From: an uncultured Methylomirabilota bacterium | Lineage (GTDB): Bacteria; Methylomirabilota; Methylomirabilia; Methylomirabilales; 2-02-FULL-66-22 | Reading direction: 5' to 3' | Assembly (NCBI GenBank): GCA_963845565.1 | Contig: CAWJSJ010000002.1 | Location: 1 to 64,000, forward strand | Length of the DNA: 64,000 bases | Part shown: one piece after another, positions 1 to 64,000 of the stretch | How positions within the stretch are numbered: position 1 is the stretch's first letter | Layout of the letters: each line of letters opens with the position of its first letter | The notes under the pieces: generated by a model | Databases searched by the model: none | The model's input: the letters and a program-made list of their open reading frames with translations, nothing else | What the model was told of the DNA's origin: nothing | Program-made: the position numbers and the translations under genes

Positions 1-175
1 CCGAATTTTGGCTTTCGGGTAACCCAGCTTCGGCAAAGGCATAGACTCGGACGGCACAAAGCGGGCGGATTCCGTGGGGTGTGGTTTGCACAACGTGGAT
101 GCCGGGGGAACGGCACTCATGCTCGATCCGGCGTTCAGGGCCGGAGCACCTGTGCCCGCGGTCTCTGGAAGGACG

Positions 176-2118
176 CTAGGCGGGGAGGACTCTCACCGCG
201 GTCGCGTGCATCGCGGCACTCTCGCCGAGGTCGGTGACCCAGGATTCACGGAGCTGATTGACGCCGCTGAGGTCGCCTCGCCAGAGGGCCGGGTTGAGCA
301 GCGCCACGTCGCGGCGGACGGTCGGATCGGCGACCGCGCGGGCCTGGACCTGGCCGACCGCGCTGGAGACCCGGATCCGCTGCCCGTCCGCAAGGCCGAG
401 GCACACGATTGTATCCGGATGCATCGCCACAGTGGCCTCGGGCGGCACGTCCTCCGGCAGAATCTGCGCAGTTCAGCATGCGGAGCGTCTTGGTCGCCAC
501 CAGGTGGAGATCTTCCGCCGGCCTCGGCGCGGGGGGCGCGAACTGGTTGAGGAGCTCGAAGCGGCCCGATGCCGTCGGGAAGCGGCGGTCAGCGAAGGGG
601 ACCTGCGGCGCGAGCGGATTCGGTCGAGGGCGCTCCCGGAGGGCTTCCGCAGTGACACCGTGGGACGCGAGCGGGCCAAGGAGCCGGCGCATCCATGCGG
701 CCGGGGTCCCAGCCAGTTCCGACCCGAAGCCCAGGCGGTCCGCGAGCCCCTGGAAGATGAGGGCATCCGGCCGCGCCTCGCCCTCCGGCGGGACCACGGC
801 CTGCGCCAGGCCGAGCCAGGTGTGGCCGTACGTCGTGACCAGCTCGTCGGTTTCGAGGTAGGTCGTGCAGGGCAGGACCACGTCGGCGAACTCGGCGGTG
901 GCGGTGAGAAACTGCTCGACCACGACGAGGAAGTCCAGCGACTGCAGCGCCGCTTTCACCCGCGAGGAGTCAGGCACAGTGGCAGCCGGGTTCGCGCCGG
1001 CAATCCACCCCACCTTGAGGGCAGGATCGGTGGCACCGAGGATCGCCTCCCCGAGCTGGGGCAGCAGGAGCTGGCGCCCGGCGCTCGGGCCCGCGCGCGT
1101 CCAGCATCGACCAGTCGAAAGGTGGGCGCCGGGAGAACGCGGTGCTGACGCCGCCCCCGGAGACCCCGATATTGCCGGTGAGCGCAGCCAGGGCGTCGAT
1201 GAGCCGGACGCTCGCCCCGCCATGCGGCCAGTAGCTCGGGCCGAGGCCGACTAGCGTGGCGACCGGCTTTGTCCCGGCGTAGCAGTCGGCGATTTCGTCA
1301 ATCTGGTTGACCGACAGATCGGTCGCGGCCGCGACCTCCGAAAGTGTCCGTTCAAAGACCAAGCTTCGGTACGCCTCGAATCCCGCGGTGTGCTTTGCAA
1401 GGAACGCCGTATCCACTGCCTCGCGCTCGAGCAGTCGCCGCGCGACGCCGAGCGCCAAGAGCCCGTCCGTACCGGGGCGAAGCTGGAAATGGCGATCGGC
1501 CTTCTTTGCGGTGGCCGTGGAGACCGGATCGATGACCAGGAGCTTGGCGCCCCGCTTGCGGGCTCCACTGACGAACGCCGCCCAGTGCAGGTGGGTCACC
1601 GCGAGGTTCTTGCCCCAGACCACCACGGCCCGGCTGTTCGCGAGATCCTCCGGCGCGTGCGTGTCGTCGGTGCCGAAGTCGGCGGCCTGCGCCGCTTTGA
1701 GCGCCTCGATGCTCAGACCGCCCCGGGTCAACGTCACGCCGCCCAGCTTCGCCCAGAACAGCTGCGCCAGGACTTTGGCGACCCAGCCGCGCATGCCGGA
1801 GTACTGGACCGCCAGGATGGATTTCGGCCCCCACGTGTCCCGGGCCTGCGCCAGCTTCGCGGCAACGAGATCGAGTGCCTGATCCCACGACAGCCGCTCC
1901 CACCCGCCGGGCGTGCGACGCAGCGGATAGAGGAGACGGGCCGGGTCGTACTGCCGCTTCAGGTAGGCGTTGCCGCGCGCGCAGAGAAACCCCTGCGTCA
2001 CGCCGTGGTCGGGGTCGCCCCGCTGACGGATCACGCGCCCGTCCTCGACCGTGGCGATGATGCTGCACGCGTCCGGGCAGTCGCGCATGCAGATCGTCTT
2101 CACTTCGTGTTGCCCCAT
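176..2118 (-). CDS. Molybdopterin-dependent oxidoreductase (DMSO reductase superfamily, MopB_3-like), split by two frameshifts
   Basis: N-terminal CMRDCPDAC...GFLCARG 4Fe-4S motif, VIDP, RPGTDG; continues in ORF 246..1223 (FLTATAEFADVVLP, PEGEARPD, FPTASGRFE) and ORF 176..448 (dinucleotide-binding C-terminus, GVNQL...TDLG). ATG at 2118 after GAGGAG. Confidence 0.9.
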
Positions 2119-2172
2119 CACCGCACTCCTCGTTCGGGTTCGTCGGCAGCCAATCGAGCCGACGGCACCCAA

Positions 2173-3486
2173 TCACCCAACCACTTCCGGCCCTGCTGCG
2201 GCCACGAGATTGCGGTCCGGTCTTCGGCCCCCCTCCCGCCGAATCCCGAGGGCCAGGCCTGCTCCAAGCAGCGCCAGGCCGCCCGCGAGAAGAAAGGACA
2301 GGGTGTAGTCGCCGAACCACACGTGCAGGATACCGGCCCCATAGGCGGCGATGGCGGCGCCCACTTGATGCGCGAAGAAGATCCAGCCGAAGACGGTGCC
2401 CACGTTTTGTCGGCCGAAGCGATCGGCCGCGAGCGCAGCGGTCGGTGGCACCGTGGAGATCCAGTTCAGGCCATAGAGTACCGCGAAGGCCAGCATCGCC
2501 CCTTGCGTGTGCACGTATGGCAGAAGGAGGAGCGAAACCCCCCGGAACAGGTAGTAGAAGGCCAGGGGCCCTCGCGCGCCGAACCGGTCGCAGATCCAGC
2601 CGGCGGCTATCGTCCCCACGACATCTGCCGCGCCCATGACGCCGAGCGCGCCCGCCATGGCCATCTCGGAGAACCCGTGCTCCGTCCCGTGGGAGATCAG
2701 GTGCGTCTGGATCAGGCCCGAGGTCGTGAGCCCGCAGATCGCGAAGCTCCCCGCCAGGAGCCAGAAGTCCCCCGTCCGGACCGCGACGCGCATGGGATGG
2801 GGATCAGGCGGAGGCGGAGGGCTGCCGGCCAGCGCCCCACTCGCTCCGTAGGGCCCGAGTCCAACGTCGGCCGGCCGGTTGCGGAGGAGCAGCGCCACCA
2901 GGGGAAAGACCAGGACCCCCACGATTCCTGCGATGACCAGGGTGCTCCCCCGCCACCCCCAGCGGAGCGTCAACTGCATGAGCGTCGGTGTGAAGACGAT
3001 CTGTCCGGCGGACGTCGCCGCGCCCAGGATCCCCAGGGCGAGGCCGCGGTGCCGGCTGAACCACCGGTTGGCGACGGCGGACCCCATGACCATGGTAGCT
3101 CCGCCGGAGCCGATCCCAACGACGACGCCCCAGAGCAAGTCCATGTGCCAGGGTTGCGTCATGCCGAGCGTCCCTGCTGCCCCGAGCGCGATCAAGAGGG
3201 TAGCCGCGCTCGCCACTGCCCGGGGGCCCACCCGGTCCATCACGCGCCCCAGCAGCGGACCGGCGAGACCGAAGAGGAGCACATTGATCGAGACGGCCAG
3301 GCCGATTGTCGCCCGGCTCCAGCCGAACTCCGCCTCCAGCGGGCGCATCAGGATGCCCGGCAGCGACCGCACCGCGGCGGCCGTCAAGAGGCACACGAAG
3401 GTCACGGCCAGCACGACCCAGGCGTAGTGCAGGCGCGGGCCGGTCCTTGTCTCCGGAGATTCTACTCCAATGTTTCCGGATGCCAC
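2173..3486 (-). CDS. MFS transporter
   Basis: About 12 hydrophobic segments; GRVMDRVGPR and GWICDRFGAR MFS loop motifs; ANRWFSRHRGLALG. Confidence 0.92.
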   Translation of the reverse strand: MASGNIGVESPETRTGPRLHYAWVVLAVTFVCLLTAAAVRSLPGILMRPLEAEFGWSRATIGLAVSINVLLFGLAGPLLGRVMDRVGPRAVASAATLLIALGAAGTLGMTQPWHMDLLWGVVVGIGSGGATMVMGSAVANRWFSRHRGLALGILGAATSAGQIVFTPTLMQLTLRWGWRGSTLVIAGIVGVLVFPLVALLLRNRPADVGLGPYGASGALAGSPPPPPDPHPMRVAVRTGDFWLLAGSFAICGLTTSGLIQTHLISHGTEHGFSEMAMAGALGVMGAADVVGTIAAGWICDRFGARGPLAFYYLFRGVSLLLLPYVHTQGAMLAFAVLYGLNWISTVPPTAALAADRFGRQNVGTVFGWIFFAHQVGAAIAAYGAGILHVWFGDYTLSFLLAGGLALLGAGLALGIRREGGRRPDRNLVAAAGPEVVG

Positions 3487-3511
3487 TCCACAGACTCCTT
3501 CCGGCGGGCCA

Positions 3512-3970
3512 TCACCGGCGCCGTCCCAGGGCGATCAGCATGTCCAGCTCCTCGCGCAGGATCTTCCAGTGCTCCGCCCCCACCTGCCCGACCACGTGCG
3601 CCTGCGCCCGTTCCCAGCACGGCGTCGCCTTGGCCACCGCCGCGCGCCCCCGGGGCGTCACCGTGACTTCCCGCGAGCGCCGGTCTTCGCCCTCTTGGAT
3701 CCGGATGAGCCCGCCCTGCTGCAGGACCCGCAGATTTCTGGTCAGCGTCGTACGATCCGTCACCGTCGCTTCTGCGAGCTGATTCACGCTCACGGGCTCG
3801 CGCGCGAGCACGTTCTTCAGGAGGCTGTACTGGGTGACCCGGAGACCGGCCGGCCGGAGGTAGGCATCGTACAGCAGGGTCAGCGCGCGTGTGGCCTTGC
3901 GGAAGGCAGCGCAGACGCAGGGCGTCGAGGCGGTCGCTTTTCGTTGGAGAGCCGTGGGTTCCTGCTGCAT
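3512..3970 (-). CDS. MarR-family transcriptional regulator
   Basis: CVCAAFRKATRALTLLYD...GLRVTQYSLL...DRTTLTRNL...EDRRSREVTVTPRG winged-helix pattern. Confidence 0.92.
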   Translation of the reverse strand: MQQEPTALQRKATASTPCVCAAFRKATRALTLLYDAYLRPAGLRVTQYSLLKNVLAREPVSVNQLAEATVTDRTTLTRNLRVLQQGGLIRIQEGEDRRSREVTVTPRGRAAVAKATPCWERAQAHVVGQVGAEHWKILREELDMLIALGRRR

Positions 3971-3976
3971 TTTAGG

Positions 3977-4005
3977 AGTATATACACATATTTCAGTCGC
4001 GTCAA
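3977..4005 (-). promoter_or_regulatory. Sigma70 promoter for the marR operon (leaderless) overlapping a palindromic putative operator
   Basis: Minus strand reads TTGACG-N17-TATACT, then CCTAAA and the ATG; the palindrome GTATATAC overlaps the -10. Confidence 0.75.
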
Positions 4006-4039
4006 CCCCCGCCTCCCACCTTTGATCGGGGACCCGGCC

Positions 4040-4207
4040 GTTGCTGCCTTCATTCTTTAACTGACAAGCAGCCCGCGCTGGCCCCGACCTGCGGTGGCCC
4101 CGCGGAGCACCGTGCGCCGTTCACCAGCGAGCCCAGGTGTTGCCGACGACCCTGGAAGCCCACCGCGTCGACCGATAGGTTTCAGACGGGTTCACGAAGG
4201 CAACACC
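4040..4207. repeat. ~165-bp inverted-repeat (MITE-like) element, family A, copy 1
   Basis: Ends GTTGCTGCCTTCAT / ACGAAGGCAACACC; interior aligns by eye with copies at 5185, 7327 and 10486. Confidence 0.85.
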
Positions 4208-4486
4208 GCGCCCAGCGACCCCCTTCTCGGCGGGCTCGGTTGCTTGACACGGAGTCGTGACGGCGTTACCCTCCATCGAATCTTCCCAATTGGTATGCCT
4301 GGCAGCATACCGGCCGGATTGCGTTGGGCGATGTGCTGGCAGACCGTCATCCTGGTTGTCCTCTGGGTGATGGCCACCGACTGACACAAGAACCTCTCCG
4401 AGTTCCGCGTGCGCCTGTATGCCCTGGAACGCTCGGCGGACACGTGCGCGGGAGCTGGCGGAGGACCGGGAGGCAGCGTAGACCAG

Positions 4487-5170
4487 ATGGAAGCCCTGAC
4501 ACAGATCGCGCCGGCCCTGGACACCGCGGCGTTGCTCGCGCGTGTCCACGTGGTGCCCGATTCGGAAGACGCGGCGGCCTTCACGGCCTTGATTGACCAG
4601 GCCCGAGAGGTCGCGCGACCGAAGGCCCTCTACGCCGAAGCCTTCGTCGAACGGCGCAGTGACGACACCGTCCGGATCGACGGGGTCACCTTCACCAGCC
4701 GGATGCTGCGGCGCAAGCTAGACGTGGTCGAGCGGGTCTTTCCGTACGTCGCGACCTGCGGGCACGAAATGGATGGCGTCGCGTTGCCGGCGGACGATGT
4801 GCTCGTCCAGTTCTGGTGGGACGCCATCAAGGCCGAGCTGCTCGCGGCCGCCCGCGCCCACTTGCTGGCCCATCTCACGGACCGGTTCCGTCTCGGGCAG
4901 ACGGCCCGGATGAGCCCGGGGTCGGGCGATGTCGAGGTCTGGCCGATCGAGCAGCAGCGGCTGTTGTTCGCGCTCCTCGGCGGCGTCACGCCGATCATCG
5001 GCGTGATCCTGACCGAAAGCTGCCTGATGATTCCGAACAAGACCGTCTCCGGCCTCCTGTTCCCGACGAAGGAGGATTTTCAAACCTGCCAGGTCTGTCA
5101 TCGGGACCCCTGCCCCAACCGGAGGGCGCCGTTCGACGCGGCGGTCTGGCAGTCGCTGCGCGAATCCTGA
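4487..5170 (+). CDS. Stand-alone B12-dependent methionine synthase activation-domain-like protein
   Basis: FPYVATCG, MSPGSG..WPIEQQRLLF, IGVILTESCLMIPNKTVSG, C-terminal CQVCHRDPCPNRR; ATG at 4487 after GGAGG. Confidence 0.8.
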   Translation: MEALTQIAPALDTAALLARVHVVPDSEDAAAFTALIDQAREVARPKALYAEAFVERRSDDTVRIDGVTFTSRMLRRKLDVVERVFPYVATCGHEMDGVALPADDVLVQFWWDAIKAELLAAARAHLLAHLTDRFRLGQTARMSPGSGDVEVWPIEQQRLLFALLGGVTPIIGVILTESCLMIPNKTVSGLLFPTKEDFQTCQVCHRDPCPNRRAPFDAAVWQSLRES

Positions 5171-5184
5171 CAGCACGCCCGGCC

Positions 5185-5351
5185 GGTGTGGCCTTCATTC
5201 ATGACTGCCCCTCAGCCCGCGCTAGCTCCGCACTGCGGCGGCCCTCCGGGGCACCGTCCCCCGTTCACCAGCGAGCCCAGGTGTTGCCGGCGAAACTGTA
5301 GGCCCACCGCGTCGTCCGGAAGGTTTCAGATTGGTTCATGAAGGCAACACC
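5185..5351. repeat. Family A element, copy 2
   Basis: Ends GGTGTGGCCTTCAT / ATGAAGGCAACACC (13/14 inverted match); internal GGTGTTGCC at 5280. Confidence 0.88.
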
Positions 5352-5442
5352 GATTATTGCCCGGTAGGTGTGGCGGCCTTACAAATGGGCTATGTCGGAC
5401 GCGGTTCGCCCTCGACGCCCGTCGGGAACCACACCCCCCGGC

Positions 5443-7302
5443 TCATTGCAGCCGTGTGCCGTCCTTGTTAATCAACGACTTGTGTGAATAATCCGCAGCG
5501 GCCGGCTTGAGCAGTTGGCCGCCCTGGGCCCGGATGTAGTCGATGAAGGTCTGGGTGTAGTACAGGCCGGTATTGACCCAGCGGCTCGGGTCCTTGTACA
5601 CCACCCCCATGGCCAGGTAGCCGTCCTTGCCGCTGGCAATGAAATCATTGGTCACCACCACATACCGCTGGCCGGCCTCCAGCGCGCGCCATCGGCCGCT
5701 CGTGCGATCACGCACCTCGAGATTGGCGAATCGCTGTCCCCGCGGTCGGGACAGATCCAGATCCCAGCGCAAGCCCGCCGCATAGGGATGGGAGCCGTTG
5801 GAGCCCAGCACGCCACCGACCGGGTCCAGGTGGTTGGACACGGCATCTTCCAGGACCGCCGTGATCTCGGCCCCCGTCATCTCCATTTCGATCAGCGAGT
5901 TACTGAAGGGCAGCACCTTGTAGGCGGTGTCGTAGCTGATGTCGCCCTGGGGCAGGGCCGTACGCACCCCGCCCGCGTTCTGGATCGAGAACTGAGCCCG
6001 CTTGGCGGCCTGCAGGAACGCCTCGGCCACTACCTGGGCCGTATCGCTACCCCCTGCACCGCATGCCGGCGTCGCGGCACTGCCCGGCACCCGTACGTGG
6101 CATAGAGCCGCCGGTGCGGCACCCAGCTTTTCCCCCAGACTGTTATTGAGCCGCGCCCGAAAACTCTGGATCACGGCCATCGACGGTGCATCCTCGGCCA
6201 CCACACGCACCGCGCTGTCCCCGGCTAGCCGCGCGCTCAAGGCGGCTTGGGTTTCAGCATCCACCGCCACCCACTGCCCCTTGGCGTCGCGACGCGTGAA
6301 GTTGTTGCCGGTGGGCACGGTCACGCGGCCGGCACAGCTGTTGACGCGACCGCGTTCATCAAAGCGTGCGCTGAGCAGACCCACCGCCTTGGTATACTCC
6401 CAGGCCTGGGCCACACAGACCGTATCGCCGTCGGCATTTTTCAGCAGGCTGGGGTAGTCCCCCTCCGTCGCCAGACCGTAGGCCTGCAGCGCCTGGCCGC
6501 CGAGCAGGCTGTGCGAATCGCCCCCGATGACGACATCCACCTCGGGCAATTGCGCTACCACGTGCTTGTCGTTGGCATAGCCCAGGTGGGTGGCCAAGAC
6601 GATGTGTCGGATTCCCCTGTCCCTGAGCGCCTGCACTGCCGCCTTGGCGGCGTCGACCTCGTCCAGGAATTCGGTGCTGTCGAGCGGTCGCGATGAGGCC
6701 ACGGTCTTGCTCTTGATCGTGAGGCCGATGATCCCGACCTCCACGCCGCCGATCCGCTTGATGGCGTATGGCGAGAGGTAGTCCTGCGCCGTCCGGGGGG
6801 CCAGCGGCGTGCCGACGCGTGGTCGCACGTTGGCGGAGACCACCGGCGTCTTGCAGGTCGCGTCGCCGGCATAGAAGTCAAGAAAGGTCTTCAGCCCGGC
6901 ATCGCTGTTGTCGAACTCGTGGTTCCCCAGGGTGAAACTGTCGAAGCAGACCCGGTTCATCACGGCCGCATCCGCTTCGCCCTTGAACAGCGTGAAGAAC
7001 AGGGTGCCGGTGATCGCATCCCCGGCGTGGACCTTGAGCAGATTGGGTTGGGACTCGTAGCTCTTGAACACACTCACCACGCGGGCGAAGCCGCCCACAT
7101 CCACCCGGGTGGGAACTCCGTCGATGCGGAGTTCGACGTCCTTCACCGCCTCCAGGTTGGAGTGGTGGTCGTTAATGTGCGCGATGTGCACCTCCACGGG
7201 CGCGAACTGCGGCGCCGTGGCGGAGTACATGCCCGCACAGCCCACCAAGACAGCGGCTATCGCCGCCAGCAGCGTGATGTGCAGACTCTTCCGTGGCGGC
7301 AT
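5443..7302 (-). CDS. Bifunctional metallophosphatase/5'-nucleotidase (NadN/UshA-like), probable lipoprotein
   Basis: HINDHHS, HAGDAITGT, LGNHEFD, THLG, GGDSHS, QNAGGVR, TNDFIASGKDGY; lipobox LVGC; RBS AGGAGGAG before ATG 7302. Confidence 0.92.
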   Translation of the reverse strand: MPPRKSLHITLLAAIAAVLVGCAGMYSATAPQFAPVEVHIAHINDHHSNLEAVKDVELRIDGVPTRVDVGGFARVVSVFKSYESQPNLLKVHAGDAITGTLFFTLFKGEADAAVMNRVCFDSFTLGNHEFDNSDAGLKTFLDFYAGDATCKTPVVSANVRPRVGTPLAPRTAQDYLSPYAIKRIGGVEVGIIGLTIKSKTVASSRPLDSTEFLDEVDAAKAAVQALRDRGIRHIVLATHLGYANDKHVVAQLPEVDVVIGGDSHSLLGGQALQAYGLATEGDYPSLLKNADGDTVCVAQAWEYTKAVGLLSARFDERGRVNSCAGRVTVPTGNNFTRRDAKGQWVAVDAETQAALSARLAGDSAVRVVAEDAPSMAVIQSFRARLNNSLGEKLGAAPAALCHVRVPGSAATPACGAGGSDTAQVVAEAFLQAAKRAQFSIQNAGGVRTALPQGDISYDTAYKVLPFSNSLIEMEMTGAEITAVLEDAVSNHLDPVGGVLGSNGSHPYAAGLRWDLDLSRPRGQRFANLEVRDRTSGRWRALEAGQRYVVVTNDFIASGKDGYLAMGVVYKDPSRWVNTGLYYTQTFIDYIRAQGGQLLKPAAADYSHKSLINKDGTRLQ

Positions 7303-7326
7303 CTCACTCCTCCTGCTCAATGTGGC

Positions 7327-7490
7327 GATGTTGCCTTCATCAAACGTCCCATCAGCCCGCGCTAGCTCCGCACTGCGGCGGCCCTCCGGGGCACCGGCCG
7401 TCGTTCCCCGGCGACCCCAGCAGTTGCCGGCGATTTTGGAACCCACCGCGTCGACCGCATGGTTGCAGATACGTTCACGAAAGCCACACC
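7327..7490. repeat. Family A element, copy 3
   Basis: Ends GATGTTGCCTTCAT / ACGAAAGCCACACC; the block TCAGCCCGCGCTAGCTCCGCACTGCGGCGGCCCTCCGGGGCACCG is identical to copy 2. Confidence 0.85.
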
Positions 7491-7524
7491 GGGGCCCCCA
7501 TTAGCGACTCGACCACTCACCCCT

Positions 7525-7998
7525 TCAGGACACGAACTTATCCTTCGACTGTTTTCCCGTCAGACTCTCGATACCAATTCGCCACACGCGAATCGCCTCC
7601 AGATCTTCCCGCGTGAACGGCCACTCCCGTCCTGAGTAGTGCCTCATCATCTGATTGAGTCCTGCCGTCTTCTCCGGCAGTTCGGTCAATTCCCGCACCG
7701 TTCCATACCCAATCACGCTCTGAAACGAAAAACTCCACTTGCATGGGTTATCGTCATGCTGGATCAATTGGACGCCGTGTTCGAATTCAAAACAGACCCG
7801 GTCATTGGCGGTCATGAAGTCGATCTTTCGGCCGTCTTTCGCGGTGTGGAAGTAAATCGCCTTGCCATCGTACCCAAAACTCACCGGGAGCACATACGGG
7901 ATGTTGTCTTTCGCCAGTCCCAAGCGGCAGACCTGCGCCTGCTCGATAATCTGCGCCAAGAGTCGTTGATCGGTAATTTCCTTATCCGTTCGCCTCAT
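7525..7998 (-). CDS. Pyridoxamine 5'-phosphate oxidase family flavoprotein (NimA-like)
   Basis: MRRTDKEI, CRLGLA, PYVLPVSFGY, IYFHTAKDGRK, FQSVIGYG, LTGK. Confidence 0.88.
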   Translation of the reverse strand: MRRTDKEITDQRLLAQIIEQAQVCRLGLAKDNIPYVLPVSFGYDGKAIYFHTAKDGRKIDFMTANDRVCFEFEHGVQLIQHDDNPCKWSFSFQSVIGYGTVRELTELPEKTAGLNQMMRHYSGREWPFTREDLEAIRVWRIGIESLTGKQSKDKFVS

Positions 7999-8070
7999 CG
8001 TTCCCTCCGATGTTCGCACCTCGGCGCCCCACCCGCGGGGCGGTTTGTTCCGTCACCATCGTCCACTGTG

Positions 8071-8709
8071 CTAGGCGCTCGTGGCGGAGCCATCCGGGGC
8101 GCGCTTCGTGTACACCAGCCCGCCGGTATAGGCGTACCGGTCTTCTCCTTGAATTTGATCCTTCGGCAACCCGATGATCCGCGCCTGCGGTCGCGGCCCG
8201 ACGCCGTACGCGACGACGATCACGATCTCGTCGGGGCGCGGCGCGTCGGGGATGACGAACTCGAGGGTGTCGAAATGGGACATCAGGCAGGCGGCATCCT
8301 TGTAGTGAATCGGGATATCGATCGCGGTCCCCGCCGCCGCCCGCTTGGCGGTCGAGGGGATGATCGCCTTGCCGCCTCCAATCAGGGCGCGCATGCGGAG
8401 CCCCATCTTGGTATGCAGAATCGCCGCGGCGTGCTCGAGCTCCCCGTCCAGACCGACGATCGCCGCCTTCCCGAAACTCTCCACCGGCGTCCCATCGAGC
8501 GCACGCAGCGCCTCACGGGTCAGGTGATCGCCGAGCTCGTCGCCAAGATCGTACAGGGGCGTGAGATCTCGCACGAATTTCCCGGCATACGGATTTCGGC
8601 ACACCGCTCCCACCGCCACCTTGACGCTTTCACCGCTCGCAACGGGTTCTCCTCCCTCCATTCGAATCCGCTCGATGACGCTGAGAACCTTCCGAATCTC
8701 TGGCTTCAC
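8071..8709 (-). CDS. Amino acid synthesis family protein (DUF1185-like)
   Basis: NPYAG, ESFGKAAIVGLDGELEHAAA, IDIPIHYK, SHFD, DAPRPDEI. Confidence 0.85.
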   Translation of the reverse strand: MKPEIRKVLSVIERIRMEGGEPVASGESVKVAVGAVCRNPYAGKFVRDLTPLYDLGDELGDHLTREALRALDGTPVESFGKAAIVGLDGELEHAAAILHTKMGLRMRALIGGGKAIIPSTAKRAAAGTAIDIPIHYKDAACLMSHFDTLEFVIPDAPRPDEIVIVVAYGVGPRPQARIIGLPKDQIQGEDRYAYTGGLVYTKRAPDGSATSA

Positions 8710-8760
8710 GGCGCGCCTCCTCTCTCTTCCAGGATCGGCTCCGACCTGGAGCTATGAGCT

Positions 8761-9048
8761 TAGTGTGCCGAGTCAGAAGTTCACGAACAATTCCACCGGC
8801 CCTCGGGATCGCCCCTCTCCCGCCTGGGGCCTGCACCCACCCGTTCGGGTGAGTACCCGGAACCGGCCAGCCTTGCTCCGGCGCCGCCGCCCCTGCGGGG
8901 CGCGTCGCGCCGTGGGCGCAGACGTGGTGCAGGTTTCGGGGTCTGGGAGGCCACGGCGTCCCGAAACCGGCTGGCCCGCGGGCCCGGCGGGCGCGGAGCG
9001 ATCCCGAAGGCCTCACTTTGTCGCCGAATTTCTGACTCATCAACACAA
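8761..9048. mobile_element. MITE-like element (family B)
   Basis: Imperfect ~30-bp terminal inverted repeats: TAGTGTGCCGAGTCAGAAGTTCACGAACAA versus the reverse complement of the right end, TTGTGTTGATGAGTCAGAAATTCGGCGACAA; non-coding interior. Confidence 0.65.
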
Positions 9049-9092
9049 GGTGGGGAGCAACAAGATACTCCCCAATACTCAAAGTCACCTGG

Positions 9093-10406
9093 TCAGCCAG
9101 TCACCGCCTTCAGTGCATCAGCGAAGGCGCGGAGCGTCGCCTCCAGGTCCGCATCAGAATGGGCAAGGGACAGATACATCTTGGCGCCCGGCACCACGAA
9201 GATTCCGCGCCGGATCATTTCGTAGCCTAAACGGACTGCCCGCTTTCCGTCGGCGCCTCGCAGATCTTGTTCCCCGACAATCGGGCGCGCCGGGTCGATG
9301 AAGACTGGTTGGGCGATTGGGCCTTCGCCGAGCGCCTGAAGCGGCACGCCCTGCTGTGCGGCGATGCCGGCCATGCCCTCCCGCAAGTGCTGCCCGATCT
9401 GGTGCAGTCGATCGTACACCCCGGGTCGCGAGAGTTCGGTGAGGGCCGCGAGGCCAGCCGCGCAGGCCAGGGGATTTCCGCTCAGGGTGCCGCTGAGGCA
9501 CGCGTAGTCTTCGGTGCCCTTTCGAGCCGGATTGGCCGTCTCCATAAGGTCACTCCGACCGCAAATCGCGGCCATGGCAAATCCGCAGGTTAATGCTTTC
9601 CCGTAGGTGGCGAGATCCGGCACCACCTGGTAGAACTCCTGCGCGCCCCCGTAGGCCAGCCGGAATCCGGTGACGACCTCGTCGAAGATCAGGGGGATGT
9701 GGTGGCGCGTGGCCAGCTCTCGCACTCCCTGCAGAAACCCCGGCTGCGGGCGAATGGCCCGCTGGAGCGGCTCGACGATGATGGCGGCGATCTCCGACGT
9801 ATGGCAGGCGAGCACCTGCTCGGTGGTGGCGAGGTCGTTGAACGGGGCGACCAGCACGCTGTCCACCGCCCCCTTCGGGATCCCTGCAATATCGGCGATG
9901 GGCGTCGGGAAGGGGGCGGCGCCCGGCTTCCAGTTCCCGATCATGGCGTAGTCGTGCAGGCCGTGAAAGCCGCCCTCGAACTTGAGCACCTTTTCCCGGT
10001 GGGTAAAGACGCGGGCCATCCGGATGGCCATCATGGTGGCCTCGGTCCCGGTGCTGACAAAGCGAACCGTGTCGCCGCAGGGGACGGCCTCGCAGATGCG
10101 CTTGGCCAGGCGGACGGTCGGCTCGCTCATGCAGTGGAAGGTCGATCCTTTCCCGATCTGGGCCTGCACGGCCTGGACGATCGCAGGGTGCGCATGCCCC
10201 AGGAGGAGCGGGCCCGAGCCCATCACGTAATCGATGAACGCCCGGCCGCTGGTATCATAGAGCGTGCTCCCCTCCCCCCGATCCGCAATGAAGGTGAGGT
10301 CCGGAGGAAGCGACCACTGCCAGGTCGAGCCGCCTGGGAGATACTGGGCCGCGTCGGCCAGCAACTCGTTGGTGCGGGACTCAGATTCCACATTCGCGTT
10401 CGGCAT
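9093..10406 (-). CDS. Class-III PLP aminotransferase (glutamate-1-semialdehyde aminomutase-like)
   Basis: GPLLLGHAHP, STGTEAT, KFEGGFHG, IFDEVVTGFR, YGK (PLP Lys), SGTLSGNP. Confidence 0.9.
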   Translation of the reverse strand: MPNANVESESRTNELLADAAQYLPGGSTWQWSLPPDLTFIADRGEGSTLYDTSGRAFIDYVMGSGPLLLGHAHPAIVQAVQAQIGKGSTFHCMSEPTVRLAKRICEAVPCGDTVRFVSTGTEATMMAIRMARVFTHREKVLKFEGGFHGLHDYAMIGNWKPGAAPFPTPIADIAGIPKGAVDSVLVAPFNDLATTEQVLACHTSEIAAIIVEPLQRAIRPQPGFLQGVRELATRHHIPLIFDEVVTGFRLAYGGAQEFYQVVPDLATYGKALTCGFAMAAICGRSDLMETANPARKGTEDYACLSGTLSGNPLACAAGLAALTELSRPGVYDRLHQIGQHLREGMAGIAAQQGVPLQALGEGPIAQPVFIDPARPIVGEQDLRGADGKRAVRLGYEMIRRGIFVVPGAKMYLSLAHSDADLEATLRAFADALKAVTG

Positions 10407-10485
10407 TGGACCTCCTTGGGTATCGTGCCGCCATGGATCGCGCAGACGCTCCGGCCTTCTCTTGCGTGGTGATAAGAACCTACAC

Positions 10486-10625
10486 TCAACCCGCGCTGGC
10501 CCCGAACGGCGGCGGTCCTCCGGGGCACCGTACGCCGTTCACCAGCGAGCCCAGGTGTTGCCAGCGAAACTAGACGCCCACCGCGTCGACCGCATGGTTT
10601 CAGATGGGTTCACGAAGGCAACACC
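10486..10625. repeat. Family A element, copy 4 (left end degenerate)
   Basis: TCAACCCGCGCTGGCCCCG...GTTCACCAGCGAGCCCAGGTGTTGCC...ACGAAGGCAACACC. Confidence 0.85.
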
Positions 10626-10792
10626 CCCTTATTACGTTATTGATGGTATCGAGAAGGTCGAGGTGCGATGGGTCTATTTGTTGGCCCGGAAGCGCCTCAG
10701 CGGAATCTTCCAGATGGCGGTTCCGCGAGCGGCTACGACTCAGGCCCGGGGACAGCAGGAAAGCAGGTGCTCCTCGACCTCAGAGGCGTTCC

Positions 10793-11197
10793 CTATCTCA
10801 GGTAGCCCTGATCGCTGGTCCTGTAGGGCTTTGTCCGGTTGCAAGAGGTCGCCATCAAGCGGTCCGCCTCGACCCATTTCTCGGTCCCCATGGTGGCATC
10901 GTACAGCCAAAGCCAACACGCCCAGTCCGACCCATTGATGGGATTCATCCCGGTTCCCGCATTGAACTGCACTAGAAGGGAGCCCTCGTAAATCCCCTTG
11001 GTGATGGCCAAGCTCTCGCTTTCACCAAAACCGATCAACAAGGGCGCAACAACCCGCGGCACGGGTGATGGTTTGGCGAGCGGACTCGGGGTTTGCGGGA
11101 CAGCGATCGACGGACGTTGCGGGGCGGGTTCAGCGGAGAACGCGGCGCCGGGAAGCACCAGGACGCACAGCGCCGTCGCTAACAGACCCGACTCCAT
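10793..11197 (-). CDS. Hypothetical secreted protein
   Basis: GGAGGG before ATG 11197; signal-peptide-like N-terminus (LLATALCVLVLPGAAFSA) and Pro-rich linker; no recognised domain. Confidence 0.45.
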   Translation of the reverse strand: MESGLLATALCVLVLPGAAFSAEPAPQRPSIAVPQTPSPLAKPSPVPRVVAPLLIGFGESESLAITKGIYEGSLLVQFNAGTGMNPINGSDWACWLWLYDATMGTEKWVEADRLMATSCNRTKPYRTSDQGYLR

Positions 11198-11510
11198 GGC
11201 CCCTCCCGCGCGCAAGGTCTAAACCGGCGCGGAAACTACCACGGGCGGAGCAGCGCGTCAATGGCTCGTCGCCGGGCATGGCTCGTCGCCGGGCACCGGG
11301 CTGCACTGGCGAAGGGAGCGGTTCGAATGCGATCAGCGTTGATTAGCGGCCCGTCGATTGGTGCCGCGCTTGACGCGGGTTCGCGCTACAATGCGCTCTC
11401 GCAACGGGGGGGTTGTGGCGATGAGACGCGGTCAGAGGAGAGGACGCGTCGCAGGACTTGATTCATGCGGTAGATCCTTGATACAACCATGCCCACAGAG
11501 GAGTCCAAGA

Positions 11511-12293
11511 ATGGATTACCAGAATCTCGCACAGAAATTCTCGCTGGAAGGACAAACGGCGGTCATCACTGGTGGTGCCAGAGGCATCGGAATGGGGCTG
11601 GCCATGGCGCTTGCCAAAGCCGGTGCAAATATCGTGGTGGTAGATCTCCTAGAGGAGGAGGCAAAGAAGACGGCGGCGCTGCTCGCCTCGACTGCCGGCA
11701 TCAAAGCGTATCCCTATATCGCTGACTTGAGCCGGCCTCACCTGATCAAGGATTATGTCAGAGGCATCCTGGGGGAGTGCGGGAAGATTGACATCTTGAT
11801 AAATAACGCCGGTATCCAGGTGCGAAAGCCGGCCCTGGAGTTCACCCTGGAAGAGTGGAATAGTGTTCTCAACATCCACCTCACCGCGTCGTTTGCGATG
11901 GCGCAAGCGGTTGTCCCGGGAATGGCCAAGCACGGCGGGGGAAAGATCATCAACATAGCCTCCATCAACGGTGTCATAGCCATCCCCAACACCATCGCGT
12001 ATACGGCTGCCAAGAGCGGACTTGCCGGGTTGACGCGTGCCATGGCAGTCGAGTGGTCGCAATTCAAGGTCAGAACCAATGCGATTGGACCAGGATACTG
12101 CCGGACGGAACTCACGGAGAAGCTGTTTCAAGATCCCCAGAAGAGCGAATGGGTGATGAGCCGGATCCCAATCAGGCGGCTGGCTGAACCCGAAAACGAC
12201 CTCGGCTACGTGGCCGTGTTTCTAGCGTCTGACGCCTCGGCGTACATCAATGGACAAGTGATCTATGTCGACGGTGGATGGCTAGCGGCATAG
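11511..12293 (+). CDS. SDR oxidoreductase (gluconate 5-dehydrogenase/KduD-like)
   Basis: TGGARGIG, NNAG, YTAAK, NAIGPGY, VDGGW; RBS GAGGAG; visibly lower GC than neighbours. Confidence 0.92.
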   Translation: MDYQNLAQKFSLEGQTAVITGGARGIGMGLAMALAKAGANIVVVDLLEEEAKKTAALLASTAGIKAYPYIADLSRPHLIKDYVRGILGECGKIDILINNAGIQVRKPALEFTLEEWNSVLNIHLTASFAMAQAVVPGMAKHGGGKIINIASINGVIAIPNTIAYTAAKSGLAGLTRAMAVEWSQFKVRTNAIGPGYCRTELTEKLFQDPQKSEWVMSRIPIRRLAEPENDLGYVAVFLASDASAYINGQVIYVDGGWLAA

Positions 12294-12502
12294 GTCGCGA
12301 GATGGGTAAGGCTTTCAGTCCGGGTGACGGAGCTTCCCTTGCTTTTTTCAGAATAGGAAACCTGGCAGGTCCGTCGTCCATCGAGGGGAAATCCGAGAAT
12401 CGTCACAAGCTCGCACCTGCTCACCTCCTGGCGGGTTCTGACCGACCCCCCCGGCCACAGCCCTCCGTCCCCGGCCTCGCACCCCGCAGTCTCCTTGGAC
12501 CG

Positions 12503-12907
12503 TCACAGTGTCGGCTCATCCGCATCCTTCGCGTCGCGGAGATCGAATGGATCGGTTGCCGCCGGGGGGGTGCCGGCCCGCTGCGCCGCCGCGGCCTGAA
12601 GCAGACGGCGCTGGGTCTGCACCAGATCTTCCAGGAGGTCGCGCTGGTCCAGCAGGACCCGGAGCACCCCACTCAGGATGAAATACCCCAACCCGAAGAG
12701 CGCTCCCACGAGGAGGCCGAGGGGGGGCGCGGCATAGAGGAGCCAGGGCGCCCACGCGGCGCCCCCCGGGATCGCCTGTCCGGCGGCAACGACCCACGGC
12801 ACACAACCAGCCAGCAAGCCCGCGCCGACGTGCACCCATCCGAGGGCGACGAGGAAGGTTGCGTAGGAACGAAGCCCACGGTGAGACAGGGGGTCACCCT
12901 CTGACAT
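12503..12907 (-). CDS. Hypothetical membrane protein
   Basis: ATG 12907 after GGAGGG; two hydrophobic helices followed by a coiled-coil-like tail; co-oriented with the PfpI gene. Confidence 0.65.
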   Translation of the reverse strand: MSEGDPLSHRGLRSYATFLVALGWVHVGAGLLAGCVPWVVAAGQAIPGGAAWAPWLLYAAPPLGLLVGALFGLGYFILSGVLRVLLDQRDLLEDLVQTQRRLLQAAAAQRAGTPPAATDPFDLRDAKDADEPTL

Positions 12908-12930
12908 TTCCCTGCCCTCCTTAGAGTCCG

Positions 12931-13512
12931 CTACGGCATGATCTTGGTCCCGAGGACGGTGAGGAACTTGGCGAGCCAGGCGGGATGCGCCGGCCAGGCG
13001 GGCGCCGTGACGAGATTCCCCTCGACATGCGCACCATCTATCGCGATGTCCATGTACTTCCCGCCGGCCCGGCTCACCTCCGGACCGACGGCAGGGTACG
13101 CCGAGCAGGCCTTCCCTTCCACCACCCCGGCCGCAGCCAGGATCTGCGCACCGTGGCAAATGGCGGCGACCGGCTTGTTCGCCTCGAAGAAGTGCCGGAC
13201 GGTCTTCAGCACGGCCGGATTCAGCCGCAGGTACTCGGGCGCCCGACCACCGGGGATGACGAGCGCGTCGTACGCCTCCGGCTTCACCTCATCGAAGCTG
13301 GCATTGACGGTAAAATTGTGGCCAGGCTTCTCACTGTAGGTCTGATCCCCCTCGAAGTCGTGAATGGCGGTCCGCACCTTTTCGCCCGCCCTCTTCCCCG
13401 GGCAGACCGCGTGCACCGCATGGCCCACCATCTGGAGCGCCTGAAAGGGCACCATCACCTCGTAGTCCTCGACGTAGTCCCCCACCAGCATCAGAATCTT
13501 CTTGGTTCCCAT
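12931..13512 (-). CDS. DJ-1/PfpI family protein
   Basis: [23 protein letters not shown] nucleophile elbow, VTAPAWP. Confidence 0.93.
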
Positions 13513-13926
13513 GGTCCATACCTCCAGAGTGGCGGTCGTGTCCTGGCGGCGTCCCGGCAGCCGGACGCGGCGGAGCGTCCGGTTGAATTTCACCCTACAT
13601 CGCTTGCGCGGAAAGCGCAACTCGGCGGATTATTCCCCAAAGACACGCTCCGCCGCGGTTCTTCCCGCGGGCGGAAATAGGCACATCCGCTCTTTCCTTG
13701 ACGCGGCATGGCCCTCACCGGTACAGTGGTGATGCGAAATGAGTCCGCCGGACGCCTCCGCCGCCCCGCCTAGGGGGGCGGATACGCGCGCCGTCGCGAC
13801 CCCCATCGTCTCCCGTGTGGGGGCTTCCGGCATGCAATGGACGTCTCTTGTCGAGACCAGTGCTCTCGACGCCGCGGCGAATCTGGGCGCCTCGCCGGAT
13901 TCGCGCTGCAAGGACCTACTGTGAAT

Positions 13927-15552
13927 GTGAGTGATAAACACTTGAAGATCGCGGTTTTCATCGATTTCGACAACATCGAGATCGGTGTCAAGAACAGCCT
14001 GGGCGGCCAGTTCGACGTGGGTGCCGTGCTCGAAGCCATGAAGGAACGCGGCGAAGTGGTCACCAAGGTCGCCTATGGCGACTGGACCCGCGCGACCGAC
14101 TACGGTCGCTCGATGTCGCAACACGCCATCCACATGGTGCAGCGCAACTTGACGCCGGGCGGCGACAAGAACGGCGCCGACATCAACCTGGCCCTCGATG
14201 CCCTCGAGATGGCATTCACCCACAGCCACATCAACGCGTTCGTCATCGTCGGCGGCGACAGCGACTTCATCACGCTGGTCGAGAAACTCAAGCAATACGA
14301 CCGCAAGGTGTTCGTGGTCGGTGGGCGCTCGTTCACGAGCCAAGTGATGCAGAAGAACTGCACCGAGTTCGTGGCGTACGAAGACATCTGTGGCGTCACG
14401 GGCCGTGGACGCCAGGCCGGCGGACGCGCGCGCCCCCTGACCGACATCGCCGCAGCCATGCCGCTCATCCGCCGCGCGATCCAATTGCTGGCGGACCGTG
14501 AAATGACGCCGCAGCTCGGACTGCTCAAGAGTACGCTGCTGCAGCTCGACTCGAGTTTCTCGGAGCGCGCGTACGGCGCGAACTCCTTCCGCGACTTTGT
14601 CGAGAAGCTCGCCAAGGCCGGGCACGTCGCGCTGAAGGGCGCCGACCGAAGCTTCTATGTCGAGTTGCGCGAGGCGGGCGATACCGCGGTTGCCGCGCCG
14701 GCGGCCTCGGCCGGCAAGGGGCCGGTGGAGCCGCGTGCCCATCGGGAGCCTCGCGTGGCCCGCGAGGGGCGCGCCCGCGGACAGGGGCCCGACGCTCCTC
14801 ATGGACTCCCCGCCGGCGACCTGACGAGCGGTCCGGTGGAGGCGCCGGCCGACGCCTCGATGCCTGCGCCGTTGGACAATGACACCGCATCGGCGGAGGG
14901 CGTCGTGCGACTCGGGCCGGCCGATGGCTATCGCATCATGATCCAGGCGCTCTCGCGCACCGGTGCGAGCCCACGTTTCCCGATGTACGTGCGGCAGTTC
15001 AAACACTTCATGAAGACGTTCGACGAGACCTTCGATGAACGCCGCTATGGATTCGTCGGCATCCTGGATGCGCTGCGCTTCGGCCAGCGTGAAGGCTTGT
15101 TCCGGCTCGATCGCGGTCGCCAGGGCGGCGTGCGCGTGCATCCCGGCGCGCAGTACCAGCAGCTGACGCAGTCGCCGGAGGCGGCGCCCGCCGCCGACGT
15201 TTCCGTCACCAGCGAAAGCCCGCAGGATGGCCGCCCTCCGCTCGACGTCGAGGCCGGTGCCCTGCCGGACGCCTTTACCGCCCCGGACCGGTCAGCGGCG
15301 GTGCCGGAGCCGGTGCCCGTCGAGGCGGACGCAACCACGCTGGACCAGACCGCCGAGGCCGCGCCTCTCGCTTCCTCCGGCGAGCCGGCGCCTGGGGACG
15401 AGGCTGTCGCCGAACCGGCGCCCGCACCCCGCGCCGCCACTCGCAAGCGCGCCGCCGCGGGACCACGCACGGCCACGCGCGCAAAAAAAGCCGCCGCACC
15501 GGCCGCCGGGACCAAGAAAAAGGCCGCGCGACCCCGCGCCAAGAAGGCATAG
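13927..15552 (+). CDS. NYN (LabA/DUF88) domain protein with OST-HTH/LOTUS domains and a Lys/Ala-rich tail
   Basis: AVFIDFDN, AYGDW, KNGADINLALDA, GDSDF; two FxErxYG repeats (FSERAYGANSF, FDERRYGFVG). Start is GTG 13921 or 13927. Confidence 0.88.
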   Translation: MSDKHLKIAVFIDFDNIEIGVKNSLGGQFDVGAVLEAMKERGEVVTKVAYGDWTRATDYGRSMSQHAIHMVQRNLTPGGDKNGADINLALDALEMAFTHSHINAFVIVGGDSDFITLVEKLKQYDRKVFVVGGRSFTSQVMQKNCTEFVAYEDICGVTGRGRQAGGRARPLTDIAAAMPLIRRAIQLLADREMTPQLGLLKSTLLQLDSSFSERAYGANSFRDFVEKLAKAGHVALKGADRSFYVELREAGDTAVAAPAASAGKGPVEPRAHREPRVAREGRARGQGPDAPHGLPAGDLTSGPVEAPADASMPAPLDNDTASAEGVVRLGPADGYRIMIQALSRTGASPRFPMYVRQFKHFMKTFDETFDERRYGFVGILDALRFGQREGLFRLDRGRQGGVRVHPGAQYQQLTQSPEAAPAADVSVTSESPQDGRPPLDVEAGALPDAFTAPDRSAAVPEPVPVEADATTLDQTAEAAPLASSGEPAPGDEAVAEPAPAPRAATRKRAAAGPRTATRAKKAAAPAAGTKKKAARPRAKKA

Positions 15553-15685
15553 GCGGGACACGGCGGACCCTCGGGTCGGCGCAGCGTCGCGGGCACAAGC
15601 ATCCGCAACACGATACTTCCTCGCCGAGATCCCGTATCGTCTTCCTCTATGATCGGAAAGAGATGGGGGAGTCGTCCGATGCGCC

Positions 15686-16556
15686 TTACGCGCACATGCC
15701 GACGCCCGCGTGCCAGCGGTTGAAGGCGGGGTTCTCTTGCTCGGCCAGTCTCGCCCGCGCATCACACCAGAGCCGGGCCCACGCCACGGGGTCGCGCAGC
15801 ACCAACTCCGGATGGGCCGCGCTACGGGCGACAAAGCCCGGGAACGCCGGCCGCCCGGTCGGCTGACCGATCGGCTGATAGCGCAGATCGAAGCTCAGGC
15901 GCACCTCGTTTTGGGTGACGTTGTCGAGGGAGCTGTGAACGGTCCGCGCGGTCATGAGGAGGACGCTGCCCGGGCGCATGGGGAGCGGGATGGCCTGCGT
16001 GGCGGGAATCAGCGGTTCCGGGATGGCGACGCCTTTCTCGGTCGGGCAGTGCGCGATAAGATCGCCCCTGTGGCTCCGCGGAATGACCTGGAGGCACCCG
16101 TTTTCGACCGTGGCCTCGTTGAGTGGGAACCACACGGTCAGAATGGTCGAGTGGTCCGCCTCGGGGAGGATCACGCCGGTGTCCTGGTGCCAGGGGATCT
16201 GCGAGACGAGCCCACTGTAACCGGCCCTGGCGACGGCCCGCTTGGGAAGCTTCATTCGGATGTGCTGGACCGGGTTCGAGTAGATCTCCGGACCAATCAC
16301 GTCCTCCACGAGATCGAGCAGGCGGGGAGTCGTCAACAGCCCAAAGACGGCCGGCCCGACGTGGAGTGGGGTCTCGTGATGCACGCCGGTCTGCGGCAGG
16401 CTGATGTCGAATTCCTGGGGGAAGTTCCGGCCGCTCTCGATGCAGATCTGGATCAGTCGCTCCGCGAACGGCGAGTCGCGGTGCGTAGATGACACGACGC
16501 CTTCGCCGGCGAGCGATCCGGCAATGCCGTCCAGCACCTCCTCGTACTCGGCCATG
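15686..16556 (-). CDS. Phytanoyl-CoA dioxygenase (PhyH) family Fe(II)/2-oxoglutarate oxygenase, 5'-truncated
   Basis: PWHQD, TVWFPL, ENGCLQVIPRSH, TVHSS, RLSFDLRY; the N-terminus is replaced by IS sequence. Confidence 0.85.
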
Positions 16557-16559
16557 AGG

Positions 16560-17153
16560 CGCAACGATAGCCAGCAGGCGCGCTGGCTCCGCTGCATCGA
16601 AGCGTTCGAGGACGGCACGCACCGCCAACTCCGCCTCGCCCTGTTCCCCGCCGACCGGGCGATCCCCGCGCACGCGCCGCCATCGGCGTCCAAGTGCGCC
16701 TGCGCGAGTTTCGGCTCGAGCGCCCGCGGCAGTGGGGCGCCTGTTGGGTGGCCTGCCAGCTCTGGCGGCAGCTCCACCTCGATGCGTTCTGGCGGGAGCG
16801 GCTCCCGCCCAGCCGCGAGGGCACGACCTGGGATCAGATGCTGCTGCTCCTGGTGGCGTATCGCTTCCTCGCCCCGGGGAGCGAGTGGCGCCTCCACCGC
16901 GAGTGGCTGCACCACAGCGCCATGGGCGATCTGCTCGGGGCCGACCTCGGCGGGGTGGCGAAGGACACGCTCTACCGCTGTCTCGACAAGCTGCTCGCCC
17001 ACAAGGCCGACCTCTGCACGTTCCTCAGTCGCCGCTGGCAGGATCTCTTCGAGGGCGACCTCCGACCTGCTCGTGGCTACGATCTGACCAGCACCTACTT
17101 CGAGAGCGACCCGCCGGACGACGCCGAGGACCCGCGCCGCTACGGCTGCAGCG
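16560..17153 (+). mobile_element. Internal fragment of an IS1634-family transposase
   Basis: NDSQQARW, LALFP, RLERPRQWGAC, PPSREGT, PGSEWRLHREW, LYRCLDKLL, YDLTSTYFE, RRYG; no IS ends; frameshifted. Confidence 0.85.
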
Positions 17154-17414
17154 ATCGCCCGGCCGGACTGCGTCCAGGTCGTGCTCCGTCCCGGAAGCCG
17201 ACCTCCACCCCATCCACCTGGATCGAGCCCTCGTCGTAGGTCTCCAGGAGGTTGATGCACCGCAGCAGAGTCGTCTTGCCGCTCGCCCGACGGGCCGATC
17301 ACCACGACCACTTCGCCCTTGTGGACGTCGAGATCCACTCCGTCCAGCACGCGGTTCGCGCCGAACGACTTCTTGACTCCGCGAATGCCGAACGACCGAT
17401 TCCGAAGAGGCCAC
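17154..17414 (-). pseudogene. Polar amino-acid ABC ATP-binding protein, 5' fragment only
   Basis: KKSFGANRVLDGVDLDVHKGEVVVVIGPSG/SGKTTLLRCINLLE (Walker A across a frameshift); cut off at the IS fragment. Confidence 0.8.
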
Positions 17415-17416
17415 GG

Positions 17417-18064
17417 CTACTCCCGGATGTAGGCGAAGCGCGCCTCAAGCCGACGGCTCGCCGAGGAAAGGCTGTAGTTGATGACGAAATACATGAGGGC
17501 GCCCAGAACATAGAGCGGCATCGGGATATAGGTCCGGCCGATGACTTGCTGGATGGCCAGCATCAGATCCACAATCCCGACGAGGGAGACTAAGGCGCTG
17601 CCCTTTCACGGTGTCCACCACGGCGTTGATCCAGGGCGGCAGGAACCGCCGCACGGCCTGGGGGGCAATCACGTAGACCAACCGCTGGCTGAAACGCAGG
17701 CCGATGGTCTTGGCGGCCTCGTTCTGCCCCGCGGGATCGATTGCAGCGCACCCCGCACGATCTCGATAATGTGGGCCGTCTCGAACGCCGACAGGGCTAC
17801 CACGACCGACACGAAACTCGTGAGGTTGATGCCAAATAACGGCAGGGCATAGTAAATGAAGAAGATCAGCACGAGGAGCGGAATCCCGCGGAAGAAATCA
17901 CTGTAGATCCGAATCGGCCAATACAGCCACCGCGGTCCATACACGATCCCAACGCCCAGGAGGATCCCGCCGGCCAGCGAGAACACGACCACCAAGGCGG
18001 AGACCTGAAGGGTGATGAGGAGGCCATGCCAGAGGAACGGAAGGCTCTGAATCGCAAAGAGCAT
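17417..18064 (-). CDS. Polar amino-acid ABC permease (frameshifted)
   Basis: FRGIPLLVLIF, EIVRGALQSIPRG, IAPQAVRRFLPP; stop at 17417. Confidence 0.85.
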
Positions 18065-18726
18065 CAGTGCACCGCGAAGCGGCGCTCAAGCCGCTGGAGC
18101 AGAAACAGGAGACCGTAGCCGGTGACGAGGTACATGGGCGCGGCCACCGCCCACACCTCGATAATGCGAAACGTGTTGGTATTGATCCACTGCGCCCCGT
18201 AGGTCAACTCGGGGACCGCAATGACCGACGCCAGCGACGTGTCCTTGAACAGCGACACAAAGGCGTTGCTGAGCGAAGGCAGCACGATGCGGAACATGGT
18301 CGGAAGACGGACCCAGATCAGGCGCTGCCAGCCCGTGAGGCCGATCGCCTTGCCGGCGTCGATCAGGCCCCGGGGGACGGCCGCCAGGCCGGCACGAAAC
18401 ACCTCGACCAGGGTGGCCCCGGCGTATACCGACAGGGTGATGACGAAACTCGTGGTCGCGTCGTACGCGAATCCCTCGATGCTCGGCACGCCGTAGAAGA
18501 TAAGGTAGACCAGCAGGAGGAGCGGGACGTTCCGGATGAATTCGACATACCCGGCGACGGCGCTGCGAATGGCGCGGCCGCCGCCGGTATAGGCCAGGGC
18601 CAGGCTGAGCCCGATCGCGATCCCGATGAGGATCGAGATCGCGGCCAGTTCCAGGCTCAGCACCAGCCCCCAACCCAGCCTGTCGAAGTGCTTCCAGATG
18701 AACCCAAAATCGAGATGGTATCTCAT
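18064..18726 (-). CDS. Polar amino-acid ABC permease
   Basis: YVEFIRNVPLL, EVFRAGLAAVPRG, LFKDTSLAS, VPELT. Confidence 0.9.
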   Translation of the reverse strand: MRYHLDFGFIWKHFDRLGWGLVLSLELAAISILIGIAIGLSLALAYTGGGRAIRSAVAGYVEFIRNVPLLLLVYLIFYGVPSIEGFAYDATTSFVITLSVYAGATLVEVFRAGLAAVPRGLIDAGKAIGLTGWQRLIWVRLPTMFRIVLPSLSNAFVSLFKDTSLASVIAVPELTYGAQWINTNTFRIIEVWAVAAPMYLVTGYGLLFLLQRLERRFAVH

Positions 18727-18761
18727 CGAGAGCGGTTCGCGGTATCCAGAGCCCTTTGGGC

Positions 18762-19656
18762 CTAAATGGGCGGGAAGCCCGGCTTCCGGACAGGCGGCTT
18801 CTGCCCGAAATAGTCCTCGAGCCCCTTGTCGTAGAGATCCCCCTCGGTAGGCGAACATGGCTACGGCAAACGCCGTGTTGACCCAGTGCAGCCAGTCGGG
18901 ATCGCCTTGCCGCACCGCCGCGCTGTAGATCTGCGGCCAGTAGCTGAACCCCGAGTCGAGATACGCTTTCGGATTGCGCTTGACCAGCCAGCGCACCGTG
19001 GAGAGGTCGATCACCGCGGTATCCGATCGGCCCGAGTCCAGCGCCTGGATGGCGTTCGCCTCGGTGTCAAGCTGCATGACCTGCGCCTGGGGCAGGGCGG
19101 CTCGAACCATCTTTTCCGCAAACACGTTCTGTAGGACCGAGGCCCGGGTGGCTTTCCCGGCGTCCACGAGCTGCTTGAAGGTCTTCAACTTCCCCTTGGT
19201 CGAGGTCAGGAGCGCGACACCTTCCAGGTAATAGGGCCTCGAGAACGCCACCAGTTGCGCTCGCTGGGCGGTCACCGTCATAAACTGGATGACGATGTCC
19301 ACCTTCCCCGTGGTGATATTCGGGATGCGCGCCGCCGGCTCCTGCTTGACGAACTCCACCTTGGTGGGATCGTCGAACAATCCCTGCGCCAGGATGCGCG
19401 CCATGGAGATGTCCATCCCGACGAGCTGCCCTTTCTCATCTTCGAAGTGCCAGGGGGCATTCGTGCTCCCGGTTCCGACGATCAGCTTCTTTCGGTCCAG
19501 CACGGTGCGGAGCAGACTGGTGGGTGCAGCCTGGGCGTAAGCCTGGGCCGGCGAGAGGAGGCTCGCCGCACCCGCGCCGAGGCCGGCCAGGACGCCGGCG
19601 GCAGCCCCAAGGCCACCCAGCTTCAGAACATCTCGACGGTTTTGGGATCCACTCAT
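18762..19656 (-). CDS. Polar amino-acid ABC substrate-binding protein with Tat signal (frameshift near 18845)
   Basis: NRRDVLK twin-arginine signal; GMDI, ARIPNITTGKVD, FSRPYY, AVRQGDPDWL; the alternative frame ends RKPGFPPI-stop at 18762. Confidence 0.87.
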
Positions 19657-20080
19657 GGCTTCCCTCCTTGCTGATGGTTTCGGAGACGCGCCAACGTCCG
19701 TCGCTACTCCAGAGGCCGCCTCATCTCACAGCGCCCCGACGCCGGATCGGCGGCACGTAGGATTGCCCGGCGGATCAGGGAAGTCAAGTGGAAACCCCTC
19801 CCCATCCTTCACACCGCCGACAGTCTCGGTCCGGACCCCGCGGTTGTCAGCGGAGGGCGTGATGGCCAGGAGGTGTACCACGATGGCCCACCATGTCGGG
19901 GCAGCGTGGCCGGTGCAGGAAGCCGTGCCGAATTGCTTCTCCACCACCGGAGGGGCCCCCCTCTAACAACATCCCCCTCTGTTCGCGGACCATCCAGACT
20001 ATCCCACCGGTGTGACGCCCCCGATTACTCGTCACACCGGCGCAAGCTGCTCCCGTCGGGCGTGGCCGACGTCCGCCTCA

Positions 20081-20923
20081 TCAGATGCCGTGGCAGAGGA
20101 AGGCGCCGTCCACGGGAAGGGTGACACCGGACACGAAGCCGGCGCCGTCGCTCGCGAGGAAGACGGCGGCCGCGATCAGCTCATCCGGGTCGCCGAACCG
20201 GCCCAGCGGCGTGTGAGCCAGGACGGCCTGGCCGCGGGCGGTGGGCGTGCCGTCCTCGGCCATCAGGAGCCGGCGGTTCTGTTTGCCGAGGAAGAACCCG
20301 GGAGCCAGCGCGTTGACTCGGATCCCGTGGGGCGCCAATTCCCGGGCGTGGGCCACGGTCTGGTTCATCACGGCGGCCTTGGCCGCCGAGTACGCCCACC
20401 CACCGGAGAGGGGGCGGTAGGAACCCATCGACGCGATGTTGATGATCGCGCCGCGGATCCGTTGCTCGATCCAGTACTGGGCCACCTGTTTGGTGGGCAG
20501 AATGCACCCGGCCAGCAGGTTCAACTCCAGGACTGCCGCGAACTCGCGGGCGTCCACCTCGACCAGCGGCCGACGGATGCTGCTGCCGCCCACCCCGTTG
20601 AGCAGGATGTCCACACGGCCGAAACGCGTCACGGACGTCCGCAGCGCCGCCGCGATCTGGCTCTCATCCGCGAGGTCCACGACGACCGTGGCCACCCGTG
20701 CCGGGCCGGCGCCTGCGGCCGCGATCCGGCGGACGGTCTCGTCCAGCGAGGTCTGCCCGCGTCCCCAGAGCACCACGTTCGCGCCGGCCAGGGCAAACCC
20801 CTTGGCCATTGCGCCGCACAGGGTCCCCCCACCTCCGGTCACGACCGCGGTCTTCCCCGCGAGGCCAAATGTCTTACCCAGAAACGAGTCCTGCGCCGGT
20901 TCCGACGACTGATGTTCCGTCAT
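20081..20923 (-). CDS. SDR oxidoreductase (D-mannonate oxidoreductase-like)
   Basis: TGGGGTLC, YSAAKAA, NALAPGFF..QNR, HTPLGRFG, VDGAF. Confidence 0.9.
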   Translation of the reverse strand: MTEHQSSEPAQDSFLGKTFGLAGKTAVVTGGGGTLCGAMAKGFALAGANVVLWGRGQTSLDETVRRIAAAGAGPARVATVVVDLADESQIAAALRTSVTRFGRVDILLNGVGGSSIRRPLVEVDAREFAAVLELNLLAGCILPTKQVAQYWIEQRIRGAIINIASMGSYRPLSGGWAYSAAKAAVMNQTVAHARELAPHGIRVNALAPGFFLGKQNRRLLMAEDGTPTARGQAVLAHTPLGRFGDPDELIAAAVFLASDGAGFVSGVTLPVDGAFLCHGI

Positions 20924-21349
20924 GAGTCTCCTCCTCGCGGTCGAGATGACAAGCTACCTGTGTGTGCCGTGTCTCTTCCTCTCCGCTGTCACCTGGCCGG
21001 TTTGGGCCCCGTGTTATGTTTCGGCCTTGGGACCGGCGCGGGATGAAACGGCACGCGTCGACGCATGCCCCGAAAGAGAACGGCCCCGTGCGGCGCATCC
21101 GGTCGCACAGGGCTGTGATGCACGGATTTCACGCGACACACCGCGGCCTTCCCGGATCTCCCCCCTCTCCGGACGTTGCTGTGGCGGGCGATTTTGGCGG
21201 CACGTTAGGAGCCGTAACGAAATCGCTGGTCCATTGTTTGTGATTTCGCCACGATCCCTCATGCCGTTTCCGGCATTTCTCCGATCAAGTCATCTTTGAC
21301 ACCGGCGTACCGCCTACCCACCGTTGGCGTCACGCGGTCATTCGCACCG

Positions 21350-22942
21350 TCAGAATTCCCATAATAAGTCTTCGCCCGCACCGGGGCGTGGCGGCCAGGC
21401 GGGATCGGTCGGTCGGCACGCGACGGGGGGCTCTGTCGTGGGCAGGCGGTCGTAGCGCTCCGTCAGGACGGCCAGGCCTTCCAGCCGCGCCGCCACCGGC
21501 TGGTCTTGCGTGAGGCGCCAGTCCCAGTTGCCGTCCGCGACCCCAGGCCGATTCATGCGAGCGGACGTGTCGAGCAGCAACAGATCCTGCACGGGGGCGA
21601 TGGCGGTGTTGGCCACCGCGCCCCAGGCCATCCGGATCAGGTCCCACGCGATGTCGTGTCCGTCCGTGTTGGTGTACACCCGCACCTGACCCTGCTCCGT
21701 CGGCGTCAGGCTGCGGTACCAACCGACGGTGGTGTCGTTGTCGTGGGTCCCGGTGTACACCACGCTGTTTCGGCGCTGGTTGTGGGGCAGGAAGGGATTC
21801 CTCGGATCGCCGTCGAAGGCGAACTGCAGGACGGACATCCCCGGCAGATCGAACCGATTTCGGAGCGCGTGGACCGCCGGCGTGATCATCCCCAGGTCCT
21901 CGGCGATCAGGGGCAGCCCGCCCAGGGCCGTTCGCAGCCGTGTCAGGAGATCGGCACCCGGCCCCGGCTTCCAGCTTCCGATCTCGGCGGTGCGGGAGTC
22001 CACTGGAACGTGCCAGGCCGCTTGCAGCCCACGAAAATGGTCCAGCCGCGCGAGATCCACCAGCTCCATGGTGCGACGCATCCGCCGGACCCACCAGGCG
22101 TATCCGTCCCGCCGCGCGGCCTCCCAGTCGTACAGCGGATTGCCCCAGAGCTGTCCCGTCGGGCTGAAGTAATCGGGCGGGACGCCGGCCACGGCGCGCG
22201 GCCGACGGTCGGCATCGAGCAGGAACTGGTTCGGGCTCGCCCAGACATCGTGCGAATCCCACGCCACGAAGATGGGCAGATCGCCGATGATCCCCACACC
22301 ACGCTCGCGCGCGTGACGCCGCAGCGCCTGCCACTGCCGGTCCGCGAGGAATTGGCCGAACACGCATCGCTCGATCGCCTCGGCGAGATCCCGGCGGGCG
22401 GCAGCCACGGTCCGCGGTTCCCGCCGGACGAGATCCGCCGGCCACTCCGACCACGCCCCTCCCGCGTGCCGGTCGCGGAGGGCTGCGTAGAGCGCGTAAT
22501 CTTCGATCCAGTCGGCCTGCGCCCGTCGAAACGCGTCGAGCGGCTCGCGGAGGTCGGGGGCGGCGCCGGCCTGAAACCGCTCCCAGGCCAGCCGAAGCAG
22601 CGCGTCCTTGAACGTGCCGACCTTCTCAAACTCCACCTGGCGGGGGTTGAAGGTCGCCCCGGCCACATCCGACGGCCGGAGAAGCTCGTCCGTGATCAGG
22701 GCATCGGGACTCAGCAGCAGGGTGTTGATGGCCAGGGACGACGACGCGGAGTACGGCGAGCCGCCGAAACCCACGGGACCGAGCGGCAGGATCTGCCACC
22801 AGCGCTGACCTGAGCGCGCCAAGAGGTCGATCCACGCATGCGCGGCGGGCCCCACGTCGCCGATGCCGTAGGCCGAGGGCAGCGAGGTGACATGGAGCAG
22901 GACGCCCGCGCTGCGGACGGTCAGAGGTGACGAGTCGGTCAT
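21350..22942 (-). CDS. malQ: 4-alpha-glucanotransferase (amylomaltase, GH77)
   Basis: GVLLHVTSLP, WQILPLGP, GDLPIFV, GVPPDYFSPTGQLWGNP, RLDHFRG, IAEDLG, YTGTHDNDT, RMNRPG. Confidence 0.96.
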   Translation of the reverse strand: MTDSSPLTVRSAGVLLHVTSLPSAYGIGDVGPAAHAWIDLLARSGQRWWQILPLGPVGFGGSPYSASSSLAINTLLLSPDALITDELLRPSDVAGATFNPRQVEFEKVGTFKDALLRLAWERFQAGAAPDLREPLDAFRRAQADWIEDYALYAALRDRHAGGAWSEWPADLVRREPRTVAAARRDLAEAIERCVFGQFLADRQWQALRRHARERGVGIIGDLPIFVAWDSHDVWASPNQFLLDADRRPRAVAGVPPDYFSPTGQLWGNPLYDWEAARRDGYAWWVRRMRRTMELVDLARLDHFRGLQAAWHVPVDSRTAEIGSWKPGPGADLLTRLRTALGGLPLIAEDLGMITPAVHALRNRFDLPGMSVLQFAFDGDPRNPFLPHNQRRNSVVYTGTHDNDTTVGWYRSLTPTEQGQVRVYTNTDGHDIAWDLIRMAWGAVANTAIAPVQDLLLLDTSARMNRPGVADGNWDWRLTQDQPVAARLEGLAVLTERYDRLPTTEPPVACRPTDPAWPPRPGAGEDLLWEF

Positions 22943-23113
22943 GGCGTGTTCCCCAGGCGCGAGTGCATTCCGCGCGGACGGCGGTCCGGCCGGTGGGAAT
23001 ACCATATCACATCCGCCGCCCGGTGCCACCGGAAGTCGCGCGGATCGGTCAGCGTATGGCGGGACGAGCCGAAGGATGCTAGACTGCCGGCTGGGAGAGG
23101 GAAGGAGGCTGTG

Positions 23114-23884
23114 ATGGGCGCACGGGATCTCTTCGATCTGTCTGGGAAAGTGGCGCTGGTGGCGGGCGGCTCTCGGGGGATCGGGCTTGCCGTCGCGGCG
23201 GGCCTGGCGTCGGCCGGGGCGAAAGTCGTGGTCGCGAACAGCACGCCCGACCAGGGAGAGCGCGCGGCCGCTCAGATCCGGGCCCAGGGGCACGACGCGC
23301 TGGCCATCCCGTTCGATATCCGACAGCGCGCGTCCATCGATGCGCTGGTGGTCGCGACACTCAAGGCGTGCGGTCGGATCGACATCCTGGTGAATGCCAT
23401 CGGGGTCATCCGCCGCGGCCCCATCGAGGCGGTCACCGAGGACGACTGGGACACCATGATGGGGGTGAATCTCCGCGGCGCGTTCCTGCTCTGCCAGGCC
23501 GTCGGCCGCGAGATGATCACGAAACGACACGGCAAGATCGTCAACATCTCGTCCAACGTGTCGCAGGTGCTTCAGCCGCACCGCGGCGCCTATGCGGTCA
23601 CCAAGGCCGGCATGTCCCACCTCACCCGCGTTCTCGGGCTGGAGTGGGCGCCCCACGGGATCAACGTCAACGCCATCGCGCCGGCGCCGACCATCACCGA
23701 TCTCAACCGCAAGTTCTTCGAGGACAATCCCAAGGACCTGGAGGCGCGGAAGCAATCCATCCCGCTGGGCCGACTTGGCACGCCCGCCGACTACGTGGGG
23801 GCGGCCATCTTCCTGGCATCCCAGGCCTCGGACTTCGTCACGGGGCAGACCTACTTCGTGGATGGAGGCTCGAACCTGATATAG
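23114..23884 (+). CDS. SDR oxidoreductase
   Basis: GGSRGIG, YAVTK, NAIAP, IPLGRLG, VDGG. Confidence 0.92.
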   Translation: MGARDLFDLSGKVALVAGGSRGIGLAVAAGLASAGAKVVVANSTPDQGERAAAQIRAQGHDALAIPFDIRQRASIDALVVATLKACGRIDILVNAIGVIRRGPIEAVTEDDWDTMMGVNLRGAFLLCQAVGREMITKRHGKIVNISSNVSQVLQPHRGAYAVTKAGMSHLTRVLGLEWAPHGINVNAIAPAPTITDLNRKFFEDNPKDLEARKQSIPLGRLGTPADYVGAAIFLASQASDFVTGQTYFVDGGSNLI

Positions 23885-23945
23885 CCGGCCGCTGAACACA
23901 CTTCATCGGTAGGCGCTGAATTCCACCAGCGAGAGGAGGCATTCC

Positions 23946-24473
23946 ATGGCAGATCTCCGGTATCCGATCGGCAAGTTCAGCGAAGATCCCGATGTCACGC
24001 CGGAGAAGCGACGGACCTTTATGACGGCGATCGAACAGGCCCCCGCGGCATTCCGGCGCGCCGTGGCCGGTCTGACCCCGGCGCAGCTCGACACCCCCTA
24101 CCGCGAGGGAGGCTGGACCGTGCGCCAGGTGGTCCACCACATGGCCGACAGCCATCTCCAGTCGCTGGTCCGGTTCCGCGTCGCCCTCACCGAGGACAAT
24201 CCCGCGATCAGCGGCTACGATCCGGCCAAGTGGGCCGAACTCCCCGACGCCAAGATTGGTCCCGTGGAGGTGTCGCTGGCCCTCTTCGAGGCCGTCCACA
24301 CCCGGTGGCTTCTGCTGCTGCGCGCGATGAACGCCGCGGACTTCGGCAGGACGTTTCGCCGGCCCGACGGACAGGTGATCACGCTCGACCGGTTGCTCCA
24401 GACGTACGCGTGGCACGGCAAGCACCATGCCGCACACATCACCGACCTTCGCGAGCGGCTGGGATGGAAGTAG
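23946..24473 (+). CDS. yfiT: YfiT/DinB family bacillithiol transferase-like protein
   Basis: DLRYPIG, LDTPYREGGWTVRQVVHHMADSH, YAWHGKHH. Confidence 0.9.
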   Translation: MADLRYPIGKFSEDPDVTPEKRRTFMTAIEQAPAAFRRAVAGLTPAQLDTPYREGGWTVRQVVHHMADSHLQSLVRFRVALTEDNPAISGYDPAKWAELPDAKIGPVEVSLALFEAVHTRWLLLLRAMNAADFGRTFRRPDGQVITLDRLLQTYAWHGKHHAAHITDLRERLGWK

Positions 24474-24525
24474 GGTTCCGACAGAGAGCGTCAGGGGTGA
24501 GGCGTTCCTTTTAGAGGAGAGTGGT

Positions 24526-25704
24526 ATGGCCCACATTTCGCCGGCGGTGCAAGCGGCCACCCAAGACATGATCGCGTTACGGCGCGATCTGCACAGGCAT
24601 CCAGAGCTGGGCTTCCAGGAAACCCGCACGGCCGGCCTTGTCGCCGAGCGGCTCACGGCCCTGGGCTACACCGTTCGCACCGGCCTGGGCAAGACCGGCG
24701 TGACCGGCTTCCTCCGGGGCGGCCGACCCGGGAAGACCGTCCTGCTTCGCGCGGACATCGACGCCCTGCCGATCCTGGAGCAGGCAGACGTGGCCTGGAC
24801 GTCCGAAAATCCGGGCGTCATGCACGCCTGCGGTCACGACGCCCACACCGCCATGGGTCTCGCCGCAGCGGAGATCCTTGCCAAGGAAGCGCCATCGCTC
24901 GCGGGCAATCTGTGTGTGGTGTTCCAGCCGGCCGAGGAACTCCTGATCGGAGCCGAGGCGATGCTGCGCGACGGCGCGCTAGAGGGAGTGGCGCCGGACG
25001 CTGCCTTCGCCGTCCACGTCATGAATCGCTGGCCGGTCGGCACGGTGGCGATCTGCGACGGTGCCGCCATGACCTCCGCCGACAAGCTGCTCCTCACCGT
25101 GACGGGGCGGGGGGGCCATGGGGCTAACCCCCATAACGCCGTTGATCCGATTGTCGCCGCCGCCCAGATCGTCACGGCGATCCAGACGCTGGTGAGCCGC
25201 GAGACGCATCCCCTCCAGGCGGCCGTCCTCAGCATCACGATGCTCAAGGCGGGCACCGCCTTCAACATCATCCCTGACATTGTGGAGATGACGGGGACGC
25301 TGCGGTGTTTCGATGCCGGGTTGCGCGAGCAATTGCTGGCGGCGCTCCGGCGCACGGTCGAGGGCGTGGCCGCAGCCTTGCGCTGCACGGCAACCGTCCG
25401 GAACGAGTTCCTCACGCCGGCGGTTATCAATGCCCCGCCCATGACCGCCATTGCGCGGTCGGTCGCCGCCGACATCGTGGGGCCCGATCGCGTCATCGTC
25501 CCCGACCCCCTCACGGGCTCCGACGATGTCGCCTACTTCTGGCAGAAGGCACCGGGCTGTTACGCGTTCATCGGCTCCGCCAAGCCCGAGTGGTCGTCGG
25601 CCCCGGCCGGCCACAACGCCAAGTTCGACATTGACGAATCCGCCATGGCAATCGGCGCAGAGTTCCTGGTCCGGGCGGCGCGGCGGGTCTGGCAGACCGC
25701 CTGA
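24526..25704 (+). CDS. M20 family amidohydrolase
   Basis: HRHPELGFQE, RADIDALP, MHACGHDAH, FQPAEE, GRGGHG, GTAFNIIP. Confidence 0.93.
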   Translation: MAHISPAVQAATQDMIALRRDLHRHPELGFQETRTAGLVAERLTALGYTVRTGLGKTGVTGFLRGGRPGKTVLLRADIDALPILEQADVAWTSENPGVMHACGHDAHTAMGLAAAEILAKEAPSLAGNLCVVFQPAEELLIGAEAMLRDGALEGVAPDAAFAVHVMNRWPVGTVAICDGAAMTSADKLLLTVTGRGGHGANPHNAVDPIVAAAQIVTAIQTLVSRETHPLQAAVLSITMLKAGTAFNIIPDIVEMTGTLRCFDAGLREQLLAALRRTVEGVAAALRCTATVRNEFLTPAVINAPPMTAIARSVAADIVGPDRVIVPDPLTGSDDVAYFWQKAPGCYAFIGSAKPEWSSAPAGHNAKFDIDESAMAIGAEFLVRAARRVWQTA

Positions 25705-25901
25705 GCGCGCCCGCAGGCAACGTGCCCGCGCGGACGCGGACGGGGTCGTCATCATCCCCCCGGAGCAGGTGGTGGTGGCGGAGTGAGCCGAGCGAATCGT
25801 CCGGCGGGACGGGGGCTTCATTCACCGGATCGGGGACTGGCGCCAAAAGACGAGCGTATCCTTTTGCTGCAGTCGGAGAACCTGACAGGAGGAGGGAAGT
25901 C

Positions 25902-27544
25902 ATGCCCACGTTGAAACCACGTGCCGTCGTCGCCTGTGTCCTGATGCTGTTCGCCCTCTGGATGACAACCGATGGCCGGAACGGCTTTGCCGCGCAGGCG
26001 CCGGCGCCGGCCGCCGACCACCTCAAACCGGTGTACGGGGGAACGCTGACCATCGCGATGCCCTATGGGACCCAGGTGGACACGAATGCCGTGCTGCAGA
26101 CGAACCTTTATGAGGTCGGCCTCTACTTCCACGACGGCCTCTTCGACTGGGGCGCCGACGGGAAGGTGAAGCCGCTGCTGGTCAAGGATAAATTGGTTTC
26201 GGCCGACGGCCTCACCGTCACCTGGAAGTTGCAGCCCAATGTGAAGTTCCACGACGGGACCGCGTTCAACGCCGCCGCCGTCAAGTGGAACCTGGAGCGG
26301 AAGATCGAGAAGAAGCAGTCCCCCTACGATCTTTTGCCCTTCAAGACCGTGGAGGTGGTGGACGACCTCACTGCCCGAGTGAAACTGGAGCGACCCTACC
26401 CGGCCCTGGACGCGGTTCTGGCCAATCGGAGCTTCAGTATGTACAGTCCCACTTTCGCCCAGAAGGTGGGTGACGATGGCCTCAAGACTCAGCAGTCGGG
26501 CGCCGGCCCCTTCATCCTGACCTCCTTCGTGCCCAACGAGGGGATCCGATTGAAGAAAAATCCCAACTACTGGCAGAAGGGGCTGCCCTACCTGGACGAG
26601 GTCTACATCCGGATCGTCAACGACCCGAACACCCGGGCCACCATGTTGGCGGCGGGGGACGCGGACGTGGCGCTCCTTCTCTCCAGCCCGGACATCCAGC
26701 GCTTCAAGCGGGCCCAGGGGATTCGGGTCCTGGAAGGGCCGGGGTCCCAGCAGTACTACATCGTCATGAACAGCCGGCGGCCGGGTCTGAGCGACAAGCG
26801 GGTGCGCCAGGCCTTCAACTACGCCGTGGACAAGGAAGGCATCGTCCAGAATGTCTACCTAGGCGGTGCCCGGGCGGCTCAGGCCATGTACGCCACACCC
26901 GTGCTGGAAGGCTTCACGCCGGCCGGCGTCTACCCGTACGACCCGGAGAAGGCCAAGAAGCTCCTGGACGAGGCCGGCTGGAAGATGGGCCCCGGCGGGG
27001 TCCGGGAGAAGGACGGCAAGAAGCTCACGGTGGACATGTGGACCACGCAAGGGGAGCACCCCGGCGACTACGAAATCTCCGAGCTAGTCCAGGGTATGCT
27101 GAAGGCCGTGGGCGTGGACTGCAAGCTCACCCTGCTGGAGCCCGCGACCTTCAACCCGCGGGTCAGCGTGACCCCGGAGAAGTCGGAATACGACATGGTC
27201 TCCATACGGGTTCAACGCCCCCACCGGGCAACGTGGACTACGTGCTGCAACATGCTGTACAGCAGCAAGGCGTTCCCGCCCAGGTACTACAACCGGGCCT
27301 ACTACTGGCGATCCCGGAAGTCGACCAGATGATCGAGAAAGCCAACAACACCACGGACAAGCGCCGAGCGTCCAGACCAGCTCAACGCACAGATCTTGAA
27401 GACGGATCCACGAGGAGGCTCCCGATCATCCAGCTGGTCGACCTGTACCCAGGCGGATGGCCATCAAGCGACAACGTCCAGGGCATCTACCTGAACGGTC
27501 CGGCCAACAACTTCCCATCCCAGTTCGCGTGGAAGTCGAAGTAA
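25902..27544 (+). CDS. Peptide/nickel-type ABC substrate-binding protein (family 5), frameshifted near the 3' end
   Basis: Signal peptide; VKFHDGTAFNAAAVK, GAGPF, NPNYW, PYLD, VRQAFNYAVD, YDPEKAKKLL. Confidence 0.9.
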
Positions 27545-27553
27545 CAACTCCAA

Positions 27554-27585
27554 CTGGGCCGCCCCGCTCGAGCGGGGCGGCCCAG
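27554..27585. other. Perfect 32-bp palindrome after the binding-protein gene (RNA hairpin)
   Basis: CTGGGCCGCCCCGCTC/GAGCGGGGCGGCCCAG; no U-tract. Confidence 0.7.
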
Positions 27586-27604
27586 GCACGCAGCGCAGGA
27601 GCTT

Positions 27605-28530
27605 ATGGCCCGCTACGCAGCCAGGCGAATTCTGTTCAGTATTCCCATATTGCGGCTCGTCGTCACCCTGGTGTTCTTTGCGTTCCAGCTGATCCCCGGC
27701 GATCCGGCGCGGATGTATCTGGGGACCGATGCCTCCCAGGAGGCGGTCGAGCAGACGCGCAAGGACCTCGGCCTGGACAAGCCGGTCCTGACCCAGTACG
27801 TCAACTACATGAGCCGTCTGGCGCAGGGCGATCTCGGCAAGTCCATCTACACGCGGCGGCCGGTGATCCAGGAGACTGGCGCCGCGCTTCTGTCAACACG
27901 GCGACTCCTTTCGGTTTCGGCGATCGTCTTCGCGACGGATCCTGGGCGTGCTGCTCGGGACGTTCGCGGCCATCAAGCACGGCACCAGGTGGGATCACCT
28001 GCTCACCGTGGTCGCCCTTCTCGGCATCTCCATGCCTGTCTTCTGGCTCGGCCTGTTGCTGACCTATCGTCTTCAGCGTGCAGCTCCAGCTTCTGCCCAG
28101 CGCGGGCAACGAGAGCTGGCGCCACTACCTGATGCCGACCTTCTGCCTGGCCACCTTTTCGCTGGCCTTCATCACCCGCATGACACGGTCGTCCCTGATG
28201 GAGGTGATGGGGCTGGACTACGTGCGCACCGCGCGAGCAAAGGGGGTGCGCGAGTCCATGGTGGTGGGCTGGCACGCCCTGCGGAACGCCATGCTGCCGG
28301 TGGTGACCGTGGTGGGGCTCCGGTTTGGCTACATGCTGGGAGGCGCGGTGGTGACCGAGGAGGTCTTCGCCTGGCCGGGGCTCGGGAAGATGCTGGTCAC
28401 GGCCGTTGCGCAGCGGGATATTCCCCTGGTCCAGGGGGCCCTGCTGCTCTTCGGGGCCAGCTTTGTATTGGTAAATCTTGCGGTCGATCTGCTCTACGGG
28501 CTGCTCGACCCGCGCATCCGGCATCGATGA
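27605..28530 (+). CDS. Peptide ABC permease (DppB-like), frameshifted
   Basis: IPGDPA, LGLDKP, GDLGKS, SMPVFWLG, DYVRTARAKG, HALRNA, EEVFAWPGLG, LDPRIR. Confidence 0.88.
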
Positions 28531-29488
28531 ATGGAGCCGAGCGCTGGCACTGAGTGAGAGTGGTTCCGGGTACTGCTTCCGAATACCCTCTCGGCCTCTC
28601 GCCCCGACGGTGACTAAAGCTAAAGCTGGAGCACGGGTGAGCGCGTTCTTACATGGAGGGCAGTCTGGGCCTTCGCGAGGGACTATCGCCTCGCCGCGGT
28701 AGGTGGCGTCGTCGTAGTCTTCTTCCTGGCACTGGCGGTCCTCGCCCCGAGCATCGTGCCCTACGACCCCGACAAGGTGAGCCTGCGGGAGAGCCTGGAG
28801 GCGCCTTCCGCGAGGCACCTTTTCGGGACGGACAATCAGGGTCGCGACATCCTGAGCCGCGTGATCTTCGGGGCGCGGATGTCGCTTGTACATCTCTGTC
28901 TCCTCGATCGGCACTCGGGGCGATCTTCGGCGTAGTCCTGGGGATGCTCGCTGCCTTCTACCGGCGGGCGGATGCGCCCATCATGCGCTTCATGGACATC
29001 ATCCTCGCCTTCCCCGGGTATCATCGTGGCGCTGACCGCGATCGCCATCATGGGCCGCAGCGTGGAGAACATGATCATCGCCATCGGCGTGTATCACATT
29101 CCACAGTTCGCGAGACTCGCCCACGGCCTCACCCTGTCGGTCAAGGAGAAGCTGTTTGTCGAGGGCGCGACGGCGATCGGAGAGTCAGACGGCGCCATCC
29201 TCAGCAGGCTACATCCTCCCCAACTGTCTCGCACCGATCCTGGTGCAGACCAGCCTGCTGATACCCGGGGCCATCATGATCGCCTCCAGCCTCAGCTTCC
29301 TGGGGCTGGGCGTACCGCCCCCGACGGCCGAGTGGGGCTCCATGCTTCAGAACAGCCTCCAGTGGTCCCAGATGGCGCCGCACGTGATGGTCACGCCGGG
29401 CCTGGCGCTGATGCTCGTGGTCTTCGGCTTCAACGTGCTCGGCGACGGTCTGCGCGATGCCATGGACCCCAGACTGAAGAAGAGGTAG
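28527..29488 (+). CDS. Peptide ABC permease (DppC-like), frameshifted, start uncertain
   Basis: [54 protein letters not shown]. Confidence 0.85.
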
Positions 29489-29490
29489 GG

Positions 29491-30473
29491 ATGGAGACGG
29501 TACTGGAAGTAAGGAACCTCCGGACCCACTTCTTCAGCCGGGCGGGGGTGGTAAGGGCGGTGGACGACGTCAGCTTCAGCCTGGGGCGCGGGGAGATACT
29601 CGGCCTCGTGGGCGAGAGCGGCTGCGGCAAGTCGGTCACCTCGCTATCGATCATGCGACTGGTGGACCAGCCTGGCCGGATCGTCTCGGGCGAGATCCTC
29701 TTCGAGGGCCGCGACCTGCTCAAGCTCCCCAAGGAGGAGATGCGCCAGATCCGCGGCAGCCGCCTGGCGATGATCTTCCAGGAGCCGACCTCCTCCATGA
29801 ACCCGGTCTTCACCATCGGGAGCCAGATAACCGAGGCTATCCTGGTCCACGAAAAGGTCAGCCACCAGCAGGCGAGGGACCGGGTGATAGAGCTGATGCG
29901 CCTGGTGGGCATACCCGGATCCCGAGCGCCGGTTCGGCCAGTTCCCCCACCAGTTCAGCGGAGGCATGCTCCAGCGGATGATGGTGGCCATGGCGTCTGG
30001 CCTGCAACCCGAGCCTGCTGATCGCCGACGAGCCCGTGACGGCCCTCGACGTGACCATCCAGGCCCAGATCCTGGACCTGATCAAGGAATCTGCGGGACA
30101 AGACGGGCGCCTCGGTGCTGCTGATCACCCACGATATGGGAGTGGTGGCGGAGACCTGCGACCGGGTGGCGGTGATGTACCTGGGCAAGATCGTGGAAGA
30201 TGCGCCCCCTGGACGTGCTCTTCGAGGGCCCCAAGCACCCGTACACCGTGGGGCTCTTCGAATCCATACCCAGACTGGAGCAGCCGGTGGAGTGGCTGCA
30301 AGCCGATTCCCGGCGCCGTGCCGAGCCCTCTCAATCTGCCGGCGGGGTGTCGCTTCCGGAATCGCTGCCCGCACGCCATGGCGATCTGCGCCGAGGTTGA
30401 GCCCGAGCTGTCGAAAGGTCGGCAACGCACATCGCGCGGCCTGTCATCTCTACCCGGAGGAGGCCCGGCGTGA
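29491..30473 (+). CDS. Peptide ABC ATP-binding protein (DppD-like), frameshifted
   Basis: [43 protein letters not shown]. Confidence 0.9.
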
Positions 30474-31445
30474 GCCAGAAGCTGCTGGAGAGTGAGGGGT
30501 CTGGTCAAGCACTTCCCCCTGGAGGGCAGCCGGGAGGTCGTGCACGCCGTGGACGGGGTTGACCTCCACGTGCTCCAGGGGGAGACCCTCGGCCTGGTGG
30601 GCGAGTCGGGCTGCGGCAAGACCACGGTCGGGCGCCTGGTGCTGAAGCTGCTGGATCCGACTTCCGGGCAGTTCTGATGGACGGGAAGGACCTGGTTCGC
30701 CTGTCCGGAGGCGAGATGCGACGGATGCGCGCCCGAATGCAGGTCGTCTTCCAGGATCCCTTCTCCTCGCTCAATCCCAGGATGACGATCCAGACCCTCC
30801 TGGAACGGCCGATGAGACATCCACCTGAAGCTCTCCGGCAGCGAGCGCCAGGCGGCACGGATGAGCGACCTCCTGGAGAAGGTGGGACTGAGGACCGAGC
30901 ACCGGGGCCGCTATCCCCACGAGTTCAGCGGAGGGCAGCGCCAGCGCATCGCCATCGCCAGGGCCCTGAGCGTGAATCCCGAGTTCATAGTGCTGGACGA
31001 GCCGACCTCGGCCCTCGACGTCTCGGTGCAGGCGCAGATCCTGAATCTGCTGAAGACGCTCCAGCGGGATTTCGGGCTCACCTATCTGTTCATATCCCAC
31101 AACCTGTCGGTCGTGCGGCACATGAGCGACCGGATCGCGGTGATGTACCTGGGGCAGCTGGTGGAGGTGGCCGAGCGGGAGCGCCTTTTCTCGGTGCCGA
31201 TGCACCCCTACACCCGCGCCCTCATCTCGGCAATTCCGGCGCTGAAGCCCCAGGACCGGCGCGAGCGCATCAGGCTCGTCGGGGACGTGCCGAGCGCGAT
31301 AAAGGTGCCCACGGGCTGCCGCTTCCATACTCGCTGCCCCTATGCCCAGGAGATCTGTCGCAAGGAGGTACCGGTTCTGCGGGAGATGGGCAAGGACGGC
31401 GAGTCTCCCCACCAGGTGAGGTGCCACTTCGCGGGGGAGATATAG
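30470..31445 (+). CDS. Peptide ABC ATP-binding protein (DppF-like), frameshifted
   Basis: [47 protein letters not shown]. Confidence 0.9.
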
Positions 31446-31580
31446 AAGCCGAGGAGTACTATCAGCCATCAAGAGCACAAGCGACACAAGGTTGGGCTAG
31501 ACCGGTCCATGAATCGTAGGCTGAGAGCCTTGTGCACTGGCTGATGTTGCTTCCAGCGGAACTTAGCGGAGGTGAAGATC

Positions 31581-32687
31581 ATGAGGCGGCGGGCCGACGT
31601 ATCCTCCCTGGGACACGGCAAGGTGCTCTACCTGAAGGGGAGTCACTACGAGCAGGGCAAGCAGCTGGGCAGGGGCGCCGCGGAGCTGATCCGCGAGAAT
31701 CTGCTGCGCACGCGGACCCAGCGGGCCGAGGTTAACTCCGGCCGGGACCAGACCGACTACGACGCCGTGACCCGCAAGAACGAAGCGTGGGTGGCCCGGG
31801 AGTTTCCGGAGCTGCTGGAGGAGGTGAGGGGGATAGCCGAGGGCGCCGAGGTGGACTAACTGCCGAGCTCCTCAGCATGAACCTCAACTCCCAGCTCTCC
31901 TACGTCTGGTCGACCGTTGAGCAGTGCACCCAGGTCCTGGCCATGGGACCGGCGACGGTGGACGGCAAGACCTACATCGGCAAGACCAGGGACCTGGCCA
32001 GGGGGCCGGTTCTCCAGGTGGTGCTCCACCGGGAGTACGAGGACGGCGGCTTCACCAACGAGATGAAGACCGCCGGGCGCATGACCATCCTGGACGGGGT
32101 GAACCAGCACGGGGTATCCCTCACCTGCAGCGGCCAGTGGTCGCCCAGGGTCCGAGTGGACGTGTCCCGGGCCGGCTCCGCCTGGCTGCTGCTGAACCTC
32201 CAGCCCATTCTGCGCTACGCGAAGAGCGCGGAGGAGGCGGTGCGAATGATCGAGGAGCAGCCGCGGGCCAGCGGGATGAATGTCCTGGTCGCCGATCCCG
32301 AGAGGGCCTTTGCCGCTGGAGGTGACGGACAAGGTGGTGCGGGTCCACGAGCCTGAGAACGGCATTCTCGTCCGGACCAACCACTTCTTCGCGCCCGACC
32401 TCCAGGAGATCGCCCCGACCCGGGAGGAGTACCGCGGCACCTACGACCGGCACGCCAGGGCGAGCCAGATGGCCCGGGAGCGCCATGGGAGCATCGGCGC
32501 CCACGACATCCTGCGCATCCTCAGCGACCACTCGGAGCTGCCGGTGGAGAGCATCTGCCGGCACGGCCTGGAGGGCCAGTCGAGAACCTGGGGCGCCACC
32601 ATCAACTGCCCCCAGGATCGCACCATGTCGGTGATCCTCGGCAACCCCTGCGAACAGATCCAGGCTGTGGGATGCCCGGGGGAGTAG
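31581..32687 (+). CDS. C45 family Ntn-hydrolase (autoproteolytic acyltransferase/hydrolase), frameshifted
   Basis: GSHYEQGKQLG, EEVRGIAEGA, Cys nucleophile EQ-CT, ATVDGK, GVNQHG, RTNHF. Confidence 0.82.
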
Positions 32688-32711
32688 GGAGCATGGAATG
32701 GAGTAGTCGCC

Positions 32712-33368
32712 ATGACTGACGAACTCGTTGAGCGCTTCCGGACTATTCCCCCCGCCACCATTGGCCACGTACTCGCCGAGGGCTTCATGGACACGGCCCT
32801 GCGGCCCATCTTCGGGCCGGTCAGCATCGTGGGCCGCGCCGTGACCGTGCGGATGCCCCGGGGCGACAGCGCCCTGACCCGGCCCGCCATCCGGGCGCTC
32901 CAGCCCGGGGATGTCTTGGTGATCGCCCAGGGCGGGGACACCCAGGTGGCCAACTGGGGCGAGATGACCTCGCTGGGAGCCAAGATGCGCGGGGCAACCG
33001 GCGTCATTCTCGATGGATCGGTCACCGACGTGGTGGAGATCCGACAGCAGGGGATGCCCACCTTCGCCCGCTCCATTTCCGCCCGGGTGGGACGGCGGTT
33101 GGGGCTGCCGGGTGGCGCCATCAATGAGCCGGTGGAGTGCGGGGGTGTCCTGGTCCGCCCAGGGGACTTGGTGCTCGCCGACGATAACGGGATCGTGGTC
33201 ATGTCGTCCCAAGTAGCGGAGGAGATCTACTCCGCCGCACGCAAGGCGGAGGATCGCTCCCCCCTCGTGCGGCAATGGCTCCAGAGCGGCGGGGACCTGG
33301 CGGAGGCCTCCGGCAAGGACCCTGCCGAGCTGGTGGACCTGTTGCGTCAGCGGAATTGCGTCAGGTGA
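32712..33368 (+). CDS. RraA family / HMG-CHA aldolase-like protein
   Basis: VGRAVTV, GDVLVI, WGEM, DGSVTD, VECGGVLVRPGDLVLADDNG. Confidence 0.9.
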   Translation: MTDELVERFRTIPPATIGHVLAEGFMDTALRPIFGPVSIVGRAVTVRMPRGDSALTRPAIRALQPGDVLVIAQGGDTQVANWGEMTSLGAKMRGATGVILDGSVTDVVEIRQQGMPTFARSISARVGRRLGLPGGAINEPVECGGVLVRPGDLVLADDNGIVVMSSQVAEEIYSAARKAEDRSPLVRQWLQSGGDLAEASGKDPAELVDLLRQRNCVR

Positions 33369-33473
33369 GGTCGTGACGGTCGTTCGCGACCCCGCCGTCC
33401 GCCAGCCCCTCGGCGATCGTCGGCGCAATGCGAAGCGCGCCGGCGAATCCGGTTGCCGACGACAGGAGAACTC

Positions 33474-34514
33474 ATGGGGATGAAAGACACGAAGCTCGTC
33501 CTTCTGATTACCAGCTATCTCGAGCCGGAACACGTCGACCGCATCCGCCAGGTCGATGAGCGCCTGGAGGTGATCTACGAGCCACAACTGATGAGGCCAC
33601 CCAGGTACGCGGCCGACCACAACGGCGACCCCACATTTCAGCGCACTCCGGAGCAAGAACAGCGCTGGCGGGGACTGCTCGCCCGCGCGGATATCCTCTT
33701 TGACATCGACCCGACGCACCGCCCGGACCTTCCGGACCGTGCTCCCAATGCCCGCTGGGTCCAGGCGACCAGCTCCGGGATCGGCGAGCTGATCAAGAGG
33801 AACTGCTACGACACGCGGATGCCGACGACCGTGTTCACCACGGCCAGCGGCGTGCACGGCAGACCGCTGGCCGAGTTCGTGGTGATGGCGATGCTGATGC
33901 ACTACAAGGGGGCGCTTCGCATGCTCGAGGCGCAACGGCGCACACACTGGGAGCGCTACGCAGGCACCGACCTGGAAGGGCGCACCCTGGCCATTGTGGG
34001 TCTGGGGCGGGTCGGCAAGACGATCGCGAACACGTGCCGGGCGCTGGGCATGAGTGTCATCGGCACCGCCCACAGACCCGCACCCGACGTCGTGGATCGC
34101 TACTACGAGCCCAGCCACCTCCATGCGATGCTGCCGCGGGCGGATGTCCTTGTGCTGATCGTGCCCCATACGCCCCAGACGGAAAAAATGATAGGGGCCA
34201 GAGAGCTGGCGCTCTTGCCGCGCGGCGCGTATTTCATCAACATCGCGCGTGGCGCCGTCGTCGACGAATCCGCCCTCGTCGAGGCGCTGCGCTCCGGCCA
34301 CCTCGCCGGTGCCGCCCTGGACGTCTTTGCCGACGAGCCGCTCCCTTCCCACAGCCCCCTGTGGGAGATGCCCACGGTCGTGGTCAGCCCGCATTCGGCC
34401 AGCACCAGCGACCGGGAGAACCGGCGGATCACGGATCTCTTCTGTGACAATCTGCGCCGCTATCTGGCTGGACAGGAGCTGCGAAACGTCCTGAATCCGC
34501 ACCGCATGTATTAA
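33474..34514 (+). CDS. D-2-hydroxyacid dehydrogenase
   Basis: GLGRVG, PHTPQT, INIARG, ALDVFADEPL, SPHSA. Confidence 0.92.
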   Translation: MGMKDTKLVLLITSYLEPEHVDRIRQVDERLEVIYEPQLMRPPRYAADHNGDPTFQRTPEQEQRWRGLLARADILFDIDPTHRPDLPDRAPNARWVQATSSGIGELIKRNCYDTRMPTTVFTTASGVHGRPLAEFVVMAMLMHYKGALRMLEAQRRTHWERYAGTDLEGRTLAIVGLGRVGKTIANTCRALGMSVIGTAHRPAPDVVDRYYEPSHLHAMLPRADVLVLIVPHTPQTEKMIGARELALLPRGAYFINIARGAVVDESALVEALRSGHLAGAALDVFADEPLPSHSPLWEMPTVVVSPHSASTSDRENRRITDLFCDNLRRYLAGQELRNVLNPHRMY

Positions 34515-34566
34515 GGGCGTCGTGGGTGGTGGTCCGGCCAAAGGTAACATCACCGAAGGAGGTCCC

Positions 34567-35376
34567 ATGAACAAACATCTGCTGTCCCGGTTGACCTGGG
34601 TCGAGGCCCGCGAGGCAGCGGCCCAAAAACGCGTCATGATCCTGCCGGTCGGAACGACCGAGAATCAGAGCCTGCATAATCTGCTCGGCTACGACCACAT
34701 CGTCGCCGAACGCCTCGGCGAGGCCGTGGCCCAGCGCACGGGCAGTCTCCTGGCCCCGACGATCCCCTATGGATGCTCCCAGATGTTCCGCGACTACCCC
34801 GGCACGGTGGTGTGGGGCTTTGACACCCTCGCGGCCGCCTTGCGTGACACGATCGGAAGTTTTCTGCGGCACGGCTTCACCCACGTTCTGCTTCTCAACA
34901 ACCACTTCCCCAACGAGCCGGCGGTCGAGGTGGTGGCCCGGGAGTTGCGAGCCATGGACGGGGCACTCATCGCCTCCATCATCCCGCATAAACTGGCCCG
35001 GGACCTGAGCAAGGACTTGTATGTCGGTCACCCGGACGCGGTTGTCCACGGCAGCGACCCGGGAACGTCGCTCATGCTCTACCTGGTCGGCGAGGACATG
35101 CGGATGGACGCCGTCCAAAAGGTCAAGACCCTCACGCTTCAGGGGCTGACCCCCGAGACGCCCAACAGCGTTAAGTTCCAGGACAGCACGGTCAACATCT
35201 ACATGGACATGCAGGACATGCATCCATATGGCGGCACGGGGGACGCCCTCTTTGCCTCCGCGGACAAGGGGGAGACGATCTTCAATCGCATGGTGGATTT
35301 CGTGGCCGCGTTCGTGGAGAAGTTCAAGACCATGGACCCGCGGGCCAAGACGACCGTCACTGATCAGCTTTCCTGA
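34567..35376 (+). CDS. Creatininase family protein (divergent motifs)
   Basis: LTWVE, LPVGTTE, PTIPYG.S, YPGT, NNH..N, HGSDP, G..GD..ASADKGE. Confidence 0.85.
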   Translation: MNKHLLSRLTWVEAREAAAQKRVMILPVGTTENQSLHNLLGYDHIVAERLGEAVAQRTGSLLAPTIPYGCSQMFRDYPGTVVWGFDTLAAALRDTIGSFLRHGFTHVLLLNNHFPNEPAVEVVARELRAMDGALIASIIPHKLARDLSKDLYVGHPDAVVHGSDPGTSLMLYLVGEDMRMDAVQKVKTLTLQGLTPETPNSVKFQDSTVNIYMDMQDMHPYGGTGDALFASADKGETIFNRMVDFVAAFVEKFKTMDPRAKTTVTDQLS

Positions 35377-35390
35377 TCGAGGAGGATTCC

Positions 35391-36404
35391 ATGCCACCGC
35401 ACACGCTTCCGGCATTCTTGAAGGCTGCCGTGGTGATCGACGGCTCGTTATCCGGGGTCTCGTCCATGCCGTTCCTGCAGGAATTGATTGACGGTGGATT
35501 CCACGCCGCCAACTGGACGGTGGCCGGCGGGTACGGCGACGGCACGTTGAGCACGTTGGCCAAGATCGCCGAGCGATACTCCTTGATGGAGCAGCATTCC
35601 GACAAGCTTCTGTTGGTGGAGCGCACGGCGGACATCGAGCGGGCCAAGCGCGAGGGGAAACTCGGCGTGATCCTGGGCTTCCAGGGGATCGAGACGCTGG
35701 AGGGGCGTTTCCATCTTCTCGCCATCTACCACAAGCTCGGCGTCCGGGTCGTCGGCCTCACGTACAACAACCGGAACGTGGTCGGCTCCGGCTGCCTGGA
35801 GCCGGACGACGGCCGCCTGACGCGCTTCGGAATCGAGGTTGTCCGCGAGATGAACCGACTGGGAATCCTGGTGGATCTCACGCACGTCGGAAACCGGACC
35901 AGCCTGGAGGCCGCCGCAGCCTCCTCCGCGCCCGTCGTCTTCTCCCACTCCAACGCCAAGGCCGTCCGCGACAACCCGCGCAATCTGACCGACGAGCAGA
36001 TCAAGGCCTGCGCGGCCACGGGGGGCGTGGTCGGCATCGCGACCTTCGCCGACTTCGTGGGCGACACGGCGGGCGGGCGGCGTCCCACGCTGGACGAGTA
36101 TTTCCGGCATATCGATCACGTGGCCCAGCTCGTCGGCCTAGATCACGTGGGCATTGGGACCGACATTTTCGCCGACCCCACCCACGGAACCTGGTGGAAC
36201 AGCAACACCCGGATGCGCTACCCCGAGATCTGTGGCGGCATGACCTACGAGACGCACGGCCTCGCCGGCTTCGAGCACCACACCGAGTTCGGCGCCGTGG
36301 TGGAAGCCATGATCGCGCACGGCTATTCGGAGAGTGACATTCGCAAGATCGCAGGCGAGAATTGGATGCGGGTGTTCCGGAAGGCCTGGGGGGCAGGCTG
36401 CTGA
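35391..36404 (+). CDS. Membrane dipeptidase family (M19) amidohydrolase
   Basis: LGVRVVGLTYN, MNRLGILVDLTH, FSHSN, RNLTDEQI, HVGIGTD, GENWMRV. Confidence 0.9.
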   Translation: MPPHTLPAFLKAAVVIDGSLSGVSSMPFLQELIDGGFHAANWTVAGGYGDGTLSTLAKIAERYSLMEQHSDKLLLVERTADIERAKREGKLGVILGFQGIETLEGRFHLLAIYHKLGVRVVGLTYNNRNVVGSGCLEPDDGRLTRFGIEVVREMNRLGILVDLTHVGNRTSLEAAAASSAPVVFSHSNAKAVRDNPRNLTDEQIKACAATGGVVGIATFADFVGDTAGGRRPTLDEYFRHIDHVAQLVGLDHVGIGTDIFADPTHGTWWNSNTRMRYPEICGGMTYETHGLAGFEHHTEFGAVVEAMIAHGYSESDIRKIAGENWMRVFRKAWGAGC

Positions 36405-36554
36405 AAACGGCCCATCTGTCCGCCTCAGACGGATTGGCCTGCTTAGGCGCTCGTTGCGGCGTACCTGGAGTACGCCTCACTCGGCCTTGCGCGTCCCGCC
36501 TTGCATCTGGACCTTTTTGAGCAGCCTGAGAGAAAGCGGGTTTTTCAGTAGCCT
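36394..36554. mobile_element. MITE-like element (family C) overlapping the dipeptidase stop codon
   Basis: Left end CAGGCTGCTGAAAA; inverted copies TTTTTGAGCAGCCTG (ends 36528) and TTTTTCAGTAGCCT (ends 36554); internal hairpin GGCGTAC-N4-AGTACGCC. Confidence 0.75.
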
Positions 36555-36575
36555 TTCGAAGGAGGAGGAACGAGC

Positions 36576-38105
36576 ATGGCGAAGCGACTGCTGTTGGTGC
36601 TGCTGGCGGTGGTTCTGCTGATACCCGTCCTGACCGAGGCCGGGGCGCCCAAGGCGGGGGGCACGCTGAAGTACGCAATGCTTCGCGACCCTACCGGCTG
36701 GGATCCTCACATCAACCAGGGCCAGACCACATATACCTTCATGGTCAGCATTTACGAGCCCCTGATCCGCTATTCGCTCAAGGGAACGCTCGAGCCGGCG
36801 CTAGCGGTCAAGTGGGAGAACCCCGATCCCACCACCTACCTCCTGACCCTGCGGCAGAACGTGAAATTCCACAGCGGGAACCCCTTCACCGCCGAGGACG
36901 TGAAGTTCAGTATCGAGCGCATTCTGGACCCGGCCACCACGGCCACCCGCTCCAAGGAGTTCTCGGTGGTGCAGAGCGTCACGATCGTGAACCCGTCCAC
37001 GGTGAAGATCACTCTGAAGAAACCAGACGCGCCCTTCCTCGAGTTGCTCGCGGCCGCCGAGGCCATGATGGTCGACAAGAAGTGGGCCCAATCCGGCGGC
37101 AATTTCAAGCAGAGTGCCAGCGGGACCGGGCCCTTCAAGCAGGGGCCCTTCGAGGCCGGCGCCCGGTATGTGCTGCTGAAGAATCCCGACTACTGGGAGC
37201 AGCCCTTTCCCTATTTCGACCGGATCGAATACGCCTCCATCCCCAAGGACGAGGTCCGCATGCAGGCCCTGCAGACGGGCAGCGTGGACATGACGGAATA
37301 CATTCCCTGGCAGTACATCAAGACCCTGGAGAAGGACCCGAACGTCCGGGTCCTCGTGGGCCACGACACCTTCAACGTCATCCGCCTCAACCCCAAGCGG
37401 CCCCCCTTCGACAACGTGAAGGTGCGCCAGGCCTTCAACTATCTAATCGATCGCAAAGAGGTCATCGATCTGGCCTGGGGCGGCCTGAGCCGGCCCATGG
37501 AGGCGGCCCTGATCCCCGAGGGCCACTGGGCGTATCCGGGCCTGAAGGTCTGGAACTACGACCTCGCCAAAGCCAAGCGGCTCCTCGCCGAGGCGGGCGT
37601 GAACCCGGCGACCACCAGGATCGTCTTCGACTCGACCACCCTGTCGGTCCACATGGACGACGCCCAGATCATCGTGGGACAACTCCAGAAGGCGGGGTTC
37701 ACACAGGTCGAGTTGAAGCCCATGGACGTCCCCACGCAGCAGAAGAAGCGGGTCAGCGGCGACTACCAGATGTTCATCGACGGCTTCAGCCTCCCTTGGC
37801 CAGATCCGGATTTCTACACCGTCTGGTTCAGCAGCGGCGGTCCCTTGTATGCCAAGTCCACGGGATTCGCGGATGACGCCCTGGACAAGCTCTTGGAAGG
37901 GGGGCGGACGACGCTGGATCCGGCCAAACGCAAGGCCATCTACGCCCAGGTCGAGCAGCGCCTGACCGACTTGGCCCCGTGGGTGTTCCTCCACTGGCGG
38001 CCGATGGGTGAGGCGTTCCGCGCCAACGTCAAGGGGTATACCCGCCTCCCGGGCGCCCTCGGCAGCAAAAGTCTGGGCGGCCTCAAATACGTCTGGAAGG
38101 AGTAG
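36576..38105 (+). CDS. Peptide/nickel-type ABC substrate-binding protein (family 5)
   Basis: Signal peptide; GGTL, WDPH, VKFHSG, GTGPF, NPDYW, PFDNVKVRQA. Confidence 0.93.
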   Translation: MAKRLLLVLLAVVLLIPVLTEAGAPKAGGTLKYAMLRDPTGWDPHINQGQTTYTFMVSIYEPLIRYSLKGTLEPALAVKWENPDPTTYLLTLRQNVKFHSGNPFTAEDVKFSIERILDPATTATRSKEFSVVQSVTIVNPSTVKITLKKPDAPFLELLAAAEAMMVDKKWAQSGGNFKQSASGTGPFKQGPFEAGARYVLLKNPDYWEQPFPYFDRIEYASIPKDEVRMQALQTGSVDMTEYIPWQYIKTLEKDPNVRVLVGHDTFNVIRLNPKRPPFDNVKVRQAFNYLIDRKEVIDLAWGGLSRPMEAALIPEGHWAYPGLKVWNYDLAKAKRLLAEAGVNPATTRIVFDSTTLSVHMDDAQIIVGQLQKAGFTQVELKPMDVPTQQKKRVSGDYQMFIDGFSLPWPDPDFYTVWFSSGGPLYAKSTGFADDALDKLLEGGRTTLDPAKRKAIYAQVEQRLTDLAPWVFLHWRPMGEAFRANVKGYTRLPGALGSKSLGGLKYVWKE

Positions 38106-38109
38106 CGCG

Positions 38110-38916
38110 ATGGCCAAGACAGAAGTCGCCCGGCTGACCTGGCGGGAGGCCCAGGAGGCCTTCCGGAGGAATCCCGTCATTCTGCTGCCGATGGGTAGTG
38201 TCGAGCAGCACGGCCCGCACGTCCCCGTCGGCGACTACCGGTACGCCACGGAGGTGGCCCTTCGCGTGGCCGAACGGACGGGATCCCTCGTCGCCCCCAC
38301 CGTCCCGTGGGGCTACTCGGAGCACTTCCGGCCGTTCCCCGGAACGTTGTCAGTCCGCCCGGACACGCTGACCGTGCTCCTGGAGGATATCTGCGACGGC
38401 TTCCTGCGCTTCGGACTGGACCACCTGCTTTTCATATGCGGCCACAAGGGGAACATGCCGATCCTGGAGCAGGTCGGACGCCGATTGCGCGAGACGCATC
38501 GGCTGCGGGTTGCCACCATGGAGCCCTGGTCGTGGCTGACCCCGGCCTTCCGACGCGAGGCCTACGGGAACGAGAAGGTCTCCATCGGCCACGGCAGCGA
38601 CCCCATGGGCTCCCTCGCCATGGCGCTGTACCCGGAGGATGTTCGCCGGGACCTCCTCGAACTCGGGCAGCCGCCCACCTTTGCCGGCGTGCCGTTCAAG
38701 TCTTCGTCGCACCTGGAAGTCGACGGGGTTCCGGCCTTCCTGTATTTGGACTTCGACGAGGTGACGCCGAATGGCGTGATGGGCGACCCGCGCGTCTCCT
38801 CGCCCGAGGTGGGCAAGAAGATCCTCGACCACGTCGTGCAGATCGGCGCGCGGTTCGTGGAGTTGTTCGCCAAGCTCCCGACGCGGATCGAAGGCGAGGG
38901 ACCGCGCGCGCTGTAG
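38110..38916 (+). CDS. Creatininase family protein
   Basis: LTWRE, LPMGSVEQHGPH, FPGT, GHKGN, HGSDP, GVMGDP. Confidence 0.92.
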   Translation: MAKTEVARLTWREAQEAFRRNPVILLPMGSVEQHGPHVPVGDYRYATEVALRVAERTGSLVAPTVPWGYSEHFRPFPGTLSVRPDTLTVLLEDICDGFLRFGLDHLLFICGHKGNMPILEQVGRRLRETHRLRVATMEPWSWLTPAFRREAYGNEKVSIGHGSDPMGSLAMALYPEDVRRDLLELGQPPTFAGVPFKSSSHLEVDGVPAFLYLDFDEVTPNGVMGDPRVSSPEVGKKILDHVVQIGARFVELFAKLPTRIEGEGPRAL

Positions 38917-39013
38917 TGGTCCGTCTTCGGGTGGCGGGGCCGGTTGAAAATCGAGGGTTTGAAGCTTGGCCCTGTGCCCAGGGGGCATTCGCCAATCAGA
39001 TCGGGGTCATTCC

Positions 39014-39967
39014 GTGTGGAAGTACCTGCTGCGCCGCGTGAGCTTCTCGGTCGGACTGCTCTTCGTGGTCGCGACGCTCCTCTTCTTTTCGATCCACCTG
39101 CTGCCGGGGGACCCGGTCCTGCTGATCCTGGGCGGGGACAGCGCCCAGCCCACCCCCGAGCAGATCGCCATGGTCCAGGCCAAGCTCGGCCTGGACCGGC
39201 CGCTCTGGGTCCAGTACGCCATCTGGCTCGGGCGCGTCTGTCGGGGCGACCTGGGTCAATCGTTGGTGGACGACCGGCCGGTGGCGCGCGACCTCGCCAA
39301 CCGGCTACCCCGCACGCTCCAACTGGTGATCCCGGCCACGCTCCTCTCCACCGTTCTGGGGGTCTCCCTCGGCATGTTCGCCGCCAGACGCCGGGGCTGC
39401 CTGGCCGACCCGATCGCCTCTTCCACCGCGCTGCTGGGTTTCTCCATGCCGACCTTCGTCGTCGGCATGCTCCTGGTGGCGCTCTTCTCGATCACCCTGG
39501 GCTGGCTTCCCCCCGCCGGATACGTGCCTGCGGGGGAGGACCTCATGGGGTTCCTACGCCACCTGATTCTTCCCGCGCTGGCCCTCGCGGCGGCCCCAAT
39601 GGCGATCACGATGCGGATGACGCGCAGCAGCTTCCTAGAGCAGGCCTCACTGGACTACGTGCGGACGGCTCGTGCCAAGGGCCTCACGGAACCCATGGTG
39701 GCATGGCATCACGTGCTGCGGAACGCCCTCTTGCCCATCGTCACGGTGGTCGGCCTGCAGATCGGCGGCATGTTCGCGGGCGCGGTGCTGGTGGAGTACA
39801 TCTTCTCCTGGCCTGGTCTGAACACGCTCCTCCTCAATTCGATCAGCACCCGGGACTACCCCATCATCCAGGGTGTCGTCCTCTTAGCGGCCGTGCTCTT
39901 TGTCTTCGTGAACCTCGTCACCGATCTCTGCTATGCCGTTATCAACCCCAGGATCCGTTATGAATAG
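39014..39967 (+). CDS. Peptide ABC permease (DppB-like)
   Basis: LPGDP, GLDRP, GDLGQS, DYVRTARAKG, VEYIFSWPG, NPRIR. Confidence 0.93.
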   Translation: MWKYLLRRVSFSVGLLFVVATLLFFSIHLLPGDPVLLILGGDSAQPTPEQIAMVQAKLGLDRPLWVQYAIWLGRVCRGDLGQSLVDDRPVARDLANRLPRTLQLVIPATLLSTVLGVSLGMFAARRRGCLADPIASSTALLGFSMPTFVVGMLLVALFSITLGWLPPAGYVPAGEDLMGFLRHLILPALALAAAPMAITMRMTRSSFLEQASLDYVRTARAKGLTEPMVAWHHVLRNALLPIVTVVGLQIGGMFAGAVLVEYIFSWPGLNTLLLNSISTRDYPIIQGVVLLAAVLFVFVNLVTDLCYAVINPRIRYE

Positions 39968-40817
39968 CCCCTCGGGTCTTCCGTTTCGTGCCTTGCTGCG
40001 GCGCTGGTTCCGCCGCTACGGGCAGATCCTGACCGCGCTCCCCCTCCTCCTGGCACTGGTCGTCTTGGCCCTGGGGGCTCCCCTCCTGCTGGGCCACGAT
40101 CCGAACCGCGTCAATCCGCGCGTCAAGGTCCAGCCGCCCAGCGCCGCCTATCTGCTCGGCACCGACGAATTCGGACGGGACATCCTGAGCCGGCTGGCCC
40201 ACGGGGCCCGGATCACGCTCCTGGTCGCCGTGGCCAGCGTGATCCTGGCGGCGGTAGGCGGCACGCTCCTCGGCACCGTGGCGGCGTATGCGGGCCGGGG
40301 GGCCGAGACGGTCATCATGCGGACGATGGATGGCATGCTCTGCTTCCCGCCGATCCTGCTGGGGATCTTCGTCGTGACCTTCCTGGGGCCGTCGCTCCTC
40401 AACCTCATCCTGATCATCGGCGGGTTGTACATTCCCCGCTTCACCCGGGTCGTGCACAGCAGCACGTTGGCCATTCGCGATCTGGAGTATGTCGAGAGTG
40501 CCCGAGCGCTCGGCGCCTCTTCGCTGCGCATCATCGCGCGGGCCATCTTGCCCGACATCCTGGCCCCCATCTTCGTCCAGGCCTCCCTCGCCGCCGGCCA
40601 CGCTATCCTGATGGAGTCCGGCCTCAGCTTCCTGGGTCTGGGCCCGCCCCCGCCCACCCCGTCCTGGGGCCGCATGGTGGAGCAGTCCGGCCGGTTCATG
40701 CAGCTGAGCATCCTGCCGATCATCTGGCCGTCGGCCGCCATCTCCGTGACCGTCCTCGCCTTCAACCTGCTGGGCGACGGCTTGCGGGACTACCTCGACC
40801 CGCGCTTGCGGAACTGA
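39960..40817 (+). CDS. Peptide ABC permease (DppC-like)
   Basis: LGTDEFGRD, EYVESARALGA, ESGLSFLGLG, FNLLGDGLRD. Confidence 0.93.
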   Translation: MNSPSGLPFRALLRRWFRRYGQILTALPLLLALVVLALGAPLLLGHDPNRVNPRVKVQPPSAAYLLGTDEFGRDILSRLAHGARITLLVAVASVILAAVGGTLLGTVAAYAGRGAETVIMRTMDGMLCFPPILLGIFVVTFLGPSLLNLILIIGGLYIPRFTRVVHSSTLAIRDLEYVESARALGASSLRIIARAILPDILAPIFVQASLAAGHAILMESGLSFLGLGPPPPTPSWGRMVEQSGRFMQLSILPIIWPSAAISVTVLAFNLLGDGLRDYLDPRLRN

Positions 40818-42945
40818 GGGCAGAGCGACAATTCTCCACGTCTCGGCGGGGGCTACTTTCCCTTGCGTCCCCCTGACCTTTCTCGGATGCACCCTTTTGA
40901 CGATCCTGGGCCGGGGCCGATGGTCGCTGTTTTTGTGCTTCGGGAGGCCTCGACGCCGCGCGACCCGGCGAGAGCTGGTTAGCCGGCTCGCCTGGAAGTG
41001 TCCGCGCGGCCTGCGGACCGGCCGCTGCGGGACGGCCGGCTTCCGGCGGACCCCCCCGGCGCCCCGACGGAGCGGCCCCAGCTGGGGGCGCAGTCATCCC
41101 CTGCAGCTCCCGCGGCGCTTGCGGGGCGGCTTGGCGGGCCGAAGACGGCGGGGGTGCGCCGCCTCGTGCCGGAGCCCGGGGGCTTTCCGGCTTCTCAGGC
41201 GTTGCGGACGGCTGCGGGCGTTGTGGCAACGAGGGGGCGGTCCGGCACCGGAGTCGGCACCTGGGGCTGCGGCGGTGCCTGGCGCGGTCGCGGCGGGCGG
41301 ACTCTCCGGAGCCCTTCTCAGAGCGGCGCGCACTCTCGCGCCTCGGCGGCGCGGGCGGCTGCGTGCGTTCCGTCGTGGAGCGCTCGACCGTCCCCTGTCC
41401 GAAGGGTGGCCGGGGCATCGCCGATCCGGGTTCGCCTCTCTGAGGCGCCGTGACGACGCGCGAGGTCGGCGCCGGCGTGGCCGCCGGCTCCGCCTTCCGC
41501 TCCCCGCCCGAGACCGACTCCGCCCCGCGATGGGGCGGGCGTGTGGCGACCACCGACCGTTTCAGGTCCCCCTCGGGAGGCCGGATTCCTCGGCGTGTCG
41601 TCGGCGCGAGACTCGCCGGCGTTGCGGCCACCTGGGGCGCGGTGTGGATCGGTTGCAGCGACTTGACATCCACCTGGGACACCCGCGCGGTCCCGACGTG
41701 CCCGCGGCCAAAGCGGTTCTCGTTGACCACCACCACGGCGTTCTGCACGCTGGCATTGCGATACACATTGATGTTCTGCACGTTCACGACGGTCGTCCGG
41801 TTGACGACCACATTGTTCACCACCCGCGGCCCGCCCCAGCCGCCCCACCAGGGCCGATGCGCGAAACCGGGCCGCCCCCACCAGGGCACGCACGGTTCGC
41901 CCCATCCGAGCGCCACCCAGCCCACCACAGGACCGCCGAACCCCACGCCGACGCTCACGCTGGGACCGCCCAGGAACGCCACCAAGGCGGGCGCGTAAAC
42001 CGGCCGCACCACCACCGGCCCAGGGGCCCAGGCCCAGAAGCCGCGTACGGAGACCCAGCGGCCATAGTGATACGGCGCCCAGCCCCAGGGCGCGGTGTCC
42101 ACCCACGTCCAGCCGTAGTACGGGTCGAGCGTCCAGGACCCGGTCGTGTAGGGCGCCCATCCGCGCGGGACCCCCGTCGGCACCCAGACGGAGCCGTAGT
42201 CCTCGACGACTCGCCAGGAGCCATGGCGGTCCAGATCGGACACACCGTACGTGCCAGGAGGTACGTGGCGGGCGCTCACGGCATCGAGGAGCACGTCGGT
42301 CCGGGCGTAATTCCACTTATCCCATTCGTCGAGCTGGGGCGCCGCGTAGGAACTGACCTGCGGGCTGGTCACGCCCTCGACAACCACCTCTTCGCTCGGG
42401 GCGATACTCGTGCTCTCTCCGCCCGCAGGAATGACGATGGCCCGGCCGGCCCGGCGGGTGATGAACGAGGTGCGTTCGCCGATGACGTCCACGCGATAGT
42501 ATCCCGGATGCTCGATGGTGAAGGCCGCGTTCGGCGTGTCCACCTCCACCGTCCGGCCGGGTTCGAGCGTGCGCAGGTCAAAGGCGGCGCGCCCGGCGGT
42601 CACCTTGAATTGCAGGAAGTCCGGCTCCTGATTCTCGAGACCCAGATTGGTATTGGCCCATCCCCGGACAAAAGCGCGGCCGCCGATCTGAAGTTCCAGG
42701 TTTCCCGGCGATCCGGTGTAGACCTGATCCCCGGGGGCGAGCGGCGTGTTGATCTGTGCCTGCGTCCACTCCGGGGCGCCCGGGCGCCAGAACGACACCT
42801 GCCCGTCCACGAAACTCAGCCGCGGAGGCGTCCGGCCGACCGCGTCCTCTTGTGGGTCCGGGGCCTCAGGCGCCTGCCCGGCCGATACGACCCCTCCCAA
42901 TGCGAAGAGCACCAGAATGAGGCTGACGATCCCCCTGGTACGCAT
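40762..42945 (-). CDS. Secreted FecR-like/DUF6600 domain protein with a Pro-rich tail (3' end uncertain)
   Basis: Signal peptide; RLSFVDGQVS, EVDTPN, DLDRHGSW, WAPY..G.W..YYGWTWV..PWGWAPYHYGRW, YAPALV. Confidence 0.8.
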   Translation of the reverse strand: MRTRGIVSLILVLFALGGVVSAGQAPEAPDPQEDAVGRTPPRLSFVDGQVSFWRPGAPEWTQAQINTPLAPGDQVYTGSPGNLELQIGGRAFVRGWANTNLGLENQEPDFLQFKVTAGRAAFDLRTLEPGRTVEVDTPNAAFTIEHPGYYRVDVIGERTSFITRRAGRAIVIPAGGESTSIAPSEEVVVEGVTSPQVSSYAAPQLDEWDKWNYARTDVLLDAVSARHVPPGTYGVSDLDRHGSWRVVEDYGSVWVPTGVPRGWAPYTTGSWTLDPYYGWTWVDTAPWGWAPYHYGRWVSVRGFWAWAPGPVVVRPVYAPALVAFLGGPSVSVGVGFGGPVVGWVALGWGEPCVPWWGRPGFAHRPWWGGWGGPRVVNNVVVNRTTVVNVQNINVYRNASVQNAVVVVNENRFGRGHVGTARVSQVDVKSLQPIHTAPQVAATPASLAPTTRRGIRPPEGDLKRSVVATRPPHRGAESVSGGERKAEPAATPAPTSRVVTAPQRGEPGSAMPRPPFGQGTVERSTTERTQPPAPPRRESARRSEKGSGESARRDRARHRRSPRCRLRCRTAPSLPQRPQPSATPEKPESPRAPARGGAPPPSSARQAAPQAPRELQGMTAPPAGAAPSGRRGGPPEAGRPAAAGPQAARTLPGEPANQLSPGRAASRPPEAQKQRPSAPAQDRQKGASEKGQGDARESSPRRDVENCRSALSSASAGRGSPASRRPAG

Positions 42946-43351
42946 AACCAGTTCCCCCTAACCCCTTGAAACGGATAGGTCGTTGCCGTTTTGGAAACCG
43001 CATCGCCCCCGCAGCCCGTTCTCCGAAGAACGCCTTCCGCGCGCAGGGCGCACCCGTGTCGGTTCGTTAATGTGTATTGGACGGCCAGGGCCCCTGTGAC
43101 ATTCGAACAAACCGCGAACACCCCGCCTCACCAGGGTTTTTCCGGTGGGATCGAACCGCGCGGAAAACACGCCCCGCGTCGCGCCACCGCACACCGGTTA
43201 GTCTGTCCCGGGGACCATTTCGTTTAATACCCCCGGACCAACCGACAAGCAGCGCCCCGACGCGGGTTCCCTCCCTTGTCCCCTGCCGCTATCGGGTCGC
43301 GGTCTCACCGGCGTGAACGACGGTCCGTGGCGGCCCGACCGATCTGTATTC

Positions 43352-43586
43352 CTAGCCCGCATTATTCGCGAACACACCTCGCGAACAATGCGGGCCCAAT
43401 AGGAACCCTTGGGGCAGCGGTCCGGAACGGATCAGGCGGCGCCGGTACGCGGGGACACCGCACCCATCCTGGCGGATGGGTACCCGGTCCGCTCACCACC
43501 CCGCCTCCTCCCGCTGTAGGCGGGAATGGCGGTTCGTCAGGTAAGCCCGGAGTATTCACGATTCCTTCGTGAAGAATCCGGGCTAG
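43352..43586. repeat. Two related ~44-bp palindromes bounding a CTAG-flanked 235-bp element
   Basis: CTAGCCCGCATTATTCGCGA-N7-TCGCGAACAATGCGGGC (43352-43395) and AGCCCGGAGTATTCACGA-N5-TCGTGAAGAATCCGGGCTAG (43544-43586). Confidence 0.75.
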
Positions 43587-43713
43587 AGAATGCGCATCGG
43601 CCGGTCACCGGTCTTGAGGTGCCGATGCGCCACCCCGACCGTCACGAACGTCGGATCGTAGGTTACACGATACCGTGTCGAGTCTGGTAAGGCAAGACCG
43701 TCTGGATCTCGAT

Positions 43714-44807
43714 TCAGCCGCCGTCTGCGAGGGGGGTCGGGGAGAGTTCCGGCAGGAACACACCCAGGGATACCGACTCGGTGCGGAGGGAGGCGAGCAC
43801 CTCGCAGTGAGGGGCACGCCGGTCCGGCGCCGTTCCGCCTCGCGGCGCGCCTCGGGCTCGCCGGGCATGAGAACCTCGCCGACGCCCTCCCCCGGCTGGG
43901 AATCCTTGAAACGCTCGATCATCGTGTCCATGCGCGCCTTGAATGCCTCCAGCGGCATGAAGAGATCGGGACGAATCGCCATGAAGACGTGGCCGATCCC
44001 CTGCGGACCCGAGAAGTCCTCGTAGAGGCTCTTCATCTCCCCGGCAAAGGCGGCGCCGGTGAGGACGCCCCCCATGATCTCCATCCAGATGGCCAGGGCG
44101 GAGCCCTTCGGCCCGCCAAAGGGGTGGACGGCGCCGCCGCCGAATACCGCCATCCCGTCCCTGGTGGGCTTCCCCTCCTTATCCACGCCGAGGCCTTCGG
44201 CGATCGGCTCTCCGTGCATGGCGGCCAGGCGCATCTTGCCCCGCGCGATCTCGCTCATGGCCATGTCGAGGACGACGGCAGGCCGGCGACCGGCCGGAAC
44301 CCCCACGGCCAACGGGTTCACGCCCAGGATCGGTGCAGTCCCGCCGAAGGGCGCCATTCCGGGCGAGGAGTTGGTGAACGCGAATCCGATACGGTCGGCC
44401 GCGACGGCCTGGAGGACGTAATAGGCGGCCATCCCGTAATGGGTACTCCGCCGGACGCCAACCAGGCCGATGCCCGCCTCCTTCGCCAGGGCGATCGCCT
44501 GCACCATCGCCTCGGTCCCCACCACCATCCCCATCCCGTCGTCCCCGTCCAGGTGCGCAGCGCTTGGTGCCACTCGGGTGCAGGCGAGGGTCGGCCGTGG
44601 ATTCACCAGCCCCAGCCGCAGGCGCTTGGCATAGATAGGAATGCGGGCGACCCCGTGGCTGTCCAGGCCGCGCAGGTTGGCCTGGACCAGGCAGTCGCCC
44701 ACAACGGCCGCATGCGCCCGCGAGAGCCCCAACCGTTCGAAGATCATGGCGCTGAAGTCGCGCAAGGCAGAATCCGTACAGTACTGTATGACAGACGCCA
44801 TCGCCAT
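43714..44807 (-). CDS. Ldh family (AllD/ComC/type-2 malate-lactate) oxidoreductase; probable frameshift near the 3' end
   Basis: ANLRGLDSHGV, STHYG, GVNP, LDMA, GGPKGS, MPGE; the alternative frame ends ...LADGG-stop at 43714. Confidence 0.9.
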
Positions 44808-44881
44808 CTCCCGCGGAAAGCGCCGAAGCGATCCACCCCCTTATGGGTCGCATCGAGGAACCAGGGGGCCGATGGATTGTA

Positions 44882-45541
44882 CTAGCCGCCCAACAGTCTT
44901 TTCAAGCGTGCGACAGCGGTGGAAGGACTGGTGAGCACGGGAACCTTCACCTTGGCCTGCACGGCGCCTCGGGCGAGCGCCATGGATACCTGGGCTAGAC
45001 AGAGGACGTCCACCTGCCCAGCGATCCGTTCCGCCGCCTCGACGACCATCCGATCATGGGTCGCGGCATCACCGCTATTGCCGATCGCGAACGCGCCTTC
45101 GGCCACGGATTGCACGACCTGGATCTCCACCCCTCGCGTCTTGGCGCCGGCCACGAGCTGCGCCGCGGCGGCCGGCGTCGCCGGCGGGTTGGTCGCAACG
45201 ATTCCGATCCGCGTCCCGGCATCCAAAGCGGCGGCGATCATGGCCTCGTCCGGTTTGAGGAGGGGGATCCGGACCAGTTGCTTGGCGAGGTCTTCCGCCT
45301 GAGGAAAAACGGAACATGTAAAAAGGATGGCGTCGGCTCCGGTCCGGGCGGCATAGAGGGCCAGGGCGCAGATCCGCTCGGTGACGTGGGGCGTGAGGCC
45401 CCCCTCCCGGGTGTAGGCCGGCATCAGATCGTCATCGAGGAGATTGCTCACCTGGGCCTCCGGCCAGCCTTCTTTGAAGGCATGCCGGATAGGCGGGATG
45501 GCCGTGGCCACGGCGTGGATCAAGGCGATACGTGGAGGCAT
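44882..45541 (-). CDS. Aspartate/glutamate racemase family protein
   Basis: RIALIHA, LFTCS, LKPDEAM, LAQVSM, PVLTSP. Confidence 0.82.
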   Translation of the reverse strand: MPPRIALIHAVATAIPPIRHAFKEGWPEAQVSNLLDDDLMPAYTREGGLTPHVTERICALALYAARTGADAILFTCSVFPQAEDLAKQLVRIPLLKPDEAMIAAALDAGTRIGIVATNPPATPAAAAQLVAGAKTRGVEIQVVQSVAEGAFAIGNSGDAATHDRMVVEAAERIAGQVDVLCLAQVSMALARGAVQAKVKVPVLTSPSTAVARLKRLLGG

Positions 45542-45604
45542 GGCGAACTCCGCAAGAGACAGGGAGAGCGACAGGGACAGGGAGAATCCCGGCCCGCGCC
45601 CGGA

Positions 45605-46675
45605 TCAGTTGGCGGTAAGGTGCCGCACGAGGGCGGCGGTGAACTCCTCGGTGGACGCCGCACCGCCCAGGTCGCGGGTCCTCGGTCCGTGCTCTAGGAC
45701 CGCCGAGACGGCGCGCTCGATGGCCTGGCCCGCCTCTCCGGCCGTCGGGTCTTTCCGCTCGCCGCCCAGCCAGGCAAGCAGCATCGCCGCCGAGAGGATC
45801 ATTCCCACCGGGTTCGCAATGCCCTTCCCGGCGATGTCGGGGGCCGAGCCGTGGCTCGCCTGGGCCATGGCTTGCGTGGCGCTCGCGTTGATGGAAGGGG
45901 CCATGCCGAGGCTCCCGCTCAACTCGCCCGTCAGATCCGACAGGATGTCGCCGAACATGTTCTCCGTGACGATGACGTCGAAGTCCGCCCCGCGGCGGAC
46001 GAGGAGGGCCGTCATGGCGTCGATGTGGTAGTCCTCGACGGCGACATCCGGGAACTCGGCCCCGACTCCACGACAGACCTCCAGGAACAGCCCGGAGGTC
46101 TTGCGGAGCACATTGGCCTTGTGGACGATCGCGACCTTGCGTCGCCGCTGGCGCGCCAACGCAAATGCCGTCCGCGCGATCCGCTCGGTGGCCTGCCGGG
46201 TGATCTTGCCGACGGCCAACGCCACATCGGGGGTGGGCATGAACTCGCCGATCCCCCAGAACATGTTGCGATCGGCGTAGAATCCCTCGGTGTTCTCCCG
46301 CGCGATCACCAGGTCCATCTTGGGACAGACGGCGTGCAGGCCGGGATACGCGCGGGCCGGGCGGATGTTCGCGTACAGGTCGAAGCGGCGGCGCAGCTCG
46401 CCGCTCGGGTTGAGCGTCTCTCGCAGGGCCGGCGGATACGACACCGAGTCGTGCGGGCCCAGGACCCAGGCGTCGCATTTCTTGAGCGCCTCGACCGCGG
46501 ATTCCGGCAAGGCACTCCCGGTCGCCCGGATCGCCTCCCACCCCATGGGGAGCGGGACCCACTCGAAGCGCAGGCGCGGGTCCCGCCGCTGCGCCGCCTC
46601 CAGGACGACCAGCGTGGCCTCGACGATCTCCGGCCCGATCCCATCCCCCTTGAGGACGCCCAGTCGGTAATGCAT
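45605..46675 (-). CDS. Isocitrate/isopropylmalate dehydrogenase family protein
   Basis: GDGIGPE, RENTEGFY, HKANVL, NMFGDILSD, HGSAPDIAGKGIANP. Confidence 0.94.
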   Translation of the reverse strand: MHYRLGVLKGDGIGPEIVEATLVVLEAAQRRDPRLRFEWVPLPMGWEAIRATGSALPESAVEALKKCDAWVLGPHDSVSYPPALRETLNPSGELRRRFDLYANIRPARAYPGLHAVCPKMDLVIARENTEGFYADRNMFWGIGEFMPTPDVALAVGKITRQATERIARTAFALARQRRRKVAIVHKANVLRKTSGLFLEVCRGVGAEFPDVAVEDYHIDAMTALLVRRGADFDVIVTENMFGDILSDLTGELSGSLGMAPSINASATQAMAQASHGSAPDIAGKGIANPVGMILSAAMLLAWLGGERKDPTAGEAGQAIERAVSAVLEHGPRTRDLGGAASTEEFTAALVRHLTAN

Positions 46676-46856
46676 TGCCTCACCTCCGTAGTACGCGTGA
46701 TGTCCAGGAGCTTCAATGGCCTATCTGATCGGACACCGTCCCATCTTTGAGACGGATGCCGCTTCTGTAATACGATTGGTGTAGCCTAGCGTGGCATGAG
46801 CACGCTCGCGTTGTTGGAGAATACGGGAGAAGCCGTGTGTCGGCGCGCCCGCCCCT

Positions 46857-49001
46857 TCAATGGGACGGCGGGGTCGCCGACCCGGGTGAGGGCCGGTGGA
46901 CGATTTCACTGAGCGCCTGAAGGAGTTCCTCGAATCGAACGGGTTTGTGGAGGATCCGCTCCACGAGCCCCGGCGAGATGTCCACCTCGGCCTGATCCGC
47001 CCAACCGGTCAGGAGAAGCACCGGGATCCGGGGCGCACGAGCCTTGATCGCCCGCGCGACCTCCCACCCGTTCATCCCCGGCATCCCCAGGTCGGTGAGC
47101 ACGCAGTCCACGGAGGCCCCTGCCAGACTCGCCAATCCGGCGGCTCCGCTGTCCGCCTCGATGACCGTATGGCCTGCAGCTTCGAGCAAGCCACTGACGG
47201 TGCGGCGAACGAGGGGTTCGTCGTCGATCACGAGCACACGGCGGGCCGGACCGCGGGTAGCCCCCGGCAAACCGTCTCGCCTCAGGTTTTCCCCCGGGAC
47301 GCGTTGGAATCGGAGCGTGACGGTGGTTCCCTGGCCCGGCACGGATGCCACGGAGACGTTGCCCCCGTGTCGCGCCATGATCCCGTAGGCCACGGAGAGG
47401 CCCAGACCGCTGCCCTTCACCCCTTTCGTGGTGAAGAACGGCTCGAAGATCCGGTGGCGGATCTCGTCGGCGATTCCCCTGCCGGTATCCCGGACCGTGA
47501 GCAGGACTCCCTCGGGATCCACTTTCCCGGCAAAGGAGAGCGTGCCGCCCTCGGGCATCGCATCCACGGCGTTGAAGATCAGATTGGCGAGCGCTTCCCG
47601 GATTTCGGGCGCGTGGCCGAGAATGGGAGGGAGCGCGTCCGGTGCGATCTCCACGCGAATCTGGGCGCCGAGCCGCTGCGGCTCGCCTTCCCAGCGAGGC
47701 CGGGTCAACTCCACGGTTTCCCGGACCGCCTCGCCGAGGTCCACGGGTGCCAGGGGGGCCGTCTCCCCTTGGCGCGCGAAGTCCCGCAGCCGACGGACCA
47801 CCTGTGCGGCGTCGGTTGCGGCGGTCTCGAGAACCAGGAGCCCCTCCCGGACGTGGAGGGGAACCCCGCGGAGCTTCAGGAGTTCGGCCTGGCCCAGGAT
47901 GGCCGCCAGTTTGTTGTTGAGATCGTGCGCAACCCCCGCGGCCATCTGGCCCAGGGCGCGCAACTTCTCGGTGCGGACCATCTCCTCCTGGGCGTGCTCC
48001 AGGTCTCGATAGGCCCGCTCCTGCGCCCGAAACAGGCGGGCGTGCTCGATGGCAATGGCCGCATGGCTGGCGAAGAGGCGCAGGAGCTCTCGGTCATGCT
48101 CGGAAAAGGCAACCCGCGCGTCTTCGGTGTCCATGTGAATCACGCCCACCAAACGGTCTCGATAGAGCAAAGGCGCCGCCATGATGGCCGTGATCCTCGT
48201 GCGCGCGAGGACCTCGGGCGGCGCCCCGGGCCAATGCCGATAATCGTTGACGACCAGACCCTCCCGGCACTCCGCCACCTTCCCGGCCACTCCCTGCCCG
48301 AGCTTCAGGCCGAACTGCTCCCGATTCTCCTCGTCCAGCACCGTGTGGGGAATGAGCAGTTGGGTGGACTCGTCCCAGAGACAGACGCCCCCCCGGCTGT
48401 GCCCCACCAGCTCGCTGAGTCGCCGCCCGACAAGGTGCAGCACCGTCCGGAGATCCAGCTCGCGGGTGATCTCCTCGCTGATGGTCCGGATGGCCTGAAG
48501 TTGCTGGGTGCGGGCCCGCAATTCCCTCTCGGTCCGCTTGCGAGCGGTGATGTCGTGAAATGCGCAGTGTACGGCGAGGAGTCGGCCGCTCGGGTCCCAC
48601 GTCTTCCGTCCGACGGGAGCGATCCAAATGTGCGCGCCGTCTTGGCGGACTGCCTCCCATTCCCCCAGGCACTTCGTGTCGGCCCCGGCCTGCGCGCAAC
48701 ACTCCCGGCACGCCTCCGCGGCGGCCGGCGTGAGGAGTTCGCCGAAGGATCGACCCAGCACCTCGCCGGCCTCGTAACGGAATAGCGCCCGCCATGCCCC
48801 ATTGACGGCAAGGAGCCGACACTCCGGATCGAGGACCTGATATGGAAAGGGGACGTCTTCCAGTCGCACCGAAATTTCGGTCGGGCCGGCGTGTGGCGGG
48901 TCGGCAGAGGTGTCGGAGCCCTGCGGCCCACGCGAGGAGCGGCCGGGCGCACCGCCCGTCTCGCCGCCACTCTGCAATGGCTCCGACTCTGTGCCAGGCA
49001 T
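46857..49001 (-). CDS. Hybrid sensor histidine kinase (PAS-GAF-HisKA-HATPase-REC)
   Basis: HDITARK, GAF segment, GVAHDLNN, NLIFNAVDAM, DTGRG, FFTTK, GSGLGL, VLVIDDE, LTDLGMP, KP. Confidence 0.93.
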   Translation of the reverse strand: MPGTESEPLQSGGETGGAPGRSSRGPQGSDTSADPPHAGPTEISVRLEDVPFPYQVLDPECRLLAVNGAWRALFRYEAGEVLGRSFGELLTPAAAEACRECCAQAGADTKCLGEWEAVRQDGAHIWIAPVGRKTWDPSGRLLAVHCAFHDITARKRTERELRARTQQLQAIRTISEEITRELDLRTVLHLVGRRLSELVGHSRGGVCLWDESTQLLIPHTVLDEENREQFGLKLGQGVAGKVAECREGLVVNDYRHWPGAPPEVLARTRITAIMAAPLLYRDRLVGVIHMDTEDARVAFSEHDRELLRLFASHAAIAIEHARLFRAQERAYRDLEHAQEEMVRTEKLRALGQMAAGVAHDLNNKLAAILGQAELLKLRGVPLHVREGLLVLETAATDAAQVVRRLRDFARQGETAPLAPVDLGEAVRETVELTRPRWEGEPQRLGAQIRVEIAPDALPPILGHAPEIREALANLIFNAVDAMPEGGTLSFAGKVDPEGVLLTVRDTGRGIADEIRHRIFEPFFTTKGVKGSGLGLSVAYGIMARHGGNVSVASVPGQGTTVTLRFQRVPGENLRRDGLPGATRGPARRVLVIDDEPLVRRTVSGLLEAAGHTVIEADSGAAGLASLAGASVDCVLTDLGMPGMNGWEVARAIKARAPRIPVLLLTGWADQAEVDISPGLVERILHKPVRFEELLQALSEIVHRPSPGSATPPSH

Positions 49002-49210
49002 GTGTTCCTCGTCGCGCGCGCCGTGATCGAGTGCCGGGAAGTGTTTCGCGTGGATCCCGTGAATCCTAATCGGTAGCGGCCTGGACGGTCAAGCGAACAA
49101 TCCGGCTTCCGTCCGAACCGGAATTACGGGACTCACGCTCCACCGGAGCAGTGGGCGCCTCGCCTTGTCGTCCTGCCGATGCCCGGGATGCGAGGCCCGG
49201 ACGCACCAGA

Positions 49211-50173
49211 TCATGAGACGATGCGCGGGTACACCACGTGTCCTGCCACGTTGACGCGGATCGAGAACAGGCTCTTTCCCGACACGATGTAAAGGGTCTT
49301 CAGGTCGGGACCGCCGAACGCCAGGTTCGTGATCGCGTCTTCGGGAACCGGGATGCGGCCGAGGAGTTCCCCTTTCGGGGTCACGACGTAAACGCCGGGG
49401 GGGACCTCCGCCGTCTCGTTGGCATGGCGCGCCCTCGTGATCCCCGCGGCGATCCACAGGTTGCCCTCGACATCCGTCCGCATGCCATCCGCGCCTCGCC
49501 CCGGTGCAAAATCGTACACCAGCCGCTGGCCCGATGGCGCCCCGTCGGACGAGAGGTCGAAGGCCCAGATCTTTCGGTTGCCACCCGGGGCTGGGCTGCT
49601 GTCCACCAGGTAGAGCGTCCGATTGTCGGGCGATATCGTGATCCCGTTGGGTTTCTGGATGGCGGGTTGCGAGAGGATGCGTACGACGCGCCCGTCCGGA
49701 TCCAGGCGGTACACGGCCTCGACGCTCAGCTCCAACTCCTCCCGGCGCTCCGCTTTGTATCGCGGGTCAGTGAAGTAGATCCGGCCCCGGCTGTCGATGA
49801 CGAGGTCGTTCGGGCTGTTGTAGCGCTTCCCCTCGTAGCGATCCGTCAGGACCTCCACTACCCCCGTGCGCATGTCCGTCCGGGTGATCCGCCGTCGGCC
49901 GCCGTCCCCGAACTCCGCCCCTTCGCAGGTCACCAGCCGCCCCTGGGCGTCAAACATGTTCCCGTTGGCGCGCCCGCTGTCTGCCCGCCACACCGACAAC
50001 TCGCCGCCGGCCGACCGTTTCATGATCCGGTTGTTCACGATGTCGGAAAAGAACACGTTCCCTTCTGCGTCAACGGCGGGACCCTCGGTAAAGGCCACGA
50101 ACGCTGCGGTGGCCACCTGCGTCTCGGCCACCAGTCCGGCGGGCAAGCCAACAGTCGACAGATCGCGCGGCAT
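49211..50173 (-). CDS. SMP-30/gluconolactonase family protein
   Basis: FTEGP, FSDI, ANGN, YNSPNDL, FTDP, PNGI, ADGM, TNLAFGG. Confidence 0.93.
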   Translation of the reverse strand: MPRDLSTVGLPAGLVAETQVATAAFVAFTEGPAVDAEGNVFFSDIVNNRIMKRSAGGELSVWRADSGRANGNMFDAQGRLVTCEGAEFGDGGRRRITRTDMRTGVVEVLTDRYEGKRYNSPNDLVIDSRGRIYFTDPRYKAERREELELSVEAVYRLDPDGRVVRILSQPAIQKPNGITISPDNRTLYLVDSSPAPGGNRKIWAFDLSSDGAPSGQRLVYDFAPGRGADGMRTDVEGNLWIAAGITRARHANETAEVPPGVYVVTPKGELLGRIPVPEDAITNLAFGGPDLKTLYIVSGKSLFSIRVNVAGHVVYPRIVS

Positions 50174-50371
50174 AAGCGAACCTCCTTGGTGTCCACTGTT
50201 CATGATGAGCGGAATGTCGGCGCGGGATTTCCTCACAGACGATAACACAATTGGACAAGATTTCTCTACTCCTTGCACGTCGGACAGCGGCAGGCAGTAT
50301 CCGTTTGGGTGGCGGATTTCGCCGCCGAATACCACATCGGGGGACGGCGACTCAGGGCGTCTTTGGGGAAG

Positions 50372-50695
50372 TCAGGGGCGGGCGCTGAGGCGGTCGACAG
50401 GGACGCCGGTCTCTGATCGAGCGGCATCCGTCGGCACCAGGCGAATGGCGTTCACGGCCAGTTCCTCGCACACCTTGGCGCACACGAAGCAGCCGATACA
50501 CTCGTCCTCGCGGATCCTGATGGGGCGTGACGATCGATGGTCGGAATTCGGGGGGGCGGGCTCGATACAATCCACCAGGCAGTAATCCACGCAAGTATTA
50601 CAGCCGGTGCAGTCCTCTTCCACGACCGCCACATAAAGCTGGCGATCCACCAGAGCCTCGGAAGACGCCCTTCCAGCAACATCGGGGCTTGTCAT
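50372..50695 (-). CDS. 2x[4Fe-4S] ferredoxin-like protein
   Basis: CTGCNTCVDYC and CIGCFVCAKVC motifs. Confidence 0.88.
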   Translation of the reverse strand: MTSPDVAGRASSEALVDRQLYVAVVEEDCTGCNTCVDYCLVDCIEPAPPNSDHRSSRPIRIREDECIGCFVCAKVCEELAVNAIRLVPTDAARSETGVPVDRLSARP

Positions 50696-50699
50696 GGGG

Positions 50700-51026
50700 T
50701 TACAACATCCCCAGCTGAAGGCGAGCGGCCTCGCTCATCCGTGACGGCTCCCACGGCGGGTCGAAGACGACCTCGACCCGCGCGTCCATCACGCCCGGGA
50801 CGGACCGCACCTTGGCCTCGACCTGCCCGGGGAGTTCCACGGCCGACGGGCAGTTCGGGGAGGTGAGCGTCATCGTCACCTCGACACTGCCGGACGGATC
50901 CACCTCCACCCCGTAGATCAGGCCCAGCTCGTAGATGTCCACCGGGATCTCCGGGTCATAGCAGGTCTTGATGGCCTCCACGACCTTGCCCTCGATCTCT
51001 TTCGGATCCACCGCGATGCCGCCCAT
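50700..51026 (-). CDS. sufT: SUF system DUF59 protein
   Basis: YDPEIPVDIYELGLIY, MTLTSPNCP, FDPPW, MSEAARLQLG. Confidence 0.92.
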   Translation of the reverse strand: MGGIAVDPKEIEGKVVEAIKTCYDPEIPVDIYELGLIYGVEVDPSGSVEVTMTLTSPNCPSAVELPGQVEAKVRSVPGVMDARVEVVFDPPWEPSRMSEAARLQLGML

Positions 51027-51145
51027 GCCTCACTCCTAGAAAGCCGAGTAGTCAACTGGTCGATGAGTCGACGAGTTCAGATTCGGACCACGCACGACGC
51101 CATCCCCTTTTTGACTAATTGACGAAACGACCAATTGACACGTTC

Positions 51146-51595
51146 TCATTCGGTCGAAACGGCGTCGTCCTTGCCGTCCAGCGCCGCGCGCATGGTGTGC
51201 CACGGCAAGCTGGCGCACTTGACGCGCACCGGGAATTCGCTCACCCCGCAGAACACGGCAAGCTTTCCCAGCTCCATCGGGTCGGCGCCGTTGCCCTCCC
51301 CGGTCACCATGTCGTGGAACTTCGCGAACAACTCCTGCGCCTCGGCCTTGGTCTTGCCCTTCAGCGCGGTGGTCATCAGCGAGGCGGCGGACTGGGAGAT
51401 GGCGCAGCCCGCGCCTTGGAAGCTGATCTCCCTGATCACCTCTCCGTCCATATGGAGGTACACCGTGATCTGGTCCCCGCACAGCGGATTGTGGCCTTCC
51501 GCATGCCGGTTGGCCCCCTCCAGTCGCTGGAAATTGCGCGGCTTCTTGTAATGGTCCAGGATGACCTGTTGGTACAGCTCGCGAAGATCCGGCAT
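51146..51595 (-). CDS. sufU: SUF system NifU-family protein
   Basis: LYQQVILDH, NPLCGD, GCAISQS, RVKCASLPW. Confidence 0.95.
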   Translation of the reverse strand: MPDLRELYQQVILDHYKKPRNFQRLEGANRHAEGHNPLCGDQITVYLHMDGEVIREISFQGAGCAISQSAASLMTTALKGKTKAEAQELFAKFHDMVTGEGNGADPMELGKLAVFCGVSEFPVRVKCASLPWHTMRAALDGKDDAVSTE

Positions 51596-52866
51596 CAGGC
51601 GAACACCTCGATGGCTTTATGGATCGCCTTGGCCAGGGCGTCCAGGTCGGCCCGCGTGTTGTAGAAGGCCAGGGACGCTCGGGCGGTCGCCGGCACCCCG
51701 AACCGCTTCATCACCGGCATGGCGCAGTGGTGCCCGGCCCGGACCGCCACCCCTTCCAGGTCCAGGATCGTCCCGATGTCGTGGGCGTGGATCCCGTCCA
51801 GGACGAAGGACAGCACCCCCGCCTTCTCCTTGGCCGTGCCGATCAGGCGCAAGCCGGGAATGGCCGTGAGGAGCTCGGTCCCGTAGGCCAGCAGCTCCGC
51901 CTCGTGCGCGGCGATCTGGTGCATCCCAACCTTCTCGACATACTCGATGGCGGCGGCCAGCCCGATGGTTCCGGCGATATTGGGCGTCCCTGCCTCGAAC
52001 TTGTGCGGCAGCGCGTTGTAGACCGTCTTCTCGAAGCTCACGGCACTGATCATGTCGCCGCCGCCTTGGTAGGGCGGCATGGCTTCCAGGAGGTCCGCCT
52101 TGCCGTACAGGACCCCGATGCCGGTCGGGCCGAAGAGCTTGTGCCCCGAGAACGCGTAGAAGTCGCAGTCCAGCGCGCGGACGTCCACCGGCATGTGGGG
52201 AATGGCCTGCGCCCCATCCAGTAGGACCGGGATCCCGCGGCTGTGCGCCAGGCCAATGATGTCCGACACCGGATTGACGGTCCCGAGGGCGTTGGAGACC
52301 TGCACCACCGCCACGAGCCTGGTCCGGTCGGAGAGCAGCCGCTCGTACTCGTCCAGCAGGAGCTCGCCGGCATCGTTGATGGGGATGACCTTCAGGTGCG
52401 CCCGCTTTTCCTCGCAGACCATCTGCCACGGGACGATGTTGGAGTGGTGCTCCATGGCCGAGACGATCACCTCGTCGCCGGGCCGGAGGTGTTTCCGTCC
52501 GTAGCTCTGCGCCACCAGGTTGATCCCCTCGGTGGTCCCGCGGGTGAAGATGATCTCCCGGTCGTGGGCCGCGTTCAGGAATTGCCGCACCCGGGTGCGA
52601 CCGCTCTCGTACGCCTGGGTCGCGACCTGACTGAGAAAATGGACGCCCCGATGCACGTTGGAGTTCTCTTCGGTGTAGTAGCGCATCAGCGCATCCAGGA
52701 CCGCCTGCGGTTTCTGCGTGGTGGCGGCGTTGTCGAGATATACCAGCGGCTTGCCGTGAACTTTCGTCCACAGAATGGGGAAGTCCTCGCGGATCTTGTC
52801 CGCACCGAACCCGACCAGACAGTCCTGACAGGGCGGCTCCCCACCGCGATGATGTGTGTGTTTCAT
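51595..52866 (-). CDS. sufS: Cysteine desulfurase
   Basis: [37 protein letters not shown]. Confidence 0.96.
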
Positions 52867-54221
52867 CGGATGCTCTCCACCAGAGCCTCCTGGGGCACCC
52901 ACTGTGCGACCAGCCGCTCCAGGTGGCGGCGGATCGGCTCGACCTTCACGCGCTGGAGCATGTCCCCCGCAAAGGCATGCAGCAAGAGCGCCCGGGCCGA
53001 GGCCTCGGGGATACCACGGGAGCGCAGATAGAAGACGGCCTCGTCGTCGATCTGCCCCACGGTGGCGCCGTGGGTGCATTTCACGTCGTCCGCATAGATC
53101 TCGAGCTGCGGCTTGGTGTCGATCTGGGCGTCCTCCGAGAGGAGCAGGTTCATGTTGGTCTGCTTGGCGTCGGTCTTCTGGGCGTCCTTGTGCACGATGA
53201 TCCGGCCGTGAAACACCCCGTGCGCCTGACCGTCCAGGATGCCCTTGTAGACCTGCCGGCTCGCGCAATGCGGGCTGGCGTGCTCGACCTTCATGTAGTT
53301 GTCCATGTGCTGCCGGCCGTTGGCCATGAACAATCCGTTGATCTGGCACTCACCCCCCTCGCCCGCCAGGACGGGGTGAATGTTACGACGCGTGAGGGCC
53401 CCCCCCAGGAGGAACGTGTGCGAGGTGACGCTGCTGCCCCGGCCCTGCCGGCTGCGCAGGGTCGAGATGTGAAACGCCTGCCGGTTCTCGCGCTGGATCA
53501 GATGATGCGCGACGACGCTTCCGTCGCCCGCCACGACCTCGGTGACCGCGTTGGAGAGATGGACGCCTTCGCCCAGTGAGACATAGTCCTCCACCACCGA
53601 CACCTGGCTCTCCTCCCCGGTCACCACCAGCGTCCGCGGGTGGGTGGCGATCGGCGCAGCGCCCGCCGTCGTCACATAGAGCAGGTGGATCGGCTTCTCG
53701 ACCAGCGCGCCGCGCGGGACCGAGACAAAGGCCCCATCCGTGAGGAAGGCGGTGTTGAGGGCCGAAAAGGCCTCGTGCTGGAAGTCCTCGTGACGGGCGA
53801 GATGCGGCTCCAGCACGCCGCGATCCCCGGCCAGGATCTGGGCAAGGCTCCCGGCCCGGACGCCGGCCGGCAAGGGGGACAGCCTGGACAAGCCCAGCGC
53901 AAATCGGCCGTTCACGAAGACCAGCCGCGAACAATTGCCGTCCGCGAACGTGAACGGGTCGAGCGACCGCGCATCCACCCCCGGCGCGACACTCTCGGCC
54001 GGTCGGAAGGCGATCTGCACGAGGGGGGCGAGGTTCGTGAATCGCCAGTCTTCATCGTGCGTCGTCGGGAACCCGAGCTCCTCGAGCCGCCCGATCGCCG
54101 CGCGGCGGACCGGGTGTAGCCACGCCTGGCCGCCCTTGGCCCAGAGCGGCTCGACGGTCCTGAAACTCTGCAAGAAACCATCCAGGGCCTGTGTCACGTT
54201 CATGGTAGCTTTCCCAGCCAT
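52863..54221 (-). CDS. sufD: Fe-S cluster assembly protein SufD
   Basis: [41 protein letters not shown]. Confidence 0.95.
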
Positions 54222-54241
54222 GGTATATGCCCTTTCCCCGC

Positions 54242-55006
54242 CTAGGCCCGGGCCAGTTGGGCGGCCTCGGCCTCGATCCCGACGTACCCCTGCGCCTCCA
54301 GTTCCAGCGCGAGCTCTTTCCCACCGGACTTGACGATCCGTCCGTCTACCAGGACGTGCACGAAGTCCGGAACGATGTAGTTCAGGAGGCGCTGGTAGTG
54401 GGTCACGACCAGCATGGCGCGCGCGGGGCTGCGCAGCGCGTTGACCCCGTTGGCGACGATCTTCAAGGCGTCGATGTCCAGACCGGAATCGGTCTCGTCC
54501 AGGATCGCAAGCTTCGGCTGCATGACCGCCATGTGGAAGATCTCGTTCCGCTTCTTTTCGCCGCCGGAGAATCCTTCGTTCACCGAGCGACTCAGCAAAC
54601 CCTCGTCGATGTCCAGCAGTTTCATCTTGGCCTTGACCAGCGCCAGGAAATCCATCGCGTCCAGTTCCTCCTGGCCGTGGTGTTTCCGGACGGCGTTGAC
54701 CGCCGCCTTCAGGAAATACGTATTGTTGACGCCGGGGATCTCCACCGGATACTGAAAGGCCAGGAAGACCCCCTCGCAGGCCCGTTCCTCCGGCGACATC
54801 TCCACCAGGTTCCTCCCCAGATACAGGATCTCGCCCTGGGTGACCTGGTAGGTTTCCCGGCCGGCCAGGACCTGGGCCAGCGTGCTCTTGCCGGAGCCGT
54901 TGGGGCCCATGATGGAATGGACCTCGCCGGCGCGCACCGTCAGATTCAAGCCCTTCAGGATCTCGCGACCGTTGACCGTGGCGTGCAGATTTTTGATCTC
55001 AAGCAT
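54242..55006 (-). CDS. sufC: Fe-S cluster assembly ATPase SufC
   Basis: MGPNGSGKST, FQYPVEIPGV, GFSGGEKKRNE, DETDSGLDIDAL, THYQRLL. Confidence 0.97.
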   Translation of the reverse strand: MLEIKNLHATVNGREILKGLNLTVRAGEVHSIMGPNGSGKSTLAQVLAGRETYQVTQGEILYLGRNLVEMSPEERACEGVFLAFQYPVEIPGVNNTYFLKAAVNAVRKHHGQEELDAMDFLALVKAKMKLLDIDEGLLSRSVNEGFSGGEKKRNEIFHMAVMQPKLAILDETDSGLDIDALKIVANGVNALRSPARAMLVVTHYQRLLNYIVPDFVHVLVDGRIVKSGGKELALELEAQGYVGIEAEAAQLARA

Positions 55007-55081
55007 TGTTGTCCTCTACCGGGAAGATTCCCATGCCAGGCCTTGGCGACCTTGGCGCCTTGGCGGTTCAAGAAACCGATT

Positions 55082-56539
55082 CTACCCTACGCTGCCCTCG
55101 AGGCTCACGCTCAGGAGCTTTTGCGCCTCGACGGCGAATTCCATCGGCAACTCCTTGAAGACCTGCTTGCAGAACCCGCTCACGATGAGCGAGACGGCGT
55201 CCTCTTTGGAGATGCCGCGCTGGTTGCAGTAGAAGATCTGGTCCTCCCCGATCTTGGACGTGGACGCCTCGTGTTCCATCCGGGCCGTGGCGTTCTTCAC
55301 CTCGATATACGGGAAGGTGTGCGCCCCGCACTGGTCGCCGATCAGCAGCGAGTCGCACTGCGTGTAGTTCCGTGCCCCCCTGGCCCCCTTCTGGATCTTG
55401 ACCATGCCGCGGTAGGTGTTCTGGCCGTGGCCGGCGGAGATCCCTTTGGAGACGATGGTGCTCTTGGTGTTCTTGCCGATGTGGATCATCTTGGATCCGG
55501 TGTCCGCTTGCTGGCGATTGTTCGTGAGGGCCACCGAGTAGAACTCACCCACGGATCCGTCGCCTTGCAGGATGCAGCTCGGGTACTTCCAGGTGATGGC
55601 GGAACCGGTCTCCACCTGCGTCCAGGAGATGTGAGAGTTCCGCCCCTGACACTTGCCGCGCTTGGTGACGAAGTTATAGATGCCCCCTTTGCCGTTCTTG
55701 TCCCCGGGGTACCAGTTCTGGATCGTGGAGTATTTGATCTGCGCGTCATCGAGCGCCACCAGTTCCACCACGGCGGCGTGCAGTTGATTCGTGTCCCGGA
55801 TCGGCGCCGTGCACCCCTCCAGGTAGCTCACGTAGGCCCCCTCCTCCGCCACGATCAGGGTGCGCTCGAACTGGCCGGTGTCCGCCGCGTTGATCCGGAA
55901 GTAGGTGCTGAGCTCCATCGGGCAGCGAACGCCCTTGGGAATGTAGCAGAACGACCCGTCGCTGAAGACGGCGGCGTTCAGGGCGGCGAAGAAGTTGTCG
56001 GTGTACGGGACGACCGAGCCCAGGTATTTCTGGATCAGCGCCGGGTGGTTCTGGACCGCCTCGGAGAACGAGCAGAAGACGATGCCCAGCTCGGCCAGCT
56101 TCTCCTTGAAGGTGGTGGCCACCGAGACGCTGTCGAACACGGCGTCCACCGCCACGCCGGTCAAGCGCTTCTGTTCCTCCAGTGGAATACCGAGCTTCTC
56201 GAACGTCCGGCGGACTTCCGGGTCCACCTCGTCCAGGCTCGTGAGCGTCTTCTTCGGCTTGGGCGCCGAGTAATAGACGATGTCCTGATAGTCGATGGGT
56301 GGATAGCTGATATTGGCCCACCTGGGTTCCGCATCCGACTTCTGCAGCGTGACCCAGTGCCGGTAGGCCTTGAGCCGCCAGGCGAGCATGAACTCGGGCT
56401 CGTTCTTCTTGGCCGAGATCAGACGGACGGTGTCCTCGCTCAACCCGCGAGGAGCGGCATCCGCCTCGACATCGGTCACGAACCCGTATTTGTATTCCTG
56501 GTTGGCGAGGGCCTCGATCATGTTGGCGGAGGTGGTCAT
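55082..56539 (-). CDS. sufB: Fe-S cluster assembly protein SufB
   Basis: [46 protein letters not shown]. Confidence 0.97.
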
Positions 56540-56605
56540 GTCGTCTCCCTGTGTGTCATGTCGATTCGGATTCACTATGCCGCACGGACGCCGGCGGCGA
56601 AACGA

Positions 56606-56989
56606 TCAACGGGCCCCGGCACCGAGGGCCAGATGGCGCCTTCCGGCTGATTCAGCGACGACCGCCTGCAATTCCCCGTCGGAGTCGGGACCAAGGACGA
56701 CGTGCGGAATGCCTTGCTGCACGACCGGCCGCGCCTCCACGCTGGGAGACGCGGACACCGCAACGATCGGCAGGCCTGGGGAAAGCTCTTGGACGGCGGA
56801 AGCCAGGAGGGGTCCGCCCAGTCCGTGGGTCCCGAGGTCCAGCACGACGACGTCTGCAGCCAGCGCCTTGACGGCCGCTAAGAGCTCCATGCCCGAGTCG
56901 CACGCCGTGAGCCGGCGCCCGTCGCTCTCAAGGGCGGCACAAACGACCTGCCTGACCGCTGTATTGTCTGTGCAAAGAATGACGTGCAT
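56606..56989 (-). CDS. Atypical single-domain response-regulator receiver protein
   Basis: REC-like pattern (VILCTD, DVVVLD, PIVAVSA); RBS GAGGAG; lacks the conserved Lys. Confidence 0.7.
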   Translation of the reverse strand: MHVILCTDNTAVRQVVCAALESDGRRLTACDSGMELLAAVKALAADVVVLDLGTHGLGGPLLASAVQELSPGLPIVAVSASPSVEARPVVQQGIPHVVLGPDSDGELQAVVAESAGRRHLALGAGAR

Positions 56990-57021
56990 GACACTCCTCG
57001 AGCTCTACGGTGGTTAGTAAC

Positions 57022-57037
57022 AGCAATGAATGTACCA
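57022..57037 (-). promoter_or_regulatory. Sigma54 (-24/-12) promoter for the REC-suf operon
   Basis: Minus strand TGGTACATTCATTGCT has GG-N10-GC spacing and one mismatch to TGGCAC-N5-TTGCW; about 33 bp upstream of ATG 56989. Confidence 0.75.
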
Positions 57038-57135
57038 AAACATCCTGATCTCATCCTCATTCATAACATATTGGATCTAATTGAAAAAAGTCTGACAATA
57101 GACAGAACCGTGGACCATGTGGTAAGCGCTAGGCG

Positions 57136-57169
57136 TGGGAGATTCTCCCAGGGGTGGGAGGATCTCCCA
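57136..57169. promoter_or_regulatory. Twin palindromic upstream activator (enhancer-like) sites
   Basis: TGGGAGATTCTCCCA (57136-57150) and TGGGAGGATCTCCCA (57155-57169), 19 bp apart, about -125 to -158 from the predicted start site. Confidence 0.7.
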
Positions 57170-57546
57170 GGGACTACGAAGGAGGGACACGCCGAGATCG
57201 GGCGGCCTGTTCGGTTGACACGCGGCTGGAACGCCATGAGAATCCGGCCGCACCGCGGGATCCGATACGTCCTCCTTCTGTCGCGAAGGCGCAGCGAGGC
57301 ACCATCGAAGAACGGTCCGCACTCTGGGGAGGAGACTACACGTACAGATTCGATCCGGCGAGATTCAGGGATATGCTCGAGCAGGTTACGATGGACGCCG
57401 GGTATTCGTTCGAAGTGACGCTGGTCGAGAAGTCGGTCTAGCGGCTCAAACGGCAGAACCAGAGCCTCGTGCGCAGGCGGTGGCGCGGCCTTCCCCTCAT
57501 CTTCCCCACCGGTGGAAGGAGGCCGCGGCGAGGGTGGTCGACCATA

Positions 57547-57573
57547 AGAGGGGGCGAACGGTCCGCCCCCTCT
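57547..57573 (-). terminator. Possible terminator hairpin after the secreted CBM-like protein
   Basis: AGAGGGGGCG-N7-CGCCCCCTCT 10-bp stem; weak U-tract. Confidence 0.45.
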
Positions 57574-57609
57574 CGGTATCGGATCAACGCCCTGAGGGTT
57601 ATCTCTGGT

Positions 57610-58578
57610 TTATTGCGGAATCTGGCCGGGTGCAGTCAGTGCGAACTCGTCCAGGACGAACGCCGCCGACGTCGTCTGGGCCTTCGTGAAGGCGATAGTA
57701 TTCTGTCCCGCACGCAGATCGACGCTCCCGATCTTGATGTTCACCCACCCCCCGGTGTCACGGCTCGGGTTGCTCCATGCCAGGGCCTTGGCGCCGTTGA
57801 CATACACCTCCACCGATCGAGCGCCCGCTGCGTGCTTTCCGTCATCGTCGAAGCGAATCCAGAGATCGTACCGACCCGCGGGAGCGCTGACCGTGTAGGT
57901 CGCCGTGGCGCGGCCATCGCCGAGATACACGAAGCCGCCTCGGCCTCCGGGGCGGGGCGAGGACGGCTTGGAGAACGTGTATTGTCCGGCTCCGGAAATC
58001 GTACCGCTCTCGGCCGGGACCACGATGCGTCCGCCGCCAGGCGTCGTCCCACCTGTCGTTCCGCCTGTGGTACCGCCGGTCGTTCCGCCCGTGGTACCGC
58101 CGCTGGTCGTGCCACCCGTGGCGCCGCCGGTCGTGCCTGTAGGCGGCTTCCCGGGCCCGGTTCCGCCGGTCTGAGGCGCGCAGCCGCTCACTTTGCCGTC
58201 CTGGGTGATCTGGATGACGTTTCCGGCTTTGCACGACTGCTGCGCCCCGGCAGTGTTGATGACACGGGCGGCGTCCAAGGCCAGCGTGCAGTACTTCACC
58301 TTGCTGGTCCCCGCATAGAACTCCACCATATTACCACCCTTGCAGGTGATGCCGAGACCGCCGACGCTGAATGGCGTGTCGGAGGCCAGAACGCACCCGG
58401 TGATGGTGGTGGGATACTTGCCCCAGGGTTTGTTGGTCGCCAGCACCCCGCCGCTGCACCGCACGGTGAAGTTGCTGCCATCGATCGGGAACTCGGTTTG
58501 TGCGCCGGCCACCGACGACAGGAGCGCTACGACCCCCACGATTGTCACCGCAAGAACCCCAAAAGACGATCGGCTCAT
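57610..58578 (-). CDS. Secreted protein: Cys-rich N-domain, (GGTT)n linker, C-terminal CBM6/35-like domain
   Basis: Signal peptide (…SSVAGA-Q); GGTT repeats; PAESG, TYTVSAPAGRYDLWIRF, VYVNG, VDLRAGQNTIAF, LDEFAL. Confidence 0.75.
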   Translation of the reverse strand: MSRSSFGVLAVTIVGVVALLSSVAGAQTEFPIDGSNFTVRCSGGVLATNKPWGKYPTTITGCVLASDTPFSVGGLGITCKGGNMVEFYAGTSKVKYCTLALDAARVINTAGAQQSCKAGNVIQITQDGKVSGCAPQTGGTGPGKPPTGTTGGATGGTTSGGTTGGTTGGTTGGTTGGTTPGGGRIVVPAESGTISGAGQYTFSKPSSPRPGGRGGFVYLGDGRATATYTVSAPAGRYDLWIRFDDDGKHAAGARSVEVYVNGAKALAWSNPSRDTGGWVNIKIGSVDLRAGQNTIAFTKAQTTSAAFVLDEFALTAPGQIPQ

Positions 58579-59038
58579 CGGGTCACTCCTCGATGTCCCT
58601 TCGCCGCTCGGCATGCGTGACCGAGAAGCGTCAGGACCGTGTTGTGGTTGGGCGCGGCCACCGAGTGCGAAGACATCGCCGGTGGTGCCGCAGCGGAGAA
58701 AGATCCTCGCGAAAACGCCCTACGGAGGAACGCTACTGAACGGAGGGATGGGGTCAAGGTGAAACGAGACGGCAGGCGCAGTTGTCCGCAGCGAAGGACA
58801 ATCACGATCGCCGGAGGCAATGGCTCGCCTGCCTCGATCCGCGGCCTGAGCAAGACACGCCGTGCCCCGCGTGGCAAGCCGGCGCGCCGCGCGTTGAGGC
58901 CGACGGCGCGACCTGGAACCCCGGACGGACAGGGCCGAGGAACCCACACCGCCGCTGTGTTTCCGAGACGCCGCCCAGGCGATCCGGTGCCGGGAGGCGG
59001 AGCCTCGGACGTCTCGGACCCTGCGGCTAACGATGGTC

Positions 59039-60415
<1,377 letters not shown>

Positions 60416-60537
60416 GGTGGTTCCTTGGTGACGCTGCGGTCCGAAGGGTTGACGGAGACGGCGATTTGGCAGGCGATCAGGCAATCACGAGGGCTCGCTT
60501 CCCAAATCGCGAAGTTGCCCAATGACCCAGTTGCCTG

Positions 60538-62384
60538 TCATGCCGCCAGCGGCAGCCGGATGCTCACCGTCGTCCCCTGTCCGGGGCCTCGGCTGACAAC
60601 CTCGATTCGGCCGCCGTGCTGCTCCACGATGCTCTGGCAAATGGCCAGCCCCAGGCCCGTTCCCTTCCCGACCTCTTTGGTGGTGAAGAAGGGGTCAAAG
60701 ATCTTGGAGAGATGCGCGGCGGCGATGCCGGCGCCGGTGTCCGCCACGACGATCTCGACCCAGTCGAGGGCGGAGATCGGGGGATTGGTGATTGGGGGAT
60801 CAGGGAAATCGCCTCGATGCCGGTGCCTGGTTCCCGGTTGACTCTCGCCTGATCGCCGGGTTGTCCCCCCGTCGGGGCGCGCCGCGCGGTGACCGTGATT
60901 TCGCCGCCCCCCTCGACCGCATCGAGGGCGTTGGTGAGGAGGTTCAGCAAGACTTGGTGGAGCATCTGCGAGTCCCCGCGCACGATGGCGCCGTCGCCGA
61001 TGGGCTCCATCCGGATCTGCCGGTTGGCCAGGCGCGCTTGCCGCTCCACGAAGGCGACCGCCTCGCGCATGACCTGTCCCACGTCCACGGGGCCGAACGC
61101 GGGCTCTCGCTGCCGGGCGAAATCCAAGAGGCGCCGGACGATCGCCGCCGCGCGGCCGACTTCGCTCTGGATCATTCCGAGATACTCGCGACAGTCGCCG
61201 AACCGCCGATCGTCTCCGCACGCCCCCTCGCTGACATGGCGCTGCAGCGCTTCCGCGAAGCCCGCCACCGCGGACAGGGGATTGTTCAGCTCGTGGGCCA
61301 CGCCGGCGGCCAACCGGCCGAGCGAGGCCAGCTTCTCCTGCCGGACCAGCAGATCCTGCGACTGCTGCAATTCTTCGAAGGAGCGGGTCAGTTGTTCGTA
61401 CAGGCTGGCGTTCTCGATGGCCACGGCGGCCTGCCCGGCGAGGGTCACCGCGAGCTGCTCGTCCTCTTTGCTGAACTCCTCCGCCCCCTGCTTCTCGGTC
61501 AGATAGAGATGGCCGAACACCCGCCCTCGCGAGATGATGGGAACCCCTAGAAACGATCGCATCATCGGGTGGTGCCGCGGGAACCCGTGGGCCCGCGGAT
61601 CCGCCGTGAGGTCGCGCAGCCGGAGCGGTCGCCGCTCCCGGACGGCGACGCCGAGGATCCCCGCTCCCTGCGGCGGCGGCCCGATGGCCTCCCGCTGCGC
61701 CTCGGTGAGGCCCGTCGTCACGAACTGCTCCACCGCACCCGACGGATCTAGCGTGCCGAGCGCCCCGTACCGTGCCCCGAGGAGCCGGCAGGCGACCTCG
61801 ACGATCCGCTGCAGGACGGCGGCCAGCGAGCGCTCCGCGCTCAGGGCTTTGCCGGCCTCGACCAACGCCTCGAGCTGCGCGCGGCTGCGACCCACCGCCC
61901 GCTCGCGTTCCTGGAGAAATGCCATGGCCACGATCGTCAGTATCCGGTTCACGACGGGTTCGTACAGGTCCAGGCCTGCCGCCGCCTCGCCGCAATCCTG
62001 GAGATACCGGCGGCTCAGCGCGCGCCCGCACACGTCCCGCAGCACGAGGAGTCGCCCCATGACCTGCGTGGCCCCGATGCCCCGGAAGACGTCCCGTTCG
62101 GCCATGTCCTGGGCATACGCCTGGGCGCTGTGGTAGCGCCCCGTCTCGAGACACTCGACCAGGGCGTCGTAGACCTTGGCGGACTCGGATTCGGCCTCGG
62201 CCGGCGAGAGGAGCTTCCCGAAACCGCGCCGCGCCATCTCCGACACCCAGGCGCGTTGGATGGCTTCTCGCTCCGCCCGCAGGTGGCGCACGATCGTCGA
62301 AACCGCCTCCTCGTGCGAGGCCGCAGGCTGCCGCGCCGGCTCACCGGCGGGTAACTTGGCTCTGGGTTTCCGTGCTCCCGGCAT
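60538..62384 (-). CDS. Sensor histidine kinase: RsbRD-N-like + DosS-like GAF + HisKA + HATPase (frameshift near 60815)
   Basis: Helical N-domain; ARYGALG...GFPRHHPMMRSFLGVPI...FGHLYLTEK; GVAHELNNPL; NLLTNALDA; in the second frame DTGAG, FFTTK, GTGLGL. Confidence 0.9.
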
Positions 62385-62478
62385 CGATTCACCAACCGGA
62401 CGGCGATTGGGCGCGTTGGCGATTTGACAATCGGTTTTCGTGGATATCACGACCGACCGTGCCGGACAAGGGGATTCG

Positions 62479-63516
62479 TCACTCGGTGAGGAAGGGCAGG
62501 GCGGCCGTCTCGCCGGAAAACGCGTCGGGGCCCGCGCCGATGCAAAGTGGTGTGCCGGGCTCCCAACATTCCCGCCGGAGGTGGGCGAGGGCGATCACAC
62601 GGCCCAGGACGGGAGACCGCACGGCGCTGGTCACGCGCCCGACCGTACGATCCCCCAGGACGACCGGCATGCCCGGTGCCGGAACCGTTTCCCCCGTGAC
62701 CAACAGGCCGCACAACCGCTTGTTCAGGTGTCCCTGGTGCTCGGCGCGGATGACCACCTCTTGGCCGACGTAACAGCCCTTGGTGAAGCTCACGTGATCC
62801 GCCGTCAACGATTCCATCAGGAGGCTGTTGTCGTCGTAGTCCACGCCGAACCAGGGCCAGGCCGCTTCCACGCGCAACCACTCCAGTGCCGCGGTCCCGA
62901 CCGGCCGGAGCCCGGCGGCGGACCCGTCCCGGAGGATCTGTCCCCAGGCCGCCCCTGCCGCGTCTGCGGGAATCAACAGGTCGAAGCCGGGAAGCCGGAG
63001 CCACCGGCTGGCGCTGACCCGGACCGGGACCTCGCCGAGCCGAACTTCACGGTGGTGCCAGGGGGCAAGGTCACCGATCTCCTGCCCGAGCGCCGCGGTC
63101 AGCGCGCGCGTCGCCGCCGGGCCTGCGACCATGAGATGAGTGAAGCGGGCGCTCAGGTCGGCCACCTGGACGTCATCGGCGATGATGTGTCGATCGAAGG
63201 CATTCTGCACCGCCTCGAGGCGGTCCCGGTGGAGATCGATCCATACCGCGTCCGTCAGCCCGTACACGGCCAACTCGGCCAGGAGGCGCCCCTTGACGGT
63301 GAGCGCCGCCGCCAGGCACCCCGCACCGCTCGGCAAGGTCTTGACCTCGTTGGTGATCTGTCCGTTCAGCCAGCGAAGCCGCTCTCCGCCGGTGAGCTGC
63401 AGCAGGCCGCGAAACGAGAAATCCACCAGGCCGGCACCGCTCCGGACGGCGCGGTACTCTCCCAACGGGTCGCCAAAGTGCGTCGGCACCTCGACACCAG
63501 CCCGCTCGGCGAACAC
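62479..63516 (-). CDS. ygfZ: YgfZ/GcvT-family folate-binding protein (true start slightly upstream, unclear)
   Basis: WLNGQITN, LTVKGR, LRVEA, signature SFTKGCYVGQE, GRVTS. Confidence 0.85.
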   Translation of the reverse strand: MFAERAGVEVPTHFGDPLGEYRAVRSGAGLVDFSFRGLLQLTGGERLRWLNGQITNEVKTLPSGAGCLAAALTVKGRLLAELAVYGLTDAVWIDLHRDRLEAVQNAFDRHIIADDVQVADLSARFTHLMVAGPAATRALTAALGQEIGDLAPWHHREVRLGEVPVRVSASRWLRLPGFDLLIPADAAGAAWGQILRDGSAAGLRPVGTAALEWLRVEAAWPWFGVDYDDNSLLMESLTADHVSFTKGCYVGQEVVIRAEHQGHLNKRLCGLLVTGETVPAPGMPVVLGDRTVGRVTSAVRSPVLGRVIALAHLRRECWEPGTPLCIGAGPDAFSGETAALPFLTE

Positions 63517-63627
63517 CGCCCCCGCCTCTCGCTCCTCGTTCGCACATGCACTCGGGATGACCGAGGTTTCCCTCTGCGCTCGTCTCTCGGCTCTTGGCTC
63601 CTCGGCTCTCAGCAGTCGGCTCTTCCG

Positions 63628-64000
63628 TCACGACATCACCTGCCCGCCGTCCAGGTTGATCGCCTGTCCGATCATCCCGGACGCGGCATCCGAGGCCAGG
63701 TACACCACCAGGTCGGCGATCTCCTGGGGGTCGAGGATGCGCTTGATGGGTACCGCGTCCAGCGCCTGCCGGCGGAACTCTTCCTTGGTCATTCCCATCA
63801 CGGCGGCGGTTTCCCGCATCCCGCGGTCGGCCATGTCGGTCTCGACCCATCCCGGGCAGATGGCGTTGACCGTGATGCCGCGGTCGGCGACCTCCAGCGC
63901 CAGGGCCCGGGTGAAGCCGATGATCCCGTGCTTGGCGGTGCAGTAGGCCGTGTAGCCCGGCGCGCCAAACCGGCCCAGGATCGAGGAGAGATTGATGATC
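63628..64000 (-). CDS. SDR oxidoreductase, C-terminal part (runs off the window)
   Basis: YCTAKHG, NAICPGWVET, GQAINLDGG. Confidence 0.88.
   Translation of the reverse strand, partial: IINLSSILGRFGAPGYTAYCTAKHGIIGFTRALALEVADRGITVNAICPGWVETDMADRGMRETAAVMGMTKEEFRRQALDAVPIKRILDPQEIADLVVYLASDAASGMIGQAINLDGGQVMS

Follow-up and report, generated by a model that had tools for sequence, protein, structure and literature searches.

Which regulator drives the SUF operon of an uncultured Methylomirabilota bacterium is the question raised by the window analysed here, a stretch of 64,000 nucleotides. As the original prediction held, no SufR, IscR or Rrf2 gene adjoins sufB, and the three Rrf2 and three Fur genes scoring over cut-off all lie elsewhere in the genome. 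The prediction further assigned control of suf to the neighbouring kinase-activator pair acting through sigma54, with ygfZ as a member of the circuit. Synteny, motifs and co-variation sustain the core of this proposal, though not the inclusion of ygfZ, and suggest that a dedicated haem-sensing two-component system probably turns on the SUF operon via sigma54.

The locus and the suf leader

All the named genes lie on the minus strand and belong to the expected families (Table 1), as judged by Pfam and, for YgfZ, SufB, SufC, SufD, SufS, SufU and the SufT-type protein, by NCBIfam; the sufBCD scaffold, SufS and SufU that define a SUF system all pass NCBIfam cut-offs. RNA run X15 (contigs only) holds near-identical contig pieces over sufB, the REC gene, the kinase gene and ygfZ. 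The last of these adjoins the kinase gene in just 4 of 25 relatives' loci, all from its own genus (6 loci whose upstream stretch was too short being left out), and is probably a neighbour outside the conserved circuit. Among the loci seen, the terminal ferredoxin gene also occupies the same place in its own genus only, and is no conserved member of the unit. The promoter and the activator gene, which had been read as adjacent, are both present but are separated by a previously missed and unrelated gene for a 322-aa protein, which Atlas points to CBM6/35 at 0.82 only. This gene has no counterpart in the relatives' loci examined, and was accordingly rejected as a circuit component in favour of a lineage-specific insertion, a passenger.

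Table 1. Genes and regulatory elements of the suf locus (window positions)
Feature	Position	Strand	Description
ygfZ	62479..63516	-	YgfZ/CAF17-like Fe-S maturation protein; TIGR03317 72.1 bits, above cut-off 49
Histidine kinase gene	60538..62384	-	candidate RsbR-N-like globin domain, DosT-type GAF, HisKA, HATPase (Pfam); soluble; frame break near 60771-60843
NtrC/AtoC-type sigma54 activator gene	59039..60415	-	REC-AAA+-HTH (Pfam); recognition helix GIDIKTLNKK
322-aa secreted-type protein gene	57610..58578	-	G/T-rich linker, possible carbohydrate-binding module; no Pfam match
Candidate operator site 1	57155..57169	-	GGAG-N3-CTCC core
Candidate operator site 2	57136..57150	-	19 bp from site 1; centre 107 bp from -24 GG
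A+T-rich spacer	57039..57135	.	59% A+T; possible bending/IHF region
Sigma54 -24/-12 promoter	57022..57038	-	TTGGTAC-N4-TTGCT; GG 57036/57035, GC 57024/57023
Stand-alone atypical receiver (REC) gene	56606..56989	-	PF00072; opens operon
sufB	55082..56539	-	Pfam and NCBIfam cut-off passed
sufC	54242..55006	-	Pfam and NCBIfam cut-off passed
sufD	52863..54221	-	Pfam and NCBIfam cut-off passed
sufS cysteine desulfurase	51595..52863	-	Pfam and NCBIfam cut-off passed
sufU	51146..51595	-	TIGR01994 cut-off passed
sufT/DUF59	50700..51026	-	SufT-type TIGR02945 cut-off passed
2x[4Fe-4S] ferredoxin gene	50372..50695	-	Pfam

The leader ahead of REC-sufBCDSUT contains both elements claimed for it, a sigma54 box (57038-57022) and twin palindromes (57169-57136), and the GG and GC of the box place the predicted transcription start near 57011. 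A strict tandem TGGGA-N5-TCCCA pair occurs a single time in the 5.36-Mb genome. When scored with matrices derived from relatives only, the combination of box and twin site ranks first in the genome at 58.3, with the next match at 42.7 and the best in the reversed control at 16.6. The box alone was rejected as evidence, given that the 48 boxes above 14 bits, as against 54 in the reversed genome, do not exceed background. Twin site and box are in register in all 15 leaders tested (excluding 3 more that are truncated at a contig end), with a spacing of 18-21 and a distance of 92-122 in relatives, and are the only conserved elements seen in the leaders. The features expected of a sigma54 promoter, namely a -24/-12 box, paired sites about 80-150 bp upstream and rpoN in the genome (one copy), are all present. 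An IHF site in the spacer was rejected for too little conservation, the best IHF-like match being 7/9 here and 5-8/9 in relatives, whose spacers range from 0.32 to 0.71 in A+T. A weak scan of the leader's minus strand turned up no sigma70-like site, and the terminator scan of the leader was likewise unhelpful.

Activator, kinase and receiver

The activator has the architecture and motifs of the NtrC group, and its predicted intact GAFTGA loop was borne out: GAFTGA, Walker A/B and the receiver phospho-acceptor Asp61 and Lys111 show no variation across the 11 activators aligned. The genome encodes about 31 sigma54 activators, only the neighbouring one of which has a D[IL]KTL recognition helix. 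In five Rokubacteriales-side genomes this helix is GIHLKTLNRK (H-type) instead of GIDIKTLNKK (D-type), and the operator there is a twin GGGACAAAACG, found behind the activator gene and also at the separate REC-suf promoters of two genomes (G112 and G213); this twin motif occurs in 7 of 251 genomes, with none in the control. Activators of a sister clade, which have the D-type helix, retain the GGAG-type operator beside their own genes. On a quick tree the switch is one evolutionary event in one clade. The co-variation of recognition helix and operator, extending to distant suf promoters, is the best evidence that the kinase-activator pair is cognate, and points indirectly to predicted binding of the activator at the twin sites and RpoN-dependent transcription.

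The kinase gene lies beside the activator gene as described, but is frameshifted near 60771-60843, so that the end of the ATP-binding domain lies in a different frame, which had been missed. The frame break is an assembly error: an intact 617-aa homologue (P0010) is 99.6% and 100% identical to the two kinase halves and a run contig over the break carries 7 extra bases, on which grounds a pseudogene was rejected. The GAF domain is of the DosS/DosT type, in keeping with its earlier comparison to DosS/DevS GAF-A, but is nearer to DosT than to DosS, the best solved match being DosT (2vzw, E 3.6e-37) and the fold rmsd to DosS/DosT 2.3-2.4. When aligned to 2vzw it has the proximal His, distal Tyr and channel residue whose roles are described in PMC4082495, and these are retained in 114, 112 and 107 (as Gly) of 120 homologues, respectively. 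The earlier reading of the domain content had overlooked an additional helical domain at the N-terminus, a candidate RsbR-N-like globin domain that scores below cut-off for PF14361 (E 0.0026) and superimposes on 3zta with Z 15.2 and rmsd 1.9 over 133 aligned residues. Its Cys78 is invariant and His85 near-invariant in 65 close homologues. The kinase core is NtrB/ZraS-like, unlike that of DosT.

The stand-alone receiver retains Cys6, Cys30 and Asp51 in 76 of 76 aligned sequences, and in its structure model the two Cys lie where strands 1 and 2 end. Despite the retention of Asp51 and Ser79, it departs from canonical phosphorylatable receivers in its degenerate acid pocket and the absence of the conserved Lys. 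Its most likely role would be feedback on the kinase-activator pair.

In the circuit that we infer from these features, the soluble kinase would bind haem in its DosT-type GAF domain, read the O2/NO (redox) state and phosphorylate the adjacent NtrC-family activator. The latter would then bind the paired GGAG-N3-CTCC sites, which lie some 110 bp upstream, and open the -24/-12 promoter, giving a transcript of REC, followed in relatives by mrp, ferredoxin and erpA genes, and sufBCDSUT, with the two-cysteine receiver encoded by the first gene possibly feeding back on the pair. The polarity of the signal is the weakest step of this model. By analogy with DosT, suf may on balance be ON at low O2 or with NO bound; a system ON with O2 is a possible but less favoured reading, and in the same estimate a signal other than gas appears rather improbable. 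As the core resembles NtrB/ZraS and not DosT, the polarity of DosT need not apply to this kinase.

Conservation across the order and rival explanations

The gene order, box and operator recur in relatives, as the original prediction required of synteny and motif conservation. The order kinase-activator-operator-box-REC-sufB is common to many relatives in families f1, f4, f5 and f6, and a composite pattern of twin site and box, which the source locus misses by one base in its strict form, is found in 23 of 66 genomes of the order, with one match each and none in the control. These matches are followed by the REC gene in 21 cases and by ferredoxin-mrp-sufB in one, the remaining one running off its contig. 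In metagenomes, 64 of 72 matches have the -12 GC, which the pattern did not require, and among the 68 that are followed by 300 nt of sequence, 51 run into REC, mrp or suf. A looser twin pattern, present in 81 of 251 genomes of the phylum, was rejected as evidence and used only for locating loci, since its control is about as frequent outside the own genus. Of 65 genomes of the order, 51 have the kinase, as do 20 of 20 in family f7, whose kinase genes are remote from suf (by about 650 kb in the single-contig genome G053) although the operator is still kept; the kinase-activator pair is order-wide, even where unlinked from suf. A scan of named genomes with the kinase alignment gave generic kinases at 30-42% identity among the matches listed, its patterns lying within the catalytic core. 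As for exceptions, the pair is present in G240, where no sigma54 box was found ahead of sufB, and in G001 and G011 sufB lies behind another gene and no promoter was seen on the short contigs.

That the pair is cognate and suf under sigma54, but the signal not a gas, is an unlikely alternative: the GAF domain would respond to haem occupancy, as a measure of iron or haem status, or to cytoplasmic redox, or else the signal would come from the globin-like N-domain or the two-cysteine receiver. The argument for gas sensing comes from residue conservation, G008 retains the system with a kinase that lacks the GAF domain, the N-domain and receiver have their own conserved residues noted above, and gas versus redox sensing is disputed for DosS (PMC4082495). 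On the other hand, distant families have a divergent N-domain, and G053 and G024 have lost it but keep the GAF domain; the channel position is occupied by Gly, which is also the residue in DosT, described as a stable-oxy gas sensor (PMC4082495).

In a second rival reading the promoter and operator are real but driven by one or more other activators, the neighbouring pair being linked by ancestry only. The many activators of the genome, a similar twin site and box beside an FhlA-like activator (C5:646659), and a second related activator in family f4 are consistent with this, as are two genomes in which the promoter is kept and the cognate pair not found: G012 (95% complete), with promoter, operator and suf and neither kinase nor activator found, and G207 (94%, 900 contigs), with an H-type promoter and no H-type activator found. 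Both assemblies are incomplete, however, the operator tracks the recognition helix at linked and unlinked promoters alike, and no other activator in the genome has the D[IL]KTL helix; this explanation is very improbable. Slightly less so, though still improbable, is that sigma54 provides an inducible layer only, while basal suf expression and the main control depend on a sigma70 promoter together with an Rrf2/Fur repressor encoded at a distance, for which the genome has candidate genes. SufU is the only U-type scaffold found in three f7 genomes, and suf is therefore probably essential and in need of basal expression; against this stand the outcome of the weak sigma70 scan and the restriction of conserved leader elements to twin site and box. 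Such a layer is partly compatible with the preferred explanation, that of sigma54 control by the neighbouring haem-type pair.

Relationship to known systems and significance

Related regulation is known from the NtrB-NtrC, AtoS-AtoC and ZraS-ZraR systems, and from the sigma54-dependent control of nifUS by NifA. The former three share the kinase plus activator architecture and provide the best NCBIfam matches (AtoS and ZraS for the kinase; AtoC, NtrC and ZraR for the activator), but all their equivalog cut-offs are missed here, the activator scoring 435 against 558.6 for NtrC, 475.7 against 714 for AtoC and 383 against 760 for ZraR. A close parallel in logic is NmpRSTU of Myxococcus xanthus, described as a haem-binding soluble kinase and an NtrC-like activator acting via paired sites and sigma54 promoters on an oxygen-linked regulon, with an additional receiver-only protein proposed as a phosphate sink (PMC11841059). 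All these elements have likely counterparts here, haem binding being predicted from sequence; the differences lie in the sensor and relay, a protoglobin and a phosphorelay there versus a DosT-type GAF and a simple pair with no hybrid kinase within the locus here, and in the operator (GCGCA-N5-TGCGC versus GGAG-N3-CTCC), and no SUF target was seen named for NmpRSTU (PMC11841059). With DosS/DosT-DosR the kinase shares the GAF-A proximal His and distal Tyr and the channel Gly of DosT (PMC4082495), but it has a single GAF instead of a tandem, an added candidate RsbR-N-like domain, an NtrB/ZraS-type HisKA core and a sigma54 activator as partner in place of DosR. OrpR of Desulfovibrio vulgaris is a redox-responsive sigma54 activator with two sites, high anaerobically and needed for operons linked to Fe-S proteins; it is, however, a one-component PAS [4Fe-4S] sensor that controls the orp operons and not the SUF assembly machinery (PMC8359166). 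IscR, SufR, RisR, Fur and OxyR have the suf operon as target, as here, but are mostly one-component cluster or stress sensors acting at promoters of the sigma70 type; a review of suf regulators nowhere uses "two-component", "sigma", "RpoN" or "NifA" in its main text, the Greek letter sigma being uncounted (PMC8593673, PMC9973013). In Bradyrhizobium DOA9, suf genes are down in rpoN mutants, an effect reported from transcriptomes of cells growing by nitrogen fixation, and no mention of a dedicated activator was seen (PMC13207237). The claim of an unfamiliar regulatory logic therefore needs narrowing: a haem kinase with an NtrC-type activator and sigma54, and sigma54 at Fe-S-related genes, are both known, and it is the dedicated use for SUF that was not found described in the literature covered, mainly article texts outside the subscription journals.

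The genome belongs to NC10/Methylomirabilales, and the host group comprises wetland and sediment bacteria, including methane oxidisers. To our knowledge, no genetics exist for the methane oxidisers of the Methylomirabilales. With the operator and promoter, the kinase and activator, and a naturally occurring switch of specificity defined, reconstruction of the circuit in E. coli and assays on purified sensor protein become feasible. SUF regulators described so far are mostly one-component sensors of clusters, iron or peroxide. Control by a dedicated haem two-component system via sigma54 would extend the known means of regulating Fe-S biogenesis by one that is shared across an uncultured order with methane oxidisers among its members. 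NO-dismutating methanotrophs produce O2 internally from NO, and the sensor and promoter would offer a handle on how such organisms monitor these gases. It is conceivable, if doubtful, that the Methylomirabilales have swapped cluster-sensing repressors for a kinase that senses NO/O2 through haem and gates the whole of Fe-S biogenesis via sigma54, ON at low O2 or with NO present, including in the pmoA-bearing family where SUF looks like the sole Fe-S assembly system, and with the two-cysteine pseudo-receiver reporting cluster or redox status to the pair. If true, this would reverse the paradigm of stress-induced SUF, and would provide a direct readout of the internal NO/O2 balance in NO-dismutating methanotrophs.

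Genes and promoter of the locus

The original prediction placed ygfZ, the sensor kinase, the activator, a stand-alone receiver (REC), the suf genes and a ferredoxin on the minus strand; ORF listing and family scans agree, and add a 322-aa secreted-type gene that it had omitted between the activator and the leader. The product of this gene gave no match in the Pfam scan and weak carbohydrate-binding leads only, and it has no counterpart in the relatives' loci examined. The gap between the activator stop and the operator is an insertion hotspot (window 57170-59038; loci L034, L035, L040 and L107 of relatives). In the window it holds the secreted-type gene; the relatives have there a short-chain dehydrogenase, remnants resembling toxin-antitoxin genes, or a block of 5 kb. 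A run contig lacks 56990-59071. Downstream of the ferredoxin, on the same strand, lie a PAS-GAF hybrid kinase and an SMP-30/gluconolactonase gene (46857-50173), the latter also present in the related genome G009.

Features of the suf locus in the window
Feature	Coordinates	Strand	Basis or placement
ygfZ	62479-63516	minus	ORF listing and family scans
Histidine kinase	60538-62384	minus	ORF listing and family scans
NtrC-type activator	59039-60415	minus	ORF listing and family scans
322-aa secreted-type gene	57610-58578		separates the activator from the leader
sigma54 -24/-12 box	57038-57022	minus	
REC	56606-56989	minus	ORF listing and family scans
sufB, C, D, S, U, T, then ferredoxin		minus	ORF listing and family scans

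The sigma54 box alone is not above chance, with 48 occurrences in the genome versus 54 in the reversed genome. The predicted combination of this box with two palindromes, 19 bp apart in the leader, is nevertheless the top composite of the genome when the scoring matrices come from relatives alone (58.3, against 42.7 for the runner-up and 16.6 for the control). Among 18 leaders extracted, box and twin site occur in all 15 tested, at a spacing of 18-21 bp and 92-122 bp from the GG; the other three are cut by contig starts, and neither element was seen in them. A strict composite pattern, from which the window departs by one base, occurs once each in 23 of the 66 genomes of the order (including the unpublished G026; control 0), preceding the REC gene in 21, a ferredoxin-mrp-sufB series in one, and running off the contig in one. 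In metagenome loci, the -12 GC, which the search pattern did not require, is present in 64/72; of the 68 that extend at least 300 nt downstream, 51 continue into REC, mrp or suf, and 24 of the 44 with 1 kb upstream have the activator within 3 kb. On the whole, the suf promoter and operator are almost certainly real.

The second-scoring site (C5:646630-646790 of the same genome, outside the window) is a twin site with a sigma54 box directly behind a broken FhlA-like activator, before a small ORF and sulfatase-like genes, and is either a second target or the look-alike site of another activator. A good sigma54-like box lies immediately before an Rrf2-family gene at C5:535174. At other loci the same promoter type also precedes genes, named by eye from translations, for type II NADH dehydrogenase-like and rhodanese-like proteins, sigma70-family sigma factors and a 7Fe ferredoxin (L303, L315, L364, L316, L319, L326, L336, L345; L108-L112); the regulon may extend beyond suf.

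Probable pairing of the activator with the suf promoter

As the genome encodes about 31 sigma54 activators, proximity is weak evidence that the neighboring one is cognate. No activator of the genome other than that in the window carries the D-type recognition helix GID[ILV]KTL. In G112, G168, G213, G229 and G240, all five outside the order, the activator of the pair instead carries GIHLKTLNRK (H-type), and the operator, directly behind it, is twin GGGACAAAACG; in G112 and G213, where REC-suf has a promoter of its own elsewhere, this operator occurs there too. This motif was found in seven of 251 genomes (control 0), namely these five, G102, where it lies beside a close activator, and G207, which has the H-type promoter and in which no H-type activator was found. 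In a quick tree, the four GIHLKTLNRK activators included (G240 left out as frameshifted) group as a single clade within the suf activators (SH-aLRT 98), so the helix-operator change is one event, observed at promoters of two kinds. Sister activators that have the D-type helix (~48% identical; Rokubacteriales-side loci L078-L092, L096, L097) keep beside themselves the same GGAG-type operator as the suf leaders, the activator being adjacent in 17 and the sigma54 box present in 14 of 18 loci chosen because they carry the motif; operator and box drive two small uncharacterized ORFs, with perR-rubrerythrin-Fe-S protein genes often next in line, and no DosT-type kinase adjoins the activator at L078-L092, L096 and L097.

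The kinase occurs in 51/65 genomes of the order versus 6/185 outside it (tallies that include the unpublished G026 and G044). The predicted linkage of kinase and activator stands, in that the two adjoin in the loci examined. Also in favor of the pairing, in all 20 genomes of family f7 the pair lies away from suf (~650 kb in the single-contig G053) with no operator behind the activator, yet the suf leader retains the operator. Against it, besides G207, the 95% complete G012 retains promoter and suf, the pair not being found, and in G240 the pair is present and no box was found before sufB. Elsewhere outside the order, sufB loci mostly lack such a promoter, and one has an Rrf2 gene. Taken together, the neighboring pair is very probably cognate to the suf promoter. 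The inclusion of ygfZ in the circuit is not supported, as it adjoins the kinase in four of 25 loci, all of the window's own genus.

Sensor kinase and receiver

The kinase GAF, originally likened to mycobacterial DosS/DevS GAF-A, has as its best solved match 2vzw (E 3.6e-37), which we take to be DosT GAF-A, in agreement with the glycine in the DosS/DosT review, and DosS comes second. Among 120 homologues, 114 have the proximal His, 112 the distal Tyr and 107 the channel Gly. In that review (PMC4082495), roles are given for these residues, the Gly separates DosT from DosS, and DosT is active in its deoxy form, with an activity that NO or CO raises further and O2 suppresses. As the kinase core is ZraS/AtoS-like, this polarity is not confidently transferable. 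The domain at the N terminus is similar to the globin domains of stressosomes (3zta; Z 15.2, rmsd 1.9, 133 residues); it diverges rapidly, and G053 and G024 (L098, L103) have lost it. From the conserved GAF residues, haem-based gas or redox sensing by the kinase is predicted as likely. The whole GAF is missing in frame at L042:7167-8660 (G008) and L320, with activator, operator and suf kept, reflecting either a real deletion or misassembly.

In the window assembly the ATP-binding domain shifts frame near 60771-60843. A contig from run X9 over 60725-62096 has seven extra bases at the break, restoring the frame, and the 617-aa database protein P0010 matches the two kinase halves at 99.6% and 100% identity; hence, the break is read as an assembly error. 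Short imperfect CAAT/CGCC-rich repeats (60420-60540, 60770-60845, 62400-62445) sit between genes and inside the kinase variable loop, the site of this error.

REC keeps Asp51 and lacks the acid-pocket pair and Lys. Its Cys6 and Cys30, invariant in 76/76 aligned sequences, end strands 1 and 2 in a confident model (pLDDT 87). Since REC opens the induced operon, it would most simply be a feedback element of the circuit.

Known systems and Fe-S assembly

A haem kinase acting through an NtrC-like activator and sigma54 is already described in NmpRSTU (PMC11841059), as is a redox-sensing sigma54 activator of Fe-S-related operons, OrpR (PMC8359166); PexR, a one-component GAF activator of peroxide genes (PMC12754779), is not closer to the window system. 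In Bradyrhizobium DOA9, rpoN mutants show lowered suf expression (PMC13207237), and a review and a paper name IscR, SufR, RisR, Fur and OxyR in suf control (PMC8593673, PMC9973013). No description of this kinase-activator-sigma54 system for suf was found in the literature searched. The system is thus a known kind of logic on a target, suf, where no description was found, and the mechanism as a whole, in which the pair senses and the activator fires suf via sigma54, is favored with some reserve.

In relatives, the operon frequently has an extra Mrp/ApbC, 7Fe ferredoxin, ErpA/IscA and small Cys-rich ORF before sufB, which strengthens its Fe-S character. The Cys-rich ORF (a motif with CC and CxxC; e.g. 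L139:15642-16052) lies between REC and mrp in several families, and it and its relatives gave no match in an NCBIfam search. In L038 (G021), a NuoB-like gene lies within the operon near its promoter end, and sufT is followed by an additional NifU_N gene.

The window's genome also has nifU-nifS (C2:2055729-2057852), nifU being apparently split in this assembly. The organisms that the kinase homologues come from put this genome in NC10/Methylomirabilales. pmoA was found in both f7 genomes tested and in none of three others, the window's genome among the three. NifU-like matches occur in 9/66 genomes of the order, all of the window's own genus, and SufU is the only U-type protein found in three f7 genomes; hence, the suf genes behind this promoter are probably the sole Fe-S assembly machinery of f7.
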